Assembly: GCA_947501605.1 (NCBI GenBank)
Contig: CANMWZ010000003.1
Coordinates: 1 to 64,000, forward strand
Source of the DNA: Planctomycetota bacterium
GTDB lineage: Bacteria; Planctomycetota; UBA1135; UBA2386
Direction of reading: 5' to 3'
Length of the DNA: 64,000 bases
Below are positions 1-64,000 of this stretch, piece after piece. The position numbers and the translations under genes are program-made. Within the stretch, counting starts at the first letter, position 1; each line of letters opens with the position of its first letter. Below the pieces are notes generated by a model. The model worked only from the letters and a program-made list of their open reading frames with translations. It made no database searches and had not been told where the DNA came from.

Positions 1-23
1 GCGCCGCGCGCCGGGGGCAAGCC

Positions 24-470
24 ATGAACCCGGGCCTCGCCTTCAGCCTCGCCTCCATGGTCTCGTGTGCACTCGGCGTGGCGCTGATGCAAGACCCCGC
101 GCACGCATGGGCCGCATCGCGAGCCGCCGCGAGCGTCGCCGAGAAGACCGCATCGATCGCGCTGCCGCCGGACCTCGCGACACGCTTGGACGAACTCGCC
201 ATCGCTGTGGTGGCACTTGGCGCCAACCCACACGGCGGGATCCTCGGCGACCAGGACCTTGACCCGACCCAGCGCGCGGTCATCCAGCGCATGGTGCAGG
301 AACTCCAACCACTCGGCGGCTTCGATGCGGTTCCAAGCGGGGCGCTGCAGTTCTCGTGGGAGACTGCGTTGGCACGCGGCGTGGCGCACGCGTTTCAGTT
401 CGGATGTGGAACGGTTCGCGTGCGCGTCGTGGTCGCCGCCGATCGCAGCGCCCGAGCCGAGCGGTACTGA
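24..470 (+). CDS. Hypothetical protein with N-terminal hydrophobic/signal segment
   Basis: 148-aa ORF, hydrophobic N-terminus (LAFSLASMVSCALGVALM), no recognised motif. Confidence 0.45.
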   Translation: MNPGLAFSLASMVSCALGVALMQDPAHAWAASRAAASVAEKTASIALPPDLATRLDELAIAVVALGANPHGGILGDQDLDPTQRAVIQRMVQELQPLGGFDAVPSGALQFSWETALARGVAHAFQFGCGTVRVRVVVAADRSARAERY

Positions 471-534
471 GTCCATCGACCAGTTGCCGTTGCGCCGTGG
501 GCCTCGCCTGGCAGCCCGTGCGCATGGCTCGCGC

Positions 535-924
535 TCAGAGGTTCGCGCGGATCTTCTCGACCAACAACCCGGCCCGGCGCTGGTTGTCCTTGGTATCGAA
601 GGTGCCGATCCGCACGCAGATCTTGGTCACTTCGCCGGGATGGCGCTCGAGCACCACGGTGGCCTCGCCGCCCTTCAGCGTGCATTCGGTAACGCTGGGC
701 TGTTGCGTTTCGTCGACGGGAAAGTTCAGGTCGCGCATCGCCTTCTTGGCCGCAGCGGTCGCCGTTGCGAGATCGTCCTTCACGGTCATCGATGCCTCGT
801 TCTCGTTGTAGCTCACGGCACCATAGGCGGCGGCGGCGACCGCGCCGGCAGCGACTACGATGCACGAGGTCAGGAGTGTGCAGAGGAGGCAAGCAAGCAA
901 GACCGAAGTGCGCATGCGACTCAT
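535..924 (-). CDS. DUF3568-like lipoprotein
   Basis: Lipobox-like LTSC followed by IVVAAGAVAAAAYGAVSY, and a C-terminal TKICVRIGTF motif typical of DUF3568. Confidence 0.7.
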   Translation of the reverse strand: MSRMRTSVLLACLLCTLLTSCIVVAAGAVAAAAYGAVSYNENEASMTVKDDLATATAAAKKAMRDLNFPVDETQQPSVTECTLKGGEATVVLERHPGEVTKICVRIGTFDTKDNQRRAGLLVEKIRANL

Positions 925-1287
925 GGAACCATGGGCTGGCGGCCCGTTCCACTAGAAGTGGTTGCCCAACAACCTGGCGAGCGAGGCCGAGCAACGAAGG
1001 CCGAGGGCAAGCAGCGAGTTCGCAGCAGGATTCGTAGCTTCCGCCGAGAACTCGCGACACCACCATCGGCCGACCTGCCAGCCGCGGAATGACCGCGACG
1101 CGGCCGCCCATCGATGTTCCGGCGAGCCCGAGCCGCTCCGGTGCTACCCCCGTAGCGGGCACGGCCTGCGGCATCGCCTATTGCAGCATCGGCATTGGCT
1201 CCGGTGCGCGGCGAGGCGCTGGCACGCCGTCGCGGGGTTCTGCATACGCAGAATCGAAGCGGGCGACTCGGATCGCGGCGGCCGGGT

Positions 1288-1701
1288 TCACACAACCGCG
1301 CGACGAGGCCGTAGCAGGTAGGTGAAGGTGCCCTTGCAGCAGCGTACGGAGCCCTGGAACACCTCGCTTTCGACGACCGCGACATTCTTGCCCAAGCGCA
1401 GCAGCGTGGCGATCGCCCGCAGCGGATCACCCTCGGGCTTCGCACCGGCGAGGAAGTGCAACTGGAAGTCGATGCTCGTCATCCAGTCCGTCGGCGCACA
1501 CCGGGGCCACAGCAAGAACACCGCCGCCGAATCGGCGAGCATCGCCAGCATCCCGCCATGCACGACGCCCTCGGCCTGGGTGAACTCGGCTCGCGGCGGC
1601 AACTCCAACTCCGCGCGCTCGTCGGTGCGCGCGACCAGTCGCATGCCGGTCCACTTGGTGATCGGCGAGTCGTAGAGGCGCTGCAGCGGATCGCCGGTCA
1701 T
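1288..1701 (-). CDS. PaaI-family (hotdog fold) thioesterase
   Basis: GVVHGGMLAMLADSAA motif, about 137 aa; start could be the TTG at 1716. Confidence 0.85.
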   Translation of the reverse strand: MTGDPLQRLYDSPITKWTGMRLVARTDERAELELPPRAEFTQAEGVVHGGMLAMLADSAAVFLLWPRCAPTDWMTSIDFQLHFLAGAKPEGDPLRAIATLLRLGKNVAVVESEVFQGSVRCCKGTFTYLLRPRRAVV

Positions 1702-1712
1702 GGCGAATGCGT

Positions 1713-4562
1713 TCAACTCTCGTAGGCCGACATCGGCGGGCAGGTGCAGACGAGGTTGCGGTCGCCATGCACGTCATTGATGCGCGCAACCGAGGGCCAG
1801 TACTTGTGCACCTTGGTCCAGGGGGCGGGGAAGGCGGCGCGCTCGCGGGTGTAGCCGTGGTTCCATTCGGTTGCAGTGACCGCCGCCGCGGTGTGGGGCG
1901 CATTCTTGAGCAGGTTGTCCTGCTTGTCGGCTTTGCCCTGTTCGATCTCGCGGATCTCGTCGCGGATCGCGATCAAGGCGTCGCAGAAGCGATCGAGTTC
2001 GGCCTTCCCCTCGCTCTCGGTGGGCTCGATCATCATCGTGCCGGCAACCGGGAAGCTGATCGTCGGGGCATGAAAGCCGTAGTCCATGAGTCGTTTGGCA
2101 ATGTCGCTGACTTCGACGCCGCTGGTCGCCTTCAACTGCCGCACGTCGAGGATGCACTCGTGAGCAACCATGCCGTTCTGACCGGCGTAGAGAACGGGGA
2201 AGTGGTTCTTGAGCCGCTTGGCGACGTAGTTGGCGTTGAGGATCGCCATCTGCGTGGCGCGCTTGAGGCCATCGGGGCCCATCATCGCGATGTAGGCGTA
2301 GCTGATCGTGAGGATCGAGGCCGAGCCCCAAGGTGCCGCGCTGATCGGCCCAATCGCTTGGCTACCCCCAGTCTTCACCAGCGGGTGACCGGGAAGGAAG
2401 GGGGCAAGGTGCTTGGCCACACCGATCGGGCCCATGCCCGGGCCGCCGCCACCGTGCGGGATACAGAAGGTCTTGTGCAGATTCAGGTGGCACACGTCGG
2501 CCCCGAGGTCGCCTGGCCGCAGGAGCCCGACCTGAGCGTTCATGTTGGCACCGTCCATGTACACCTGGCCGCCATGCTCGTGGATGATCGCGCAAATCTG
2601 CTTGATCGACTCCTCGAACACACCGTGCGTCGATGGGTAGGTCACCATCAGAGCACTGAGATGGTCCTTGTGCTCCGCCGCCTTCTTCTTGAGGTCCAGA
2701 AGGTCAATGTTGCCGCTGTCGTCACAGGCAACGACAACGACCTTCATGCCGCACATGGCAGCGCTCGCGGGATTCGTGCCGTGGGCACTCTGCGGAATGA
2801 GGCAGACGTGGCGCTGCTCTTGGCCACGACTGCGATGGAAGGCGCGGATCACCAGAAGACCGGCGTATTCACCCTGCGAGCCGGCATTCGGTTGCAGGGA
2901 GCAGGCATAGAAACCGGTGACGTCGCTGAGCCAGGCCTCGAGGTTCTTGTGCATGGCAGCGTAGCCCTGCGCCTGATCGAGCGGCACGAACGGATGGAGG
3001 CCGCCGAAACCAAGCATCGACACCGGATACATCTCGGTCGTCGCGTTCAGCTTCATCGTGCATGAGCCGAGCGGGATCATCGATGTCGTAAGTGACAGGT
3101 CCTTGGCCTGCAGGCGGTGGATGTAGCGCAGCAGTTCGTGTTCGGAGCGGTAGCTGTGGAACGTCGGGTGGGCGCAGAACGGCGTCGTGCGCGCGAGCCT
3201 GCCCAGCGCCGGCGCCGTCGCCTTGCGGTCGAGTTGCTCTTGCTTGCCGCCGAAGGCGACGACGAGGTCCTGCAGGTCGCGCAGTTCGACGGTCTCGTCG
3301 AGCGCGACGCCGACACTGTCGTCGTGGAAGTGACGCAGGTTGATGCCCAGGGCGAGAGCGTGTTCGACGATCTTCGTGCCGCCCTGCTTGGCGCTCACGC
3401 GCAGGGTGTCGAACGTGATCCCGTGGTGGACGCGGTGACCGAGGGAGGTCAGCGTCGCCGCCAACGAGGCGGCATAGCTCCTTACGCGCTGCGCGATCGC
3501 GGTGAGTCCTTCAGGACCGTGGTAGACGGCATACATGCTGGCCATCACGGCCAGCAGCACCTGCGCGGTGCAGATGTTCGACGTGGCCTTCTCGCGCCGG
3601 ATGTGTTGTTCGCGCGTGCCGAGCGAAAGGCGCATGGCAGGCTTGCCGGTCGCGTCAATGGAGACGCCAACGATGCGTCCCGGCAACTGGCGCGTGAACT
3701 CCTTCTTGGCAGCGAGGAACGCAGCGTGCGGACCGCCATAGCCGAGCGGCACACCAAAGCGCTGCGAGTTGCCGCAGACGACATCGGCGCCGAGTTCGCC
3801 CGGCGGCTTCAGCAACGTGAGCGCCAACAAGTCCGTGCAAACTCCGGTGAACGCGCCCGCGGCCTTGCCCTTCTGCATCACTGGCTCGATGTCATCGACG
3901 CGGCCATCCGACGTTGGGTAGGCCACGAGCACACCGAAGACGTTGCTGCCAAAGGTGGCGGTGCGCCCATCGCCGACCACGACGTCGATCCCGAGCGGCT
4001 CGGCTCGCTGCTGGCAGACGGCGATGACCTGGGGGTGGCACCCTTCGTCGATGAAGTAGACCGAGCGCTTGTCGTCGTCGTGCAGACGGCGGCACATCGT
4101 CATCGCCTCAGCGGCGGCGGTGGCCTCATCGAGCAACGAACTGCCCGCAACCTGCATCCCGGTGAGATCGAGCACCAGGGTTTGGAAGTTCAGCAGTGCT
4201 TCCATCCGGCCCTGCGAGATCTCGGCCTGGTACGGCGTGTAGGCCGTGTACCAGCCCGGGCTCTCCAGGATGTTGCGCTGGATCACAGCCGGCGTCAGCG
4301 TGCCGTAGTAACCCGTGCCGAGATAGCTGCGCAGAACCTTGTTCTGGTCGGCGAAGGCGCGCAGTTCGGCAAGTGCATCGCGTTCGGACTTGGCCGCGGG
4401 TGTCTTCAGTTCACCGCGCCAGCGAATGCTGGACGGGATCGCCTTCTCGGTGAGTTCGTCGATGGACGAGCAACCAAGCAGCTGCAGCATGGCCTGCGTT
4501 TCGGCAGGACGGGGGCCGATGTGGCGAGTCTCGAACGCGTCGTGGCGGAGAGCGTTGGTCAC
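1713..4562 (-). CDS. gcvP: Glycine dehydrogenase (decarboxylating), glycine cleavage P protein
   Basis: [36 protein letters not shown] and the PLP lysine in [18 protein letters not shown]; start trimmed to GTG 4562 (949 aa). Confidence 0.97.
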
Positions 4563-4737
4563 GAGATGAGTGCGGTGGGAAAGGGGGTTCCGGCGGGGAA
4601 CAAGGGCGAGCAGTCTAGGCTTCTCCGATGGCAAGACCAAGGTTCCAGCTTCGGCGCGAGTCCGAGCCGGCGCGTGGGTTGCGGTCGCCCGCGACCCTTG
4701 CCTACCCGAGCCGACACTAAGAGGTCGAGGGGCACGG

Positions 4738-7700
4738 TCAGTGCGGCTTCGCGATCGAGACGCGCGACTGGTCCAGACCGCTCTCCACGCGCGACTCCGT
4801 GTCGTCCGGCCAGGTGACGACCACGGCGACAATCGCCGACCGCCGGCGTGAGAACCCGATTTGCGCACTGCTCTGCGACAGGTAACCGGAACCTGCCAGG
4901 ATCACGCGGAGCTCCCGTGTGCCGTTGGCCCGGTGGACCGTCACCCGAGCCCCCACACCGGTTGGGTTGCCCTTGCCACCGTGGAGCTGGACTGACAGCC
5001 ACGAATCGTTGCCGCGCAGCCCGAACGTGCGCAGCGGCCCGTTGTTGGTAGCGAGCACGGCTTCCGGCCTGCCGTCGCCATCGAGGTCACTGAGCGCCAG
5101 GCCCTTCTGGTCACCGGCGGCGACGAAGCCTGAAGCGCTGGGCGCTACGACGCGGAAGCCAGCAGGGTCGCCCGCAAGCTGCAGCCCGGTGCCGCCATCG
5201 AAGTGGCCGGTCTCCGGCTCTGGGGAAAACGAGTTGGTCGCGAACAGCACGTCGGTGCGCGCATCGCCGTCGAAGTCGCCGGCGACCGAGCCGAACAACG
5301 GCGCGATCTGCGCGCGATGCGGCAGTGGCAAAAGGACCAGGCGGCCATCGCCGTCATTCTGGAGCCACGAAGAGTCGAGTTGCATGCACGACAGCCTGCC
5401 GGCGTTCGCGAGCTTCCCCTGCGGGTAGATGTCACCAAGAACGGATCCCGCGAACTGGGCGTAGGTGGGGAACTTCTGGGCAACGAACGGCATCGCCTGA
5501 CTGCTGCACGACCGTCCACGCACCGGCAGCAAGCGGTCCCCTTCATACTTGGTCTCCACGACATCGCGCGTGCCGTTGTCGTCGAAGTCCGACCACACGA
5601 GACCGAGTGGACGGTCGACGCTGGCCTTGTACTTCGTGTTGTGTCCGAGGTTGCCGGCCACGACATCGAGGTCCAAGTCCCCATCGGCGTCGAGCACTTG
5701 CAACGAGTTCCACTGACCAGCGGAAGCACTGAGCAGCGCCGCCTCCGTCGCATCCTCGAAGCCCTTGCCGTCGCGATTGCGCAACAGCCGCAGCGGTTGC
5801 CACTGCGCGGCGATCAAGAGATCTGGCCACCGATCCCCATCCATGGGTGCGAGGGCGACGCTGGTCACCATGCCGGCGGTTTGCAATGCCGGGGCAAAGT
5901 CGGCAGTGGCGTCGACAAAGCGACCACCGTCGTTGCGGTAGAACCGCGACGATGGCGCGTCGGGGAAGGCGCCTGGTACGAGCCTGCCACCGACGACCAG
6001 ATCGAGATCGCCATCGCCGTCGACGTCGGCGGCGCAGGCGGAGCTGCTGCTGTCGCGCACATCGGGCAAGGCGCTCTCATCGCGCACGAAGGTGAAGGCA
6101 CCATCGTTGCGATAGAGGCGGTCGCGCAACCACGGCGACCCGGCGGGCGCCTCAACTCCGCCGCTACAGACCAGAAGGTCCTGGTCGCCGTCGGCGTCGT
6201 AGTCCAACCAGAGGATCCCGAGGTCTTCGCATTCCGCATCCTGGCGCCAAGGGCCCGCGACCTCGACGAAGTGCCCAGCATCATTGCGCAGCATCGCCCC
6301 GGCCTGACCGGCGGCGCCACCGACGAACAGGTCGTCGTCACCGTCGCCATCGGCATCGCCGAACGCGAGACCGGGCCCCAGCTTCGACAGTTGCTGCGGC
6401 AGCAAGAACTGGGCTTCGAAGTCGTCGAACGGCCGTTCCTGGTGGCGGCGCTGCGGGCCGTCGCTGCGTTCTTCGAACATCGGTTCGGGGGCGGTATCGA
6501 TGGCGATCGTGGCTGCCGCGGAGAGGCGCGGTTCGCGGATCGTGTATTCGTGACCGGTAGCAAGATCCGCGAAGACCTGAACGGAACCAGAGGGCCAGCG
6601 CACGATCGCTTGGCGGATGCGCAAAGCCGAGCCAACACCGAAGCACACGCGCGCTTCTTGTCCGGACAGGTAGCCGCGGGCGAGCCAGTTCTCGCGCATC
6701 TGCGCACCACCTTCGGTGACGATATCGATGCGGGCGCCGATGCCCTGCGTGTTGGCCTCGCCGCCGACCAGCACGAACGCGATTGCGTTGCCGTCGGTGG
6801 TGGTGTTCTCGTAGAGCCCGGCTTCTTGGTTGAAGTCGTTGGTCACTACGTCGAGGTCGCCGTCGCGATCGAGGTCGCACAACACCGCACCGTGGCTGAC
6901 CGAAGCAACGTCGAGACCCCAGGCCGCACCGGTCCGCTCGAACTTCAGGTCGCCAGCGTTGCGCAGCGCGAGGTTCTTCTCCGCCACGCCTTGTACGCTG
7001 CGAATCAGGTCAAGGGCTTCTCGCTGCTTGCCGGCTTGCCACAGTGCCTGTTTCTGCAGCTCGAGGTCGGGGTCCATGTCGAACCGTGCGATGCCATTCG
7101 TGCAGAAGAGATCGAGCCGGCCATCATTGTCGAGATCGCCAAAGAGCGTGCTCCAGGTCCAATCGGTACTGGCGACCCCAGCAAGGAAGGCGGCCTCCTG
7201 GAAGCGCTTCGTTCCGGTGTTGAGTAGGAGCGCATTGCGCATGTACTGCTGCGGCTCGCCGTGAATCAGGAAGTCCCGTTGCGCGTTCATGTCGCCCATC
7301 AGGATCTTGGCCATGCGGTGCGTCGTGGCACTCATGTCGGCGACGAAGAAGTCGGGGCGCAGATCGCCGTCGACATCGCCGCTATCGGTCCCCATGCCGT
7401 AGTACGCCGTGTGCGGCAGCAACTCGCGAGTCACGTCGCGGAACCCGCCGTTGCCTTCGTTGTGCCACAGTATGTCAGGGCTCTCGAGGTCGTTCGCGAC
7501 GTAGAGATCCGGCCGGCCGTCGCGATCGTAGTCACACCATGTGGCCGACAACCCCATTCCATGATCGGCCATGCCTGCTGCGGCGGTCGCATCGACGAAG
7601 CGACCGCCGTCGTTCCGCAGCAAGCGATCCGGCTGGCCAGCCATGTAGACGCGGCCGTGGAACGCAAAGAAGTGCTCGCGCAACGACTCTGGCATCTTGA

Positions 7701-8475
7701 GGTCGATCGCCGTTTCCCCACGCTGCAACCGCTGGAACTGTGGGTCCGCCGTCGCGCGCAACGCCGGCACCATCTCGTCGGGCCGCCGCCGCGTGGACTT
7801 CGGTGGCGCGATGCCCTGCAGCACTTCGGGCACCAAACTCCAGCCGGCGTGCAGCGCGCGGTTGGTCGCCACGTAGACGTCAAGGTCACCGTCTTGATCG
7901 AAATCGCAAAACGCCGCCATCGTGCTGGCAGCGGCAACGTCGAGGCCAAAACGCGCGGCGCACTCTTCGAAGGTGCCATCGCCGCGATTGCGATAGAGCA
8001 GGTTCTTCGCCTCCATGTTGCAGACATAGAGATCCAGCCAGCCGTCGCCGTCGACGTCCGCGAACGTGGCGCCGGTGCCCCAGGCCTCGCCACCATCGAC
8101 ACCGCCGGCGCGCGCAGTGACGTCTTCGAATCGCAACGGCGACGACTGGCGAAACAGTCGGTTGGGGCCGTCCTGGCTAACCAGATACAGGTCCGGTAAG
8201 CCGTCGCGGTCGAAGTCGGCCACTGCCATACCGGCGCCGTTCGTCAGATACGTGAAGCAGTTCTCGGGGCGAAGTGAGTTCTGAAAGCGCAAGCCCGACT
8301 CCAGGCTCGCGATCTGGCGGAAACGCGGTCCGCTGCCAGGACGCGGCACCGCGAGCGGGCGACTTTCGATCTCCGGCTGTGCAACCGGGAACAACCACAG
8401 GGACGCGAGTGGCACCGCGCACAGCACCAGCAGCAACAGGAGCAACAGAGGCCGACTGGGTCGCGACGCGAACAT
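4738..8475 (-). CDS. CRTAC1-like secreted protein with FG-GAP/VCBS repeats and two ASPIC/UnbV domains
   Basis: Many DxDxDGxxDL repeats; two GIGARI/GVGARV...GYLSG(S)Q ASPIC-type segments; N-terminal hydrophobic anchor. Confidence 0.88.
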
Positions 8476-8577
8476 TCACGGCATGCTAGCGCGGCACCTG
8501 CCCGCAACCTCTCCTCGCGTGCACACCTTCCTCGACATCAGTCTTTATCTCGGACGCAGTGTCGGCAGGATGCGGCG

Positions 8578-10773
8578 ATGAACGCTCGAGTTGCAGCGCG
8601 ATGGTGGGTGGGGGCTCTGGTGCAGACGCTACTGGTGGCGCAGGGCCCGCCCGATTGGCTCCTCGACACGGCGGCGTACCCGGCACGCGCAACGCGTTCG
8701 GAGGGGGAGCTCACCCTCGACAACGGCATTCTCCGTGTCTGCATTCGCCTCGAGCCCGACGCCGCAATCGTGAGCCTCGAACTCGGTCCCCAGCGCGAGC
8801 AACTGCTGCGGGCACCCGCACCGTTCGCGATCCTCGTCGTCGATGGCAAGGAATGCCGTGTCGGAGGTCTCATTGGTCCATCCAACCGCGCCTTCCTGAT
8901 GTCCGAGTCGATCTCGTCGCTGACGGCCGACCCGACGGCGTTCCATTGCCGTGGTGTGGAGCTGTTACCGCTGCGCGAGCGCTTTCCCTGGCCCGAGGCG
9001 GCGCGCCGCCGAGCCACGAGCGTACCGGTCGCTTGGCCGCCGCGCGGTGCGCACGCGGTGCTTCACTTCGAGCCACCGGCCGGCGGCGAGACGGACCTCA
9101 GGGTCGACGTTCATGTCGAGCTCTACGACGGCCTGCCCCTCTACAGCCAGTGGTTCGAGGTGCACAACGTCGGCGCCTCGCCACACGAACTCGATCGGTT
9201 CACGGCACTTCAGTGGGCGATGGTCGAAGCCGAGTCTCGCGTCGAACCCGAACGCCTCGGGGTGCGCTTGCCCAGCGTCCATGTCGAGACCGACTTCGCC
9301 TTCCACGCGATGACGGGCGCCGATGGCAGCTCGCATTGCGTGCGTTGGCTTCCCGATCCGAGCTACGAGACGCAAGTCAACTACGAACGGAAGACCCGCT
9401 GCCGTCTCGAGGTCGGGCCGGACCTCGGTCCGGCGCAGACCATCGCCAAAGGGGGCTCGTGGGCCTCGTTCCGAACCTTCGTGCTGTGTCACGGCGAGGA
9501 CCACGATCGCGACCGCGAGTCGCTGGCTCTTCGACGCATGTATCGCCAGTTGGCGCCATGGTGTCTCGAGAACCCACTGATGCTGCACCTGCGCACGGCC
9601 GAGCCGACGGCGGTGCGCACCGCAATCGAGCAGTGTGCCGCGGTCGGCTTCGAGATGGTCATCCTCAGCTTCGGCAGCGGCTTCGACATCGAGGATGACA
9701 GCGAAGAGAACCTTGCGCGCTGGCGCCAACTCGCGGACTACGCGCACAGCAACGGCGTGCAGATCGGCGGCTACTCGCTGTTGAGTAGTCGCAAGATCGA
9801 GCCGGAACTCGACAACTGCGTGAACCTGGAAACCGGCAAGCCTGGCGGTCAGGTGTTCGGCTACGCCCCAGCGCTCGCCAGTGCGTGGGGGCAGCGCTAC
9901 TTCGCGAAGTTGCGGCGGTTCTTCGAGTACACCGGGTTCGACTTGTTGGAGCACGATGGCAGCTATCCCGGCGACGCTGACGCCATGGCGCGCCCGCCAC
10001 TGCAAAAGGGCCATGCCGACTCGCAGTGGGTGCAGCATGCGATCCTCACGGACTTCTATCGCTGGTGCCGCGGCCGGGGCATCTATCTCAACGTGCCCGA
10101 CTGGTACTTCTTCAACGGCAGCAACAAGACCGGCATGGGCTACCGCGAGACCAACTGGTCGTTGCCGCGCGAACAACAGGTTCTGCATGCCCGGCAGAAT
10201 CTGTTCGACGGCACGCGCCACAAGACGCCATCGATGGGCTGGATGTTCGTGCCCCTCACCGAGTACCACGGCGGCGGCGACGCGGCGACCATCGAACCGC
10301 TGGCGCAGCACCACGAGCACTACGGCCGCATGCTCGCGAGCAATCTCGGCTACGGCGCGCAGGCGTGTTGGCGCGGCCCTCGGCTCTACGACACCGACGC
10401 GACCCGGGCGCTCGTCGCGCTCTGGGTGACGCGCTACCTCGAGCACCGACGAGTACTCGAGGCCGATGTCGTGCATGGTTCTTCGCGGCGGGCCGATGGA
10501 CGCTGGCTCGACTGGGTTGTGCACGCGGACCCCGGCGGGCCAGAGCCTGGACTGCTCGCCGTTTGGAACCCAACCGCAGCCGACCTTGAAGCGGTACTGC
10601 CGCTGCGTCTTGCCACCACGGGTCTGCGCCAACGCGCGATGGTCCACGCGGTGGCTGTGGACCTCCCCGTTGCCGAGTTGGCGATCGATGGCATGGGTGG
10701 CGCGATGCTGCCCGTTCGGGTGGCCGCCGGCGACTGCCGCTGGTACGCGTTGCTGCCAGCCGCCCCGCGATAG
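8578..10773 (+). CDS. Putative secreted alpha-galactosidase-like (clan GH-D/GH36-like) glycoside hydrolase
   Basis: Signal-like N-terminus; motifs VGFEMVILSFGSG, EHDGSYPGD, MGYRETNWSLPR and RGPRLYDT recalled from PVC/Bacteroidota proteins annotated as alpha-galactosidase. Confidence 0.6.
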   Translation: MNARVAARWWVGALVQTLLVAQGPPDWLLDTAAYPARATRSEGELTLDNGILRVCIRLEPDAAIVSLELGPQREQLLRAPAPFAILVVDGKECRVGGLIGPSNRAFLMSESISSLTADPTAFHCRGVELLPLRERFPWPEAARRRATSVPVAWPPRGAHAVLHFEPPAGGETDLRVDVHVELYDGLPLYSQWFEVHNVGASPHELDRFTALQWAMVEAESRVEPERLGVRLPSVHVETDFAFHAMTGADGSSHCVRWLPDPSYETQVNYERKTRCRLEVGPDLGPAQTIAKGGSWASFRTFVLCHGEDHDRDRESLALRRMYRQLAPWCLENPLMLHLRTAEPTAVRTAIEQCAAVGFEMVILSFGSGFDIEDDSEENLARWRQLADYAHSNGVQIGGYSLLSSRKIEPELDNCVNLETGKPGGQVFGYAPALASAWGQRYFAKLRRFFEYTGFDLLEHDGSYPGDADAMARPPLQKGHADSQWVQHAILTDFYRWCRGRGIYLNVPDWYFFNGSNKTGMGYRETNWSLPREQQVLHARQNLFDGTRHKTPSMGWMFVPLTEYHGGGDAATIEPLAQHHEHYGRMLASNLGYGAQACWRGPRLYDTDATRALVALWVTRYLEHRRVLEADVVHGSSRRADGRWLDWVVHADPGGPEPGLLAVWNPTAADLEAVLPLRLATTGLRQRAMVHAVAVDLPVAELAIDGMGGAMLPVRVAAGDCRWYALLPAAPR

Positions 10774-10937
10774 CGAGGTCGCAGATTCCGGGGCACGGAT
10801 TGCCCCGGCCGAGCAACCTTCCTGCGCGCCGCGGGTCACGCACGCCAACGCGGAAAAGTGTTTGGTGTCCGTAAGGGTCCGACGCTATAGTCCGCCGCCA
10901 TCAAAACCTACGCATCACATTCCCCAGGGAGGACGCG

Positions 10938-12086
10938 ATGAAGCCCCAGAACACGAAAGACGCCGGTAAGGCGGAGAGCTCACGGAAATCGGCCAGCAAT
11001 GAGGCGCTCGAAGACGCCATTCTCTCGATCCAGAAGAGCTACGGTGAAGGCTCGATCATGCGGATGGGCGATTCGACGCCACCGCCGATCGACGGGATCT
11101 CGACTGGCAGTTTGGGTCTCGATCTTGCCATCGGTGGCAAGGGTCTGCCGCGCGGCCGTGTGATCGAGGTCTTCGGTCCAGAATCTTCGGGCAAGACGAC
11201 CTTGACCCTCCACGTCGTCGCCAACGCCCAGCGCTCCGGCGGCGTCTGCGCCTTCATCGACGCCGAGCATGCGCTCGATCCACAGTATGCCCGCCGCCTC
11301 GGCGTCGACCTCGATGCGCTATTGATCTCGCAGCCGGACCACGGTGAGCAGGCGCTCGACATCTGTGAAACCTTGGCGCGCTCGGGCGCAATCGACGTCA
11401 TCGTCATCGACTCGGTAGCGGCCCTGGTGCCGAAGGCCGAAATCGAAGGGGAGATGGGCGACACCTTCGTCGGTCTGCAGGCGCGCTTGATGAGCCAGGC
11501 TCTGCGCAAGCTGACCGCGATTACGGCGAAGTCGAGGACCACCCTGATCTACATCAACCAGATCCGTGAGAAGATCGGCGTGATGTTCGGCAGCCCGGAG
11601 ACCACGACCGGCGGCCGTGCCTTGAAGTTCTACTCTTCGGTTCGCATCGACATTCGGCGCATCGGTCAGATCAAGGACGGAGAGGAGCCGATTGGTTCGC
11701 GCACCAAGGCGACAGTGGTCAAGAACAAGGTCGCGCCGCCCTTCCGCAAGTCGGAGTTCGACATCCTGTTCCGCGAGGGCATCAATCGCATCGGCGAACT
11801 GCTCGACATTGGCGTCGATGCCGGTGTGCTGAAGCGTTCGGGCACCTGGGTCAGCTACGGCGAGCACCGCCTCGGCCAAGGTCGCGACAAGGCTCGTGAG
11901 TTCTTGAAGGAGAACCCCGATCTCGCCAAGAAGATCGAGGAAGAGATCATGACGCGATTCATGCCTGTGGCTGGCGAGAGCGCCCGCGCGGTCCCGCGCG
12001 GCGAGTCAACCATCAACAGCTCGCGCTCGGCCCCGAGTGGTGGTGGTCGCGGTCAACCCGCTCCGGCGGGCAGCGACGCGGAGTAA
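10938..12086 (+). CDS. recA: Recombinase RecA
   Basis: GPESSGKTT Walker [36 protein letters not shown] ribosome-binding site upstream. Confidence 0.99.
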
Positions 12087-12128
12087 ACCGCGTCAGCGGC
12101 GAAGCCGGGGGGGCAGCGGTTCAGCCCG

Positions 12129-12164
12129 GGGGAGCCAGCTCGGGGAGCCAGTTCGACTGGGGAG
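12129..12164 (+). repeat. Short direct repeat GGGGAGCCAG(C/T)TC x2 plus a partial GGGGAG copy
   Basis: Read directly in the recA-alaS intergenic region. Confidence 0.6.
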
Positions 12165-12242
12165 TTGCCGTCCTCGACGATCCGCGTCGCAGCGATGCCC
12201 GCTTGCCCCGCTGCGGTAGTGCTCTGTACAACCTTTGCCCCG

Positions 12243-14906
12243 ATGAAGCCGTTGTCCGCAGCCGAGATCCGCCGCCGTTACCTCGCATTCTTCGAGGCGC
12301 GCGGCCACGCGATCTATCCGTCCGATTCCTTGGTGCCGCAGAACGACCCAACGCTGCTGTTCACCGGCGCCGGCATGAACCAGTTCAAGGACATGTTCTT
12401 GGGCAAGGGCACGCTGCCGCATACGCGCATCACCACGTCGCAAAAGTGCCTGCGCGTGCCAGACCTCGACAACGTCGGGGTCACGCCGAGGCACCACACG
12501 TTCTTCGAGATGCTCGGCAACTTCTCGTTCGGGCAGTACTTCAAGGCAGAGTGCATCCCGTGGGAATGGGAGTTCTTCCGAGACGCACTCGGCATCCCCG
12601 AAGAGCGCATGGTCGTCACTGTCTACGAGAGCGACGACGAAGCGTTTGAGTTCTGGACGAAGAAGGTGGGGTTGTCGCCCGACAAGGTGTTCCGTTTCGG
12701 CGAGAAGGAGAACTTCTGGCCGGCGGAGGCGCCGAGCAAAGGACCCAACGGTCCGTGCGGCCCGTGTTCCGAGATCTACTTCGACAACCGACCGGGTCAG
12801 CCCTATCCCGACAGGAATGGGCTGAAGGACCTGCCGACGGACCGGTTCACCGAGATCGGCAATTGCGTCTTCACGCAGTTCGATCGCCAGTCGGACGGAT
12901 CGCTGAAGGCTCTGCCGCAAAAGAACATCGACGTCGGTCTCGGCTTGGAACGCATCGCTGCCGTGCTCCAGGGCAAGCCCAACAACTTCGAGACCGAGTT
13001 GTTTCGTCCCTACCTCGATCATCTCGGCAACCTGAGCGGATCGCCCTATGGAACCGACGCGCGGCGGGACATCCGCATGCGACGAATCGCCGACCACGTG
13101 CGTGCGATCACCTTCTGCATCGCCGACGGCGCGCTGCCGAGCAATGAGGGCCGGGGCTATGTGGTCCGCAAGATCCTCCGCCGCGCAGCTCGCGATGGCT
13201 ACGAACTCGGCGTGCACGAGCCGTTCCTCTTTGCCATGGTCGACCTCGTCGGCCAGGTGATGGGCGACCAGTATCCGGAAGTGCGTGAGAACGCCGCTCA
13301 GTGCCGCGCCGTCATTCGCGGCGAAGAAGAGAATTTTCTCGTGGTCTATCGCCAGGGGATGACGCGCCTCGAGGACTACCTGCAGAAGACCAAGCCTAGC
13401 CAGCCGACAGCCGGCAGCGGCGCGTTTGCATTCTTGCTGCACGACACCTACGGGTTTCCAGTCGACATCACCCAGAAAGTGATGGAGGAGCACGGTCACC
13501 AACTCGACGAGCGTGGCTTCGATCAAGCCATGGAAGAGCAACGACATCGCGCGCGCGCCAGCATGGCGACCAGCGATGCGGTGTTCACGGCCAGCGTCGC
13601 CGTCAAGCTGCGCGACCAAGGCCACAAGCCGACGACATTCTGCGGCTATGATCGCCTCGCAGAGAAGAGTGGCTTGCTGGCGCTCGTCGGGGACCACGAT
13701 GCCTTCCTGCCGCGCGCGAACGCAGGCCAGAAGGTAGTGCTCATCGCCGCGGCAACGCCGTTCTATGCGCAAGGCGGCGGCCAGGTCGGCGACAAGGGTG
13801 TCGTCACGACTCCGACGGGTACGGCGCGGGTCCACAACGTCACCGGGCTCGATGGCTTCCACCTGCATCACGCAACAGTGGCAAGCGGCCATCTGGAAGC
13901 ATCGCAACTGGCCGAGTGGCGAGTCGACGAGGCCCTGCGGGCCGCGACCGAACGCAACCACACCGCGACGCATCTGCTGCATGCAGCACTGAAGGCGATC
14001 CTTGGCAACCACGTTTCCCAGGCCGGCAGCGAAGTGGCCCCAGAGCGACTGCGCTTTGACTACACGCAGCCTGAAAGGCCGACCGCCCAGCAACTGCAGC
14101 AGGTCGAGGACGAGGTCAATGCGCAGATTCTGCAGGCTTCACCGGTCGAGGCCGCCGTTGCCGGTCTCGACGAGGCCAAGGGCATGGGCTTTACGGCGCT
14201 GTTCGGCGAGAAGTACGGCGACCGCGTCCGCACACTGCGCGTGGCCGAATTCAGCAAGGAGCTGTGCGGCGGAACGCACGTGAAGAACAGTGGCAACATT
14301 GGCATGTTCCGCATCACGAGCGAGGCAGCCGTGGCAGCTGGCACACGCCGCATGGAAGCCGTAACGGGCCTCGCGGCCCTTCGCCTGTGTCAGCAGGAAC
14401 GTGAGCAACTGGCGTCGCTGTCGCTCGCCTTGAAGGTCCCCGTCGCCAAGATCAGTGATCGCATCGCCGAGATCGGCGAGGAATTGAAGCGCAGCAAGAA
14501 GGACCTGGAGAAGGCGCTCGCCGCGGACCTCGACGTCGAGCTCGGCAAGCTGCGCTCGCTGGTGGTAGAGCACGACGGCGCGCGTACCGTGGTGTACCAA
14601 CGGCCCGGCTTGTCGACCAAGGACGGCCAGGACCTATTGCGCCGGGCCTTGCAGACTCTGTCGCCGATCGCGGCGGTCGTCTTGGCCCAGCACGCCGACG
14701 AAGTGGGCGTCATCGCCGCCGTCAGCCCCGCACTGCACGGCAAATTGACGGCGGGAGATCTCGTCAAGCAGATCACCTTGGTGCTCGGGGGTGGTGGCGG
14801 CGGCAAGCCCGACCTTGCCCAGGGTAAGGGCAAGGAAGTGAGCAAAGTGCAGGAGGCCGCGACGGTGGCCAGAAGCGCTCTGCGGGACGCCGGACTGCTT
14901 GCCTGA
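12243..14906 (+). CDS. alaS: Alanine--tRNA ligase
   Basis: DPTLLFTGAGM, HHTFFEMLGNFSFG, HTATH and ELCGGTH editing motifs, C-terminal GGGGG DHHA1 domain. Confidence 0.98.
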   Translation: MKPLSAAEIRRRYLAFFEARGHAIYPSDSLVPQNDPTLLFTGAGMNQFKDMFLGKGTLPHTRITTSQKCLRVPDLDNVGVTPRHHTFFEMLGNFSFGQYFKAECIPWEWEFFRDALGIPEERMVVTVYESDDEAFEFWTKKVGLSPDKVFRFGEKENFWPAEAPSKGPNGPCGPCSEIYFDNRPGQPYPDRNGLKDLPTDRFTEIGNCVFTQFDRQSDGSLKALPQKNIDVGLGLERIAAVLQGKPNNFETELFRPYLDHLGNLSGSPYGTDARRDIRMRRIADHVRAITFCIADGALPSNEGRGYVVRKILRRAARDGYELGVHEPFLFAMVDLVGQVMGDQYPEVRENAAQCRAVIRGEEENFLVVYRQGMTRLEDYLQKTKPSQPTAGSGAFAFLLHDTYGFPVDITQKVMEEHGHQLDERGFDQAMEEQRHRARASMATSDAVFTASVAVKLRDQGHKPTTFCGYDRLAEKSGLLALVGDHDAFLPRANAGQKVVLIAAATPFYAQGGGQVGDKGVVTTPTGTARVHNVTGLDGFHLHHATVASGHLEASQLAEWRVDEALRAATERNHTATHLLHAALKAILGNHVSQAGSEVAPERLRFDYTQPERPTAQQLQQVEDEVNAQILQASPVEAAVAGLDEAKGMGFTALFGEKYGDRVRTLRVAEFSKELCGGTHVKNSGNIGMFRITSEAAVAAGTRRMEAVTGLAALRLCQQEREQLASLSLALKVPVAKISDRIAEIGEELKRSKKDLEKALAADLDVELGKLRSLVVEHDGARTVVYQRPGLSTKDGQDLLRRALQTLSPIAAVVLAQHADEVGVIAAVSPALHGKLTAGDLVKQITLVLGGGGGGKPDLAQGKGKEVSKVQEAATVARSALRDAGLLA

Positions 14907-14973
14907 GGCGTTACCCGCAGCGACTCCGAGCCAGGCGTCGGGATCCAGCCCGCGCGCAGGTCCGCGGCAGTGT

Positions 14974-15001
14974 TTGACTTCCCGTGGTCTGCCCGTAATC
15001 T
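14974..15001 (+). promoter_or_regulatory. Sigma70-type promoter of the rpmF/fab operon
   Basis: TTGACT-N16-TAATCT, about 75 bp upstream of rpmF. Confidence 0.55.
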
Positions 15002-15074
15002 CCCGCGCCTCAGAAACCTAGCCCCAGCGCCACGGCGCTGGCTCTTCGCCACCCGAGCGGTGGCCGACCGTCCC

Positions 15075-15260
15075 ATGGCAAATCCGAAGAGAAAACTCAG
15101 CCGCGCGAGCAAGGGTCACCGTCGCGCCCACCTGGTTCTGGACCGCATTCAGCTGGTCCGCTGCACGCACTGCAGCAGCATGATTCGTCCGCACACGATC
15201 TGCGGCAACTGCGGCTACTACCGCACGAAGCAGGTTGTGGTCGCAAGCAACCCGAACTGA
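15075..15260 (+). CDS. rpmF: 50S ribosomal protein L32 (zinc-binding form)
   Basis: MANPKRKLSR..., CTHC...PHTICGNCGYY. Confidence 0.96.
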   Translation: MANPKRKLSRASKGHRRAHLVLDRIQLVRCTHCSSMIRPHTICGNCGYYRTKQVVVASNPN

Positions 15261-15436
15261 CCGCGTTTGGATCGGGTCGCGCTTAGACTCGGCTTGGCCG
15301 AGGCCTGCGCGATCGGTGCGTGGCCATTTCCTCGCAAGCGCGCGAAGGGATGGTCTTTGACGGGAGTCTTCCCGCCACGTCGGTCCGCTGCGGGCCGGCT
15401 TTCCTTGCCAATGCACAGCCGGATGGGGTTCGCTCG

Positions 15437-16453
15437 ATGAGCAAGATCGTGCTTGATGCGGTGGGTGGTGACCATGCGCCGAGGGAAGTGATCCTCGGCG
15501 TAAAACTCGCGCTCGAGCGGGGTCACGCCAGAGCATCCGAGTTGATCTTGGTTGGGCCCGAGGCCGAGGTCCGCGCCGCCGCTGTAGCAGGTGGATTGCC
15601 TGCCGAGATCGCCATCGTCGATGCCCCGGATGTCCTCGAGGACACCGACACGCCGATCGAGGCGATGCGCAAGAAGCCGCGCAACAGCATCGCCGTTGGC
15701 GTGGGGCTGCTGCAGCAGAAGGTCGCCGGTGCGTTCGTGAGCGCGGGCTCCACGGGCACCTGTGTCGCCGCCGCGACCATGGGACTAGGTTGCCTTGAGG
15801 GCATCCGCCGCCCGGCGATCGGTGCGATCATCAGCGGCGAGCGCAACCCGTTCCTCGTGTTGGACGTCGGCGCCAATCCCCAACCCAAGCCCCTGCATCT
15901 CGCCCAATACGCGATCATGGGTTCTGCCTACTATCGTGGCACCTTGGGCATCGACCAGCCCAAGGTTGGACTGCTCAACATCGGCAGTGAGGAGCTGAAG
16001 GGCACGCCTCTGGTGAAAGAGGCGCGGCAACTCTTGAAGCAGTTGCCAATCCACTTCCATGGGAACGTCGAGGGTGTCGAGCTGTTCACCGGGGACTGCC
16101 ACGTCATCGTCAGTGACGGCTTCACCGGCAACGTCATGCTCAAGGTCAGCGAAGGCTGTGCTGAGTATGTGTTGCGCGCAATGCTGGCGGCGATGAAGCA
16201 AGTGGGCGTCGACCGCGAGAAGATCAACGGCGTCTTGGCGCAGATCATGCCGCGCATCGACTACTCCGAGTATGGCGGTGCGCTGTTGCTTGGAGTGAAC
16301 GGAGTGGTGACGATTTGCCATGGTCGCTCGCAAGCTCCGGCTTTCTGCAACGCGATTCGATTCGCACAGAAGGCCATGACCGCAAAGGTCAACCAGCACA
16401 TCGTCGAGGCGGCGCGCGCCCTCTCGAATGGCAGCCCCGACAACGCCAACTAG
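15437..16453 (+). CDS. plsX: Phosphate acyltransferase PlsX
   Basis: IVLDAVGGDHAP, LLNIGSEELKG, DGFTGNVMLK, YGGALLLGVNG, HGRS. Confidence 0.96.
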   Translation: MSKIVLDAVGGDHAPREVILGVKLALERGHARASELILVGPEAEVRAAAVAGGLPAEIAIVDAPDVLEDTDTPIEAMRKKPRNSIAVGVGLLQQKVAGAFVSAGSTGTCVAAATMGLGCLEGIRRPAIGAIISGERNPFLVLDVGANPQPKPLHLAQYAIMGSAYYRGTLGIDQPKVGLLNIGSEELKGTPLVKEARQLLKQLPIHFHGNVEGVELFTGDCHVIVSDGFTGNVMLKVSEGCAEYVLRAMLAAMKQVGVDREKINGVLAQIMPRIDYSEYGGALLLGVNGVVTICHGRSQAPAFCNAIRFAQKAMTAKVNQHIVEAARALSNGSPDNAN

Positions 16454-16471
16454 TCACGCGGAGCCTCTCGC

Positions 16472-17461
16472 ATGCAGAGCTTGATCCCGATGGGTCTGTG
16501 CGGGCTTGGTCACTATGTGCCCGAAAAGCGGCTGACCAACGCCGAGCTCGAGAAGATGGTCGACACGTCGGACGACTGGATCGTCCAACGCACCGGCATC
16601 CGTGAACGGCGCATCGCGGGTCCTGGAGAAGTCACCAGCAAGATGGGCATCCTTGCCGCCCAGCGGGCCCTGGCGGATGCGAAAATGAGCCCCGAAGAGC
16701 TCGACCTCGTCATCTGCTGCACGGTCACCGGCGACCAAGTGTTTCCCGCGACTGCCTGCCGGATTGGCAAGGACATCGGCGCCAAGCGTGCCGGTGGCTT
16801 CGATATCGCGGCGGCCTGCTCAGGGTTCGTTTTCGGTTCGCAAGTGGCGGCCGGCTTCATTCGGACTGGCGTCTACAAGAATGTCCTCGTCGTCGGCGCC
16901 GAGATCCTTAGCCGCATCGTCGACTACTCCGATCGCAACACCTGCGTGTTGTTCGGCGACGGCGCCGGTGCGGCGATCTACACGCCGCTCGATCGGGCTG
17001 GGCGCGGCGAGTTCTTGGGTGGCTCCATCCAGATGGAGGGTGCTAGCGAGGACGTGCTCGCGGTGCCAGGCGGCGGGAGCCGATTTCCTGCCAGCCATGA
17101 GAGCGTCGACCAACGCATGCACTTCATGAAAATGGGCGGGACCAAGGTGTTCCGTTTTGCAGTGCGGGTGTTTGCTGAGTTGGTTCAGCGAACCGTCGAC
17201 CAGTACGGGCTCGACGAGATCGGGATCATCATCCCGCATCAAGTCAACCAGCGGATCATCGAGTCGGCCATGGACTCCCTGTCTCTGCCCATGGAGATGG
17301 TCTTCAGCAACATCGAGCGCCTCGGCAACACCTCGGCTGCCTCGGTGCCGATTGCCTTGTCCGAAGCCGTGGCAGCCGGTCGGCTCAAGAAGGGCAAGTT
17401 GGCGGTCATGCCCGCGTTCGGAGCAGGACTCGCCTGGGGACACCTTGTCCTCCGCTGGTGA
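16472..17461 (+). CDS. fabH: 3-oxoacyl-ACP synthase III
   Basis: DIAAACSGF (Cys), PHQVN (His), GNTSAAS (Asn). Confidence 0.96.
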   Translation: MQSLIPMGLCGLGHYVPEKRLTNAELEKMVDTSDDWIVQRTGIRERRIAGPGEVTSKMGILAAQRALADAKMSPEELDLVICCTVTGDQVFPATACRIGKDIGAKRAGGFDIAAACSGFVFGSQVAAGFIRTGVYKNVLVVGAEILSRIVDYSDRNTCVLFGDGAGAAIYTPLDRAGRGEFLGGSIQMEGASEDVLAVPGGGSRFPASHESVDQRMHFMKMGGTKVFRFAVRVFAELVQRTVDQYGLDEIGIIIPHQVNQRIIESAMDSLSLPMEMVFSNIERLGNTSAASVPIALSEAVAAGRLKKGKLAVMPAFGAGLAWGHLVLRW

Positions 17462-17630
17462 TCGTACCAGCGTCAAGCCGCGCCGGAACTGCCGTAGTTC
17501 CTCGCGTCCCACGAACCACTCGTCTCCAGCAGGCAACCCAGTTCCTTCGCAGCCTCTTGCGCCTTCCGGTGAGCCTTCCTAAGACGCATCGTGTTCAACC
17601 CCCGAGAAGTCGTCTGATTCCAACCCTGTC

Positions 17631-18380
17631 ATGAGCCCCACGCATCTGCAGAACAAGGTGGCCCTCGTAACCGGGGCATCGCGCGGCATCGGTCGCGCCA
17701 TCGCAGTGGCGTTGGTGCAACATGGTGCGACGGTCGTGTGCACTTCGACCAAAGCTGGCGGCTGCGAGGACACGTTGGCTTGCTGCGCCGCGGGCCCCGG
17801 CAAGGCAATCGCCGCAGTGTGCGATGTCAGCGACTCCGAGCAAGTAGAGTCCCTGGGCAAGTGGCTACTCGACGCGCATGGCCGACTCGACATCCTGGTC
17901 AACAATGCTGGCATCACCCGCGACGGCGTGTTCTTGCGAATGAGCGAAGAGGACTTTGACCAGGTCCTCGCAACCAACCTGCGCGGGCCATTCCTGGTGT
18001 GCAAGGCCTTCTCCCGCACCATGGCCAAAGCCCGCGGCGGGCGGATCTTGAACATCGGTTCCGTCGTAGGCTTGACCGGCAATGCCGGGCAGGCAAACTA
18101 CGCGGCCAGCAAGGCGGGCCTACTCGGCCTGACCAAGTCGCTAGCCAAGGAACTCTCTGGGCGAAACGTCACGGTCAACCTGATCGCGCCTGGATTCATC
18201 GCTACCGACATGACTGCCCAGATCCCCGAAGAACTGCGCGCAGGCATGCTCAAGAACATTCCGCTGGGCCGGTTTGGCCAGCCGGAGGACATCGCTGCGG
18301 CGGTGATCTTCCTGTGCAGTGACGCCGGCTCGTACATCACTGGCCAGACGCTTGTGGTGGACGGCGGCATGACCATGTAG
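17631..18380 (+). CDS. fabG: 3-oxoacyl-ACP reductase
   Basis: [25 protein letters not shown]; position in the operon. Confidence 0.96.
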
Positions 18381-18461
18381 TTTGACCACTCGGCAGCACT
18401 ACCCGTAGGGACTGGTTCCCCGGGCGCTGGCCGCATTCCATACCTACCGAGGATAGAAACA

Positions 18462-18707
18462 GTGTCGAAGGTTGAAAACGTCGAAGAGCGCGTGCTGAAT
18501 ATCGTGTGCGAACAGCTCGGGACCACCCGTGACAAGATCACGAACGAGACTTCGTTCATCAACGATCTCGGCGCGGACTCCCTCGACACCGTCGAGCTCG
18601 TAATGGAGTTCGAGGACGAGTTCGAGATCAACATTCCCGATGAGGACGCTGAAAAGATTCAGAGCGTCGGGGATGCCGTGAAGTACATCCAGGGCAAGCT
18701 CAGCTGA
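18462..18707 (+). CDS. acpP: Acyl carrier protein
   Basis: [14 protein letters not shown] phosphopantetheine site. Confidence 0.98.
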
Positions 18708-18797
18708 GCCCAGGCAAGAGAGACGCCACGGCAACCTAGACCTTCATCCCAGGCTTCTTGGGGGGCGGAGTGAGTCTCCGCCAAGGTGTGCAACAGA

Positions 18798-20042
18798 ATG
18801 GCACGACGGCGCGTCGTCATCACGGGGCTCGGGGCAGTAACCTCACTCGGGCTCGATCTCGCAACCACGTGGGAGAAGCTCCTCCAGGGGGAGTCAGGTG
18901 CGGGCACGATCACCAAGTTCGACACCAGCAAGCACACGACCAAGTTCGCGTGCGAGGTGTGGGGCTGGGATCCAGAGAAGTACTTCACGCGGCCGGAGGC
19001 CAAGAAGCTCGACCGCTATGCGCAGTACTACTTGGTCGCTGCCGACGAGGCGATGAAGGCTGCTGGCTTCGATGCCAGCAAGACCGACTTGACCCGCTGC
19101 GGCTGTATCCTCGGCACGGGGATCGGTGGCATCCACGAGATCGAGGCCAGCAAGGTGCTTCAGATCGAGCGCGGTGCCGATCGGATCAGTCCGTTCTTCG
19201 TGCCTAAGATGATGGCCAACGCCGTTGCCGGCCAGGCGGCGATTCGCTTCGGTTTGCAGGGCACCTGCTATGTGACCAGCTCTGCCTGTGCGAGCAGCAG
19301 TCACGCCATCGGTTTGGCCCTCCGCACGATCCAGTGGGGTGAAGCGGACTTGATGTTGACGGGCGGCAGCGAGGCCGCGACGACGGAACTGGGACTTGCA
19401 GGTTTCTGCTCGCTGCGTGCGCTGTCCACGCGAAACGACGATCCCAAGCGAGCGAGTCGTCCGTTCGATCGCGACCGGGACGGCTTCGTGATGGGGGAAG
19501 GGGGTGCCGCCCTCGTGCTCGAAGAGCTCGAACATGCCAAGCGCCGAGGCGCTCCGATTCTCGCCGAGGTCCTTGGGTTCGGCTCAACGGACGACGCCAG
19601 CCACATCACCGCACCCAACGAGACCGGGCACGGGCCGAGTCGCGCGATCCGCCAGGCCTTGCAGGACGGCGGCGTCACACCGGAATCCGTGCAATACGTC
19701 AATGCGCACGGAACGAGTACCGAGCTCAACGACAAGATCGAGACGCTGGCGATCAAGACCGTGTTCGGCGACTACGCCAAGAAACTGGCCGTGTCCTCGA
19801 CCAAGTCGATGACCGGCCACCTGCTGGGCGCGTCCGGCGCAATCGAACTAGCCGTAACGGCACTGTCGATCACGCGCGGGCAGGTTCACGCTACGATCAA
19901 CTACGAGAACCCGGACCCAGCGTGCGACCTCGATTACGTGCCGAACACGGCGCGCGACATGCACGTCACGCACGCGATCAGCAACTCGCTGGGCTTCGGA
20001 GGTCACAACACGTGTCTGCTGCTCGGTCGGTTTCGCGGCTGA
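18798..20042 (+). CDS. fabF: 3-oxoacyl-ACP synthase II
   Basis: RRVVITGLG, SACASS, NAHGTST, KSMTGHLLGA, SNSLGFGGHN. Confidence 0.97.
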   Translation: MARRRVVITGLGAVTSLGLDLATTWEKLLQGESGAGTITKFDTSKHTTKFACEVWGWDPEKYFTRPEAKKLDRYAQYYLVAADEAMKAAGFDASKTDLTRCGCILGTGIGGIHEIEASKVLQIERGADRISPFFVPKMMANAVAGQAAIRFGLQGTCYVTSSACASSSHAIGLALRTIQWGEADLMLTGGSEAATTELGLAGFCSLRALSTRNDDPKRASRPFDRDRDGFVMGEGGAALVLEELEHAKRRGAPILAEVLGFGSTDDASHITAPNETGHGPSRAIRQALQDGGVTPESVQYVNAHGTSTELNDKIETLAIKTVFGDYAKKLAVSSTKSMTGHLLGASGAIELAVTALSITRGQVHATINYENPDPACDLDYVPNTARDMHVTHAISNSLGFGGHNTCLLLGRFRG

Positions 20043-20070
20043 GCCGCACCAACTCGAGGAGCACACTGCC

Positions 20071-20421
20071 GTGAAGAAGAAGCTCAAAGACGCGCTGCAT
20101 CGGTACAAGGTCGAGTCGTTCAAGCTGTCGCACCATGGTTTGGATGTCGCGGATATCTCCCGAGAGATCCTCGATGCCACGCAGATCGCCCTACAGAACG
20201 CCTACCACCTTCACTTCGAGAAGGACGCGAGCCCCCAGCGGATCGAGACCTTCCGCATGGTGAAGACCTTCGTGACGGAAGCGCTGCTGCCGCCCGTCGT
20301 GGAGAAGGTGATGCGCCGCATCACCGCGGTTGAGAAGCAGCAAGTGCAGTTGGTCGCCCTGCTCGACGAGTTGATGCAACTCCTCTCCGAGGACGAGCAT
20401 TCGGTTGCTTCTGGTGGCTGA
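20071..20421 (+). CDS. Hypothetical helical protein
   Basis: 116-aa ORF with a GAGGAG ribosome-binding site and coding-like composition, directly after fabF. Confidence 0.7.
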   Translation: MKKKLKDALHRYKVESFKLSHHGLDVADISREILDATQIALQNAYHLHFEKDASPQRIETFRMVKTFVTEALLPPVVEKVMRRITAVEKQQVQLVALLDELMQLLSEDEHSVASGG

Positions 20422-20480
20422 CCAGCTCCGCTCTTTCTGCCACCTGCTGGCTACGCCTCGCGGCATCGGATGACCCAACC

Positions 20481-21395
20481 ATGAAGTCTGTCCTCGCCGC
20501 CGATCTCGGTGGTACAAAATGCCGTGTCGCACTGGTCACCGAGGACAATCAAGTCCTCGGTGCACAAAGGCTGCCGACCAGCCGGGATCGCTCGGTCTTC
20601 CTGCCGGCGCTGGAGCAAGCCTTCGCCAACGCCTTGGCCGAACGGCCAGCCGCCGTGGAGCCACCGCAGGGAATCGGCATCGGCACCGCCGGCGTCATCA
20701 CTGCCGATGGTCGTGGCGTCGAACGCGCACCCAATCTGCCGCTCGACAATTTTGCCCTCGCCGCGCACTTCGAAGCGAAGCTCTCGCTGCCGACCTCGTT
20801 GCTGAACGATGGTCGCGCAAGTGCGTGGGGCGAGTTTCGGACCGGGACAGGAAGGGGGCTGGATCCACTCCTGTGCCTCTTCTTCGGCACCGGGATCGGC
20901 ATTGGCATCATGGCCGGCGGCAAGCCGCATCAAGGCGCCGACAATGCCGCCGGCGAGATCGGGCACACGATCTGGCAGCACGGCGGGCGTCGTTGCCCCT
21001 GCGGCGGTCACGGTCATTTCGAGGCCTACTGCGGCGGCCGCGCCATCCTGGAACGATCGCAGGATCTCTTGGGGCCAAACCCCAACTCTGGGCCCTGGAC
21101 CGCCGCGACCATCGCGGCGCTGAACAATCCGGCGGCCACGGCCATTCTCGACGATGCCGCGCTGGCCGCATCCATCTGCACGGCAAACGCCTGCACGCTG
21201 TGGAATCCACGCGCCGTCGTGCTCGGAGGCGGTCTTATCGAAGGCTGGCCCGCGCTCGCCGAGCGCATCGAGAGCTATGTGCGGATGCACTGCTCCGCTG
21301 CGATCACTCGCCGCCTGCAGTTCCACCGCAGCGCCGGTGGGTCGGACGCGATCCTGATCGGAGCTGCCGCGTCGACCGGTTGCCTGCGGGCCTGA
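20481..21395 (+). CDS. ROK family sugar kinase
   Basis: ADLGGTK, GTGIGIG, AGEIGH, CPCGGHGHFEAY. Confidence 0.92.
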   Translation: MKSVLAADLGGTKCRVALVTEDNQVLGAQRLPTSRDRSVFLPALEQAFANALAERPAAVEPPQGIGIGTAGVITADGRGVERAPNLPLDNFALAAHFEAKLSLPTSLLNDGRASAWGEFRTGTGRGLDPLLCLFFGTGIGIGIMAGGKPHQGADNAAGEIGHTIWQHGGRRCPCGGHGHFEAYCGGRAILERSQDLLGPNPNSGPWTAATIAALNNPAATAILDDAALAASICTANACTLWNPRAVVLGGGLIEGWPALAERIESYVRMHCSAAITRRLQFHRSAGGSDAILIGAAASTGCLRA

Positions 21396-21489
21396 AGCGC
21401 CTCGAATCGTCGAACACCTGCCACTTGCTGCAGTGGGCCGAGAAGCGACGACGCGCTAGGATCTCGCCGCCTCCTGGGAGGGTGGCACT

Positions 21490-22614
21490 ATGGACATCGC
21501 GGTACTCGGCGGCGGACGGTCGCCCGAACACGACATCTCGTTGCTGTCAGCGCGAATGGTGATGCGTCACCTCGACCGGCAACGCTTTCGGGTGTGGCCG
21601 GTGTTCCTCGACCGCGATGGCGGCTTCTGGCCTCAGCGCAAACCGCTGCTGGCGAGCGAGACCTGGACGCCCGGCGATCGTTCGGCGGCACTCGGCCCGA
21701 TGCGTCCCGGAACTGCGCTCGATTGGCTGCTGGAATGCGCACGCGTCGAGATGGTGTTTCCGGTGCTGCACGGCCCCTTCGGAGAGGACGGACGACTGCA
21801 GGGCATGCTCGAACTGTACAACGTGCCCTTCGTCGGCTCCGGCTGCTTGGCGTCGGCGCTGGCAATGAACAAGCAGCGCACTCGCCAAGTTTTGCAGACG
21901 GCGGGCGTTCGCCTCGCCAACGCCTACGTCCCAGAGGCCTCACTCCAGCAGTGCGATACCGAGTACGAATGGGCGCGGCTGCAGGTAGCAGTTGGCCTCC
22001 CGTGCTTCTGCAAGGCGGAGTGCTCGGGCAGCAGCCGTGGCGTCGCACGAGTTAGCTCCCGTGCCGAGTTCGAGGCCTTCGTGGCCGCAGCACGCCCGAC
22101 CTTCGAGCGCTGGTTCGCGGAGTCTTTGGTAACCGGCGTGGAGATCACGGTGCCGGTCCTCGGCAACTGTGGTGAACCCCTGGAGCCGCTGCCGCCAGTT
22201 GGCATCTATCCACGCTTCTCCGACCATTTCGACGAGCGCGCCAAGTACGAGAAGGGTGCCTGTGACGAGATCGCACCGCCGCGCGGTTGGACTACGGAGC
22301 AGTGCCGCGAAGTGCAGAACATCGCCATGCGCTGCCACCGTGAACTTGGCTGTGACGGGATGTCGCGCACCGACATGATCATGGGCCAGGACGGCCCCGT
22401 GGTACTGGAGGTGAACACCATCCCTGGGATGACGGAAACGAGTCTCCTGCCGAAGTCTGCCGCGGCGGTCGGCATGTCGATGGCGATGCTGCTGTCGCGC
22501 CTAGTCGATCATGCGGTTGCTCGCACCAAAGGCGCGGTGGCCCATTCGTTCCCTGCGCGCAGCCAACCGACGCCGATCCTGCGGCCTACGGATCTTGCGG
22601 CCGAACACGGGTAG
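21490..22614 (+). CDS. ddl: D-alanine--D-alanine ligase
   Basis: GGRSPEHDISL, LHGPFGEDG, GSSRG, AKY omega loop, LEVNTIPGMT. Confidence 0.92.
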   Translation: MDIAVLGGGRSPEHDISLLSARMVMRHLDRQRFRVWPVFLDRDGGFWPQRKPLLASETWTPGDRSAALGPMRPGTALDWLLECARVEMVFPVLHGPFGEDGRLQGMLELYNVPFVGSGCLASALAMNKQRTRQVLQTAGVRLANAYVPEASLQQCDTEYEWARLQVAVGLPCFCKAECSGSSRGVARVSSRAEFEAFVAAARPTFERWFAESLVTGVEITVPVLGNCGEPLEPLPPVGIYPRFSDHFDERAKYEKGACDEIAPPRGWTTEQCREVQNIAMRCHRELGCDGMSRTDMIMGQDGPVVLEVNTIPGMTETSLLPKSAAAVGMSMAMLLSRLVDHAVARTKGAVAHSFPARSQPTPILRPTDLAAEHG

Positions 22615-22755
22615 CCCCCGGTGACGGACAGAATGGCAATCCTCGGCGAATCCAAACGCAGCGCCCCCGTTTCGCCGATGTCCATGTCCTTGATCTCGAG
22701 CCAGGATCCACAGTCATCGCTGCCGAACGCCGCCATCGACGATGCGGGAGCAGGC

Positions 22756-24990
22756 ATGTTCGACTGGCTTTGGTCGATCGCAAACCACACGGGTGTCGTG
22801 GAAACGCTGGTTGCGGGTTTCATCGTGCTCGTGTTGGTGTGGTTCTGGCTGCGCGCGAGTCGCCACGTCGAACGCGTCCGCAGTCGCGCACTGTTGCAGG
22901 ACTACTTGCTCGGTGTCGAGCAGGCGCTCCACGGCGATCTGGACGGAGCCCACGCACGACTCGAGCGGGTTCTGCAGGCCGACCCCGAGAACCACTACGC
23001 ACGGCTGCTGCTCGGCAAGGTCCTGGCCGAGCGCGGCGAGCCGGCAGCCGCGCACAAGCACCACCTCGTCCTTGCCGGCGCATTCCTCGTCGAGAGTGCG
23101 GAGAATGCACTCGACCTCGCGCGCGCGCTGCAGCGGTGTGGCCGACCGGGCGAAGCAGCCGACGCGGCAGAACGCGTGCTCCGTGAGGATCCGCAGAACG
23201 CGGCGGCCTTGGAGTTGACGTTTCGGGCGCGACTGCAAGCCGGCGACCATGAGGCGGCGGCGACTCTGGCTCCCCGTCTGCTCAACGTCCGTCGCTCCCC
23301 AGAACACGCGGCAGCCGTGCGCCAGGACATCGCCAGCGTGTTGGCGGAAGTAGGCATGCAGCGACTTCGCCGCGGCGATGCGGCTTCGGCGCAGAAACTG
23401 CTCGACCGAGCTGCGCTCGCGAGTCCACACGAACCCAGCGTCCGACTGTTGGCTGCGCGCTTGGAGGTGGCCAGCAGCAGTGCCGCCGCGGTGACGCGGC
23501 GCTTGCTCGCCGATGCATCATCCACCGGCAACGCTCCGTTGGCGGTCGCTGCGAGCCCAAGTGCGGCACTCCCGACCTCGGTTCTCGGCGGTGCGTCGGC
23601 ACACGTCCCACCCTGGCTGCGCGCGATCGCGCCACTGCTGCCAGCGGGACGATGGCGCTGCTCCTCCTGCGGACAGGTTCTCAAGGCGGCTGAAGGCCGT
23701 TGCCCGCGCTGCACCGCAGAGGGATTGGCGCTCGTTGACGAACCGCTGCTGTTCACCCCGGTCGATGCACCCGGCCACGTTGCCGACGCGATCGAGGCCA
23801 ACACAGCGCACGTTCGTCGCACCGTCCGCGCCGCCCTCGACGCCGACACAGCTGCAGACTCCACCAACGAGGCCACTGCACGCCTGCGGCAGGCCGTGCT
23901 CGAACTGGGCGAACGGGGCGTCAGCGAGCTGTTGGCGGCTGCGACGCAGGGGGACGAAGGCCGTTCTGCCACCGCCATCGCGCTGCTGCAAGCGATCGGT
24001 CCCGCTGTGACGCCAGCGTTGTTTGCGAGCGCCGAGGCCATGGAGGACCGCCGCCTTCTGCCAGACGGGGGCGCAATCGCGCACGTGGTCGGCCGGGTGG
24101 TTCAGGGCTTCGACCGCAGTGCCTTGCCGCACATCGAAGCGCTGTTTGCCTCGGCCCGGCCGAATAGCAGGAACATCCTCATCGATTACTTCCTCGGGCT
24201 CGCCGACCCCGCGCAGTTCCGCGTCGTCCTCGAGCGCTTTCCGCCGCTGGAGATCCTCCACCGACTCAACAAGATCGATCGTGCGGTGCTGTTGCGGTTC
24301 CTGCAAGCGATCCCGGAAGACAGCTTTGTCGCGACCGTGTTGTTGCTCGAACCGACCTTTTATCGCGATGAGGATGTGCTCGCAGCCATTCCTTTTGCGC
24401 TGCATCCGAGCGTCCTCGAGCGCGTGCTTGTTCAGCGCGGGCCATCGCGCGCGTTGACGAGCGATCTGTTGCGCGGGCTCGCCGACGACGCCCTTCGTTT
24501 GGTTGCGGACCGCGTCTTGCGTGCCTACGGCCCGCGCGTGCAGGACGATTTGCTCTCCGCCTTCGTCGATCGTGATCGCGACGCCGCCGTGCGGAGCCGT
24601 ATCGGAGACCTGCTCGCAGTCCTTGGCGCATCCGCGGTGGAGCGACTGTGCGGCAGCTTCGGGCCCGAGCCTGCAGCACTCGATGACGACTTGCGGAGTG
24701 TTCTCGTACGGATGGGGGATGGAGCGACGGATGCCCTCTACGAGGCGTATGCCCAGCCCGGTTGGATCGAACGTGTGTCTCTCGGTTTCTTTGGACGCGG
24801 CGGCAACCGTCGCAATCAGATCGCCCGCGCACTGACCGAACTGGGCACCGCGCGCGCCGACGGTGTGCTGCAGCGACTGCGCGAGGACGAGACGGACCCG
24901 GATCTGAAACTGCGTCTCCAGCAAGCCCTTCATCAGCGACGCACGCAACAGGAACGCACACCAGGAGGAACCAATGAGCAAACTCGGTGA
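22756..24990 (+). CDS. LapB/YciM-like membrane-anchored TPR + rubredoxin-motif protein with long C-terminal helical-repeat extension
   Basis: N-terminal TM helix, DYLLGV...ARLLLGKVLAERGE TPR block, WRCSSCG-x8-CPRC; start trimmed to ATG 22756. Confidence 0.65.
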   Translation: MFDWLWSIANHTGVVETLVAGFIVLVLVWFWLRASRHVERVRSRALLQDYLLGVEQALHGDLDGAHARLERVLQADPENHYARLLLGKVLAERGEPAAAHKHHLVLAGAFLVESAENALDLARALQRCGRPGEAADAAERVLREDPQNAAALELTFRARLQAGDHEAAATLAPRLLNVRRSPEHAAAVRQDIASVLAEVGMQRLRRGDAASAQKLLDRAALASPHEPSVRLLAARLEVASSSAAAVTRRLLADASSTGNAPLAVAASPSAALPTSVLGGASAHVPPWLRAIAPLLPAGRWRCSSCGQVLKAAEGRCPRCTAEGLALVDEPLLFTPVDAPGHVADAIEANTAHVRRTVRAALDADTAADSTNEATARLRQAVLELGERGVSELLAAATQGDEGRSATAIALLQAIGPAVTPALFASAEAMEDRRLLPDGGAIAHVVGRVVQGFDRSALPHIEALFASARPNSRNILIDYFLGLADPAQFRVVLERFPPLEILHRLNKIDRAVLLRFLQAIPEDSFVATVLLLEPTFYRDEDVLAAIPFALHPSVLERVLVQRGPSRALTSDLLRGLADDALRLVADRVLRAYGPRVQDDLLSAFVDRDRDAAVRSRIGDLLAVLGASAVERLCGSFGPEPAALDDDLRSVLVRMGDGATDALYEAYAQPGWIERVSLGFFGRGGNRRNQIARALTELGTARADGVLQRLREDETDPDLKLRLQQALHQRRTQQERTPGGTNEQTR

Positions 24991-26263
24991 CACGTTCCGC
25001 CGAGCCGTGCTCGCACCATTCCGGGCGCTGATGCCAAAGCACCGCGGTTGGCGCATTGCGCTCGTCACCGTGGTCGTTCTCTTCGTGGCAGCACTACTGG
25101 AGCCCGTCGCGAACATCCTCATCAAGCTGTTCGAGCTGTTCCTTCGCGTCCTCGAGCCGATGCTGCAGACACCGATCGGCCGCATTCTCGTGCTGCTGTT
25201 GGTGTTCGCTGGCGCCATCCTCGTGGGCTCGCGGCTCCTCCGAACCCGCTTGCAGACCATGCATCACGGAGTGTTGCTGAGCCGCCATCTCGACGCGATC
25301 GCCGCTCTGCTGCGTGCAGATCCTCGACGTTCGCGCGACCTGTTCTTGCGGGTACAGAAGCGCAGGCGGGCGCTGCCAAGCGAGTACCCCGCGCTGGTTC
25401 AAGATGCGAACCTCAAGCTCGCCCGCCTTGCCCTCGAGGCCGGACGCCATGGGGAAGCCCTGGCTTGGACCTCCCGCGTCGTCGAACCTGGACTCCCGCG
25501 CGAACTCGACCGCTCTCTGCGCCAACTACGCCTGCAGGCCCTCCGCTTGCACGGCTCCGCCCTGCCGGAGACGTTGATGAGCGAAGCACAAGCAGCAGTC
25601 GCGGCGCACCCGACGGACTACCGACTCAGGCGCGAGTTGCGCTCCCTGCAGCTGGAACGCAGCGATTGGAACGCCGTGGCCGAGACCCAGCATCGCGTTC
25701 TCGAGTTGGCGCCACCCGCCGCGATTGGACTCGAACGCGAACAACTGGGTCGGGATGTCACGGCCGCTGCCGAAGCGGCCCTCGGGCGCGGCGAGTTCGA
25801 CGTTGCCAAGAAGCTGCAGCGATCCATCGCGAAGCTCCCCGGCCCGGCGGGGGGGCTGTTGCTAGGGTCCATCCAGCAACGCAAGGGCGACTTGCGTGCG
25901 GCGATCAAGGCCTTTGGACAAACGCGTTGTCCCGAGGGCCTCGACCGCATCGCCGCGCTCTTGGGTTCCAACCCAGGCGCGATGGACGCGCGCGAGCTGC
26001 TCGAGTGCTGCCCGATGCAGGGCACGCTGCTGTTGGTCGCGCGCGAATTGGCCCGCTCCGGTCAACTCGACGCGGCTCGACGCGCGGCGCAGCAAGCCGC
26101 AAATAGCCTGGGCCCGACGCCGACCGTCTGTGGGGTCTTGGCCGAAGTCCTGCAGCTTCTGGGCCAAGAGGACCAAGCCAAGCTACTCGCCGAGCAGGCA
26201 GTGCAGCGACTCCTGGCCCCAGAAACCGGGACCGGCACACAGGCGAGTTCAGGCTCTGCTTGA
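24974..26263 (+). CDS. Membrane-anchored TPR-like hypothetical protein
   Basis: Two N-terminal TM segments then Ala/Leu/Arg-rich helical repeats; AGGAGG ribosome-binding site; overlaps the upstream stop. Confidence 0.7.
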   Translation: MSKLGDTFRRAVLAPFRALMPKHRGWRIALVTVVVLFVAALLEPVANILIKLFELFLRVLEPMLQTPIGRILVLLLVFAGAILVGSRLLRTRLQTMHHGVLLSRHLDAIAALLRADPRRSRDLFLRVQKRRRALPSEYPALVQDANLKLARLALEAGRHGEALAWTSRVVEPGLPRELDRSLRQLRLQALRLHGSALPETLMSEAQAAVAAHPTDYRLRRELRSLQLERSDWNAVAETQHRVLELAPPAAIGLEREQLGRDVTAAAEAALGRGEFDVAKKLQRSIAKLPGPAGGLLLGSIQQRKGDLRAAIKAFGQTRCPEGLDRIAALLGSNPGAMDARELLECCPMQGTLLLVARELARSGQLDAARRAAQQAANSLGPTPTVCGVLAEVLQLLGQEDQAKLLAEQAVQRLLAPETGTGTQASSGSA

Positions 26264-26300
26264 GTCTCTGGGCTGGGCCGGCATACTGCGCGCCCCCCTC

Positions 26301-26387
26301 GCCGGAGTGGCGGAATCGGCAGACGCACAGGTTTCAAAAACCTGCGCCCGTAAGGGCGTGCGGGTTCAAGTCCCGCCTCCGGCACCA
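26301..26387 (+). tRNA. tRNA-Leu(CAA)
   Basis: Acceptor GCCGGAG/CTCCGGC-A-CCA, anticodon arm CAGGT-TTCAAAA-ACCTG, long variable arm, GGTTCAAG T-loop. Confidence 0.96.
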
Positions 26388-27454
26388 TTCTTTGTTGGTT
26401 GCACCGACGGCTTTGTTGGTTGCACCGACGGCTTGGTCGGTTGCACCGACGGCAGAGTCGCGCCCTGGACTCCGGCGGGTGCGACGGCCGCCGACTTCGC
26501 TTCGAGTTCGACGAGCTTTTGTCGCCGGTCCTTGAGGAAGGCGCTGTAACCCCGCTCGCCGGCAAAGCGCTCCTCGAGCGCCGCCAGTGCGGCGCGGCAC
26601 AGTTCGAGATCGGGCCTCTCGGCAACTTCTTGGTTCAGCAAGACGGCCCCATAGAAATCACGCATGGCGTTGCGGGCTTGGGGCCGCTTGCCCAGACGGT
26701 ACATCAGTGCGAAGACTCGCCCGGTCTCCTGTTGCGCCGTGGGATTGGTTCGATCGACCGTCGCAAGTGTGGCCGCGATCTCCAAGTCGGTGATCAAGCT
26801 GGCGATGTCGATAGCTTCTGCTGGAGACCACGTGCCACTGTCCGCCATCAGATCCCGCGCCTCAACGAGGGTCAGGGAGCCCGCGGCGAGACCGACTTGC
26901 AGACGCTGCCGCCGCAGTGATTGCTCGCTACGTTCGGTGGTTGCTTCGATGGCGAGGAAGTCCCGAGCCGCTGCGACCAACTCCTCGAATGCCGCCACAG
27001 ACTTCTGGCGATGGCTTTCGTGCGTGCCGAGCACACGGCCGGTGGCATCGAGCACGACATGGTGAGGAAACCCGCTTCCGCGCCATGCCGGCAGCCTGCG
27101 ATCCTCCTCTTCGTCAAGGTGCGCGGTCACGTGCACCAGCAGCACGATGCTCCGGGCGAAGGCAACGAACTCAGGGCTTGCGAGCACCTCACGTTCGCAG
27201 CGGATCGAAGTTCCGCACGGGGTGTAGGACCGGGTGCAGTGCACCAGGATGAGCTTGCCCTCGCGAGCTGCTGCGCGCTGCGCACTCTGTAGGTCAAGGT
27301 GCCACTCGGCGTGACGCAAGAAGGGCTGCGCCAGCTTGTCGGCCCTCTGCACTTGCAACTCGGCTGATGAGGGCGTCGCTGGCGTCGATTGCCCCGCGAG
27401 CGCATGGGAGAACGGCAGAGCGACGAGCAGGGCAGACAGGCACGAACGCAGCAT
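26366..27454 (-). CDS. Secreted thioredoxin-like fold protein
   Basis: Signal peptide; WHLDLQSAQRAAAREGKLILVHCTRSYTPC and GFPHHVVLDATG, typical of thioredoxin_7-like domains. Confidence 0.65.
   Translation of the reverse strand: MLRSCLSALLVALPFSHALAGQSTPATPSSAELQVQRADKLAQPFLRHAEWHLDLQSAQRAAAREGKLILVHCTRSYTPCGTSIRCEREVLASPEFVAFARSIVLLVHVTAHLDEEEDRRLPAWRGSGFPHHVVLDATGRVLGTHESHRQKSVAAFEELVAAARDFLAIEATTERSEQSLRRQRLQVGLAAGSLTLVEARDLMADSGTWSPAEAIDIASLITDLEIAATLATVDRTNPTAQQETGRVFALMYRLGKRPQARNAMRDFYGAVLLNQEVAERPDLELCRAALAALEERFAGERGYSAFLKDRRQKLVELEAKSAAVAPAGVQGATLPSVQPTKPSVQPTKPSVQPTKNGAGGGT
26390..26452. repeat. 21-bp tandem repeat x3 (CTTTGTTGGTTGCACCGACGG)
   Basis: Two exact copies and one with two mismatches, immediately after the tRNA CCA. 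Confidence 0.92.
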
Positions 27455-27541
27455 GGAGGACCTCGCAGCAGGGAGACGAAGGGCGGGCCCGACGCATTGC
27501 TGCACGCCAAACTCCGGGCCTTGTGGCGCGGCGTTGAGGCG

Positions 27542-27922
27542 TTAGCGGGCCTTGGCCAAGTGCACGAGTCCCTTCTCGCCGACCAGCAAGCCCAGTTCGC
27601 GCGCCGCATCGACTACGATCCTGGCGTCGTCGAGGGACACCGCAAGAGTACGCGCAAGGGCCAACACCAAGCTGCTTTCGGTCACGGTTGCCCGAACGCC
27701 TCCCAACTCCGCAAACACCCGTGGCAGGAGGTCCTTGTCGACGATCGTGCCATCGGAGCCGCGCTCGGCAACCTCGCTGGCCGCACTCGCGCCCGAACAA
27801 CAGGGCTCGACGTTGGTGCCGCAGAGGCCACACTGCCCGTGGCCATGCACATGAACGACGTGAAGCGCCGTGCCACAATAGGCGCAGCGTTGGCGGTTCT
27901 CATCGTGCGGAGCGCTGCTCAT
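27542..27922 (-). CDS. Cys/His-rich zinc-ribbon-like hypothetical protein
   Basis: CAYC...HVHGHGQCGLC...PCC; ATGA overlap with the nfu gene. Confidence 0.7.
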   Translation of the reverse strand: MSSAPHDENRQRCAYCGTALHVVHVHGHGQCGLCGTNVEPCCSGASAASEVAERGSDGTIVDKDLLPRVFAELGGVRATVTESSLVLALARTLAVSLDDARIVVDAARELGLLVGEKGLVHLAKAR

Positions 27923-28506
27923 CCCATCGTCACGACTAGTTCATCATCGATTTCGGTCTGTAGCAGATTCTGGATCGCCATCATCGTTCCCGAGGTCGAA
28001 CTCGGGCAGCTGCCACAGGCACCCTGGTATCGAATCACCAGCGACTTGCCGTCGAGACCCAGCACCTGCAAACCACCGCCATCGCCGGCCAATGCCGGTC
28101 GAACACGATCGTCGAGCAACGCGTTGATGCGCGACAGCATTTCGGGATCACCGCCCTGCGGCAGCGACGCTAGCGGGTTTTCCGAAGCCTCGAGCGCCGG
28201 CGGAGTCGAGCACCCGTGCGCCGAGTGTTCCTCCTGCTCGTCGATGTGTGACTCGAGCAGGCGCGTGCATTGCTCCGCAACTCCCCGCCAATCGGCCTTG
28301 GCGGTCATGCTGACGGTCACGAAGTTCTCGCAGAAGAACAGGGTCTCGACACCCGGTACGGCGAACAGACCCTGGGCCAGGATGTCGGTGCGTGCGTCCT
28401 CGGGTTTGCTGTAGCTGCGAGTCTGACCGCCGCGGGCGAGGGGGCGATCGACCAGAAACTTGAAGGCGTTGGGATTGGGCGTCGGGAGAATGCTCTGGAC
28501 CTTCAT
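27919..28506 (-). CDS. NifU/Nfu-family Fe-S cluster carrier (Nfu_N + NifU-C)
   Basis: TPNPNAFKF N-terminal domain; VRPALAGDGG...YQGACGSCPSS. Confidence 0.92.
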   Translation of the reverse strand: MKVQSILPTPNPNAFKFLVDRPLARGGQTRSYSKPEDARTDILAQGLFAVPGVETLFFCENFVTVSMTAKADWRGVAEQCTRLLESHIDEQEEHSAHGCSTPPALEASENPLASLPQGGDPEMLSRINALLDDRVRPALAGDGGGLQVLGLDGKSLVIRYQGACGSCPSSTSGTMMAIQNLLQTEIDDELVVTMG

Positions 28507-28599
28507 GGTTCGATGCGGGCTCTAGGAGGCCATCAGGATAGCGCAGTAGGGGCCCCTTGTCGGCCACCGTCTCTTGGACACAAGGGGGGCGCGGCTTTC

Positions 28600-31542
28600 T
28601 CAGCGCAGCATCTGCCGCACGAAACCCGTCGGACCTGTCGTCACATAGGCGGGCTGCCACAGGCCACCAGCACCTGCGTGGTCGACGACGCGCAACGCCA
28701 GGGTGTGCCGTCCCGAAGCAAGTCGCTCACCAAGATCGAGGACCTGGCACTCGAGCCAAACACTTGTGCCGCTCGCGAGATCTCCACATCGGCCGATCGA
28801 GACCCCGTCGAGAAAACACTCGCAACTGTCGTCCACGCCTTCGAGCACCAGAGCCGCCGACGTGTTCGGCCAGTCCGTCGGCACGTCGAGGTCGATGCGG
28901 TACCAGGCGATGCCCGTATAGGTCCGCAGGTCCTCGGCTTGGTTTTCCCAATGCGAGCCGGCGCGCAAATCGCGCCACGGTTCCGAGTCGACAGGGACGG
29001 TCGCATCGAACCACCTTGCACTGAGCCCTTCGTCCTTCTGGTCGGTCCGAAAGCGCCAGACCTCGAGTGCCAGAATTCGCTCGCTCACGAGCCGGTGCAG
29101 GGCCGCGATCGTCGTCTCGGACAGGGCGCGCTGACTGGCTGGACCGTTGGCGAGATGTTCGAGCAGCTGGCGTTCCACGTAGCGACCCGCCGCCGTCGTG
29201 GCATCGAAGCTACTGGCGAGGAGGCGACCCTGTCCGATACGCGTGTCGAACGCAAAGAGGTGCGCCCGAACCTCCGTCAAGTCGTGCGTCTCCCAGAACG
29301 CGAGGATGGGGTCCACCTGATCCAGCCACGGTAGCCACGGAATCACGCGACCACCGTCGAGATCGAATGGCTGCAGCTCGATCAACATCGACGCTGGGAG
29401 CGCCTCATGGACCGGATGCGCCGGCGCAAAGGGCGCACCTCGGAGATACCAGAGTTCTTGTGCATGCAGCGTTCGCTTCTGCGAACCCACTCGCAGCAGC
29501 ACGCGTCCGCCACGCTCCACTTCGTCGAGAACTTGCTCGTCGAGATGATCGACGACGCGCACATTTCTCGGTCTCGCGTCGTCAAAGGTCGGCAACAGCC
29601 AGATGTCCCACTGCGCACGTACGTCAAGGCACTCGGCAGTGACTGCATGACGCGTCGGATGGGCAACCGACGGCAGCGGGGGAGTTTGGGTGGGTGGCGC
29701 CGCGAAACCGATCGGCGTGACTTCGAGGCACAGGTGCGCATCCTCCTTGACCACGAAACCGCGGGCGTCGGTGGCAAGGTGCAACATGCGCTCGCGATGC
29801 CACGACCAATCCGAAGCGCTCCACTTGAGACGTCCGAAGTCGTCGCATAGGCCCATGCGAGCCTTGGGAATGTCGCGCGCGACGGAGACCACGTAGCCGG
29901 CGTCGGGCAAGGTCGCGCGAAGTCGTTCGATCTGGTAGCGGCGTGTCGCCATGCCGTAGTCCCGTGCAATCTGCGGCAAACTCGTGAGCGTCGCGGCTCC
30001 GAACTCGCGCACGAGCCATGACTCAAACTGCTCTTGTGCGCGAAGACAATCGGGACGCCACCACGGCAGCGGATCGCCTAGCGCTGCCCACTCCGCCCGA
30101 TCGACCCATGTGTCGGCGGCAATGCACTCCCCGAGGAGCAACGGCTTCTTACCACTCTTCTCGATGTGCTTCTCGAACTCCAGCAACCGACCCGGCCACC
30201 AGCGGTTGTTGCCGTAGGGATGCTCGTCCCAGAAGTCGGTGACGCGCTGCCAACCGATCCATGAGCTGTCGTCGACGACCAGGGTCTCCGGTACCGCCGC
30301 ATGGCAGGCATCGTAGAGCGCCTTCATGACCGCGAGGTCGGCGTCGTGACCCGTCTCGCAGGTGATGCTGCGGAAGGCAACCGCCGCATGACTGCCGTCA
30401 GCGCGGAAGAACTCGCCGTATTCGCGCAGTAGCTCCGCCTCGTGCGCTTGGTCGATCTTTGGGTGCCACGTCGGATACTCCTGCCAGCACAGCATGCCGA
30501 GTTCGTCGCACAGTTCGTAGACGCATGGGGGCGGCACGAACAGACAGCACTTGAGGGTGTTGAAGCCCAGACTCTTCCAATCCTCCAGTTGCCGGCGCCA
30601 GTACGAGGCATCGCTCGGTGGGGCAAGTAGCGGCGGCGAGAAGCCCCAATGCAGGATGCCGCGCACGTGGAGCGGCACGCCATTCCAAAGCACCGTTGTG
30701 CCAGAGGCTCGAAGACTGCGAAACCCGATCGACATCTCGTGTCGATCGAGCTCGGTGTCGCCCTGCAGCAGCCTAAACTCGAGCCCGTAGCAGTTGGGTG
30801 TCGCGCACGACCAGGGTCGCACCGAAGGCACCATCGCCTCAAACTCGAGTCCGTCCCGTGCTTCCACCGGCTGGTCAAACCAACCGACGGTCGCAGCGCC
30901 ATCGCCGACGCGAACCTGAAGTCGCAGCGGCGTAGGCCTAGTGATGCCCTGCTTGGAGATCCGGAGCGCAACTCGGCCGTGACAGCGACCAGCGCCGTCG
31001 TCTTGGAGGAAGCCGAATGCGCTCAATTGGGTTCGATCCAGCGAGGCCCCGCGATCCACAGCCATCGTCACGCTCTGCCAGATGCCGCCGAAGTGGGGTT
31101 GCACAGCAGGGAGGAAGCCCTGCGTGTTGTGGCCTACGAGTTCATCGACGCGCACCTCGATCGTGTCCTGGCCCCGCCACTGCAAGGCCGAGGTCACCTC
31201 AACCGCGAATGGCGTCCATCCGCCCAGATGCTCGCCGAGTTCGATACCGTTGCAGAAGACCCGTGCGTGGGTTGCAACTGCAGCGAACTCGATCCAGATC
31301 GACCGGCCTTGGTCCGCTGCGGACAGCGGCAAGGTGCGTCGGTACCAAGCGACCCCATCAAACGTGTGCCCAAGAACCGTCTCGAAGGTGCTGGGCACTT
31401 CGATCGCCAAATCATAGACCCGCTCTGGTGCGGCTGGGACATCGCGCCCAAGTTGCCAAAGGCCGTCGAGCGGCACCCGCTGCTGCGCAGCCAACGGCAA
31501 GACCAGGAGACACGACACCACGATTGCTCTAGCGATGCGCAT
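28600..31542 (-). CDS. Secreted glycoside hydrolase family 2-like protein
   Basis: Signal peptide; GH2 N-domain (GVAWYRR, HLGGWTPF, GGIWQSV), IGFR, LCDELGMLCWQE; a second sugar-binding domain at the C-terminus. Confidence 0.8.
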   Translation of the reverse strand: MRIARAIVVSCLLVLPLAAQQRVPLDGLWQLGRDVPAAPERVYDLAIEVPSTFETVLGHTFDGVAWYRRTLPLSAADQGRSIWIEFAAVATHARVFCNGIELGEHLGGWTPFAVEVTSALQWRGQDTIEVRVDELVGHNTQGFLPAVQPHFGGIWQSVTMAVDRGASLDRTQLSAFGFLQDDGAGRCHGRVALRISKQGITRPTPLRLQVRVGDGAATVGWFDQPVEARDGLEFEAMVPSVRPWSCATPNCYGLEFRLLQGDTELDRHEMSIGFRSLRASGTTVLWNGVPLHVRGILHWGFSPPLLAPPSDASYWRRQLEDWKSLGFNTLKCCLFVPPPCVYELCDELGMLCWQEYPTWHPKIDQAHEAELLREYGEFFRADGSHAAVAFRSITCETGHDADLAVMKALYDACHAAVPETLVVDDSSWIGWQRVTDFWDEHPYGNNRWWPGRLLEFEKHIEKSGKKPLLLGECIAADTWVDRAEWAALGDPLPWWRPDCLRAQEQFESWLVREFGAATLTSLPQIARDYGMATRRYQIERLRATLPDAGYVVSVARDIPKARMGLCDDFGRLKWSASDWSWHRERMLHLATDARGFVVKEDAHLCLEVTPIGFAAPPTQTPPLPSVAHPTRHAVTAECLDVRAQWDIWLLPTFDDARPRNVRVVDHLDEQVLDEVERGGRVLLRVGSQKRTLHAQELWYLRGAPFAPAHPVHEALPASMLIELQPFDLDGGRVIPWLPWLDQVDPILAFWETHDLTEVRAHLFAFDTRIGQGRLLASSFDATTAAGRYVERQLLEHLANGPASQRALSETTIAALHRLVSERILALEVWRFRTDQKDEGLSARWFDATVPVDSEPWRDLRAGSHWENQAEDLRTYTGIAWYRIDLDVPTDWPNTSAALVLEGVDDSCECFLDGVSIGRCGDLASGTSVWLECQVLDLGERLASGRHTLALRVVDHAGAGGLWQPAYVTTGPTGFVRQMLR

Positions 31543-31548
31543 TCTGGT

Positions 31549-33069
31549 TCAGCCGCAGCCGTAGACGGCGCGCAGCTTGGCTTCGAGGTAGGACAGGAAC
31601 GGCTCCGGCGACAACGGCGCCCCGGTCGCGCGACGACAGAGCTCCTCGGGTTGAAAGCGCCTGCCGTGGACATGGACGTTGGCACGAAGCCACTCGCGCA
31701 GAGCCGAGAATGCACCCCGGGCCATCTGTGAGTCGAGGTCGGGAAGGGAACGGCGCGCGGCCGCAGCAAACTGCGCGGCGTAGAGGTTGCCGAGGGTGTA
31801 GGTCGGGAAGTAGCCGAACAACCCACAGGACCAGTGCACATCCTGAAGGCAACCGCGCCGATCATCGGGCACGACAACGCCAAGATACTCCAGGTAGCGT
31901 TGGTTCCAGGCCGTCGGCAAGTCGCGCACTGCAAGGTCGCCCTCGAGTAGCAACTGCTCGAGCTCGAAACGAACCATCACGTGCAAATCGTACGTGAGTT
32001 CGTCGGCTTCGACACGGATCAGACTCGGCTGCACAACGTTGCTGGCCAAGAACAATGAGTCGGAGTCAAAGGGATCGACAGAAACCCCAAGGTGCTGGCG
32101 GAGCACGGGGCGCGCCCATTGCCAGAACGCGCGGCTGCGGCCAACGTGGTTCTCCCACAGCCGGGACTGGCTTTCGTGGATCCCCAGCGACACAGCCTCC
32201 CCGAGCGGCGTTCCCATGTGCGCGGCATCAAGACCTTGCTCGTAGAGGCCGTGACCACCTTCGTGCATCGTTGAGCCGAGCGCATCGAGCACGTTGTCGC
32301 GGGCAAATCGGGTCGTGAGTCGAACGTCGCCAAAGGAACCGGTACAGAACGGATGGGCGCTGCGATCGAGTCGTCCGCGCTCGAAGTCAAATCCCATCGC
32401 TGCGACCACTGCGCGCACGCATTGTTCCTGGGAGCCTTCGTCAAACTCGAGCTTGACGAAAGAGTCATCGGGCCGGCGACCCTCGAGGTCAAGATTGTGC
32501 CGCAGAGTCACAAGCCGCGGGCGCAACGTCGCGAACATCGATCGCAGTTCCGCGGCGTTCATGCCAGGTTCCGAAAGCTCTGCCAGAGCATCCCACCGCG
32601 ATATCGATGCCGACCGCAGACAGTCCGCCCTGGCCTGCTGCAACTCGACCATGCGCTCCAGCACAGGACGAAACCGCGTGAAGTCTGACGCCGCCCGCGC
32701 GTCGGCCCACACTTGCTGCGCGCGGCTTTCATGCTGTGCGAGTTCGGCCACGAGAGCAGCAGGCAGCTTGGTCGCTCGATCGTAGTCGCGCCGAAATCCG
32801 TGCAGGCTGGCGCTGTGCTCCTGGCTGGCGACCAACTCCGAATCGGCTTCACAACTCGCGATCCAGTCAGCAATCCGCGGGTCCGTGGTTCGTTCATGGA
32901 CCAGCGTCGCCAGCAGCGACAGTTGCTGGCTGCGATGTTCGCCGCCGCCACGAGGCATGCCGGTCTCCTGGTCCCAACTCAGCACCGCTGCGGCCGATGA
33001 CAACAGATGGGTCTGCCGCGCGTGTGCGATCAGAGCGTGATATGCGGCGAGACGGGGAAAGGCTGGCAT
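31549..33069 (-). CDS. Carboxypeptidase M32 (Taq family)
   Basis: HPFC, HEGGHGLYEQG, HESQSRLWEN, IRVEADE, GCLQDVHWS, GYFPTYTLG. Confidence 0.95.
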   Translation of the reverse strand: MPAFPRLAAYHALIAHARQTHLLSSAAAVLSWDQETGMPRGGGEHRSQQLSLLATLVHERTTDPRIADWIASCEADSELVASQEHSASLHGFRRDYDRATKLPAALVAELAQHESRAQQVWADARAASDFTRFRPVLERMVELQQARADCLRSASISRWDALAELSEPGMNAAELRSMFATLRPRLVTLRHNLDLEGRRPDDSFVKLEFDEGSQEQCVRAVVAAMGFDFERGRLDRSAHPFCTGSFGDVRLTTRFARDNVLDALGSTMHEGGHGLYEQGLDAAHMGTPLGEAVSLGIHESQSRLWENHVGRSRAFWQWARPVLRQHLGVSVDPFDSDSLFLASNVVQPSLIRVEADELTYDLHVMVRFELEQLLLEGDLAVRDLPTAWNQRYLEYLGVVVPDDRRGCLQDVHWSCGLFGYFPTYTLGNLYAAQFAAAARRSLPDLDSQMARGAFSALREWLRANVHVHGRRFQPEELCRRATGAPLSPEPFLSYLEAKLRAVYGCG

Positions 33070-33181
33070 CGTGGAGAGTGGAAGGCGCGAGCCTACGCCA
33101 GGGGTCGTCCGGCGCCACTTTGGTTGTCTTGTGCTGCTGCAACTGTGCCAACAAGCACACACGAGCTAGACTGCCGGCCTT

Positions 33182-34387
33182 ATGGCCGCACGTGCTCGCG
33201 CCTCGATCGGACTCGCCGCTGGAGCTGTGTGCGCTTGCGTCTGTCTTGGCGTTGGTTTCTGGGTCGGACGCGCTGGCTTCCAGCGGTCATTCACAACCGA
33301 GCCGCGTGGCGGATCGTCGCGAATCTGGGGGGCGGAGCACGAGGACAAGGACAGCGGCAACGTGGACCGGCGGTCGGTACTGCCATCGTTTGCGCCAGCG
33401 GTCGAACGCACCAGCCCAGGCGTCGTCGCGGTAAGGGCCATTGTCACCGCGACGAAGAGCCGGACCGACAACGCTTCCTCGCTGCTGAGTTCGCCACCCG
33501 AAAGTGGGCCCGAGGTGGAGCCCAAATTGGCCGTCCGCGACGGCTCCGGCTTCGTCGTCAACGCAGCCGGCCTGGTGGTGACCGCGCGCCATCTGACCGT
33601 TCGTGCCTTGCGGCTTGTGGTCGACGTTCCGGGGCTCGGCCCCTTCGATGCCCGGTTGGTTGGCGAGGATGATGTCACCGATCTCGCCGTCCTACGCATT
33701 TCGGAGCCGCCACAAAACCTGGTGGTGCTGGAACTCGGAAGGAGCGAATTGTTGCGCGCCGGCGACTGGATCATTGCCGTTGGCAACCCCTACGGGTTTC
33801 GCCAGAGCGTGACCGCGGGCATCGTCAGTTTCGTCGGGCGCCACCTTTCGAGCGAGGACCTGCGGCCGTCCAGTGAGTTCTTGCAGTTCAGCGCCGCCGT
33901 CAATCCCGGCAGTTCCGGGTGTCCGGTGGTGGACCTCGATGGGCGCGTGGTAGGCGTCACCACGCAGGCCGCCGAGTCCGCGGAAGGGCTGTCCTTTGCG
34001 ATCCCTGTTCGCACGTTGAAGTGGGTCCTGGACGCGATGGACCGGAGCCCCGACGGCCGTGTCCACCGCGGTCAACTCGGCATCAACCTGCGGACTCGGA
34101 TGGGCACTGGCGACGACGGCCAACCACTGCGTGGCGTCGTCATCGGTCGAGTGCTCGAAGGCCAAGCTGCGCACCGCGCCGGTATCCGGCCTGGAGATAT
34201 CGTCGTCGCCGTCGATGGCGAACCCGTGATCGACACCAACGACCTGCACGAGCGCATCACTCGTTCGCCGCCAGGGAGCGAGATGCGACTTGAACTGCTT
34301 CGAGACGGTCGCTCCCTGCCGCCGCTTGCAGTGGTCCTCGGCGATACCGCGGCACCAGTTCCTCCGCCCGAAGCCGTCGCCCGCTGA
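33182..34387 (+). CDS. HtrA/DegP-family trypsin-like serine protease with PDZ domain
   Basis: GSGF, TARH, TDLAVL, AVGNPYG, VNPGSSG, C-terminal PDZ; N-terminal TM helix. Confidence 0.9.
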   Translation: MAARARASIGLAAGAVCACVCLGVGFWVGRAGFQRSFTTEPRGGSSRIWGAEHEDKDSGNVDRRSVLPSFAPAVERTSPGVVAVRAIVTATKSRTDNASSLLSSPPESGPEVEPKLAVRDGSGFVVNAAGLVVTARHLTVRALRLVVDVPGLGPFDARLVGEDDVTDLAVLRISEPPQNLVVLELGRSELLRAGDWIIAVGNPYGFRQSVTAGIVSFVGRHLSSEDLRPSSEFLQFSAAVNPGSSGCPVVDLDGRVVGVTTQAAESAEGLSFAIPVRTLKWVLDAMDRSPDGRVHRGQLGINLRTRMGTGDDGQPLRGVVIGRVLEGQAAHRAGIRPGDIVVAVDGEPVIDTNDLHERITRSPPGSEMRLELLRDGRSLPPLAVVLGDTAAPVPPPEAVAR

Positions 34388-34391
34388 CTCC

Positions 34392-35081
34392 ATGGCGAAT
34401 GAGCCACACGTTGTGATGAATGACCCGCGCGCTCTGAATCTGTGGTTCCTCGCCCCCGGAATCGCGCACTTGCTCGGCAATGCGCTGTTCACCGCGCAGG
34501 GGCGGGCGAGGCTCTTGGCGACTGGGGTGGAAGAAGGAACCTCAACCACAGCCCAAGTGGCGGAGGATGCTCGGGCCGTGCTCGACGGCACCGGACGTGC
34601 GTTCCTTGGCCTGTCCGTCCTTCGCGGTCTCCTCGGCGAGGGCAAGACCACCGCCGTGCCTTGTGGCTCAGCCCTCCACGACTTGGCCGACATTGCCCGA
34701 GTCCCGCTTCGCGACCACGCGATGGAACTGGACCTCCACGTAGAGCCAGGTTGCGAGGACGAACTCGTAGATGCGCCCGAGCTCTTCACTGTGCTAACGA
34801 CAGCGTTCCGGTTGCTCGCTGGCGGGCAGCACTCCCACGGGCTACGGATCGAGACGCTCGTGAGCAGGAGTCAGAGCGAACTGCGCATTGCTGTGCGCGG
34901 CCGCGCGGCCGCGCGCAAGACGGACGCGTGTCAGCCACTGGCGTTGGTCGGGGAGTCGCTGGCGAATGAAGTCCGAGGATGGCCTTCAGGTGTTTGGAGC
35001 GGCCGCTGGGAAATAGCGGACTCGCTCGACATGCTGGTCTTCTACGTTGCGATCCTACGGCCAACCTTGAGGCCGTCTTGA
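34392..35081 (+). CDS. Degenerate histidine-kinase-fold protein (possible phosphotransferase)
   Basis: H-box-like GIAHLLGNALF; no N/G1/G2 boxes seen; lies directly upstream of a response regulator. Confidence 0.45.
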   Translation: MANEPHVVMNDPRALNLWFLAPGIAHLLGNALFTAQGRARLLATGVEEGTSTTAQVAEDARAVLDGTGRAFLGLSVLRGLLGEGKTTAVPCGSALHDLADIARVPLRDHAMELDLHVEPGCEDELVDAPELFTVLTTAFRLLAGGQHSHGLRIETLVSRSQSELRIAVRGRAAARKTDACQPLALVGESLANEVRGWPSGVWSGRWEIADSLDMLVFYVAILRPTLRPS

Positions 35082-35083
35082 CC

Positions 35084-35110
35084 GCAACTTGATGAAGCCT
35101 TCCTAGCGTC
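35084..35110 (+). promoter_or_regulatory. Possible ECF-sigma promoter
   Basis: GCAACTT-N16-CGTC, 30 bp upstream of the response regulator. Confidence 0.3.
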
Positions 35111-35140
35111 CTGGCCCTTCCTTCCGCGAAGAGGCTACCT

Positions 35141-35839
35141 GTGTCCAAACCCAAGATTCTGGTCATCGAAGACGAGTCCGACATCCTCGAGGTGATCCAG
35201 TACAACCTCGAACGCGAGGGTCACAAAGTCATCGCTTGCCGCAACGGTGAGCAGGGGCTGAGTCGTATCCGCACCGACAATCCCGACCTTGTCATCCTCG
35301 ATCTCATGCTGCCAGGAATGGACGGCGTCGAGGTGTGTCGGCAAGTGAAATCGGATCCCATCACCCGAGCGATTCCGGTCATCATGGTCACGGCGAAGGC
35401 CGAGGAGAGCGACATCGTGCTCGGCCTCGGGATCGGAGCGGATGACTACATCGCCAAACCGTTCAGTCCGAAGGAACTCATCGCCCGAGTAAAGGTCGTC
35501 TTGCGCCGCGGACCGTTGCGCGAAGAAAGCGGCGGTGGCGAGCGCGTCGTCCGCGGCGAACTCACGATCGATCTGGGACGGCACGAAGCCACCATCGGCT
35601 CGGAGGCGCTGACCCTGACGCCGACGGAGATGCGCCTTTTGCACTTCCTCGCTTCGCATCCCGGTCGCGTGTTCCCTCGATCCCACTTGCTGAGCCGCGT
35701 CATTGGCGAGGACGCGATCGTCACCGATCGCAACATCGACGTGCACGTGCGAGCTCTTCGCCAGAAGCTCGGCAACTCCGCCGATGTCATCGAAACGGTG
35801 CGAGGTGTGGGCTACCGGTTCGCGGACGGGAGACGGTAG
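35141..35839 (+). CDS. OmpR/PhoB-family response regulator (PhoB-like)
   Basis: ILVIEDE, LDLMLP, GADDYIAKPF, IETVRGVGY. Confidence 0.93.
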   Translation: MSKPKILVIEDESDILEVIQYNLEREGHKVIACRNGEQGLSRIRTDNPDLVILDLMLPGMDGVEVCRQVKSDPITRAIPVIMVTAKAEESDIVLGLGIGADDYIAKPFSPKELIARVKVVLRRGPLREESGGGERVVRGELTIDLGRHEATIGSEALTLTPTEMRLLHFLASHPGRVFPRSHLLSRVIGEDAIVTDRNIDVHVRALRQKLGNSADVIETVRGVGYRFADGRR

Positions 35840-35843
35840 CGCG

Positions 35844-38742
<2,899 letters not shown>

Positions 38743-38812
38743 TTGGTTCGTACCATCGGCCTTTGCGAGGCGCCGTGCAAGCGCGCAGACAGAACTCGGC
38801 AGTGCGCGAAGC

Positions 38813-39547
38813 TCAGTGATCGCGGTCTGGGCGGAGCCCTGACTTCGGCTCCGTCGCGTTGATTGCCTCGCCAGCGCTCTCACCGGTCGCCTCGACGGGC
38901 TCTAGTCGATGCAGCATCGCGGCTCCAGCAGCACCGGCGCTCGTGGGACCCGCGCGGCCTTCGAGCAGTTCGCGCATCAGTGGCAGACGGTCGCCGAGGA
39001 GCGCCACCGCATCTTTGGCCAACCGCAATGAGTGCGATTCTTTGGCAGCGGCTGCCACCCGACTCTCCGGCGCGAAGAACATTCGCAGGACAATGTGCAT
39101 CGACAGGACGACTAGGGCACCCGTCGCTACTCCGAGCAGCCCACCAAAAAGGCGGTCGTAGAAACCGAGTCCGACGCGCCGGATCAGATTCTGTAGCACC
39201 ATCGCACAGAGACTCAGAGCCAGCAGCACTCCGACGAAGATCAGCACGCAGGCGATGTAGAGCGCGGTCGCCTGTTGGTCCTCCGAGGGCGGCTCCTGGC
39301 CGGTGTGGGTCCAACTGAGCAACACCTCGCCGAAGCCGAAGCCGAGCTTCACCGAGGCAAAGTAGGCGGCAACCAAGATCGCCACGCGACTGACCTGCCA
39401 GACGATGCCCTTGAAGAGACCTAGGACAAAGAAGACGGCCAGCACGCTGATGGCGGAGATGTCGACCCAACCGAGGTGCTGCAGGCTTTGGGCGAGATCG
39501 TTGGCCGCCACGGCCGTGGCAGCTGAGTCTTGGCCAGAGGTATCCAC
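38813..39547 (-). CDS. CvpA (colicin V production)-family membrane protein
   Basis: WVDI...LGLFKGIVWQV, GLGFYDRLFGGLLG; four TM segments; start uncertain. Confidence 0.8.
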   Translation of the reverse strand: MDTSGQDSAATAVAANDLAQSLQHLGWVDISAISVLAVFFVLGLFKGIVWQVSRVAILVAAYFASVKLGFGFGEVLLSWTHTGQEPPSEDQQATALYIACVLIFVGVLLALSLCAMVLQNLIRRVGLGFYDRLFGGLLGVATGALVVLSMHIVLRMFFAPESRVAAAAKESHSLRLAKDAVALLGDRLPLMRELLEGRAGPTSAGAAGAAMLHRLEPVEATGESAGEAINATEPKSGLRPDRDH

Positions 39548-39707
39548 CGGAGCATTGTGCAGCCGGATGGCTGTACTGCCAGCCCGGTGCCAAGACGGTC
39601 TGCTCCCGAGACTTGCTCGCTGGTTCCCGTAGTTGCATTCGCACCGCACGCCTGGGAGCCTGTCCGTCCGTCTGGATCCACGAATCCGGGCCCGACCCTC
39701 CCAACCG

Positions 39708-41393
39708 ATGGCCAGTTCCGACGCGCTCCGTCTGCAGACCGCCCTCCTGCAACTCCACCGACGTGCTCTCCAGGACCACCGTCTGCAGGCAGAACTGGCT
39801 CGCGCTCGACGTGAGTTTTTCGGTGTCGAGCCAGGGGTGAAGGTCCGACCGACTGCCGAACTGCGCTTCCTCGAATGGGCGCTCCTCGAGCGTGAGAGCC
39901 TTGCGCTGGCCTCGATCCCGAGTGACGTGCTTGCGGAACCAGGCGATGACGATGCGCTGACCGGTTCAGCCGTCGGCGTCTACACGGTTGAGTCCGTCGA
40001 AGAGGAACGCGTCGACGCGCGCGACCTGCAGGACGAGGACACCGTCGAGTTGCTGGTGCCGCAAGGAACCCTGCAGATCGGCGACCTCATGGTCGGACGC
40101 ATCTATGGAACCCTCCGCGGCACGTGGCAGCCCTCCGCGGCAGTTGCGATCTACCGCCCAGGGGCGGCGCTTGCCAAGGCGTTTCAACGCGACCTCAAGC
40201 GCCTCGAACTGGAGCGTCGCCTCACCCAGGTCGAGATCGAACACCTCTTGTTGCGGCAGCAGACGCCGGACCACGAGCTCGCGGCCCCGGATACTGGGCC
40301 GACACCGGCGCCAAAGCTGATTCCGGGTCGGCAAGTCGAGCACATCGAAGCTGAGTTGGAGACCGTGCTCAGCGCTGGCGGTGTCCCTGGCCTGACGACC
40401 GAGGTCAGTGACTCCTTGGCCCAGACCGAGCGAATGGGAGCGGTGACTGGGCCGCTGCTCGAGCAACTGGCATTCGAGACAGAGGTCGATCTCGACCGCG
40501 CCCGGCGACTCCTGATCGAGTTGTGGAACGCGCACCACAGCGGCAGCCCCCAAGAGCTATCGCCCGAGCCGGCGAAGCCACGCGGCCCGATCGAGCTTGC
40601 AGAGATCCCCGGGGAGACCCTGGGGGAGCGCCTCGCACGCCTGCTCAACGAAGGTCTCTCGCAAAAGCGCGACGTCACCGAGTTGTTCCGCCAGCTCGAA
40701 GCCATGGCCGGAATTGAAGACGAGGAAGAGGGTGCCGATGACGACGCTCTTGGTGACGCCGGTCCGGCGATGATCCACGCCCTGGAGGGCGAGGACTTTG
40801 GCGATCTGGCACCGCTGGTGACCGAGTACTTGTGGGAAACCGCGCAAAGCGGTTCGGAAGCCGAAGGGCTCCTCCAGCTCTGGATCGCGCTGCAACAGAA
40901 TGCAGCGCTGCCGCACACGAACCTGGATGACGTGACTGGGCAGGACCTGATGCGCTTGCTGCTGCATGTCTACCTGCGTGCGGAACCAACGGGGCGCGCA
41001 GCGGCCGTTCGCACGGCATTCGCCGCGGTCACTGCGTTTTCGGTTTGGGCCGAAGCGACCCAGGAATTGTCCCTCAAGAGTGCGCTGCTCAGTTGCCAGG
41101 GCCACTTACTCGACCATCTCGACCGGCTCCAGGAAGTGGGCATCCGGTTGACAACTGCCACCAAAGAAGGGGCTTCGACCCCAGGCCTGCTGCACGTCGA
41201 GGACATCGCCGTCGATGGCTTCGGCGTACGCGGCGACGAGAGCAGCCACTGGATCGAGACGACCACGCAGATTGCAACGCTGCTGCGCCACGGCGACTTG
41301 CTCCTAGCGGCCCTGGTGGAGCACGGCACCGAAGCGATCTTCTCGGGCCCGGTAGTCGCGTTGCCTGCCGACGCCGAAGCCCTGGTCGGATGA
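39708..41393 (+). CDS. Acidic hypothetical protein
   Basis: About 561-aa ORF with coding-like composition and no recognised motif. Confidence 0.7.
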   Translation: MASSDALRLQTALLQLHRRALQDHRLQAELARARREFFGVEPGVKVRPTAELRFLEWALLERESLALASIPSDVLAEPGDDDALTGSAVGVYTVESVEEERVDARDLQDEDTVELLVPQGTLQIGDLMVGRIYGTLRGTWQPSAAVAIYRPGAALAKAFQRDLKRLELERRLTQVEIEHLLLRQQTPDHELAAPDTGPTPAPKLIPGRQVEHIEAELETVLSAGGVPGLTTEVSDSLAQTERMGAVTGPLLEQLAFETEVDLDRARRLLIELWNAHHSGSPQELSPEPAKPRGPIELAEIPGETLGERLARLLNEGLSQKRDVTELFRQLEAMAGIEDEEEGADDDALGDAGPAMIHALEGEDFGDLAPLVTEYLWETAQSGSEAEGLLQLWIALQQNAALPHTNLDDVTGQDLMRLLLHVYLRAEPTGRAAAVRTAFAAVTAFSVWAEATQELSLKSALLSCQGHLLDHLDRLQEVGIRLTTATKEGASTPGLLHVEDIAVDGFGVRGDESSHWIETTTQIATLLRHGDLLLAALVEHGTEAIFSGPVVALPADAEALVG

Positions 41394-41581
41394 CGGGTTG
41401 GCCCTGGTCGGATGACGGGCTAGCCCTGGTCGAACGCGGGGTCGCAACGGAAACCGGGTCGCTGCGGTGCGTTCGGTGGACGGATCTTCCGCTCGTGCCG
41501 CGCCGACCCCAGCGGCGCTAGAGAACTGCGGCAAAGTCCGCCGTGTCGGGGCGTCGATTGCCCAGGTGGAGGATGCCACGA

Positions 41582-43675
41582 ATGGGCTTCGACACCGAGA
41601 TCGATCGTCTGCTGCGTAACCAGGTCCATCTCGCCGAAAAGGGGGAAGTAAAGCCAGAAGCCGTACGCCAACAACTGATCGACCTTTGGCAGTTGGCCGG
41701 GCCGCGGGCGCCATCGGCGTTCTTGCTCGGCTACAGCAAAGTTCTGCTCGGGCTCGACCTTGGACCTGTGCCTGAAGGCAACCTGCGACGTTGGTTCGTG
41801 TTTGGCTGCATGCGTGCCCACGATCGCCGCGGCGAACGCAACTGGATCGCGGACATGGTTCAAGATCCTGCGGCGCTGGCCGACCTGCTTGCGGATCCCG
41901 TGCTGGCAGCGCAAGTGCTTCCCCTGTGCGTGCGGACGCTTTTCTGGTGCGGCGACCTGAAGCTCGCACTGCGCGCAATCGAGTATCTGGCTGCCGACGC
42001 AACCTCCCCAGAACTGGCCTTGGTGGTGGATGCAGCGGTGACCGACTTGCTCGCGCGGCTCGAAAAGCGAGAGGAAGGCGAGGACGAAGAAAGCACCGCA
42101 TCCATCCTCGGAAAGGTCATGGGGATCGCGGGATTTGACCGCTTGCCGTCGGATGTGCGCGGTCGCTACCACAAGGCTCTGGCCGAACGTCTGCTCTTGG
42201 GCAGCGAGTGGGATTCGGCCGGACAACACGCAGTCGCTGCGGCGGCGCTGTCGACCGCCCAGTCGCGCATGCACAGTGCGTGCAACGCGGTGGCGGCTCT
42301 GGCTCATCTGCGGGTCCATCGCTTGGAGGACCTCGAGCCTCATGCAGATCGCAACGACCGGGAGCCAGCACTTGCACTTGTGCGACATGTCGAGAGTGAG
42401 ACGGGAGAAGCCGCACCAACCGCCCACTTCCTGCGCGGCATCCTCGCCTACGAAACTGGTGATTACGCGGTCACGACCAGGAGTCTCGAAGCTGCGGTAC
42501 ATGGCATGCGTCGCCAAGATGGCCGCGACGAACAGATCGCCGATCGAGCCCGGTTCTTCTTGGCCGCATCGCTCCTGGCGCAGGGACTCCCGGAAGACTC
42601 GTCGCGGGCTCTCAAGCTCATGGAGCGTTCGCTCGACACCGTCAAACCGGACCTCGAGACCTTCTACTCGGTACACGAAGCTCTGAAGAAACTGGATCGA
42701 TCGATCGCCCTGCGATTTCTCGATCAGGTCGACATCGGTCGCGGCCGCTCCCCGGACCAATTGCTGATGGTCGCACTGGAGTACCTGTCGCTAGGGGAAG
42801 CGCCCAAGGCCCTGAGCGCGGCCGAGCGCGTCCTCGCGGTTGCCGTGGACCTGGACCAGCGGCTCGAGGCGATGCGGGCGATCCTGACTGCTCGAAACAT
42901 GCAGGGACAGCGCGAGCAGGCGAGGTCGTGCTTCGCCGACATGCGTGACCTGCTGATGCAACGGGGCGCCTTCGATCAGCTGGAGAAGATGCTGCAGAAC
43001 GAGGCCTTCGTCGGTCAGGCTCTCGATCATTTCGACATCAAGCTCGAACTCGCCAACCTCTACGAAGAGATGGAAGGGAAGGACTACGAGCGAGCCCAAC
43101 TACAGATCGCGATCGCGCGATCATTCCGCGCCCGCAAGGAAGTCGAGTGCCTGCAGCAGGCCCACGGCTTGCTCCTGGAAGTGAGTTGCCATCATCCAGA
43201 GCTCGCGGCGGAAGACCTCCTCGCGATCGAACGGATGTTGGAGCTGAACGAGGCCTCTCCGGTCGATTCGGATGCTGGTGCAGCAGCTGGCAAGGCGCTC
43301 GGCAAGCAACTCGGCCACGCAGTCCGTGTCCTAGTGGTCGGCGGCAACGAGCGTCAGCGGCGGCATCACTCGAAATTCGTGGATCTGGCCACGCGCTGGG
43401 GACTCGAAGGCGAGTGGCTCGAGACCAACTACACTTCCCCGCAGAAGATCGTCGGGCAGATCGCCGATCGCATGCGTGCAGGCATCGACGTCTTGGTGCT
43501 GCTTCACTGGAATCGCCACGAGACCACGGAGCCAGCCCTCGAACTAGCGCGCAAGAGCGCGGTCCACGCGCGCACCGTCCACTATGCAGGATTCACGAGT
43601 CTGCAGGTCGCCCTCGGCGAGATGCTGCAGAAGCTCACACAACAGAAGCCTGCCAGAGTCGCCGCAAGAGCCTGA
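41582..43675 (+). CDS. TPR-like helical protein with C-terminal DUF2325-like alpha/beta domain
   Basis: Helical repeats; C-terminal VRVLVVGGNERQ...IDVLVLLHWNRH. Confidence 0.6.
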   Translation: MGFDTEIDRLLRNQVHLAEKGEVKPEAVRQQLIDLWQLAGPRAPSAFLLGYSKVLLGLDLGPVPEGNLRRWFVFGCMRAHDRRGERNWIADMVQDPAALADLLADPVLAAQVLPLCVRTLFWCGDLKLALRAIEYLAADATSPELALVVDAAVTDLLARLEKREEGEDEESTASILGKVMGIAGFDRLPSDVRGRYHKALAERLLLGSEWDSAGQHAVAAAALSTAQSRMHSACNAVAALAHLRVHRLEDLEPHADRNDREPALALVRHVESETGEAAPTAHFLRGILAYETGDYAVTTRSLEAAVHGMRRQDGRDEQIADRARFFLAASLLAQGLPEDSSRALKLMERSLDTVKPDLETFYSVHEALKKLDRSIALRFLDQVDIGRGRSPDQLLMVALEYLSLGEAPKALSAAERVLAVAVDLDQRLEAMRAILTARNMQGQREQARSCFADMRDLLMQRGAFDQLEKMLQNEAFVGQALDHFDIKLELANLYEEMEGKDYERAQLQIAIARSFRARKEVECLQQAHGLLLEVSCHHPELAAEDLLAIERMLELNEASPVDSDAGAAAGKALGKQLGHAVRVLVVGGNERQRRHHSKFVDLATRWGLEGEWLETNYTSPQKIVGQIADRMRAGIDVLVLLHWNRHETTEPALELARKSAVHARTVHYAGFTSLQVALGEMLQKLTQQKPARVAARA

Positions 43676-43726
43676 ACGCACTAGCCGGTTGCCATCCTCT
43701 CGCGAGCGGGCAGGATCCAGCAACCA

Positions 43727-45130
43727 ATGCGACGGCCCATCGATGACGACAGCCTGCCCGCCAAAGTCGACTGCTTGATCGTCGGTGGCGGCCCCGCCGG
43801 TGCAGCCCTCGCCGGGTTGCTGGCACGCAGCGGCCACATGGTCTTGGTCGTGGACGACGGCGCGCTGCGAACAGGCTCTCCGCTCGAGACGTTGATGGCT
43901 TCCGCCTTGCAGTCGCTGGATCGCTGCGGCCTCGGGGAGATCGTTCGCGCGACCGCCGAAGTCGACCGCCGACGGCACGGCGCGCGGTGGGACGCCGACG
44001 AGGTTGCTTGGCGCGACGAGGGCCGCTCCGGCCTGTGCCTTCGCCGCGGAGTGTTTGATGACGGACTTCGCGACTGGGCCGTGAAGTGTGGAGCGCGCGT
44101 GCTTCGACCGGCAACGGCAGTGGAGCTACCAGATGGTGGTCAGGGCTCCGCCCGAATCCGAGTTGCAGGTCGCGACCTTTTCATCGAGGCGAACACGATC
44201 GCCATTGCGACCGGACGCCGGAGTGTCGCCGTGCTTGCCAGCGCAGAGATCGTTGAGCAGGGACCGCCGACCGCGGCGTTCGCGTTCCAGATCGAGGCCG
44301 AAAGCGAGACCGGAGCAGTGGCCATGGTGACGGCCGCGCCCGACGGCTGGTGCTGGTGGATCGGGGACGAGCGGGGTGGTGCGCGGCTGGTGGCGACTGT
44401 GGACGCAGACACGTTGGGCGAACCACTGCGCGCGGTCGTCGACCGCGTCCTCGAGTATGCCGGCAGTGCGTTCGGTGGCCGACGCGCAGCCGTACTCGAA
44501 ACTGCCGTGCGGGCAACCTCTCGCCGCGCCACGACGCCGCGTGGCTATTGGCTGGTAGGTGACGCGGCGGCGACACTCGATCCGTTGGCAAGTCAGGGGA
44601 CAGAGAAGGCCTTGGTCGGAGCCGAATCCGCAGCACTGGGGATTCGCACGGCTCTGGCGAACCCAGCGCTGCGAGGGCTCGCGATCGCCCAGCATCGCCG
44701 CTGGGAGCACGAGCTGTATCAGGCCCACGCGCGCACGACGGCGGCGTTCTATTCTCGCGTAGGTCGCTTCGCGGAGCGCCCGTTCTGGGCACGCAGGTCA
44801 CAGCTACCGCCGTCGCCGAACTTCGGTGCGCTACCGCATCGCCTCGTTCGCGCACCGGATCTGCTCGAAGGCCCGATGCTGGTCCGCCACACCGAGGAAC
44901 TGGTCTTGACGCCTGGGTTCGCGCGCTTGGCGGCGGAGCCGATCGCTCGCATCGGCCGCGTCACGGTGGCGCCGCTGCTGGCCGCATTTGCGCGTCCGCG
45001 CTCGGTCGCAGACGGGCTTGCCATCGCCGGACAAGACCCCAGGCTGTTCGTGATGGGCAGCGCCGTCGTGCGCGCCGCTGTCGTCGAACTCTGGCGAGCA
45101 GGCTTGCTCATCGCACCACAGATCGACTGA
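43727..45130 (+). CDS. qhpG: FAD-dependent monooxygenase, QhpG-like (Trp hydroxylation for CTQ)
   Basis: IVGGGPAG, LVGDAAATLDPLASQG, C-terminal winged-helix-like tail; convergent on the qhp operon. Confidence 0.75.
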   Translation: MRRPIDDDSLPAKVDCLIVGGGPAGAALAGLLARSGHMVLVVDDGALRTGSPLETLMASALQSLDRCGLGEIVRATAEVDRRRHGARWDADEVAWRDEGRSGLCLRRGVFDDGLRDWAVKCGARVLRPATAVELPDGGQGSARIRVAGRDLFIEANTIAIATGRRSVAVLASAEIVEQGPPTAAFAFQIEAESETGAVAMVTAAPDGWCWWIGDERGGARLVATVDADTLGEPLRAVVDRVLEYAGSAFGGRRAAVLETAVRATSRRATTPRGYWLVGDAAATLDPLASQGTEKALVGAESAALGIRTALANPALRGLAIAQHRRWEHELYQAHARTTAAFYSRVGRFAERPFWARRSQLPPSPNFGALPHRLVRAPDLLEGPMLVRHTEELVLTPGFARLAAEPIARIGRVTVAPLLAAFARPRSVADGLAIAGQDPRLFVMGSAVVRAAVVELWRAGLLIAPQID

Positions 45131-45140
45131 CCGCACTACC

Positions 45141-45809
45141 CTACGGCCGCAGAGATAGTGCGTTCGCCAGCATCCCGGACGTACGCGCAACCGCGAGGCT
45201 GCTGCCGTGAACGTGGGAGGGTGGCAAGCCCGGGACACCAGCCGGCGGGAAAGGCGACGCGAACCAGAACGAACCGGCGCCGACGCTCTGGAGCCGCGGC
45301 TGGGCCGCAGGCACGTTGCCATCGGCAACGACGAGTTCGAGTCCACCAATGGCTGCAAGGGCGTTGGCTCGGCCGCACGGAAGAGCTGCCGGAACGACGA
45401 TGCGCACGCCGCGATCAAGGAGGAACTTGGCGGCGTCCTTGAGCAGGGATTGCGCTTGCCGTGAGGCCCCGAAGTCGTCGTCGAAGCCAAGGCTGCAGTT
45501 GACGACGGCAACATCGGTCATCGCAATCTGACGCAACGCCGCCACCAAGGCCCGAACCGAGCTTCGACCGGCGGCATCGAACACGCGCAGGGGCACGACA
45601 ACCGCTCTCGGGCAGACACTCCACAGCGTCGTCGCAACCGCAGTTCCGTGTCCCAGTGGATCGCGAGGAATCGGCTCAGCGAAGGCGCCGCCGTCGGCGT
45701 CGATGTGCCAACCCGATTGGAGCGCGTAGCCGCGGCATCCGGGATGGCCAGGATCGATGCCGCTGTCGACCAGGGCGATGCGCACCGGACGCGGGGCGAT
45801 CTCAGACAT
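45141..45809 (-). CDS. qhpE: Subtilisin-like S8 leader peptidase, QhpE-like
   Basis: VDSGID, DPLGHGT and HGSSLA catalytic triad motifs; small size; follows qhpB. Confidence 0.8.
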   Translation of the reverse strand: MSEIAPRPVRIALVDSGIDPGHPGCRGYALQSGWHIDADGGAFAEPIPRDPLGHGTAVATTLWSVCPRAVVVPLRVFDAAGRSSVRALVAALRQIAMTDVAVVNCSLGFDDDFGASRQAQSLLKDAAKFLLDRGVRIVVPAALPCGRANALAAIGGLELVVADGNVPAAQPRLQSVGAGSFWFASPFPPAGVPGLPPSHVHGSSLAVARTSGMLANALSLRP

Positions 45810-46944
45810 CCAACATGTAGACCTGCCCCTGGATCTCGCCGTCGAACTCGACCACGCGCAGGAGCTGGAAGGTGACGGCATCGAACACCTGGAAGTCACT
45901 GCCGGCGCCGCCGACGTAGACCTTGCTACCGTCCGGCGCGATCGCTGCCAGCGACTGCCGTGGACGGAACTCGGTCTGGAACTCACGCAGCTTCTTGCCA
46001 TTCTCGAGGTCGTACAACTGGATGGTCGTCTTGCGGTCACTGCCGCCACCCCAGCCACCATTGCTCGACACAGTCAGTTTCGCATCCCGCGAAAGATAGG
46101 AACCGAACCCACTTGGTCCCTGACCCCACTCGACCATATCGGTGATCTTCTTCTGCTGGAGGTCGATATCCACGTAGCCCCAACTCGAGCGGCTGTGCTG
46201 CACCGGGTCGCTGTACGAGCACAACATGCGGTACTTGTTCGGGTCTCTGCCAAACAGCAGATCCGTGCGGCGCAGTGAGATACGGCCCTGGCCGGCGAAC
46301 TGTGGGGTGGCGAGATCGATCTTGCCCGTCTCCTTCAACGTCTTGGGGTCGACGATCTGCAGATTGCCGTCGCGGTCGAACACGTGCCATGAGAGGCCGT
46401 CGGGAGAGATCCGCGCACCGCGAGAGAGGATCTGCGGCATGCGCCGCATCTTGCGCACGATCTTTCGTTCGCCGACGTCGTAGAGCAACGTCTGCGCTGG
46501 CTGAAACTCATAGCGATCCACCAACTTCTTCACTCGATCGGTCTCGACGTACCATTGGGTCCCGCCGGGCAGTTCCGAAATGCTGCGCACGCGCACGATG
46601 ACGCCTTCTTCACTGAAGTCGTGGACCGACGCCACCGCGCCCTGCTTGCAGTCGACGATCTCAACCTTGCGCTGCGTGTCCGTGATCACGGCGAAGTGCT
46701 GACGGTCGAACAACAGGGTCACGCCCCAGGACATGCCATTCTGGAGTTGGATCTTCTTCACCACCGTGTCGGTGACTGGATCGAACTCGACCATGAAATC
46801 GGGATACGCCGCGAACCAGAAGTGCGCGGCGGGTACCGCAGGCGCGGCAGCGACGGGGTCCTGCGGTGGCGCCGAAGTGCACGCACATGCAGCGACCGAA
46901 GCCAGGCCAGCCAGCAAGAACGCGGCGATCGTAGAACGCGTCAC
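45802..46944 (-). CDS. qhpB: QHNDH beta subunit (beta-propeller) with lipoprotein-like signal
   Basis: Position after qhpC with GTGA overlap; propeller repeats (ISPDG, IAPDGSKVYVGGAGSDFQVFD). Confidence 0.78.
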   Translation of the reverse strand: MTRSTIAAFLLAGLASVAACACTSAPPQDPVAAAPAVPAAHFWFAAYPDFMVEFDPVTDTVVKKIQLQNGMSWGVTLLFDRQHFAVITDTQRKVEIVDCKQGAVASVHDFSEEGVIVRVRSISELPGGTQWYVETDRVKKLVDRYEFQPAQTLLYDVGERKIVRKMRRMPQILSRGARISPDGLSWHVFDRDGNLQIVDPKTLKETGKIDLATPQFAGQGRISLRRTDLLFGRDPNKYRMLCSYSDPVQHSRSSWGYVDIDLQQKKITDMVEWGQGPSGFGSYLSRDAKLTVSSNGGWGGGSDRKTTIQLYDLENGKKLREFQTEFRPRQSLAAIAPDGSKVYVGGAGSDFQVFDAVTFQLLRVVEFDGEIQGQVYMLDV

Positions 46945-47273
46945 GGGAACACCAAATCGATGGACTTCCAGTCTTGCACGGGCGCGCCACACGAGGCGGT
47001 CCACTTCGGGAAGTTGGTGACGCCGTCTGGCACTTGCGCTGGCCAATAGCAGGTGTGGTAGCAATCGTACAGGTCGCGCTCGATCGGCTGGCAGAGGCCG
47101 TGGACGCCGCCGCTGCTGTCGACTTCCCAGCCCGGAGCGAACACCGTCGTGCAACCATACGGATACTCCGTGGGCGGCGGATCCTGAGTCAACGGCATCA
47201 GGGCACCGCGCTGTTCGACGACGAGAGCCGCGATACGGCGCGCCTTTTGGTTGAGGGGGCGAACGTGTGTCAT
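46941..47273 (-). CDS. qhpC: QHNDH gamma subunit precursor (CTQ peptide)
   Basis: Leader MTHVRPLNQKA; core GCTTVFAPGWEVD...LCQPIERDLYDC...CYWPAQVPD...QDW...VFP matches the QhpC pattern. Confidence 0.95.
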   Translation of the reverse strand: MTHVRPLNQKARRIAALVVEQRGALMPLTQDPPPTEYPYGCTTVFAPGWEVDSSGGVHGLCQPIERDLYDCYHTCYWPAQVPDGVTNFPKWTASCGAPVQDWKSIDLVFP

Positions 47274-48691
47274 TGCGATTCGTACCTCGCGAAGAACTTG
47301 GGATCGTGCGCCATGATGCGCGCGTAAGCCTTCAGACCTTGGTCAACGTGACCGCGGATCCAGTCGCAAGCATGCAGGTTCGCTTTGCGTGCGTCCCCGT
47401 GGCGCACGTGCGCCTCGTGGTAGCAGCCACCGGCGCACAGCGGCCGGGCAAAACAAGTCTTGCAGTCGGTCTTGCGATCAATGTGGGCCTGTTCGAGAAA
47501 CGCCGTGCGGATCGACTCATCGACGCCCTTCTGCACCGTGCCGACAGCGTGGCTCTTGGATTCGACGAAGCGATGACAGAGAGCCAGTTCGCCCTCGGTC
47601 GAGACCCCGAGCAAACCAAGGCCCGCGCCACACGGATGCGCTTTCTGGATGCCCTGGTGGAGTTCGCGCAGCAGATCGTTGAGGTTGGCAAAGCCGTGCG
47701 CGCGACCCGCAATCGCGGCGGTCACGAAGTCCTCGGTGAGCGTCGCAAACTCGGACAACATGCGATCGTAGGCTCCTGGAGACAGCTCGTAGCCCCGTCC
47801 CGGCGCCGCCGTCACCGGCGCGAATCCGACTTCTTCGAAGCCCAGGTCATCGGTGAGATACCGATAGGTGTCGAGCACCGAGCCGGCGTCGTGGGTCAGC
47901 GTCACGCGCGCCCCGATCGGACGTCCGCGTTCTCGTCGATTGGTTGCGATCAAGGTGCGGATGCGTGGCTCGATGTCGGCGAACGAGCCCTTGCCGCTCT
48001 TGTAGCGACGGTGGCGGTCTTGTTCCTTCTCGTCGCCATCGATCGAGATCGTGATGCCAAAGCGGTGGGCGACCAGGAACTTGATGACCTCATCCGTGAG
48101 CAGGGTCGCGTTGGTCGTCAGCGAGAAGTGAATTCGCTTCTGGTGCCGCAGTGCCTCGGCTTCGGCATAGTCGACCGCTGCAATGATCGTCTGGAAGTTC
48201 AGCAGCGTCTCGCCGCCGAAGAACGTGATCGTCAGAACCGAGCGTTCGCCGCTGCTGCGGATCAAGAAGTCGATCGACTGCTTGGCCGTCTCCGGCAACA
48301 TCATCGCGCGCCCAGCCGGCGCATTGGCGGCGGTCAGCTTGTCGGCCCCGTACTCGTAACAATACGTGCAAGACAAGTTGCACTTGTTGGTGACGTTGAG
48401 CACCAGCGTCGCCAGCGGGAACGGCATCGGGGGCAGCGCCGCGCGCGGCGGCGAAGTCTCGCCATCTGGCCGCACGATGCCGAGGTCGATCAGGTCGCGC
48501 AGCGCCGCCTCGGCCTCGGGTTCCCCGAGTTCACGGAGAACCGTCACCGGATCCGCCGGCTCCAAGAAGGCGGCTGCAAGCCGATCCGCCAACGCATCGA
48601 CAGCGTGGATCGCCGCCGAATCCGTGAGGTAGAGATACGCGTTGCCACGGTCGTCGGTAACGCGATGGTGGAGGCCAGTGCGAAGCTTCAT
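47270..48691 (-). CDS. qhpD: QHNDH maturation radical SAM/SPASM enzyme
   Basis: CNLSCTYC, FFGGETLLNF, SPASM motifs PCGAG...CHRF...CKTC..RPLCAGGCYHE; N-terminal RRE-like domain. Confidence 0.93.
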   Translation of the reverse strand: MKLRTGLHHRVTDDRGNAYLYLTDSAAIHAVDALADRLAAAFLEPADPVTVLRELGEPEAEAALRDLIDLGIVRPDGETSPPRAALPPMPFPLATLVLNVTNKCNLSCTYCYEYGADKLTAANAPAGRAMMLPETAKQSIDFLIRSSGERSVLTITFFGGETLLNFQTIIAAVDYAEAEALRHQKRIHFSLTTNATLLTDEVIKFLVAHRFGITISIDGDEKEQDRHRRYKSGKGSFADIEPRIRTLIATNRRERGRPIGARVTLTHDAGSVLDTYRYLTDDLGFEEVGFAPVTAAPGRGYELSPGAYDRMLSEFATLTEDFVTAAIAGRAHGFANLNDLLRELHQGIQKAHPCGAGLGLLGVSTEGELALCHRFVESKSHAVGTVQKGVDESIRTAFLEQAHIDRKTDCKTCFARPLCAGGCYHEAHVRHGDARKANLHACDWIRGHVDQGLKAYARIMAHDPKFFARYESQ

Positions 48692-51027
48692 CGTTCTTCC
48701 CATTCGAGTCGGGTCCAGCGGATGTACTGCGGCACAGTGACAATCAGGCTCGCGCGGGCGCGGAAGCTCTTGCGCTCCATGAGTGGCGTCCCGCCGGTCG
48801 GCTTCAGCTCGTCGCCATCGCGCGGCGCCGGCATCGGCACTGGAATGCCCGCAGGCTCAGGCTTCGCCGCTACGGACGCTGGTTTCGGATTCGGCTCCTG
48901 CGCGCCGTCGCCGCCTGATTGTCCCGACGGCTGGGGGTCAGCACTCTCGGCCGGCTTCTCTGGGACATCCGGCTTCGGGGCTGCCGTGGACTTCGGCGGT
49001 GGTTCAGGACGCACCGGCACATCCAGTGCGACGGTGCACTCGACATAGACTTCGCCGATGTTGTTGGCGGACCATTTGCGCTGCACGTTCGGGCCGTCGA
49101 TCGCAGGCGTGAACTCGCCCGTCGCGCCATCGAGCGTGCCGACATAGCTGAGGTCGTCGTCATCATCGCGGACGATCGCTTCGCGCAGTGAGAACGTCGC
49201 CGGCACCATCCACAAATCGACATCGTCGGCAGTGAAGGGCTTCTCGTCCGGTCCGCGTGTGACGGTCACCGCTTCGAAGCGCTCGAGTTGCTTGGGGAAG
49301 CGGGCGCCACCAATGCGCGCAAGTCCCTGGGTCGGACGAATGCGCACGTAGTCGACGGCGTCATAGAGGCGGATTCGCGCGCGCGTTGGCTCGATGCCGA
49401 AGGCGACATCGCGCAAACCGACCGGGGTGCCAGGCGCGACATCGAGCCACAGTCGGCAGTCCGTAGGACTCGTACGTTCACAGCGCGTGACGGTGACTCC
49501 GAGACCGAGATGAAAGTCCGCAGCACGGAGCGTTTCCGGGAACGCGTCGCCGCGCACCGAGAGCACGTGGTCCTTGGCCGGCACGGTGACAAACGGTGCC
49601 GAGATCGCGAGGACACGCGGCACGCCGCGATGACGCACCATCGAGATGTCGACGCCGATCTCGTCGTAATCACCGGTGAAGAAGCGCCCGCGCATCGAGT
49701 CCCAGCGCTCGTCCAGCAGCAGCACCTCACGCCATGTGCGACCGCCTTCGCCGGGATCCGTCGCCCGACCGCGCCAGCTGTAGCCGCCGTAGAGCAAGCC
49801 CCGTCCGCGGCGGTCGATCTTGGCGCCACCCTGGACCTCGAGTTGCCAGTGCACTTCGTAATCGCCGTCCTCGACGCGAACGATGGTGGCGGTTCCGATC
49901 AGATCGCCGCGGCCGATCTCGTGACCCGTGACGGTCCAGTTCCCGGCGAGCGGCACCTCGCGACGGTTGATCGCCCACTCATTCCAGTCGTCGCTGAACA
50001 GCGCCTGCTTGTCGCCGAGTGCGGCGAGCACCCGATCGCCGCGATTGCCTTGGCGCGGACCTTGACCGCCGTCGCCAGAACCGCCAGCCGGCCCAGAACC
50101 GCCCGCCGGCGCGGCCGCGCCGCCGGTTGCACCGCGTCGGCCGCCGCGCGCCGCTGGGGCGGCGCCGCCACCTTGGCCACCGAATCGCTCCTCATCGTCC
50201 GGTGGACCGCCGCCGATCGAACCACGCGCGAGCGGGAACATGGCGACGTGCGTGTTGCGCAGCTGTTGCCATTCCTCGGCGTCCCGGGCCTGGCCGAGCA
50301 CGCGACCCAAGGTGTGGCAGCCCGAGCAAGCTTCGCGGAAGTCGGCGTCCTGGTGCTCCTCGGACCAGTGCACCCGCCGTTCACTTTCGTAGAGGCTGCG
50401 CTCGGCCTCCGCTCGGGTGAGGCCGTGGCGATCGGCGAGATAGCGCACGACCGCTTTGGCATCGGCGGGGGACATCTGCAGCCCGTGCAAGCGAATCATC
50501 CGCTTCAACGACTCGGACCAACCCTCGGGCGACTTGCGCATGTAGCTGATGCGCGTCATTAGGCCATTGGGGTCGCGCTGGTGACAACGAGCGCAGTGCG
50601 TCTCGACCAGGAGATCGGTCACTGGGATGCCGCGGCGCTGAGGCTTTGGCTCTTCGACCGCACCTTCGTCCTCGTTGTCCGCATTCTGCCCATTGCCCTG
50701 GCCACCTTCGGCGCCGCCGCGACGACCGCGACGTGGCGCGTCACCCTCGGGTCGCTCGACGATTGCGCCAGCCGCAGGCGGTTGTGTCGGAGCGGTGCCC
50801 GGCTCTTGGCCGCTCGCGGGTGTTGTCGTGCTGGCTCGGGCCGATGGAGTCTCCGGCGCGGGCTGCGGCACTACCGCGGGAATCGGTGGGTGGCCGGCTG
50901 GGAGCGGCTGCTGGGCCGGCTCCTGCGCCGTGAGCGCGCCGGACCACGTGAAAACGAGAAGGCAGCCAGCCAGGACGGATTTCATGCGCAGGGGGAACCG
51001 CGGTGAGAGCTCGTCGCGCATTGGCAT
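48688..51027 (-). CDS. qhpA: QHNDH alpha subunit (diheme c)
   Basis: Signal peptide; CARCH and CSGCH heme motifs; RKSPEGW; FTPAIDGPN.QRK..ANNIG; LIVTV; start may be ATG 50985. Confidence 0.93.
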   Translation of the reverse strand: MPMRDELSPRFPLRMKSVLAGCLLVFTWSGALTAQEPAQQPLPAGHPPIPAVVPQPAPETPSARASTTTPASGQEPGTAPTQPPAAGAIVERPEGDAPRRGRRGGAEGGQGNGQNADNEDEGAVEEPKPQRRGIPVTDLLVETHCARCHQRDPNGLMTRISYMRKSPEGWSESLKRMIRLHGLQMSPADAKAVVRYLADRHGLTRAEAERSLYESERRVHWSEEHQDADFREACSGCHTLGRVLGQARDAEEWQQLRNTHVAMFPLARGSIGGGPPDDEERFGGQGGGAAPAARGGRRGATGGAAAPAGGSGPAGGSGDGGQGPRQGNRGDRVLAALGDKQALFSDDWNEWAINRREVPLAGNWTVTGHEIGRGDLIGTATIVRVEDGDYEVHWQLEVQGGAKIDRRGRGLLYGGYSWRGRATDPGEGGRTWREVLLLDERWDSMRGRFFTGDYDEIGVDISMVRHRGVPRVLAISAPFVTVPAKDHVLSVRGDAFPETLRAADFHLGLGVTVTRCERTSPTDCRLWLDVAPGTPVGLRDVAFGIEPTRARIRLYDAVDYVRIRPTQGLARIGGARFPKQLERFEAVTVTRGPDEKPFTADDVDLWMVPATFSLREAIVRDDDDDLSYVGTLDGATGEFTPAIDGPNVQRKWSANNIGEVYVECTVALDVPVRPEPPPKSTAAPKPDVPEKPAESADPQPSGQSGGDGAQEPNPKPASVAAKPEPAGIPVPMPAPRDGDELKPTGGTPLMERKSFRARASLIVTVPQYIRWTRLEWEER

Positions 51028-51122
51028 GGGACGCGACCCTTAGACCATAGCCATGAACTCCCCCGGAGGGACAGCACCGGGGCAGCAAACATCGGGGCCC
51101 TCGTCGCCAGTGCGATCTGCCG

Positions 51123-52832
51123 CTACGACGCCCGAACCTGACCGCCCTCTAGGTGCACGATGCGATCCACGGCCACCGAGTCCGGTGGGCGATGGTCGAT
51201 CCACAACACGGTGCAAGGCCGCGGCAGCACCGAAAGGTAGCGCGCGAGGACGCGCTGCGCCGCCGCATCCAAGAACGCGAATGGCTCGTCGAGCACCAAG
51301 AGATCTGCCGGGCGCAACAACGTGCGCACAAGCAACAGTCGCCGCCACTGCCCGGCACTGAGTTCGTGGCTGCCGGCGAAGCTGCGGCCAAGCGGCGTGC
51401 CGAAGTCGTCGGGCAAGCCCGTCAACAGTTGGTCGAGACCCGCGGCCGCTGCACGCGCGCGGAGCGAAGCGTCCTCTTTGGCCTCGGCGCCAAACTCCAG
51501 GTTGTCGCGCACCGTGAGTTCGAACCCAACCGTGTCCTGGAAGAACACCGCAACGCGGCCGCGTAACTCCGCGGCGGCAACCGTGCGCAGATCGACGCCA
51601 TTGAGCAGCACTTCGCCCGCAGTCGGCAAGGCCAACCGACACAGCAACCGTACCAGGGTCGACTTGCCAGCGCCGTTGCCGCCAAGCAACGCGATGCGCT
51701 CGCCCGCCGCAATCTCGAGATCGACGCCGCGCAGCGCCGGCGAGGAACTCCCTGGGTAGCTGTAGCACACACCACGCAGGGCGATGGCCAGCGACCCCGC
51801 GGGCACTCGCGATGCGATCGCTGCGGTCACGGCCGCGGGCAAAGCCAGCGTTGGCTTGGTGGAAAGGAACCGGAACAGATGCTGCACGAAGCGCTGGTCG
51901 TCGCGCAGCGCAGCGTGGGCGAGCAAGCTGTCGCGCATGCCGTTCTGCGTTCGTTGAACGGCCTGCGCCTGCAGCAGCAATCCACCCAGCGTCAACTCCG
52001 AACGCAATGCCGCGAACGCGAGGAACGCATAGGCAGCAAACATGGCCAGCGTCGACAACGCTTGCGCCGCAGTCTCGGCGCGCGTGCGTCGGCGCATGAG
52101 ATCCAACTGCTCCTCGGTGAGGCGCGCGCGTTGTCGGTCGACGCGGATGGCCAGTGGTTCGGCGAGGTCGAGCAGGCGCACGTCCTTGGCCCAAGGCCGG
52201 CCGACGAGAATGCCGGCAAGGTAGCCGAGCCGACGCTGGGCTCCGGTGTTGGCTTCCTGCCACGAGAACTGCAGCCGGCTGTGGCGATGGCGCACGAGAA
52301 CCTGCGGCACGGCGGCGAGCGCGACCACCAGTGGCAGCCAGACGGCAGCCGTCGCGGTCGCGAGGACCATCGAAACCAACATCGCCGAAGCGACCACGAA
52401 GGCGGCAAGATCTTGGACGACCCTCGTTGGTCGGGTCAGAGCGTCGCCGGCGGCCCGGTGCAGCAGGTCGCGCACTTCTGGGGATTCGACCTGCTCCAGG
52501 TCGAGCGCGGCAGCGTGCCGTTGGACCAAGCTGGCGCAGCGATCGCCGCACAGGCGCGCGTGCCGTTCCCCGATCGCCGTGGCCACGGCGCCAATCACGG
52601 CACCAAACAGGGCGATGACGGACGCGGCACCGACCGCAAACCAGATCTCGGCTGCGACATCGGGCACCCCGCTGACGCCGCGTTGGACGGCATCGAGCAA
52701 GCGCTGCATCGCTAGCAACCCGAGCAGGGGCAGCGCACCTTGGCCGAGGCGCAGGGCGAGGTTCTGCCACAGCAGCGAACGACCCGCGAGTGCCGCAAGA
52801 CGCAGGGCCGATCGCAACGGGACGGCGGCCAT
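51123..52832 (-). CDS. qhpF: ABC exporter (fused TMD-NBD), QhpF-like
   Basis: TM helices, GGNGAGKST, LSAGQ, LVLDEP; head of the qhp operon. Confidence 0.72.
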   Translation of the reverse strand: MAAVPLRSALRLAALAGRSLLWQNLALRLGQGALPLLGLLAMQRLLDAVQRGVSGVPDVAAEIWFAVGAASVIALFGAVIGAVATAIGERHARLCGDRCASLVQRHAAALDLEQVESPEVRDLLHRAAGDALTRPTRVVQDLAAFVVASAMLVSMVLATATAAVWLPLVVALAAVPQVLVRHRHSRLQFSWQEANTGAQRRLGYLAGILVGRPWAKDVRLLDLAEPLAIRVDRQRARLTEEQLDLMRRRTRAETAAQALSTLAMFAAYAFLAFAALRSELTLGGLLLQAQAVQRTQNGMRDSLLAHAALRDDQRFVQHLFRFLSTKPTLALPAAVTAAIASRVPAGSLAIALRGVCYSYPGSSSPALRGVDLEIAAGERIALLGGNGAGKSTLVRLLCRLALPTAGEVLLNGVDLRTVAAAELRGRVAVFFQDTVGFELTVRDNLEFGAEAKEDASLRARAAAAGLDQLLTGLPDDFGTPLGRSFAGSHELSAGQWRRLLLVRTLLRPADLLVLDEPFAFLDAAAQRVLARYLSVLPRPCTVLWIDHRPPDSVAVDRIVHLEGGQVRAS

Positions 52833-52927
52833 CAGTGGCTGCGAGTCCTGGATAGCAAGGACCGTTCTGGCTGAGGTTTATGGATCTTCGAGCCCAGCAG
52901 AATCCCCCTACCCACCCCCCCTCCAGC

Positions 52928-52955
52928 GGTTCCGATAAGATTTGTTATGTAAAGT
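52928..52955. other. dif: dif-like XerC/XerD recombination site
   Basis: GGTTCCGATAA-GATTTG-TTATGTAAAGT, an 11-6-11 layout like E. coli GGTGCGCATAA-TGTATA-TTATGTTAAAT; AT-rich patch in an intergenic region. Confidence 0.82.
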
Positions 52956-53004
52956 TCGGAGGGGGAGCCACAGGGGGGAGAGCCCGAGCCCTTGGGCGAC
53001 GCAC

Positions 53005-54072
53005 TCATGGCCGTGGCCCCCGCCATGCGGAGCCTTGGTCGGGCAACCATGCCATCGCCAGCACCAAGGTGAAGTCGGGCGCAATGTAGGGCGACAGGTC
53101 TTCGCCAAAGACCACCTCGACGAAGAGCTGGCGGTCGACCCGCATGCGGGCGCCGAGCCACAGCCACACCTGGTCGCGGTTCGCTCGGTCGAGATCGAGA
53201 TTGCGCAGCACGGACGTCTCCCAGGACAGTTGCGCCACGCTACTGAAGTCACTGAGCAGCGGAACTTCGAGCCCGAGGCTCGCGGCACTCACATCCCCAA
53301 ACGCGAAGCTGCGCGAGCGCGCGAGGTCGGGAGTCCCGGCCCACGTGTACTGGCCGTCCGCGAACAACGTGCCGAACGCCAGCGGCCAACTGGCGCACAG
53401 GCCAGCTGCGTAGTCGAACTGGCCATTGCCAGCGCCGCCGCTCTCGTCGCCAGTTGGCAATTCGAAACCGGTGCGCAACGCCAATCCCGGCAGTCCCGCG
53501 CCGCTGGCGCTGCGACCTGGCGGCACGAGGCACCAGGTAGCCGACACGGGCACGTCCGCAAGCATGAGCGTCTCTTCGCGCAGCTCCCACACGGTCTGCC
53601 CGTTTTGCTCGGCGAAAACTTCGAATTGATTCTGCGGCGCGACGCTGCGGCCCTGGTCCGGGAAGCCGAAGAAGTCGTGGTAGTCGATGAGAAAGCCATC
53701 GAGAAAACCACCGCTGGTGTGCACCACCGGGAGCTCCACGGTCAGCTCGATGCCAGCGCCGATTCCCGTTCGTCCTTGGATGCTGGTGCGCATCAGTTCG
53801 CCGTCCATCGCGAATGCCTCGGTGGCGTTGCTGTCGCCGAGAAACAGACTCGAGTAGGCCGTGCTCGCCCGAACCGCCGTGTCGCCGCTTGGCAGCACCG
53901 AAGGCGAGGCCGGATCCAGCCGCATCACGGTCAACTGGGCGGGGTGCTGGTTGCGCACCGCCAGCGGTCCATGGCTGGGCGCCGGGCCAGCGCTGCATGC
54001 CGAGGCCGACACCGCGACTGCAGTCCACCAGCCGACGGCACCTCGTTCTGTGCACTTGCGCGTTACGTGCAT
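53005..54072 (-). CDS. DUF3187-family putative outer-membrane beta-barrel protein
   Basis: GPLAVRNQHP, DGELMR, SGGFLDGFLIDYHDFFGFP, LPTGD, EDL...APDFT. Confidence 0.75.
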   Translation of the reverse strand: MHVTRKCTERGAVGWWTAVAVSASACSAGPAPSHGPLAVRNQHPAQLTVMRLDPASPSVLPSGDTAVRASTAYSSLFLGDSNATEAFAMDGELMRTSIQGRTGIGAGIELTVELPVVHTSGGFLDGFLIDYHDFFGFPDQGRSVAPQNQFEVFAEQNGQTVWELREETLMLADVPVSATWCLVPPGRSASGAGLPGLALRTGFELPTGDESGGAGNGQFDYAAGLCASWPLAFGTLFADGQYTWAGTPDLARSRSFAFGDVSAASLGLEVPLLSDFSSVAQLSWETSVLRNLDLDRANRDQVWLWLGARMRVDRQLFVEVVFGEDLSPYIAPDFTLVLAMAWLPDQGSAWRGPRP

Positions 54073-54208
54073 CGGGACAGAACGTAGTGAGCCTGCGCGC
54101 CGAAGTCGCGCGTGTTCCGTGCACCGTAGACGACTTCAGGCGGCCCTGTCCGTGCCGCCTTCGATTGTTAGACTCTGCCCCCCGCGCCACGCGCGCGCTG
54201 CCGACCGC

Positions 54209-55435
54209 ATGCACCGATTCCAACCCCAAACGCTCCTGTTCCCGTTCCTGTTGCTGGTTGCCTGCGCTGATGGCGGCAAGACCGAAGTGCCACAGAGCGA
54301 AGTCCAGATCGCCGCCAACCATCACGTGATGTGGTTTCGCAGCCTGCCTGGCTTCGGTAGTTCTGCTACCCGCCCACTGGCCGTCAACTCCGGACACGCG
54401 ACACTCGCGATGGCTGCCGACAGCACCTACACGCTGGTGTTCGCTGGCGGCGGCACCTCGTCGAAGGAGCGCTACGCGATCGCCAACACCGCCAAGCTGT
54501 CGATCTACCAGACCGGTTCGGGCCGGAATCCATCGACGGTCTTCCAAGGCGGCTACCAACTGGTTGGTGCGCGGCCAGACCTGTTCTTCACCGATCGCGT
54601 CTCGGCCGGTGATTCGACCTCGATCGGGCTCTACTTCGGCGCCCGCACGGTACTGGGCCAGGACGAACTCGAAGGCGCTTGGCACCTGTTCTCGATGCAC
54701 GTGATGATGCAGAACGCGACGCTGCAAACACCGCGCACCGTCGCGCGCGCGGCATTTGGTGAAGTGTCCGTTGCCGCCGGCGCGCCCGGAACAGCTCGCG
54801 CGATCAGCGGCACTGGCTTTGAGTCCGGGGCCGACCCGAGCACGGTTCCGGTCACTCTGAGCGGCCAAGTTACGAACCTGCTCGATGGCAGCCAGCAGGG
54901 CAACGGCATCTGCAACCTCACGGTCGGCTACACCAACACCGGTTCGGCGACGGATAGCCGGGTGTTCTGGGCTGCGGCCGGCAGCGACCTGCTATTCGCT
55001 GTCGACGAGGACGAAACCGACACCGCGTCGGGCCTTCTCGCGATGGTGCGCAAGTTCGCCGCGCCCGCAACCCCGGCCGATCCAGCGCGGATTGCCGGCA
55101 CGTTCTACGTCGGCGGCTACACCACCTTCGTGAACCCCACCAACGCCGGCTCCGACTCCTTCGTCGGCGAACTTCTGCTCACTCCACAGGGCGCCGTTCG
55201 CCTCGACGGACTGGATCACCGCGGCGTCGATTTCGCCTACACCGGGACCTGGACCTCGACGGCCGAAGGCGGCTTGACGCTGCAGATCAGTGGCAATGGC
55301 GGCGAGACGTGGCGCGGCGCCGTGGCGCGTAGCTATGACACGTTGGTGTTCGTGGACCCGGTTGTCGAAGTGCGCACGAACAACACGCCCGAGCTCAACT
55401 TCGTGCACGCGGTGCGCAAGCGCTCGAACCCGTAG
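54209..55435 (+). CDS. Beta-rich hypothetical lipoprotein
   Basis: Lipobox LVAC after a hydrophobic stretch; Thr/Gly-rich beta-strand pattern. Confidence 0.7.
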   Translation: MHRFQPQTLLFPFLLLVACADGGKTEVPQSEVQIAANHHVMWFRSLPGFGSSATRPLAVNSGHATLAMAADSTYTLVFAGGGTSSKERYAIANTAKLSIYQTGSGRNPSTVFQGGYQLVGARPDLFFTDRVSAGDSTSIGLYFGARTVLGQDELEGAWHLFSMHVMMQNATLQTPRTVARAAFGEVSVAAGAPGTARAISGTGFESGADPSTVPVTLSGQVTNLLDGSQQGNGICNLTVGYTNTGSATDSRVFWAAAGSDLLFAVDEDETDTASGLLAMVRKFAAPATPADPARIAGTFYVGGYTTFVNPTNAGSDSFVGELLLTPQGAVRLDGLDHRGVDFAYTGTWTSTAEGGLTLQISGNGGETWRGAVARSYDTLVFVDPVVEVRTNNTPELNFVHAVRKRSNP

Positions 55436-55482
55436 CGATCGCGGTGCTGGAGTTGGCAGCGGCGGTCTTTCATGATGGTCGC

Positions 55483-56382
55483 GTGAGCACCCCGGTTCTG
55501 ACCATCGACCTTCCCTTCTGCAAGCGCTTGGGCAGCGGCAAGGTCCGCGAATTGTTCGAACTCAACGGCGACTTGCTCTTGGTCGCCACCGACCGCGTCT
55601 CCGCCTACGACGTGGTGATGCGCGAGGGCATCCCTGGCAAGGGCGCCGTCCTCACTGCGACCTCCACGTTCTGGCTCCGCCGCCTCGCCAGCGTCTGCGC
55701 GAACCATCTGCTGTCGACCGACGTCGACACCTGGGCTGACGTGCCGGAGCAATGGAAGCCGCTGCTGCGCGGACGCAGCATGCGCTGCAAGAAGGCAACG
55801 CCACTGCCCGTCGAATGGGTCGTGCGCGGGTTCCTAACCGGCTCGGGCTTTCAGGACTACCAGCGCGATGGCGCGGTCTCAGGCGTGAAGCTGTCGCCGG
55901 GCTTGCTACACGCGAGCGAACTGGATCCGCCGATCCTAACGCCTTCGACCAAGGCCGAGTCGGGGCACGATGAACCGATCTCGTTCGATCGAGTCGTGTC
56001 GCTGGTAGGCCGCAGCGTCGCTGAGCGCGCGCGCGACGCCGCGCTATCGCTGTATCGCACAGCCCGCACCTATGCCCGCGAGCGCGGCATCGTCATCGCC
56101 GACACCAAGTTCGAATTCGGGATGCTCGGCGAACAGGTGATTCTCATCGACGAATGCCTGACGCCCGACAGCAGTCGATTCTGGCCGGCCGATGAAGTTC
56201 GACCCGGCAGCAACCCGACTTCGTTCGACAAACAGTACCTCCGCGACTGGCTAACCTCGACCGGCTGGAACAAGCAACCGCCACCACCGACCCTGCCAAC
56301 GGATGTGATCGCGAAAACGGCCGCCACCTATCGCGACCTTCAACAGCGCCTCTGCGGCACCTTGAGCGAACCGACTCGATGA
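55483..56382 (+). CDS. purC: SAICAR synthase
   Basis: SGKVRE, TDRVSAYD, TPSTKA, IADTKFEFG, DECLTPDSSRFW, DKQYLRDWL. Confidence 0.97.
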   Translation: MSTPVLTIDLPFCKRLGSGKVRELFELNGDLLLVATDRVSAYDVVMREGIPGKGAVLTATSTFWLRRLASVCANHLLSTDVDTWADVPEQWKPLLRGRSMRCKKATPLPVEWVVRGFLTGSGFQDYQRDGAVSGVKLSPGLLHASELDPPILTPSTKAESGHDEPISFDRVVSLVGRSVAERARDAALSLYRTARTYARERGIVIADTKFEFGMLGEQVILIDECLTPDSSRFWPADEVRPGSNPTSFDKQYLRDWLTSTGWNKQPPPPTLPTDVIAKTAATYRDLQQRLCGTLSEPTR

Positions 56383-57467
56383 CCTCAACCCCGGAAACGA
56401 CCGAGACAACGCACGCGCCAACGCGACCCGCTCCGTTGCCACCGCCAGTGCTCTGGGTTGGCGACGACCAGGGCGAGCTGCACCTCCTGGACCAGACCCG
56501 TCTGCCTCAGGAGCGCTTGGTGCTGGAGCTTCGCACAGCGGACGGTGTTGCCGACGCCATCGCCCGACTCTGTGTTCGTGGCGCACCCGCGATCGGCGTC
56601 GCCGCGGCGTACGGGCTCTACCTCGGTGTCCGCGAGCAGTGCCCCGATCGCAGCATGCTTGTGGACACGGCGCGCCATGTCGCAGCACGCTTGCTGGCGA
56701 CCCGCCCCACCGCCGTGAACCTGCGCTGGGCCCTTGATCGTGCCCTTGCCCGTGTGCGTGTCGACCTGACGCAGGCCTCGCTACTGTCAGAGGCGCGCGC
56801 CATCGAGCACGACAACGCGGAGAGCTGTCTGCGGATTGCGACGAACGGCGCCAACCTGATCCACGACGGCGACACGATCCTGACTCACTGCAACGCGGGC
56901 AGGCTCGCGACTGCAGGAGAAGGTTCGGCACTGGCCATTCTGTTCGAAGCCCATCGACGAGGTCGCCGCTTCCGCGTGTTTGCCGACGAGACCCGACCAC
57001 TGCTGCAGGGCGCACGACTGACCGCTCTCGAACTCGCGGCCGAAGGCATCCCCGTCGCCGTGATCCCGGATGCAGCAGCAGCGGCGTTGATCTCCCGTGG
57101 CGAAGTGCAGAGCATCGTCGTCGGCGCGGATCGCATCGCCGGGAACGGCGATTTCGCCAACAAGATCGGCACCTACGGCATCGCGCTCGCTGCGCACGCG
57201 CACAGCATCCCGTTCTACGTCGCGGCCCCGCTGTCGACCTTTGACCCGGCGCTCTCGAACGGTAGCCACATCCCGATTGAGGAACGCCCTGCCGCCGAGG
57301 TCCTGACCTTGCACGGAACTGCCCTTACCGCGGAGGGAATCCTGGCGCGCAATCCGGCATTCGACGTCACGCCCGGCCATCTCGTGACCGGCTTCGTGAC
57401 CGATCAGGGACTGCTTCTGCCACCGTTCGCAGCGTCGATCAAGGCCGCGCTCGCCGCCGGTCGATGA
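56379..57467 (+). CDS. mtnA: S-methyl-5-thioribose-1-phosphate isomerase
   Basis: LDQTRLP, VRGAPAIG, TRPTAVNL, THCNAG, ETRPLLQGARLT, NKIGTY, NPAFDVTP. Confidence 0.95.
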   Translation: MTSTPETTETTHAPTRPAPLPPPVLWVGDDQGELHLLDQTRLPQERLVLELRTADGVADAIARLCVRGAPAIGVAAAYGLYLGVREQCPDRSMLVDTARHVAARLLATRPTAVNLRWALDRALARVRVDLTQASLLSEARAIEHDNAESCLRIATNGANLIHDGDTILTHCNAGRLATAGEGSALAILFEAHRRGRRFRVFADETRPLLQGARLTALELAAEGIPVAVIPDAAAAALISRGEVQSIVVGADRIAGNGDFANKIGTYGIALAAHAHSIPFYVAAPLSTFDPALSNGSHIPIEERPAAEVLTLHGTALTAEGILARNPAFDVTPGHLVTGFVTDQGLLLPPFAASIKAALAAGR

Positions 57468-57474
57468 GCGACGC

Positions 57475-57768
57475 ATGGCCATCGCCAAGAAGATTCGGAG
57501 CAAGTCAGACAAGTCGGGGATCAAGTCGAAGGCACCGGCCAAGACGAGCTCGGACAGCGAAACGCCGGCCGCAGCATTCCTCGATAGCGACGTCGATGGC
57601 CACGGCGAAGAACCTGGGCGCAGCAGTTCGATGGGCCTCGATGTCGACCACGAGGTGCTGGCATTCATCGCAGCGCTCGATCGCTTCAAGAAGACGCACA
57701 ACCGAGCCTTTCCGAACTGGAGCGAAGTGCTCTTCGTGCTGAAGGAACTCGGCTACCGCAAGAAGTGA
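57475..57768 (+). CDS. Small conserved hypothetical protein
   Basis: C-terminal FIAALDRFKKTHNRAFPNWSEVLFVLKELGYRK motif recalled from planctomycete proteins. Confidence 0.7.
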   Translation: MAIAKKIRSKSDKSGIKSKAPAKTSSDSETPAAAFLDSDVDGHGEEPGRSSSMGLDVDHEVLAFIAALDRFKKTHNRAFPNWSEVLFVLKELGYRKK

Positions 57769-57790
57769 GACTCGCGGCCGTAGGCGCTGC

Positions 57791-58633
57791 CTAGATCCAG
57801 CTCCACCAGCAGCCGACGATCAGCAGGCAGCCCGCCATCAGGCGATAGATGGCAAAGGGCACGAACGTGTGCCCCCTCAAGAACGCGACAAACTGCTTCA
57901 CGACGGCGAGCGCGCTGACGAATGCCACGAGGGTGCCGATCACCATCGGGTAGAGCAGAGGTCCGCTGACCTGGTCCCAGTTCTTCAGCAACTTGACGGC
58001 GCACGCGCCGTAGAGGATCGGCAATCCGATCAGAAACGAGAACTCCGCCGCAGCCGTCCTCGACATCCCCAGGATCAAGGCTCCAGCGATCGTGGCCCCC
58101 GATCGACTCGTGCCCGGCAACAGCGCGAGGCACTGAAAGCAGCCGATCCAGAACGCCATTCGATACGACATCGCTCTGCCATCGCCATGCAGCGCTGGCC
58201 GACGACGAAGCACGCGTTCGAGCCAGAGCAGCAACACGCCCCCCAACGTCATGGTGACAGCAACGAACTCGGCGGAGAAGAGTCGCGACTCGATCCAGTC
58301 ATCGAACAGCAGACCAAGAACGGCCGCGGGCATGGCCGCGACCACGATCTGCAGCAGCAGATTGGATTCGCGGGGCGCGGCAGCCGTGGTGACTGGACTC
58401 ACGATCGCGAGCACGGCCTGCCACAAGCGCTCCCAGTAGAGCACGAGGATTGCGGTGATTGCTCCGAGTTGGATACCGATCGTCAGGGGCGACTCAGCCA
58501 ACCCGAGCAACCGATTGGCAACAATCAGGTGGCCGGTGCTCGACACCGGGAGGAACTCGGTGAGCCCCTCCACCAGGCCAAGCCACGCCGCATCGAGAAG
58601 CGTAAGACTCGGACCCGGCTCCTGCGGGATCAC
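57791..58633 (-). CDS. uppP: Undecaprenyl-diphosphate phosphatase
   Basis: GLVEGLTEFLPVSSTGHL, PGTSRSGATI, AAEFSF; GTGA overlap with ald. Confidence 0.95.
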   Translation of the reverse strand: MIPQEPGPSLTLLDAAWLGLVEGLTEFLPVSSTGHLIVANRLLGLAESPLTIGIQLGAITAILVLYWERLWQAVLAIVSPVTTAAAPRESNLLLQIVVAAMPAAVLGLLFDDWIESRLFSAEFVAVTMTLGGVLLLWLERVLRRRPALHGDGRAMSYRMAFWIGCFQCLALLPGTSRSGATIAGALILGMSRTAAAEFSFLIGLPILYGACAVKLLKNWDQVSGPLLYPMVIGTLVAFVSALAVVKQFVAFLRGHTFVPFAIYRLMAGCLLIVGCWWSWI

Positions 58634-59736
58634 AGCACCTTGTCCGGGGACGTCCACTTCATACCGAAGGCGTCGGCAACGCCTTGGTGCGTGCATACAC
58701 CACTGAGCACGTTGGCTGCGGTGCCCAAGATCGGGTCCTTGGCGGCTTTGGCAGCGCCCATCGCGGCGATCTTCTTGGCCCACGGCATCGTGGCGTTGGT
58801 GAGGCCGAATGTGGACGTGCGCGGCACGGCGCCTGGCATGTTGGCAACGCAGTAGTGGACGACCCGATCGACGACGAACGTCGGGTCCGCATGGGTCGTT
58901 GGCTTGCAGGTCTCGATGCACCCACCCTGATCCACAGCGACATCGACGATGACGGCGCCCTCCTTCATCGTCTTCAGGTCTTCGCGCCGAACGAGGCGCG
59001 GCGCACGCGCGCCCTGCACCAGCACGGCGCCGACGATCAGGTCTGCGTGCAGCAGCTGTTCGCGAATCGCGATCGGTGAGCTGTGCAGCATCGACACATT
59101 CGCCGGCATTACGTCACTGAGGTAGCGCAGCCGATCGAGATCGAGGTCCATGATCAGGACTCGCGCACCGAGGCCCGCAGCCATCTTCGCCGCATTCGTA
59201 CCGACAACGCCGCCGCCGAGGATCAGAACTGTTGCGGGTTCCGTACCAGGAATGCCACCGAGCAGGATGCCGCGACCACCCATGTGTTTCTCGAGACAGA
59301 CGGCACCGACCTGCACCGCCATACGGCCGGCCACTTCGCTCATCGGCGTCAGCAGTGGCAGAGTGCGGCCGACCTGAAGGGTCTCGTAGGCGAAGCAGTT
59401 CGCCCCAGAGGCGAGCATCGCGTCGGTGAGTTCGCGGTTCGCCGCGAAGTGGAAGTACGTGAACAGCAGGTGGCCCTTGCGGATCATCGCGTACTCCGAG
59501 GGCAGCGGCTCCTTGACCTTCACGATCATCTCGGCCTTGCCGTAGATCGCGGTCGCCGTCGCTTCCATCTTGGCGCCAACTCGCTCGAAGTCCTCGTCGG
59601 TGATCCCGGCGCCAAGACCCGCACCCCTCTCGACGAGCACCTGGTTGCCGGCGGCGACGAGCTCCATCACCATCGCAGGAACCGCGCCGACCCGGCTCTC
59701 TTGCGCTTTGATCTCTTTAGGAACACCGATGATCAT
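58630..59736 (-). CDS. ald: Alanine dehydrogenase
   Basis: MIIGVPKEIK, KVKEP, PMSEVAGR, GGGVVG, DVAVDQGG, HYCVANMPGAV. Confidence 0.97.
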   Translation of the reverse strand: MIIGVPKEIKAQESRVGAVPAMVMELVAAGNQVLVERGAGLGAGITDEDFERVGAKMEATATAIYGKAEMIVKVKEPLPSEYAMIRKGHLLFTYFHFAANRELTDAMLASGANCFAYETLQVGRTLPLLTPMSEVAGRMAVQVGAVCLEKHMGGRGILLGGIPGTEPATVLILGGGVVGTNAAKMAAGLGARVLIMDLDLDRLRYLSDVMPANVSMLHSSPIAIREQLLHADLIVGAVLVQGARAPRLVRREDLKTMKEGAVIVDVAVDQGGCIETCKPTTHADPTFVVDRVVHYCVANMPGAVPRTSTFGLTNATMPWAKKIAAMGAAKAAKDPILGTAANVLSGVCTHQGVADAFGMKWTSPDKVL

Positions 59737-60050
59737 GAATGCCTCCGTCGCGTCGCGTTCAAGTTTATGAGGGCAAGGACTATAGAAGTGGTTCCCGAAA
59801 GCGCCAGCGGTTGGGACTGGGACGACGGTCGATGACGTTCTTGCGGGCTCACGGCGCAAGCCACAGCTCCCGCTACGAATCCGGTTCCTGCCCTCGGCCG
59901 CCGTTGCTCAGCCTCGCGGACAGGCCATCAAGAAAACAACCCTGACAAGCTCGCGGCCCTTGACTGCGGGTGTTCTCCCGAGCTGGAGCGTGACTGCCAA
60001 CATCGCTCGCAACGTCGTTAGAGAACGGGGCTCTGTCGGCCCACCAGCGG

Positions 60051-61064
60051 TCAGCGCACCGCGACCAAGCGCTGCAAGGTTGCGCGAAGGTGCTCGCGTT
60101 CGCCCGCCACGAGGCCGGGCAACAAGGCGCAGTCGACCGCCAGCCCGCTCGGGTGGTCGCGGACGACCGGGGCGGGGCGCTGCAGGACACGTGGGTCGTG
60201 GCGGAGATACGCGTCGATGGTTGCGCGGGCGAGCAACGGGTCCTTGGCTTCTAGCTGAAACGACCACCGCAGAGGTTCACGTGCAGGGCTGCTCGTGACC
60301 AGCGGATCCTCGGCCGCAACCGCCGGTTGTTCTGGCGCTGACGCAAAGTCGAGTTCGGCCGCCAGTCCGTCGGTTGGATCGAGCACGAAAACTTCCTGCA
60401 ACGGACCGAGTACATCCGCGGCATCTCGCAAACCGAGGGCAGAATCGTGAGCCTTGGCCTGGTGCGCTTTGTGCGGCCCGATGGCCTCGGTCAAGACGCC
60501 CGCCGCTGACCACGCTCCACAATCGCGATCCGACTCCCCCTCGACATCGCTCTTGGATCGTCCAACGACGGGCGCTTCGCCGCGCCGCCGGCGCCACGCC
60601 AACCAAACACCCGCAACAGTGCCAGCGACGACCACACACCACATCCAGAACTGTTGACGCCCGGCGATCTCGGCGGAAACAGCGGCGGTTCGCTCAGCGG
60701 CGCGGACGCGGGCAGCATCCGCGTCCACACGGGATGGTCTGTCCGAAGGCGACGGCGCAGTTGCTGCGGGCACTCCAGTTACCGTGCTCGCCAGAGCACC
60801 GCTGGTCCCAGGCTGCGCGTCTACAGGGTCGCTCCCCGCACCAGTCTGCACGCGCAACTCCGCGACCAATGCATCGACGCGGTCCGCGAGCTGACCGAGT
60901 GTCGCAGCAACGCGAGCCTCGAGCTGCTCCTGCCTTGACTGCTGCGTGTGCATTTGCGCTTCGAGCTCGGCGAGTCTCGCCGCCTGCGTGTCCACATCCT
61001 GGGAGCACGATCCAGCGAGCAGCGCGGCGCACGCGAGCAGAGCCCCAAAGCACACGGTCTTCAT
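60051..61064 (-). CDS. Hypothetical lipoprotein-like/membrane protein with coiled coil
   Basis: LAGSC lipobox-like site, coiled-coil stretch, internal TM helix followed by RRRR. Confidence 0.55.
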   Translation of the reverse strand: MKTVCFGALLACAALLAGSCSQDVDTQAARLAELEAQMHTQQSRQEQLEARVAATLGQLADRVDALVAELRVQTGAGSDPVDAQPGTSGALASTVTGVPAATAPSPSDRPSRVDADAARVRAAERTAAVSAEIAGRQQFWMWCVVVAGTVAGVWLAWRRRRGEAPVVGRSKSDVEGESDRDCGAWSAAGVLTEAIGPHKAHQAKAHDSALGLRDAADVLGPLQEVFVLDPTDGLAAELDFASAPEQPAVAAEDPLVTSSPAREPLRWSFQLEAKDPLLARATIDAYLRHDPRVLQRPAPVVRDHPSGLAVDCALLPGLVAGEREHLRATLQRLVAVR

Positions 61065-61714
61065 CGGCGGCGCTCTCCTTCACGAGGTCGCACATGCATC
61101 GACATGCGCCCTTGCTCATCGATCCGAAGACGCCGCGGCATCGCGATCAAATGTTCGCGGCAGACACGAAGCTCGTCGTCGCGCAGTGCGATGGGCAGCG
61201 CATCCGGACTCTGCACGGCATCGCTGTCGTTGCGCACCGTCAGCGGCACCACTCCGCGCGGTTGCTCGTCGGGCAGGGGCAATCTCTGCAAGAAGGCAGA
61301 AGTGCTGCGTTGCACCACCGCGCTTGTCACTTCATCCCACTCGGCAGCAAGGGCCGCAGGCATGAGCTCCGCGACCACCAACTCGGGACGACCCTCCGCC
61401 CGCCACACGACGGTCGGAACCAACGGAACCTGGACGTAGCCGTGCGTGCGGCTGTGCGGCACCAACACCATGGTGTCCTGGAGACCAACCCGCAGTGGCC
61501 ACCGCGGCAAGCGGCACTGCAGCCACAGTTCCCCATGGCGAGCCAGCGCCAGTGACCATGTACGCGCCTTGCTCCCGTCGAGGCACAACAGCGTGTAGCC
61601 GCCTCGAACGGGTTCCAGGATCAACTCGAGTCGCCCCAACTGGAAGCGCCTGCTGCCGCCTCGATCCGGGCGCGGTAGCTGTGCCTGTTGCAGGTGCGAT
61701 AACGTGAGGTCCAT
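61061..61714 (-). CDS. Hypothetical protein (weak DUF432-like resemblance)
   Basis: ATGA overlap with the downstream gene; LPRWPLRV...LVP...GYVQVPL. Confidence 0.5.
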   Translation of the reverse strand: MDLTLSHLQQAQLPRPDRGGSRRFQLGRLELILEPVRGGYTLLCLDGSKARTWSLALARHGELWLQCRLPRWPLRVGLQDTMVLVPHSRTHGYVQVPLVPTVVWRAEGRPELVVAELMPAALAAEWDEVTSAVVQRSTSAFLQRLPLPDEQPRGVVPLTVRNDSDAVQSPDALPIALRDDELRVCREHLIAMPRRLRIDEQGRMSMHVRPREGERRR

Positions 61715-61921
61715 CCGAGGTGCGGCGCGAACCGCACCAGAGGTGCGATTGTGAGGAGCGTGGATCCTAGAAGTGCGCACGCAGTGTGAACAGTCGCCCT
61801 CGACTTGCATTCCACAACGGCTACCGATGCGGTGCAACGGCACGGGGTGTGGACGAGATACTCGGCCGACAGTTTTCGCTTGCTTCTCCCTCCAACCTAG
61901 TCATGATCCCCGCCCCTGGTT

Positions 61922-61998
61922 GGGCGTTTAGCTCAGTTGGCTAGAGCATCAGCTCGACAAGCTGAGGGTCACAGGTTCGACTCCTGTAACGCCCACCA
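61922..61998 (+). tRNA. tRNA-Val(GAC)
   Basis: Acceptor GGGCGTT/AACGCCC-A-CCA, D-arm GCTC/GAGC, anticodon arm TCAGC-TCGACAA-GCTGA, T-arm ACAGG-TTCGACT-CCTGT. Confidence 0.95.
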
Positions 61999-62194
61999 TC
62001 TTCTCTTCCGGGTGCCTGCTCCGTGTTTGTCGCCACGCTGAAGTGGCACGGCGCATGAGGGGCGGCTGGTTGAAGGCGTTGCGCTACTAGCCAGGCGCAA
62101 CGCCGCCGCGGGTTCCGGGAAAGCTACGGGGACTGCTACCAGCTGCCGCGGTGGCCTTGAGTCCGCGACCCGATGGTAGCCGTGCGCTGCACTT

Positions 62195-62225
62195 CGCTCT
62201 CGATTGGTCGCTCTCGATTGGTCGC
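62195..62225. repeat. 14-bp perfect tandem duplication (CGCTCTCGATTGGT x2)
   Basis: Read directly in the intergenic DNA after tRNA-Val. Confidence 0.8.
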
Positions 62226-62856
62226 CGCGCCCGCTGGACGACCGCAAGAGCGCCCCGGGCACTGCGCGGGTGCCCCAGAACGTGGCGCACCATCCGAACG
62301 GTTGTCCGCGGCATCCACCCACCAGTGCGGCGAGAGCGGCAAGAGTGACCTCACGGGAAAGACGACTACCGGGGTCTTCCGTGGTGCCACTGCCGCTGCC
62401 AAGGATGGTCACCGTGAGTGCGTTCTGGTGCGCGCGAAGGTTGGCGTATGCAACCACACAGCCCGCGCCCATCTGTCGCACCAAACCACACGCCACATCG
62501 AGGACAAGAATACAGGCATGCTGCAGGATGCAAACCGCGGCGAGGCCGAGCCTCGCGCCGCGCGGGGTGATTCGGCGGAATCGCCCTCGCTTCAGAACTC
62601 GCTCAGGGCGCAGCTTAGGGACGCGAGATTCGCCACCGCACGACGGATATCTGCACAGCGAAACAGCCCGTGCTTCCGACGCTTTGGAGGCTCCTCAAAC
62701 TGCTACCCCCCGATTGCGTAAGTCGACGTCGGGCGGCAACCTTGCGCGAGTTCTTGAACCGCTTCGCATCGCGTGCGTAGCCACGCGCCGTCTCACCACG
62801 ACGGTCAACCCGGATGAACCCGGGAAGATGATGCGAGACCGGTCAAGGGATTCTCC

Positions 62857-64000
62857 ATGCACCGCTATCTCCTCAGCAGTGCGCTCGCGGTGGCCCTGTG
62901 TGCCAATCCGCTGTCGGCGCAGTCCAACGTGCTCATGGTCGTCATCGACGACCTCGGACCAGACTACCTCGCTTGCTACCAGCAGAACGCCAACCCGCCA
63001 TCGACGCCCACGATCGACCAGCTAGCCAGCAGCGGCCTTCGCTTTGCGCAGGCCTACGCCGACCCCGTCTGCACGCCCACGCGTGTCTGTCTGGCGACCG
63101 GACGACATGCATTCCGCAGTGGTGTGGTTGTCACCTGCAACCCGGGGGATCCGGGGCTCCGCGATGAGGAGGTGACGCTTCCGGAAGCGCTCTCGACCTC
63201 GGGCTATGCGCGCGCGCTGGTCGGCAAGTGGCACATGGGAGATCGACACGGCGGCGTTACGCCAAACGTGCACGGCTGGCCCCACTTTGCCGGCACGCTC
63301 TACGGCAACATCCCCAACCACTACCTTTGGACCAAGACCAGCGATGGCGTCGCCTCGCTAGTCACGACCTACTCGACGACAGCCGAAGTGGATGAGGCGT
63401 TGAACTGGATCGGACAGCAAACGGCGCCGTGGGTGCTCGTGCTCAACTGCAACGCGCCACACACACCGCTCCAGGCGCCGCCAGCGCAGCTGCACCTTCA
63501 AGACCTAACCGGCCTCTCGCCAACGACCCAGCCCGTGCCCTTCTACAAGGCGATGATCGAGGCCTTCGACAGCGAACTCGGTCGCCTCCTCACCGGCCTC
63601 GGTAGCGCCCGCGCCAGCACCAACGTCATCGTGATCGGCGACAACGGGACTCCCGGCGCCGTCGCCATGGCGCCGCTGACCCGCGCCAAGGGGTCGTTGT
63701 ATCAAGGTGGCGTGCAGGTCCCGTTGATCGTCAACGGACCGGCCGTGGTGCAGGGCGGCCGCGTCGTCACCGTCCCGGTTCACGCGGTTGATCTATTCCC
63801 GACGGTGCTCGAGCTATGCAGCGTGTCTCCATCGAGCCTACCAGTGGCCCTCGATGGCCGCAGTCTGATGCCGCTGATCAAGAATCAGGCGCGGCCCGCT
63901 CAGCCAGTCTACGCGGAGACGATCGGCACTGGGTTTGGGAGCGGCTACCAGGTGCGGGAGGGCGACTACAAGCTCATACGGTTCACGGACGATGTTGCGA
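62857..64000 (+). CDS. Secreted Cys-type (formylglycine) sulfatase, runs off the window end
   Basis: Own translation: MHRYLLSSALAVALCANPLSAQSNVLMVVIDDLG...CTPTR...GKWH...APHTP...GDNG...KGSLYQGG; absent from the ORF track because no stop lies in the window. Confidence 0.92.
   Translation, partial: MHRYLLSSALAVALCANPLSAQSNVLMVVIDDLGPDYLACYQQNANPPSTPTIDQLASSGLRFAQAYADPVCTPTRVCLATGRHAFRSGVVVTCNPGDPGLRDEEVTLPEALSTSGYARALVGKWHMGDRHGGVTPNVHGWPHFAGTLYGNIPNHYLWTKTSDGVASLVTTYSTTAEVDEALNWIGQQTAPWVLVLNCNAPHTPLQAPPAQLHLQDLTGLSPTTQPVPFYKAMIEAFDSELGRLLTGLGSARASTNVIVIGDNGTPGAVAMAPLTRAKGSLYQGGVQVPLIVNGPAVVQGGRVVTVPVHAVDLFPTVLELCSVSPSSLPVALDGRSLMPLIKNQARPAQPVYAETIGTGFGSGYQVREGDYKLIRFTDDVA

Follow-up and report, generated by a model that had tools for sequence, protein, structure and literature searches.

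A probable QHNDH of a distinct Planctomycetota–Acidobacteriota branch and its maturation genes

Introduction

The quinohemoprotein amine dehydrogenase (QHNDH) biochemistry that we found in the literature comes from two proteobacteria, and the closest characterized system to the cluster described here is qhpADCBEFG(R) of Paracoccus denitrificans (PDB 1JJU/1PBY) and Pseudomonas putida (PDB 1JMX/1JMZ; QhpG 7CTQ). The planctomycete cluster shares with it a dihaem alpha subunit, a propeller beta subunit, a gamma subunit with three Cys-Asp/Glu pairs plus Cys37/Trp43, a radical SAM QhpD, a subtilisin-like QhpE, a QhpG-like flavoprotein, the gene order A-D-C-B and the presence of an ABC exporter. However, identity to the P. 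pantotrophus proteins is ~30% for alpha, ~40% for QhpD, ~42% for the gamma precursor and 29–30% for QhpE and QhpG, and beta barely aligns pairwise. In addition, the leader and alpha are longer here, several gamma residues are changed, beta carries Arg-Pro-Arg rather than His-x-Tyr-Tyr, and the exporter is probably non-orthologous.

Clusters from Acidobacteriota and from Novosphingobium sp. RL4 (NZ_CP141945.1) display the same gamma signature (Asp36 and Cys61-Asp67, without Asp12, Pro40 or Trp42) and the same beta Arg motif as the planctomycete clade, but differ in order, (G)-A-D-C-B-F-E, and have a canonical-type QhpF; no characterized cluster of this kind was found in the literature searched. 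Gamma subunits from Bacillota (Bacillus badius, Aneurinibacillus) also combine Cys61 with Asp67, but keep Asp12, Gly36 and Trp42 and hence are without the rest of the signature. Also comparable are the amino-acid oxidases LodA and GoxA, single-chain enzymes without a thioether-caged gamma peptide, haems or a radical SAM maturase. As predicted for the present system, these have a CTQ cofactor and a QhpG-related flavoprotein maturase (LodB/GoxB), and they provide a precedent for amino-acid substrates of CTQ enzymes (PMC11951088).

Gene organization and host

The cluster lies in the window, the whole 64,000-nt stretch of DNA that was analysed. Its seven ORFs are real and intact, and all frames are open. 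The ABC exporter gene (F) lies 95–101 nt upstream of qhpA; the qhpA/qhpD and qhpD/qhpC junctions consist of an ATGA overlap and the qhpC/qhpB junction of GTGA. The overlapping stop and start codons described in an earlier, sequence-only reading are thus present at these three junctions, but not between qhpB and qhpE, where the genes overlap by 8 nt and the codons themselves lie apart. As that reading had it, the FAD monooxygenase gene is convergent with qhpE, the two stops being separated by 10 nt. Its description of the cluster as ‘rearranged’ was overstated: the order A-D-C-B occurs in 8/8 proteobacterial reference loci and A-D-C-B-E in 5/8, so that only F and G move, and the arrangement, order and strand of qhp genes are known to vary (PMC7876137). 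Among planctomycete-type loci with enough flank, A-D-C order is found in 49 of 50, and C-B-E with convergent G in 40 of 47; the same arrangement recurs across dozens of genomes.

The host is an uncultured member of the Planctomycetota, as had been supposed, and its 91%-complete genome contains the gamma gene once only. GC content and GC3 of the cluster match those of the adjoining genes, the flanking genes are common to the host and its relatives, and the nearest homologues of the cluster are all planctomycete-labelled; recent transfer into this genome was rejected on these grounds. Alpha (TIGR03908, 388 bits, cut-off 274), QhpD (TIGR03906, 510 bits, cut-off 453) and gamma (NF037958, 127 bits, cut-off 50) pass the NCBI curated thresholds, which argues against a chance assemblage. 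Beta, QhpE and QhpG score below theirs, with the expected family still the best NCBIfam match.

A promoter scan returned no sigma-70-like sites and 10 terminator-like sites versus 6.1 ± 3.0 by chance, an uninformative result. Parts of the window occur in six metatranscriptome runs from three studies, four of which were examined, as contigs. In two runs, coverage is even and extends over all 30 bins, a pattern that carry-over of DNA could produce; in one run, contigs lie over B-C-D-A, one of them bridging B-C-D, with little over F, E and G. Such contigs cannot rank genes by expression and do not establish transcription.

Subunits and cofactor residues

The gamma-subunit precursor (qhpC, 47273–46941, minus strand, 110 aa) matches PF08992 with 111 bits and has a leader of ~34 residues, judged by alignment. 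Ungapped alignment to 1jju_C and 1jmx_G shows that Cys7/Glu16, Cys27/Asp33, Cys41/Asp49 and Cys37/Trp43 are all kept, so that the required crosslink pairs and CTQ residues are present, and these are invariant in 108/108 loci. The predicted CTQ pair itself (Cys37 and Trp43, precursor C71 and W77; 47043–47063, minus strand) is invariant in 108/108 in-register loci and in 117/117 homologues.

By contrast, other gamma positions differ consistently from the canonical form, in which Asp12, Pro40, Trp42 and Ala61 are found in 8/8 sequences. The protein described here has Ala12, Asp36, Tyr38, His39, Thr40, Tyr42 and Cys61. Across 54 Pfam-selected matches, Asp36 and Cys61 are each present in 54/54, Pro40 and Trp42 in 0/54, and Asp12, usually lost in the clade but retained by a few members, in 4/54.

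Cys61, the fifth conserved cysteine of gamma, forms part of a Cys61-x5-Asp67 motif (precursor C95 and D101; 46971–46991, minus strand) with the same spacing as Cys27-Asp33. The motif occurs in 31/31 and 23/23 in-register Pfam-selected matches from two phyla, whereas position 61 is Ala in 8/8 canonical proteobacterial sequences, and neither alpha nor beta of the clade has a conserved spare Cys as a disulfide partner for Cys61. The sequences thus point to Cys61-Asp67 as a candidate fourth thioether, which may be formed in addition to the three known pairs. Canonical enzymes, which lack Cys61, conserve Asp67 as well, and conservation of this residue is therefore no evidence of a crosslink. Cys61 was rejected as a clade-specific feature: it is also found in Bacillota and other lineages that retain Asp12 and Trp42, and the studied proteobacterial enzymes may therefore be the derived ones.

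The alpha subunit (qhpA, 51021 (or 51027)–48688, minus strand, 777 aa) matches all four Pfam alpha domains (PF09098, PF14930, PF09099 and PF09100). Both CXXCH haem motifs (C143/C146/H147 and C232/C235/H236), as well as the axial ligands M175 and H258, are conserved in the clade and in canonical sequences. The subunit owes its length to two low-complexity inserts and an extended N terminus; inserts of a similar kind, variable in length, occur clade-wide.

The beta subunit (qhpB, 46944–45802, minus strand, 380 aa) is divergent, with a TIGR03907 score of 37 bits versus a cut-off of 223 (53 bits for an acidobacterial sister). Of the alpha and beta HMM matches whose failure the sequence-only reading had named as refuting it, that of alpha was obtained and that of beta stayed below the curated cut-off; beta was recovered by profile and fold. 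A profile of 71 homologues has 1jmx_B as its top PDB match, over the full length (E = 2.5e-20), and hhalign gives 99.9% over 308 columns against canonical beta. The structural model (pLDDT 94) is most similar to 1jju_B and 1jmx_B (Z 19.6–19.8, r.m.s.d. 5.6–5.7, 304–309 residues aligned), and the next match after QHNDH beta chains has a Z of 15.4. Profile and predicted fold together support qhpB as a homologue of the QHNDH beta-propeller subunit. Complex prediction for gamma plus beta gave scores of 0.00 and 0.01, which count neither way, unmodified gamma being a poor target. A signal peptide with a possible lipobox was recognized by eye; a lipoprotein anchor was rejected, as by-eye inspection of 26 N-termini revealed no conservation.

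The low curated scores of beta, QhpE and QhpG, together with the long low-complexity inserts in alpha, might be taken as signs of a decaying cluster, or of an unrelated propeller in the beta position, with no active enzyme being made. With open frames and intact motifs, an arrangement shared among dozens of genomes, QHNDH beta chains as the best profile and structural matches of beta, and alpha inserts of similar kind throughout the clade, this scenario is scarcely credible.

In the beta loop that carries His-x-Tyr-Tyr in canonical enzymes (His/Tyr/Tyr invariant in 8/8 sequences), the present protein has Arg-Pro-Arg (R327–R329; 45958–45966, minus strand), the register being taken from hhalign and good to a residue or two. 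The first Arg is found in 70/71 and the second in 51/71 clade sequences.

Maturation enzymes, exporter and regulator

QhpD, the predicted thioether-forming radical SAM/SPASM maturase (48691–47270, minus strand, 473 aa), is encoded next to qhpC and has a CX3CX2C motif and seven SPASM cysteines, these ten conserved cysteines being spaced as in Paracoccus QhpD. The QhpE-like subtilisin-type leader peptidase (45809–45141, minus strand, 222 aa) matches PF00082 and scores 85 bits with NF049966 (cut-off 165); its Asp, His and Ser motifs align with those of canonical QhpE.

For the QhpG-like FAD monooxygenase (43727–45130, plus strand, 467 aa), a putative peptidyl-tryptophan hydroxylase, the best NCBIfam match is NF049967 (180 bits, positions 2–406 of 423; cut-off 240), with further matches of 62–70 bits to the LodB/GoxB-type families NF038171 and NF038174. 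Among PDB sequences, a halogenase comes first (E = 2e-17) and QhpG (7ctq) is about equal (E = 9e-17). In the alignment, the protein keeps equivalents of Glu42, Trp74 and Trp181/Trp183, key QhpG residues named in PMC7876137. The genome also carries two COX1 genes and encodes proteins for cytochrome c assembly, in keeping with a QhpG that depends on O2. The proposal of a complete QHNDH/CTQ maturation gene set is supported by the family match and the intact catalytic motifs of each gene.

The ABC exporter (52832–51123, minus strand, 569 aa; PF00005 match) takes the qhpF position; of 33 planctomycete-type loci whose flank is long enough, 23 have a same-strand exporter gene upstream of qhpA. A quick tree, rooted at its midpoint and containing long paralogue branches, places the group of this exporter (SH-aLRT 99) outside the one (95) that unites canonical QhpF with the acidobacterial and the divergently oriented planctomycete proteins, and other exporters in the genome outscore it against P. 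pantotrophus QhpF. The label ‘qhpF’ given to it earlier therefore fits its position but not its grouping, and sequence comparison suggests that it is probably not a QhpF orthologue.

Canonical loci contain QhpR and/or an aldehyde dehydrogenase in 8/8 cases. No regulator ORF lies beside the cluster in the window, and P. pantotrophus QhpR, used as one query, had no blast match in the host genome or in 81 clade loci; in these 81 loci, which are of uneven length, one query protein each likewise gave no QhpR-like or aldehyde-dehydrogenase match.

Phylogeny and distribution

A quick tree of concatenated A+D+B recovers Planctomycetota (100), Acidobacteriota plus Novosphingobium (99) and six proteobacterial references (100) as separate groups. 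In a careful QhpD tree with outgroups, the Planctomycetota and Acidobacteriota plus Novosphingobium RL4 groups are sisters (98/98), with a weak root (75/27) and long outgroup branches. An AU test rejects Planctomycetota plus canonical sequences as one clade (p = 0.016), and there is no nesting among Paracoccus-/Pseudomonas-type sequences, which both trees set apart with full support (six references). The references, six to eight in number, are all from plasmids, and the trees do not include Bacillota or delta-/epsilon-lineage alpha, beta and QhpD. Within this sampling, the distinct clade posited by the sequence-only reading, outside the characterized proteobacterial enzymes, holds: on sequence evidence, planctomycete QHNDH is sister to the Acidobacteriota plus Novosphingobium RL4 group and apart from the six proteobacterial references.

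The rarity implied earlier was overstated. PMC7876137 reports the qhp operon from more than 1300 species, NCBI annotation already includes named gamma subunits from Planctomycetota MAGs, and the gamma family is found in 26/401 sampled Planctomycetota genomes (~6%), in 30/401 host-phylum genomes in the sample at at least 90% completeness, and in 25/301 genomes (8%) in the phylum to which a Blastocatellia-labelled genome belongs. Matches in these phyla are mostly of the different, non-canonical form.

The surroundings of the cluster are housekeeping genes (thiC, purC, recA and fatty-acid genes, as named from their translations), and neighbour clustering revealed no conserved catabolic or transport genes, and hence no conserved substrate clue. 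Together with the presence of the cluster in 7/7 sampled genomes of one family, including genomes of 2.6–2.9 Mb, this might suggest a CTQ enzyme outside amine catabolism, acting for example on an amino group of a peptide, a cell-envelope component or another nitrogen compound in a housekeeping periplasmic redox step. Such a role appears very unlikely: distribution is patchy, with the cluster in 4/24 other genomes of the host’s family and in the small fraction of the phylum given above, and no candidate macromolecular substrate is linked to it.

Proposed maturation and substrate

We consider it likely that the operon supplies every subunit and maturation enzyme of a QHNDH of the Planctomycetota–Acidobacteriota branch, probably a periplasmic CTQ enzyme that oxidizes some primary amine not among the alkylamines that the studied enzymes use. 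The steps of maturation are inferred from Paracoccus and Pseudomonas, and the residues needed are present here. QhpD would bind the QhpC leader and form Cys7-Glu16, Cys27-Asp33 and Cys41-Asp49, probably also Cys61-Asp67; the FAD enzyme would use O2 to dihydroxylate Trp43, and QhpE would remove the leader. The crosslinked peptide would then probably be exported by the adjacent ABC exporter, and alpha and beta probably separately, with alpha gaining two c-haems. Finally, Cys37 and Trp43 would form CTQ, with Asp33 as base, and electrons would pass to the haems, a carrier and a haem-copper oxidase.

Asp12, Pro40 and Trp42, together with the beta His-x-Tyr-Tyr loop, presumably line the substrate pocket. 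Judged by these replacements, the substrate probably differs from those of the studied enzymes and is perhaps anionic; loss of Asp12 and the conserved beta Arg hint weakly at an anion-bearing amine, for instance an amino acid or aminosulfonate. The changes may instead go with the divergence of QhpG and not with the substrate, as Asp12 and Asp39 are listed as surface acids, and Trp42 as docked into QhpG, in PMC7876137.

An ordinary broad-range alkyl/aryl-amine dehydrogenase, its differences due to deep divergence and co-evolution with the maturases, would be consistent with the unchanged CTQ residues, Asp33 and haem ligands, with alpha, gamma and QhpD above equivalog cut-offs, and with Cys61 in Bacillota and others keeping Asp12 and Trp42. 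It accounts less readily for replacements fixed across two phyla, for a near-invariant Arg in the beta loop and for a cluster beside which the canonical amine-induction and aldehyde-disposal genes were not found, and we regard it as unlikely, albeit the most serious competitor to a changed substrate.

If the substrate does differ, a common enzyme of soil and freshwater is misannotated as a butylamine-type dehydrogenase, and organic nitrogen is respired by a route so far unrecognized. A fourth thioether, if true, would extend the natural processivity of QhpD, of relevance to peptide-crosslinking biocatalysis. The question can be tested, since the sister form is present in a named isolate, Novosphingobium sp. 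RL4.

A bolder proposal, possible but doubtful, is a second class of QHNDH whose gamma subunit bears CTQ and four radical-SAM thioethers and whose pocket has been rebuilt (without Asp12, with new Asp36 and beta Arg-Pro-Arg), serving as a respiration-wired amino-acid or aminosulfonate dehydrogenase in uncultured planctomycetes and acidobacteria. Its maturation would be modular, with interchangeable exporters and either an O2-dependent QhpG or an O2-independent U32 pair. Some clusters of the Acidobacteriota/Novosphingobium type have a U32 pair in place of QhpG. The partner of the U32 protein has no Pfam, NCBIfam or PDB sequence match; its model displays a weak likeness to TIM barrels, with the U32 protein 5d88 at rank 4.

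Genes and proteins of the cluster

The minus-strand genes of the quinohemoprotein amine dehydrogenase (QHNDH) cluster run from an ABC exporter (52832–51123) through qhpA (alpha subunit; 51021 or 51027–48688, 95–101 nt after the exporter), qhpD (radical SAM maturase; 48691–47270), qhpC (gamma; 47273–46941) and qhpB (beta; 46944–45802) to qhpE (leader protease; 45809–45141). The stop codon of qhpE is 10 nt away from that of a plus-strand gene (43727–45130) coding for a QhpG-like FAD protein of 467 aa. Overlaps measure 4 nt at A/D, D/C and C/B and 8 nt at B/E. The open reading frame (ORF) list and junction read-out bear out the layout described in the sequence-only reading. That observation is confirmed, and its interpretation is supported in part. 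Alpha (388 bits; NCBIfam cut-off 274), gamma (127; 50) and QhpD (510; 453) score above their family thresholds, whereas beta (37; 223), QhpE (85; 165) and QhpG (180; 240) find the right family as best match but fall short. By its core features, the cluster belongs with the QHNDH systems.

In alpha the two CXXCH motifs, Met175 and His258 are retained; the protein owes its extra length to an extended N-terminus and a pair of low-complexity inserts, and these inserts vary a great deal among members of the clade. The gamma subunit can be aligned gap-free with the crystal structures, and every crosslink and cysteine tryptophylquinone (CTQ) residue is conserved in it; QhpD contains CX3CX2C together with seven SPASM cysteines at the spacing of the Paracoccus enzyme, and QhpE keeps its Asp, His and Ser motifs. 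In alignment, the FAD protein retains equivalents of Glu42, Trp74, Trp181 and Trp183, residues named in PMC7876137. Beta was the doubtful gene until profile and fold were compared. A profile of 71 homologues matched 1jmx_B best (E 2.5e-20, over the whole length) and aligned with eight canonical betas at 99.9%; the AlphaFold model (pLDDT 94) found 1jju_B and 1jmx_B first in Foldseek and VIA-align (Z 19.6–19.8, rmsd about 5.6; next match Z 15.4). The exporter is the weakest assignment. Of 33 planctomycete-type loci whose flank is long enough, 23 have it upstream of qhpA in the same orientation, but in a quick tree it clusters separately from the QhpF proteins of canonical, acidobacterial and divergently oriented planctomycete loci. 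We regard it as a probable non-orthologous stand-in.

Next to the exporter, on its upstream side and in the same orientation, lies a DUF3187 gene (53005–54072, minus), which is present in the loci of 16 close relatives only and is probably local synteny. Three long ORFs (39633–41393, 41543–43675 and 53861–55435, all plus) gave no Pfam or NCBIfam match; the one of 710 aa precedes qhpG by 51 nt in the same orientation, a position kept in 18 related loci. At 47022, in qhpC, three of four RNA-library assemblies carry a synonymous third-position difference, most likely strain variation.

Distribution and phylogenetic position

The layout seen in the window is typical of its phylum: among 67 non-acidobacterial loci, scored where flank allowed and including non-independent kin, A-D-C occurs in 49/50 and C-B-E with convergent G in 40/47. 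The proteobacterial references have A-D-C-B in 8/8 loci and A-D-C-B-E in 5/8. Published accounts describe variable operon arrangement, order and strand and more than 1300 qhp-bearing species (PMC7876137), with Gram-positive (PMC8172795) and Arcobacter (PMC2147049) examples. The gamma family is present in 7/41 host relatives, 26/401 genomes of the host phylum and 25/301 of the phylum of a Blastocatellia-labelled genome, and planctomycete gammas are already so named by NCBI. Judged by titles and abstract openings, no paper listed deals with a QHNDH from planctomycetes or acidobacteria, or with a fifth cysteine; prior mention is possible. One planctomycete-phylum locus (L207, G137:C23:16300-36200) encodes a very divergent gamma-like peptide in the order D-A-C, with beta, E and F not detected within the stretch.

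The planctomycete host suggested earlier agrees with the labels of the nearest gamma relatives among named genome contigs (nearly all Planctomycetota) and with a Planctomycetota-labelled sequence that clusters with the window's FabF at 90% identity; the other three housekeeping proteins present in that collection gave no named member. The host genome has a single gamma gene and encodes cytochrome c assembly proteins and two COX1 genes, and the cluster matches its neighbouring genes in composition.

A quick search on concatenated alpha, QhpD and beta (39 rows, hand-picked from 53 aligned loci to thin near-duplicates) recovered Planctomycetota (support 100), Acidobacteriota plus Novosphingobium RL4 (99) and the six proteobacterial references (100). 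The careful QhpD tree (30 rows, three outgroups) placed the first two as sisters (98/98), and an AU test rejected Planctomycetota plus references as one group (p 0.016, for a grouping chosen after the tree was seen and with long outgroup branches). Both trees and the test thus uphold the proposed distinct clade as a position outside the characterised clade; the weak root and the absence of Bacillota and other lineages confine the result to that placement, short of a full family tree. Novosphingobium sp. RL4, a possible test organism, has on its plasmid NZ_CP141945.1 (L114) a cluster of acidobacterial type that falls within Acidobacteriota in both trees. A weak QhpG-like ORF separates beta from the exporter there, and genes for a TonB receptor, a dipeptidyl peptidase and sulfotransferases flank the cluster.

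Differences around the cofactor

The branch to which the cluster belongs is uncharacterised, and its differences near the cofactor are fixed. Gamma signatures were counted on hits picked by the Pfam model rather than by the window query; 31/33 loci from host relatives and phylum (window included) and 23/30 from the second phylum were in register, the remaining nine hits being divergent or partial peptides. All 54 in-register gammas have Asp36, Cys61 and Asp67; Pro40 and Trp42 occur in none of them and Asp12 in four, whereas canonical gammas have Asp12, Gly/Ala36, Pro40, Trp42 and Ala61 in 8/8. Because the Cys61–Asp67 spacing equals that of Cys27–Asp33, and alpha and beta hold no spare conserved cysteine, a fourth thioether is the simplest reading and one that we somewhat favour; against it, Asp67 is present also where Cys61 is absent. 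Cys61, shared with Bacillota and other lineages, could be an ancestral trait.

In beta, Arg occupies the site of the invariant canonical His-x-Tyr-Tyr in 70/71 clade sequences; we take this loop and gamma positions 12, 40 and 42 to lie at the substrate pocket. The substrate range probably differs from that of the studied enzymes; that the substrate is specifically an anionic amine is less likely. Binding of QhpG, in whose context PMC7876137 mentions Asp12, Asp39 and Trp42, offers another reason for the changes. One query protein each for the regulator QhpR and aldehyde dehydrogenase gave no blast match in 81 clade loci (0/81), whereas one or both occur in 8/8 canonical loci.

Gene content, intact motifs, conservation and clade position are observations; the order of events is modelled on Paracoccus and Pseudomonas, as described in PMC7876137 and PMC11951088. 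By analogy, QhpC would be crosslinked by QhpD, its Trp43 dihydroxylated by QhpG with O2, its leader cut off by QhpE and the peptide exported, then assembled with alpha and beta; CTQ would oxidize the amine, with Asp33 as proposed base, and pass electrons on through the haems.

A U32 pair in related clusters

The window has the QhpG form. Some relatives instead carry, between qhpB and qhpF, a U32 protein and a partner (L097:11448-13354, L103:11621-13575, L107, L108, L185, L100/L204, L206 and most of L224–L298). The U32 protein matches PF01136 and scores 81–90 bits with the UbiU model, far under cut-off; the partner has four cysteines invariant in 68/68, spaced CXnCX18CX3C as against CXnCX12CX3C in UbiV (10.1101/587956). 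Among 124 gamma-bearing loci, some duplicated, 79 have QhpG only, 8 the U32 pair only, none both and 37, many of them short, neither. When the partner was used to select 80 metagenome loci, gamma lay upstream in 37/42 with enough flank and U32 downstream in 54/60, and QhpG was found in 0/80 (0/12 with long flanks); no locus examined combined the pair with qhpG. The partner occurs in 4/25 genomes, each time adjoining a gamma-like gene, and was not found in the host genome. For the clusters L089, L101, L109, L111, L113, L184 and L073, the genomes yielded no full-length match to QhpG (best score at most 107 bits) and no U32 partner. PMC10990095 and PMC11574389 tie U32 proteins to O2-independent hydroxylation, and the UbiV-like/UbiU-like pair is a candidate O2-independent tryptophan hydroxylase; we found no paper joining 'U32' with 'quinohemoprotein'.

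The three gamma-like peptides at L208 and L218 (G877:C9:3060000-3090000) and at L223 are divergent (CC..PGWE, C...C.W, extra cysteines) and accompany a QhpD-like enzyme, U32 pair, exporter and protease. Blast detected neither alpha nor beta there, and the genome holds another, weaker copy of the pair at a different site. Alpha and QhpD are both missing from the roughly 10 kb around gamma, beta and the U32 pair at L100/L204 (G031:C18), an arrangement that reads as a split or haem-less cluster.
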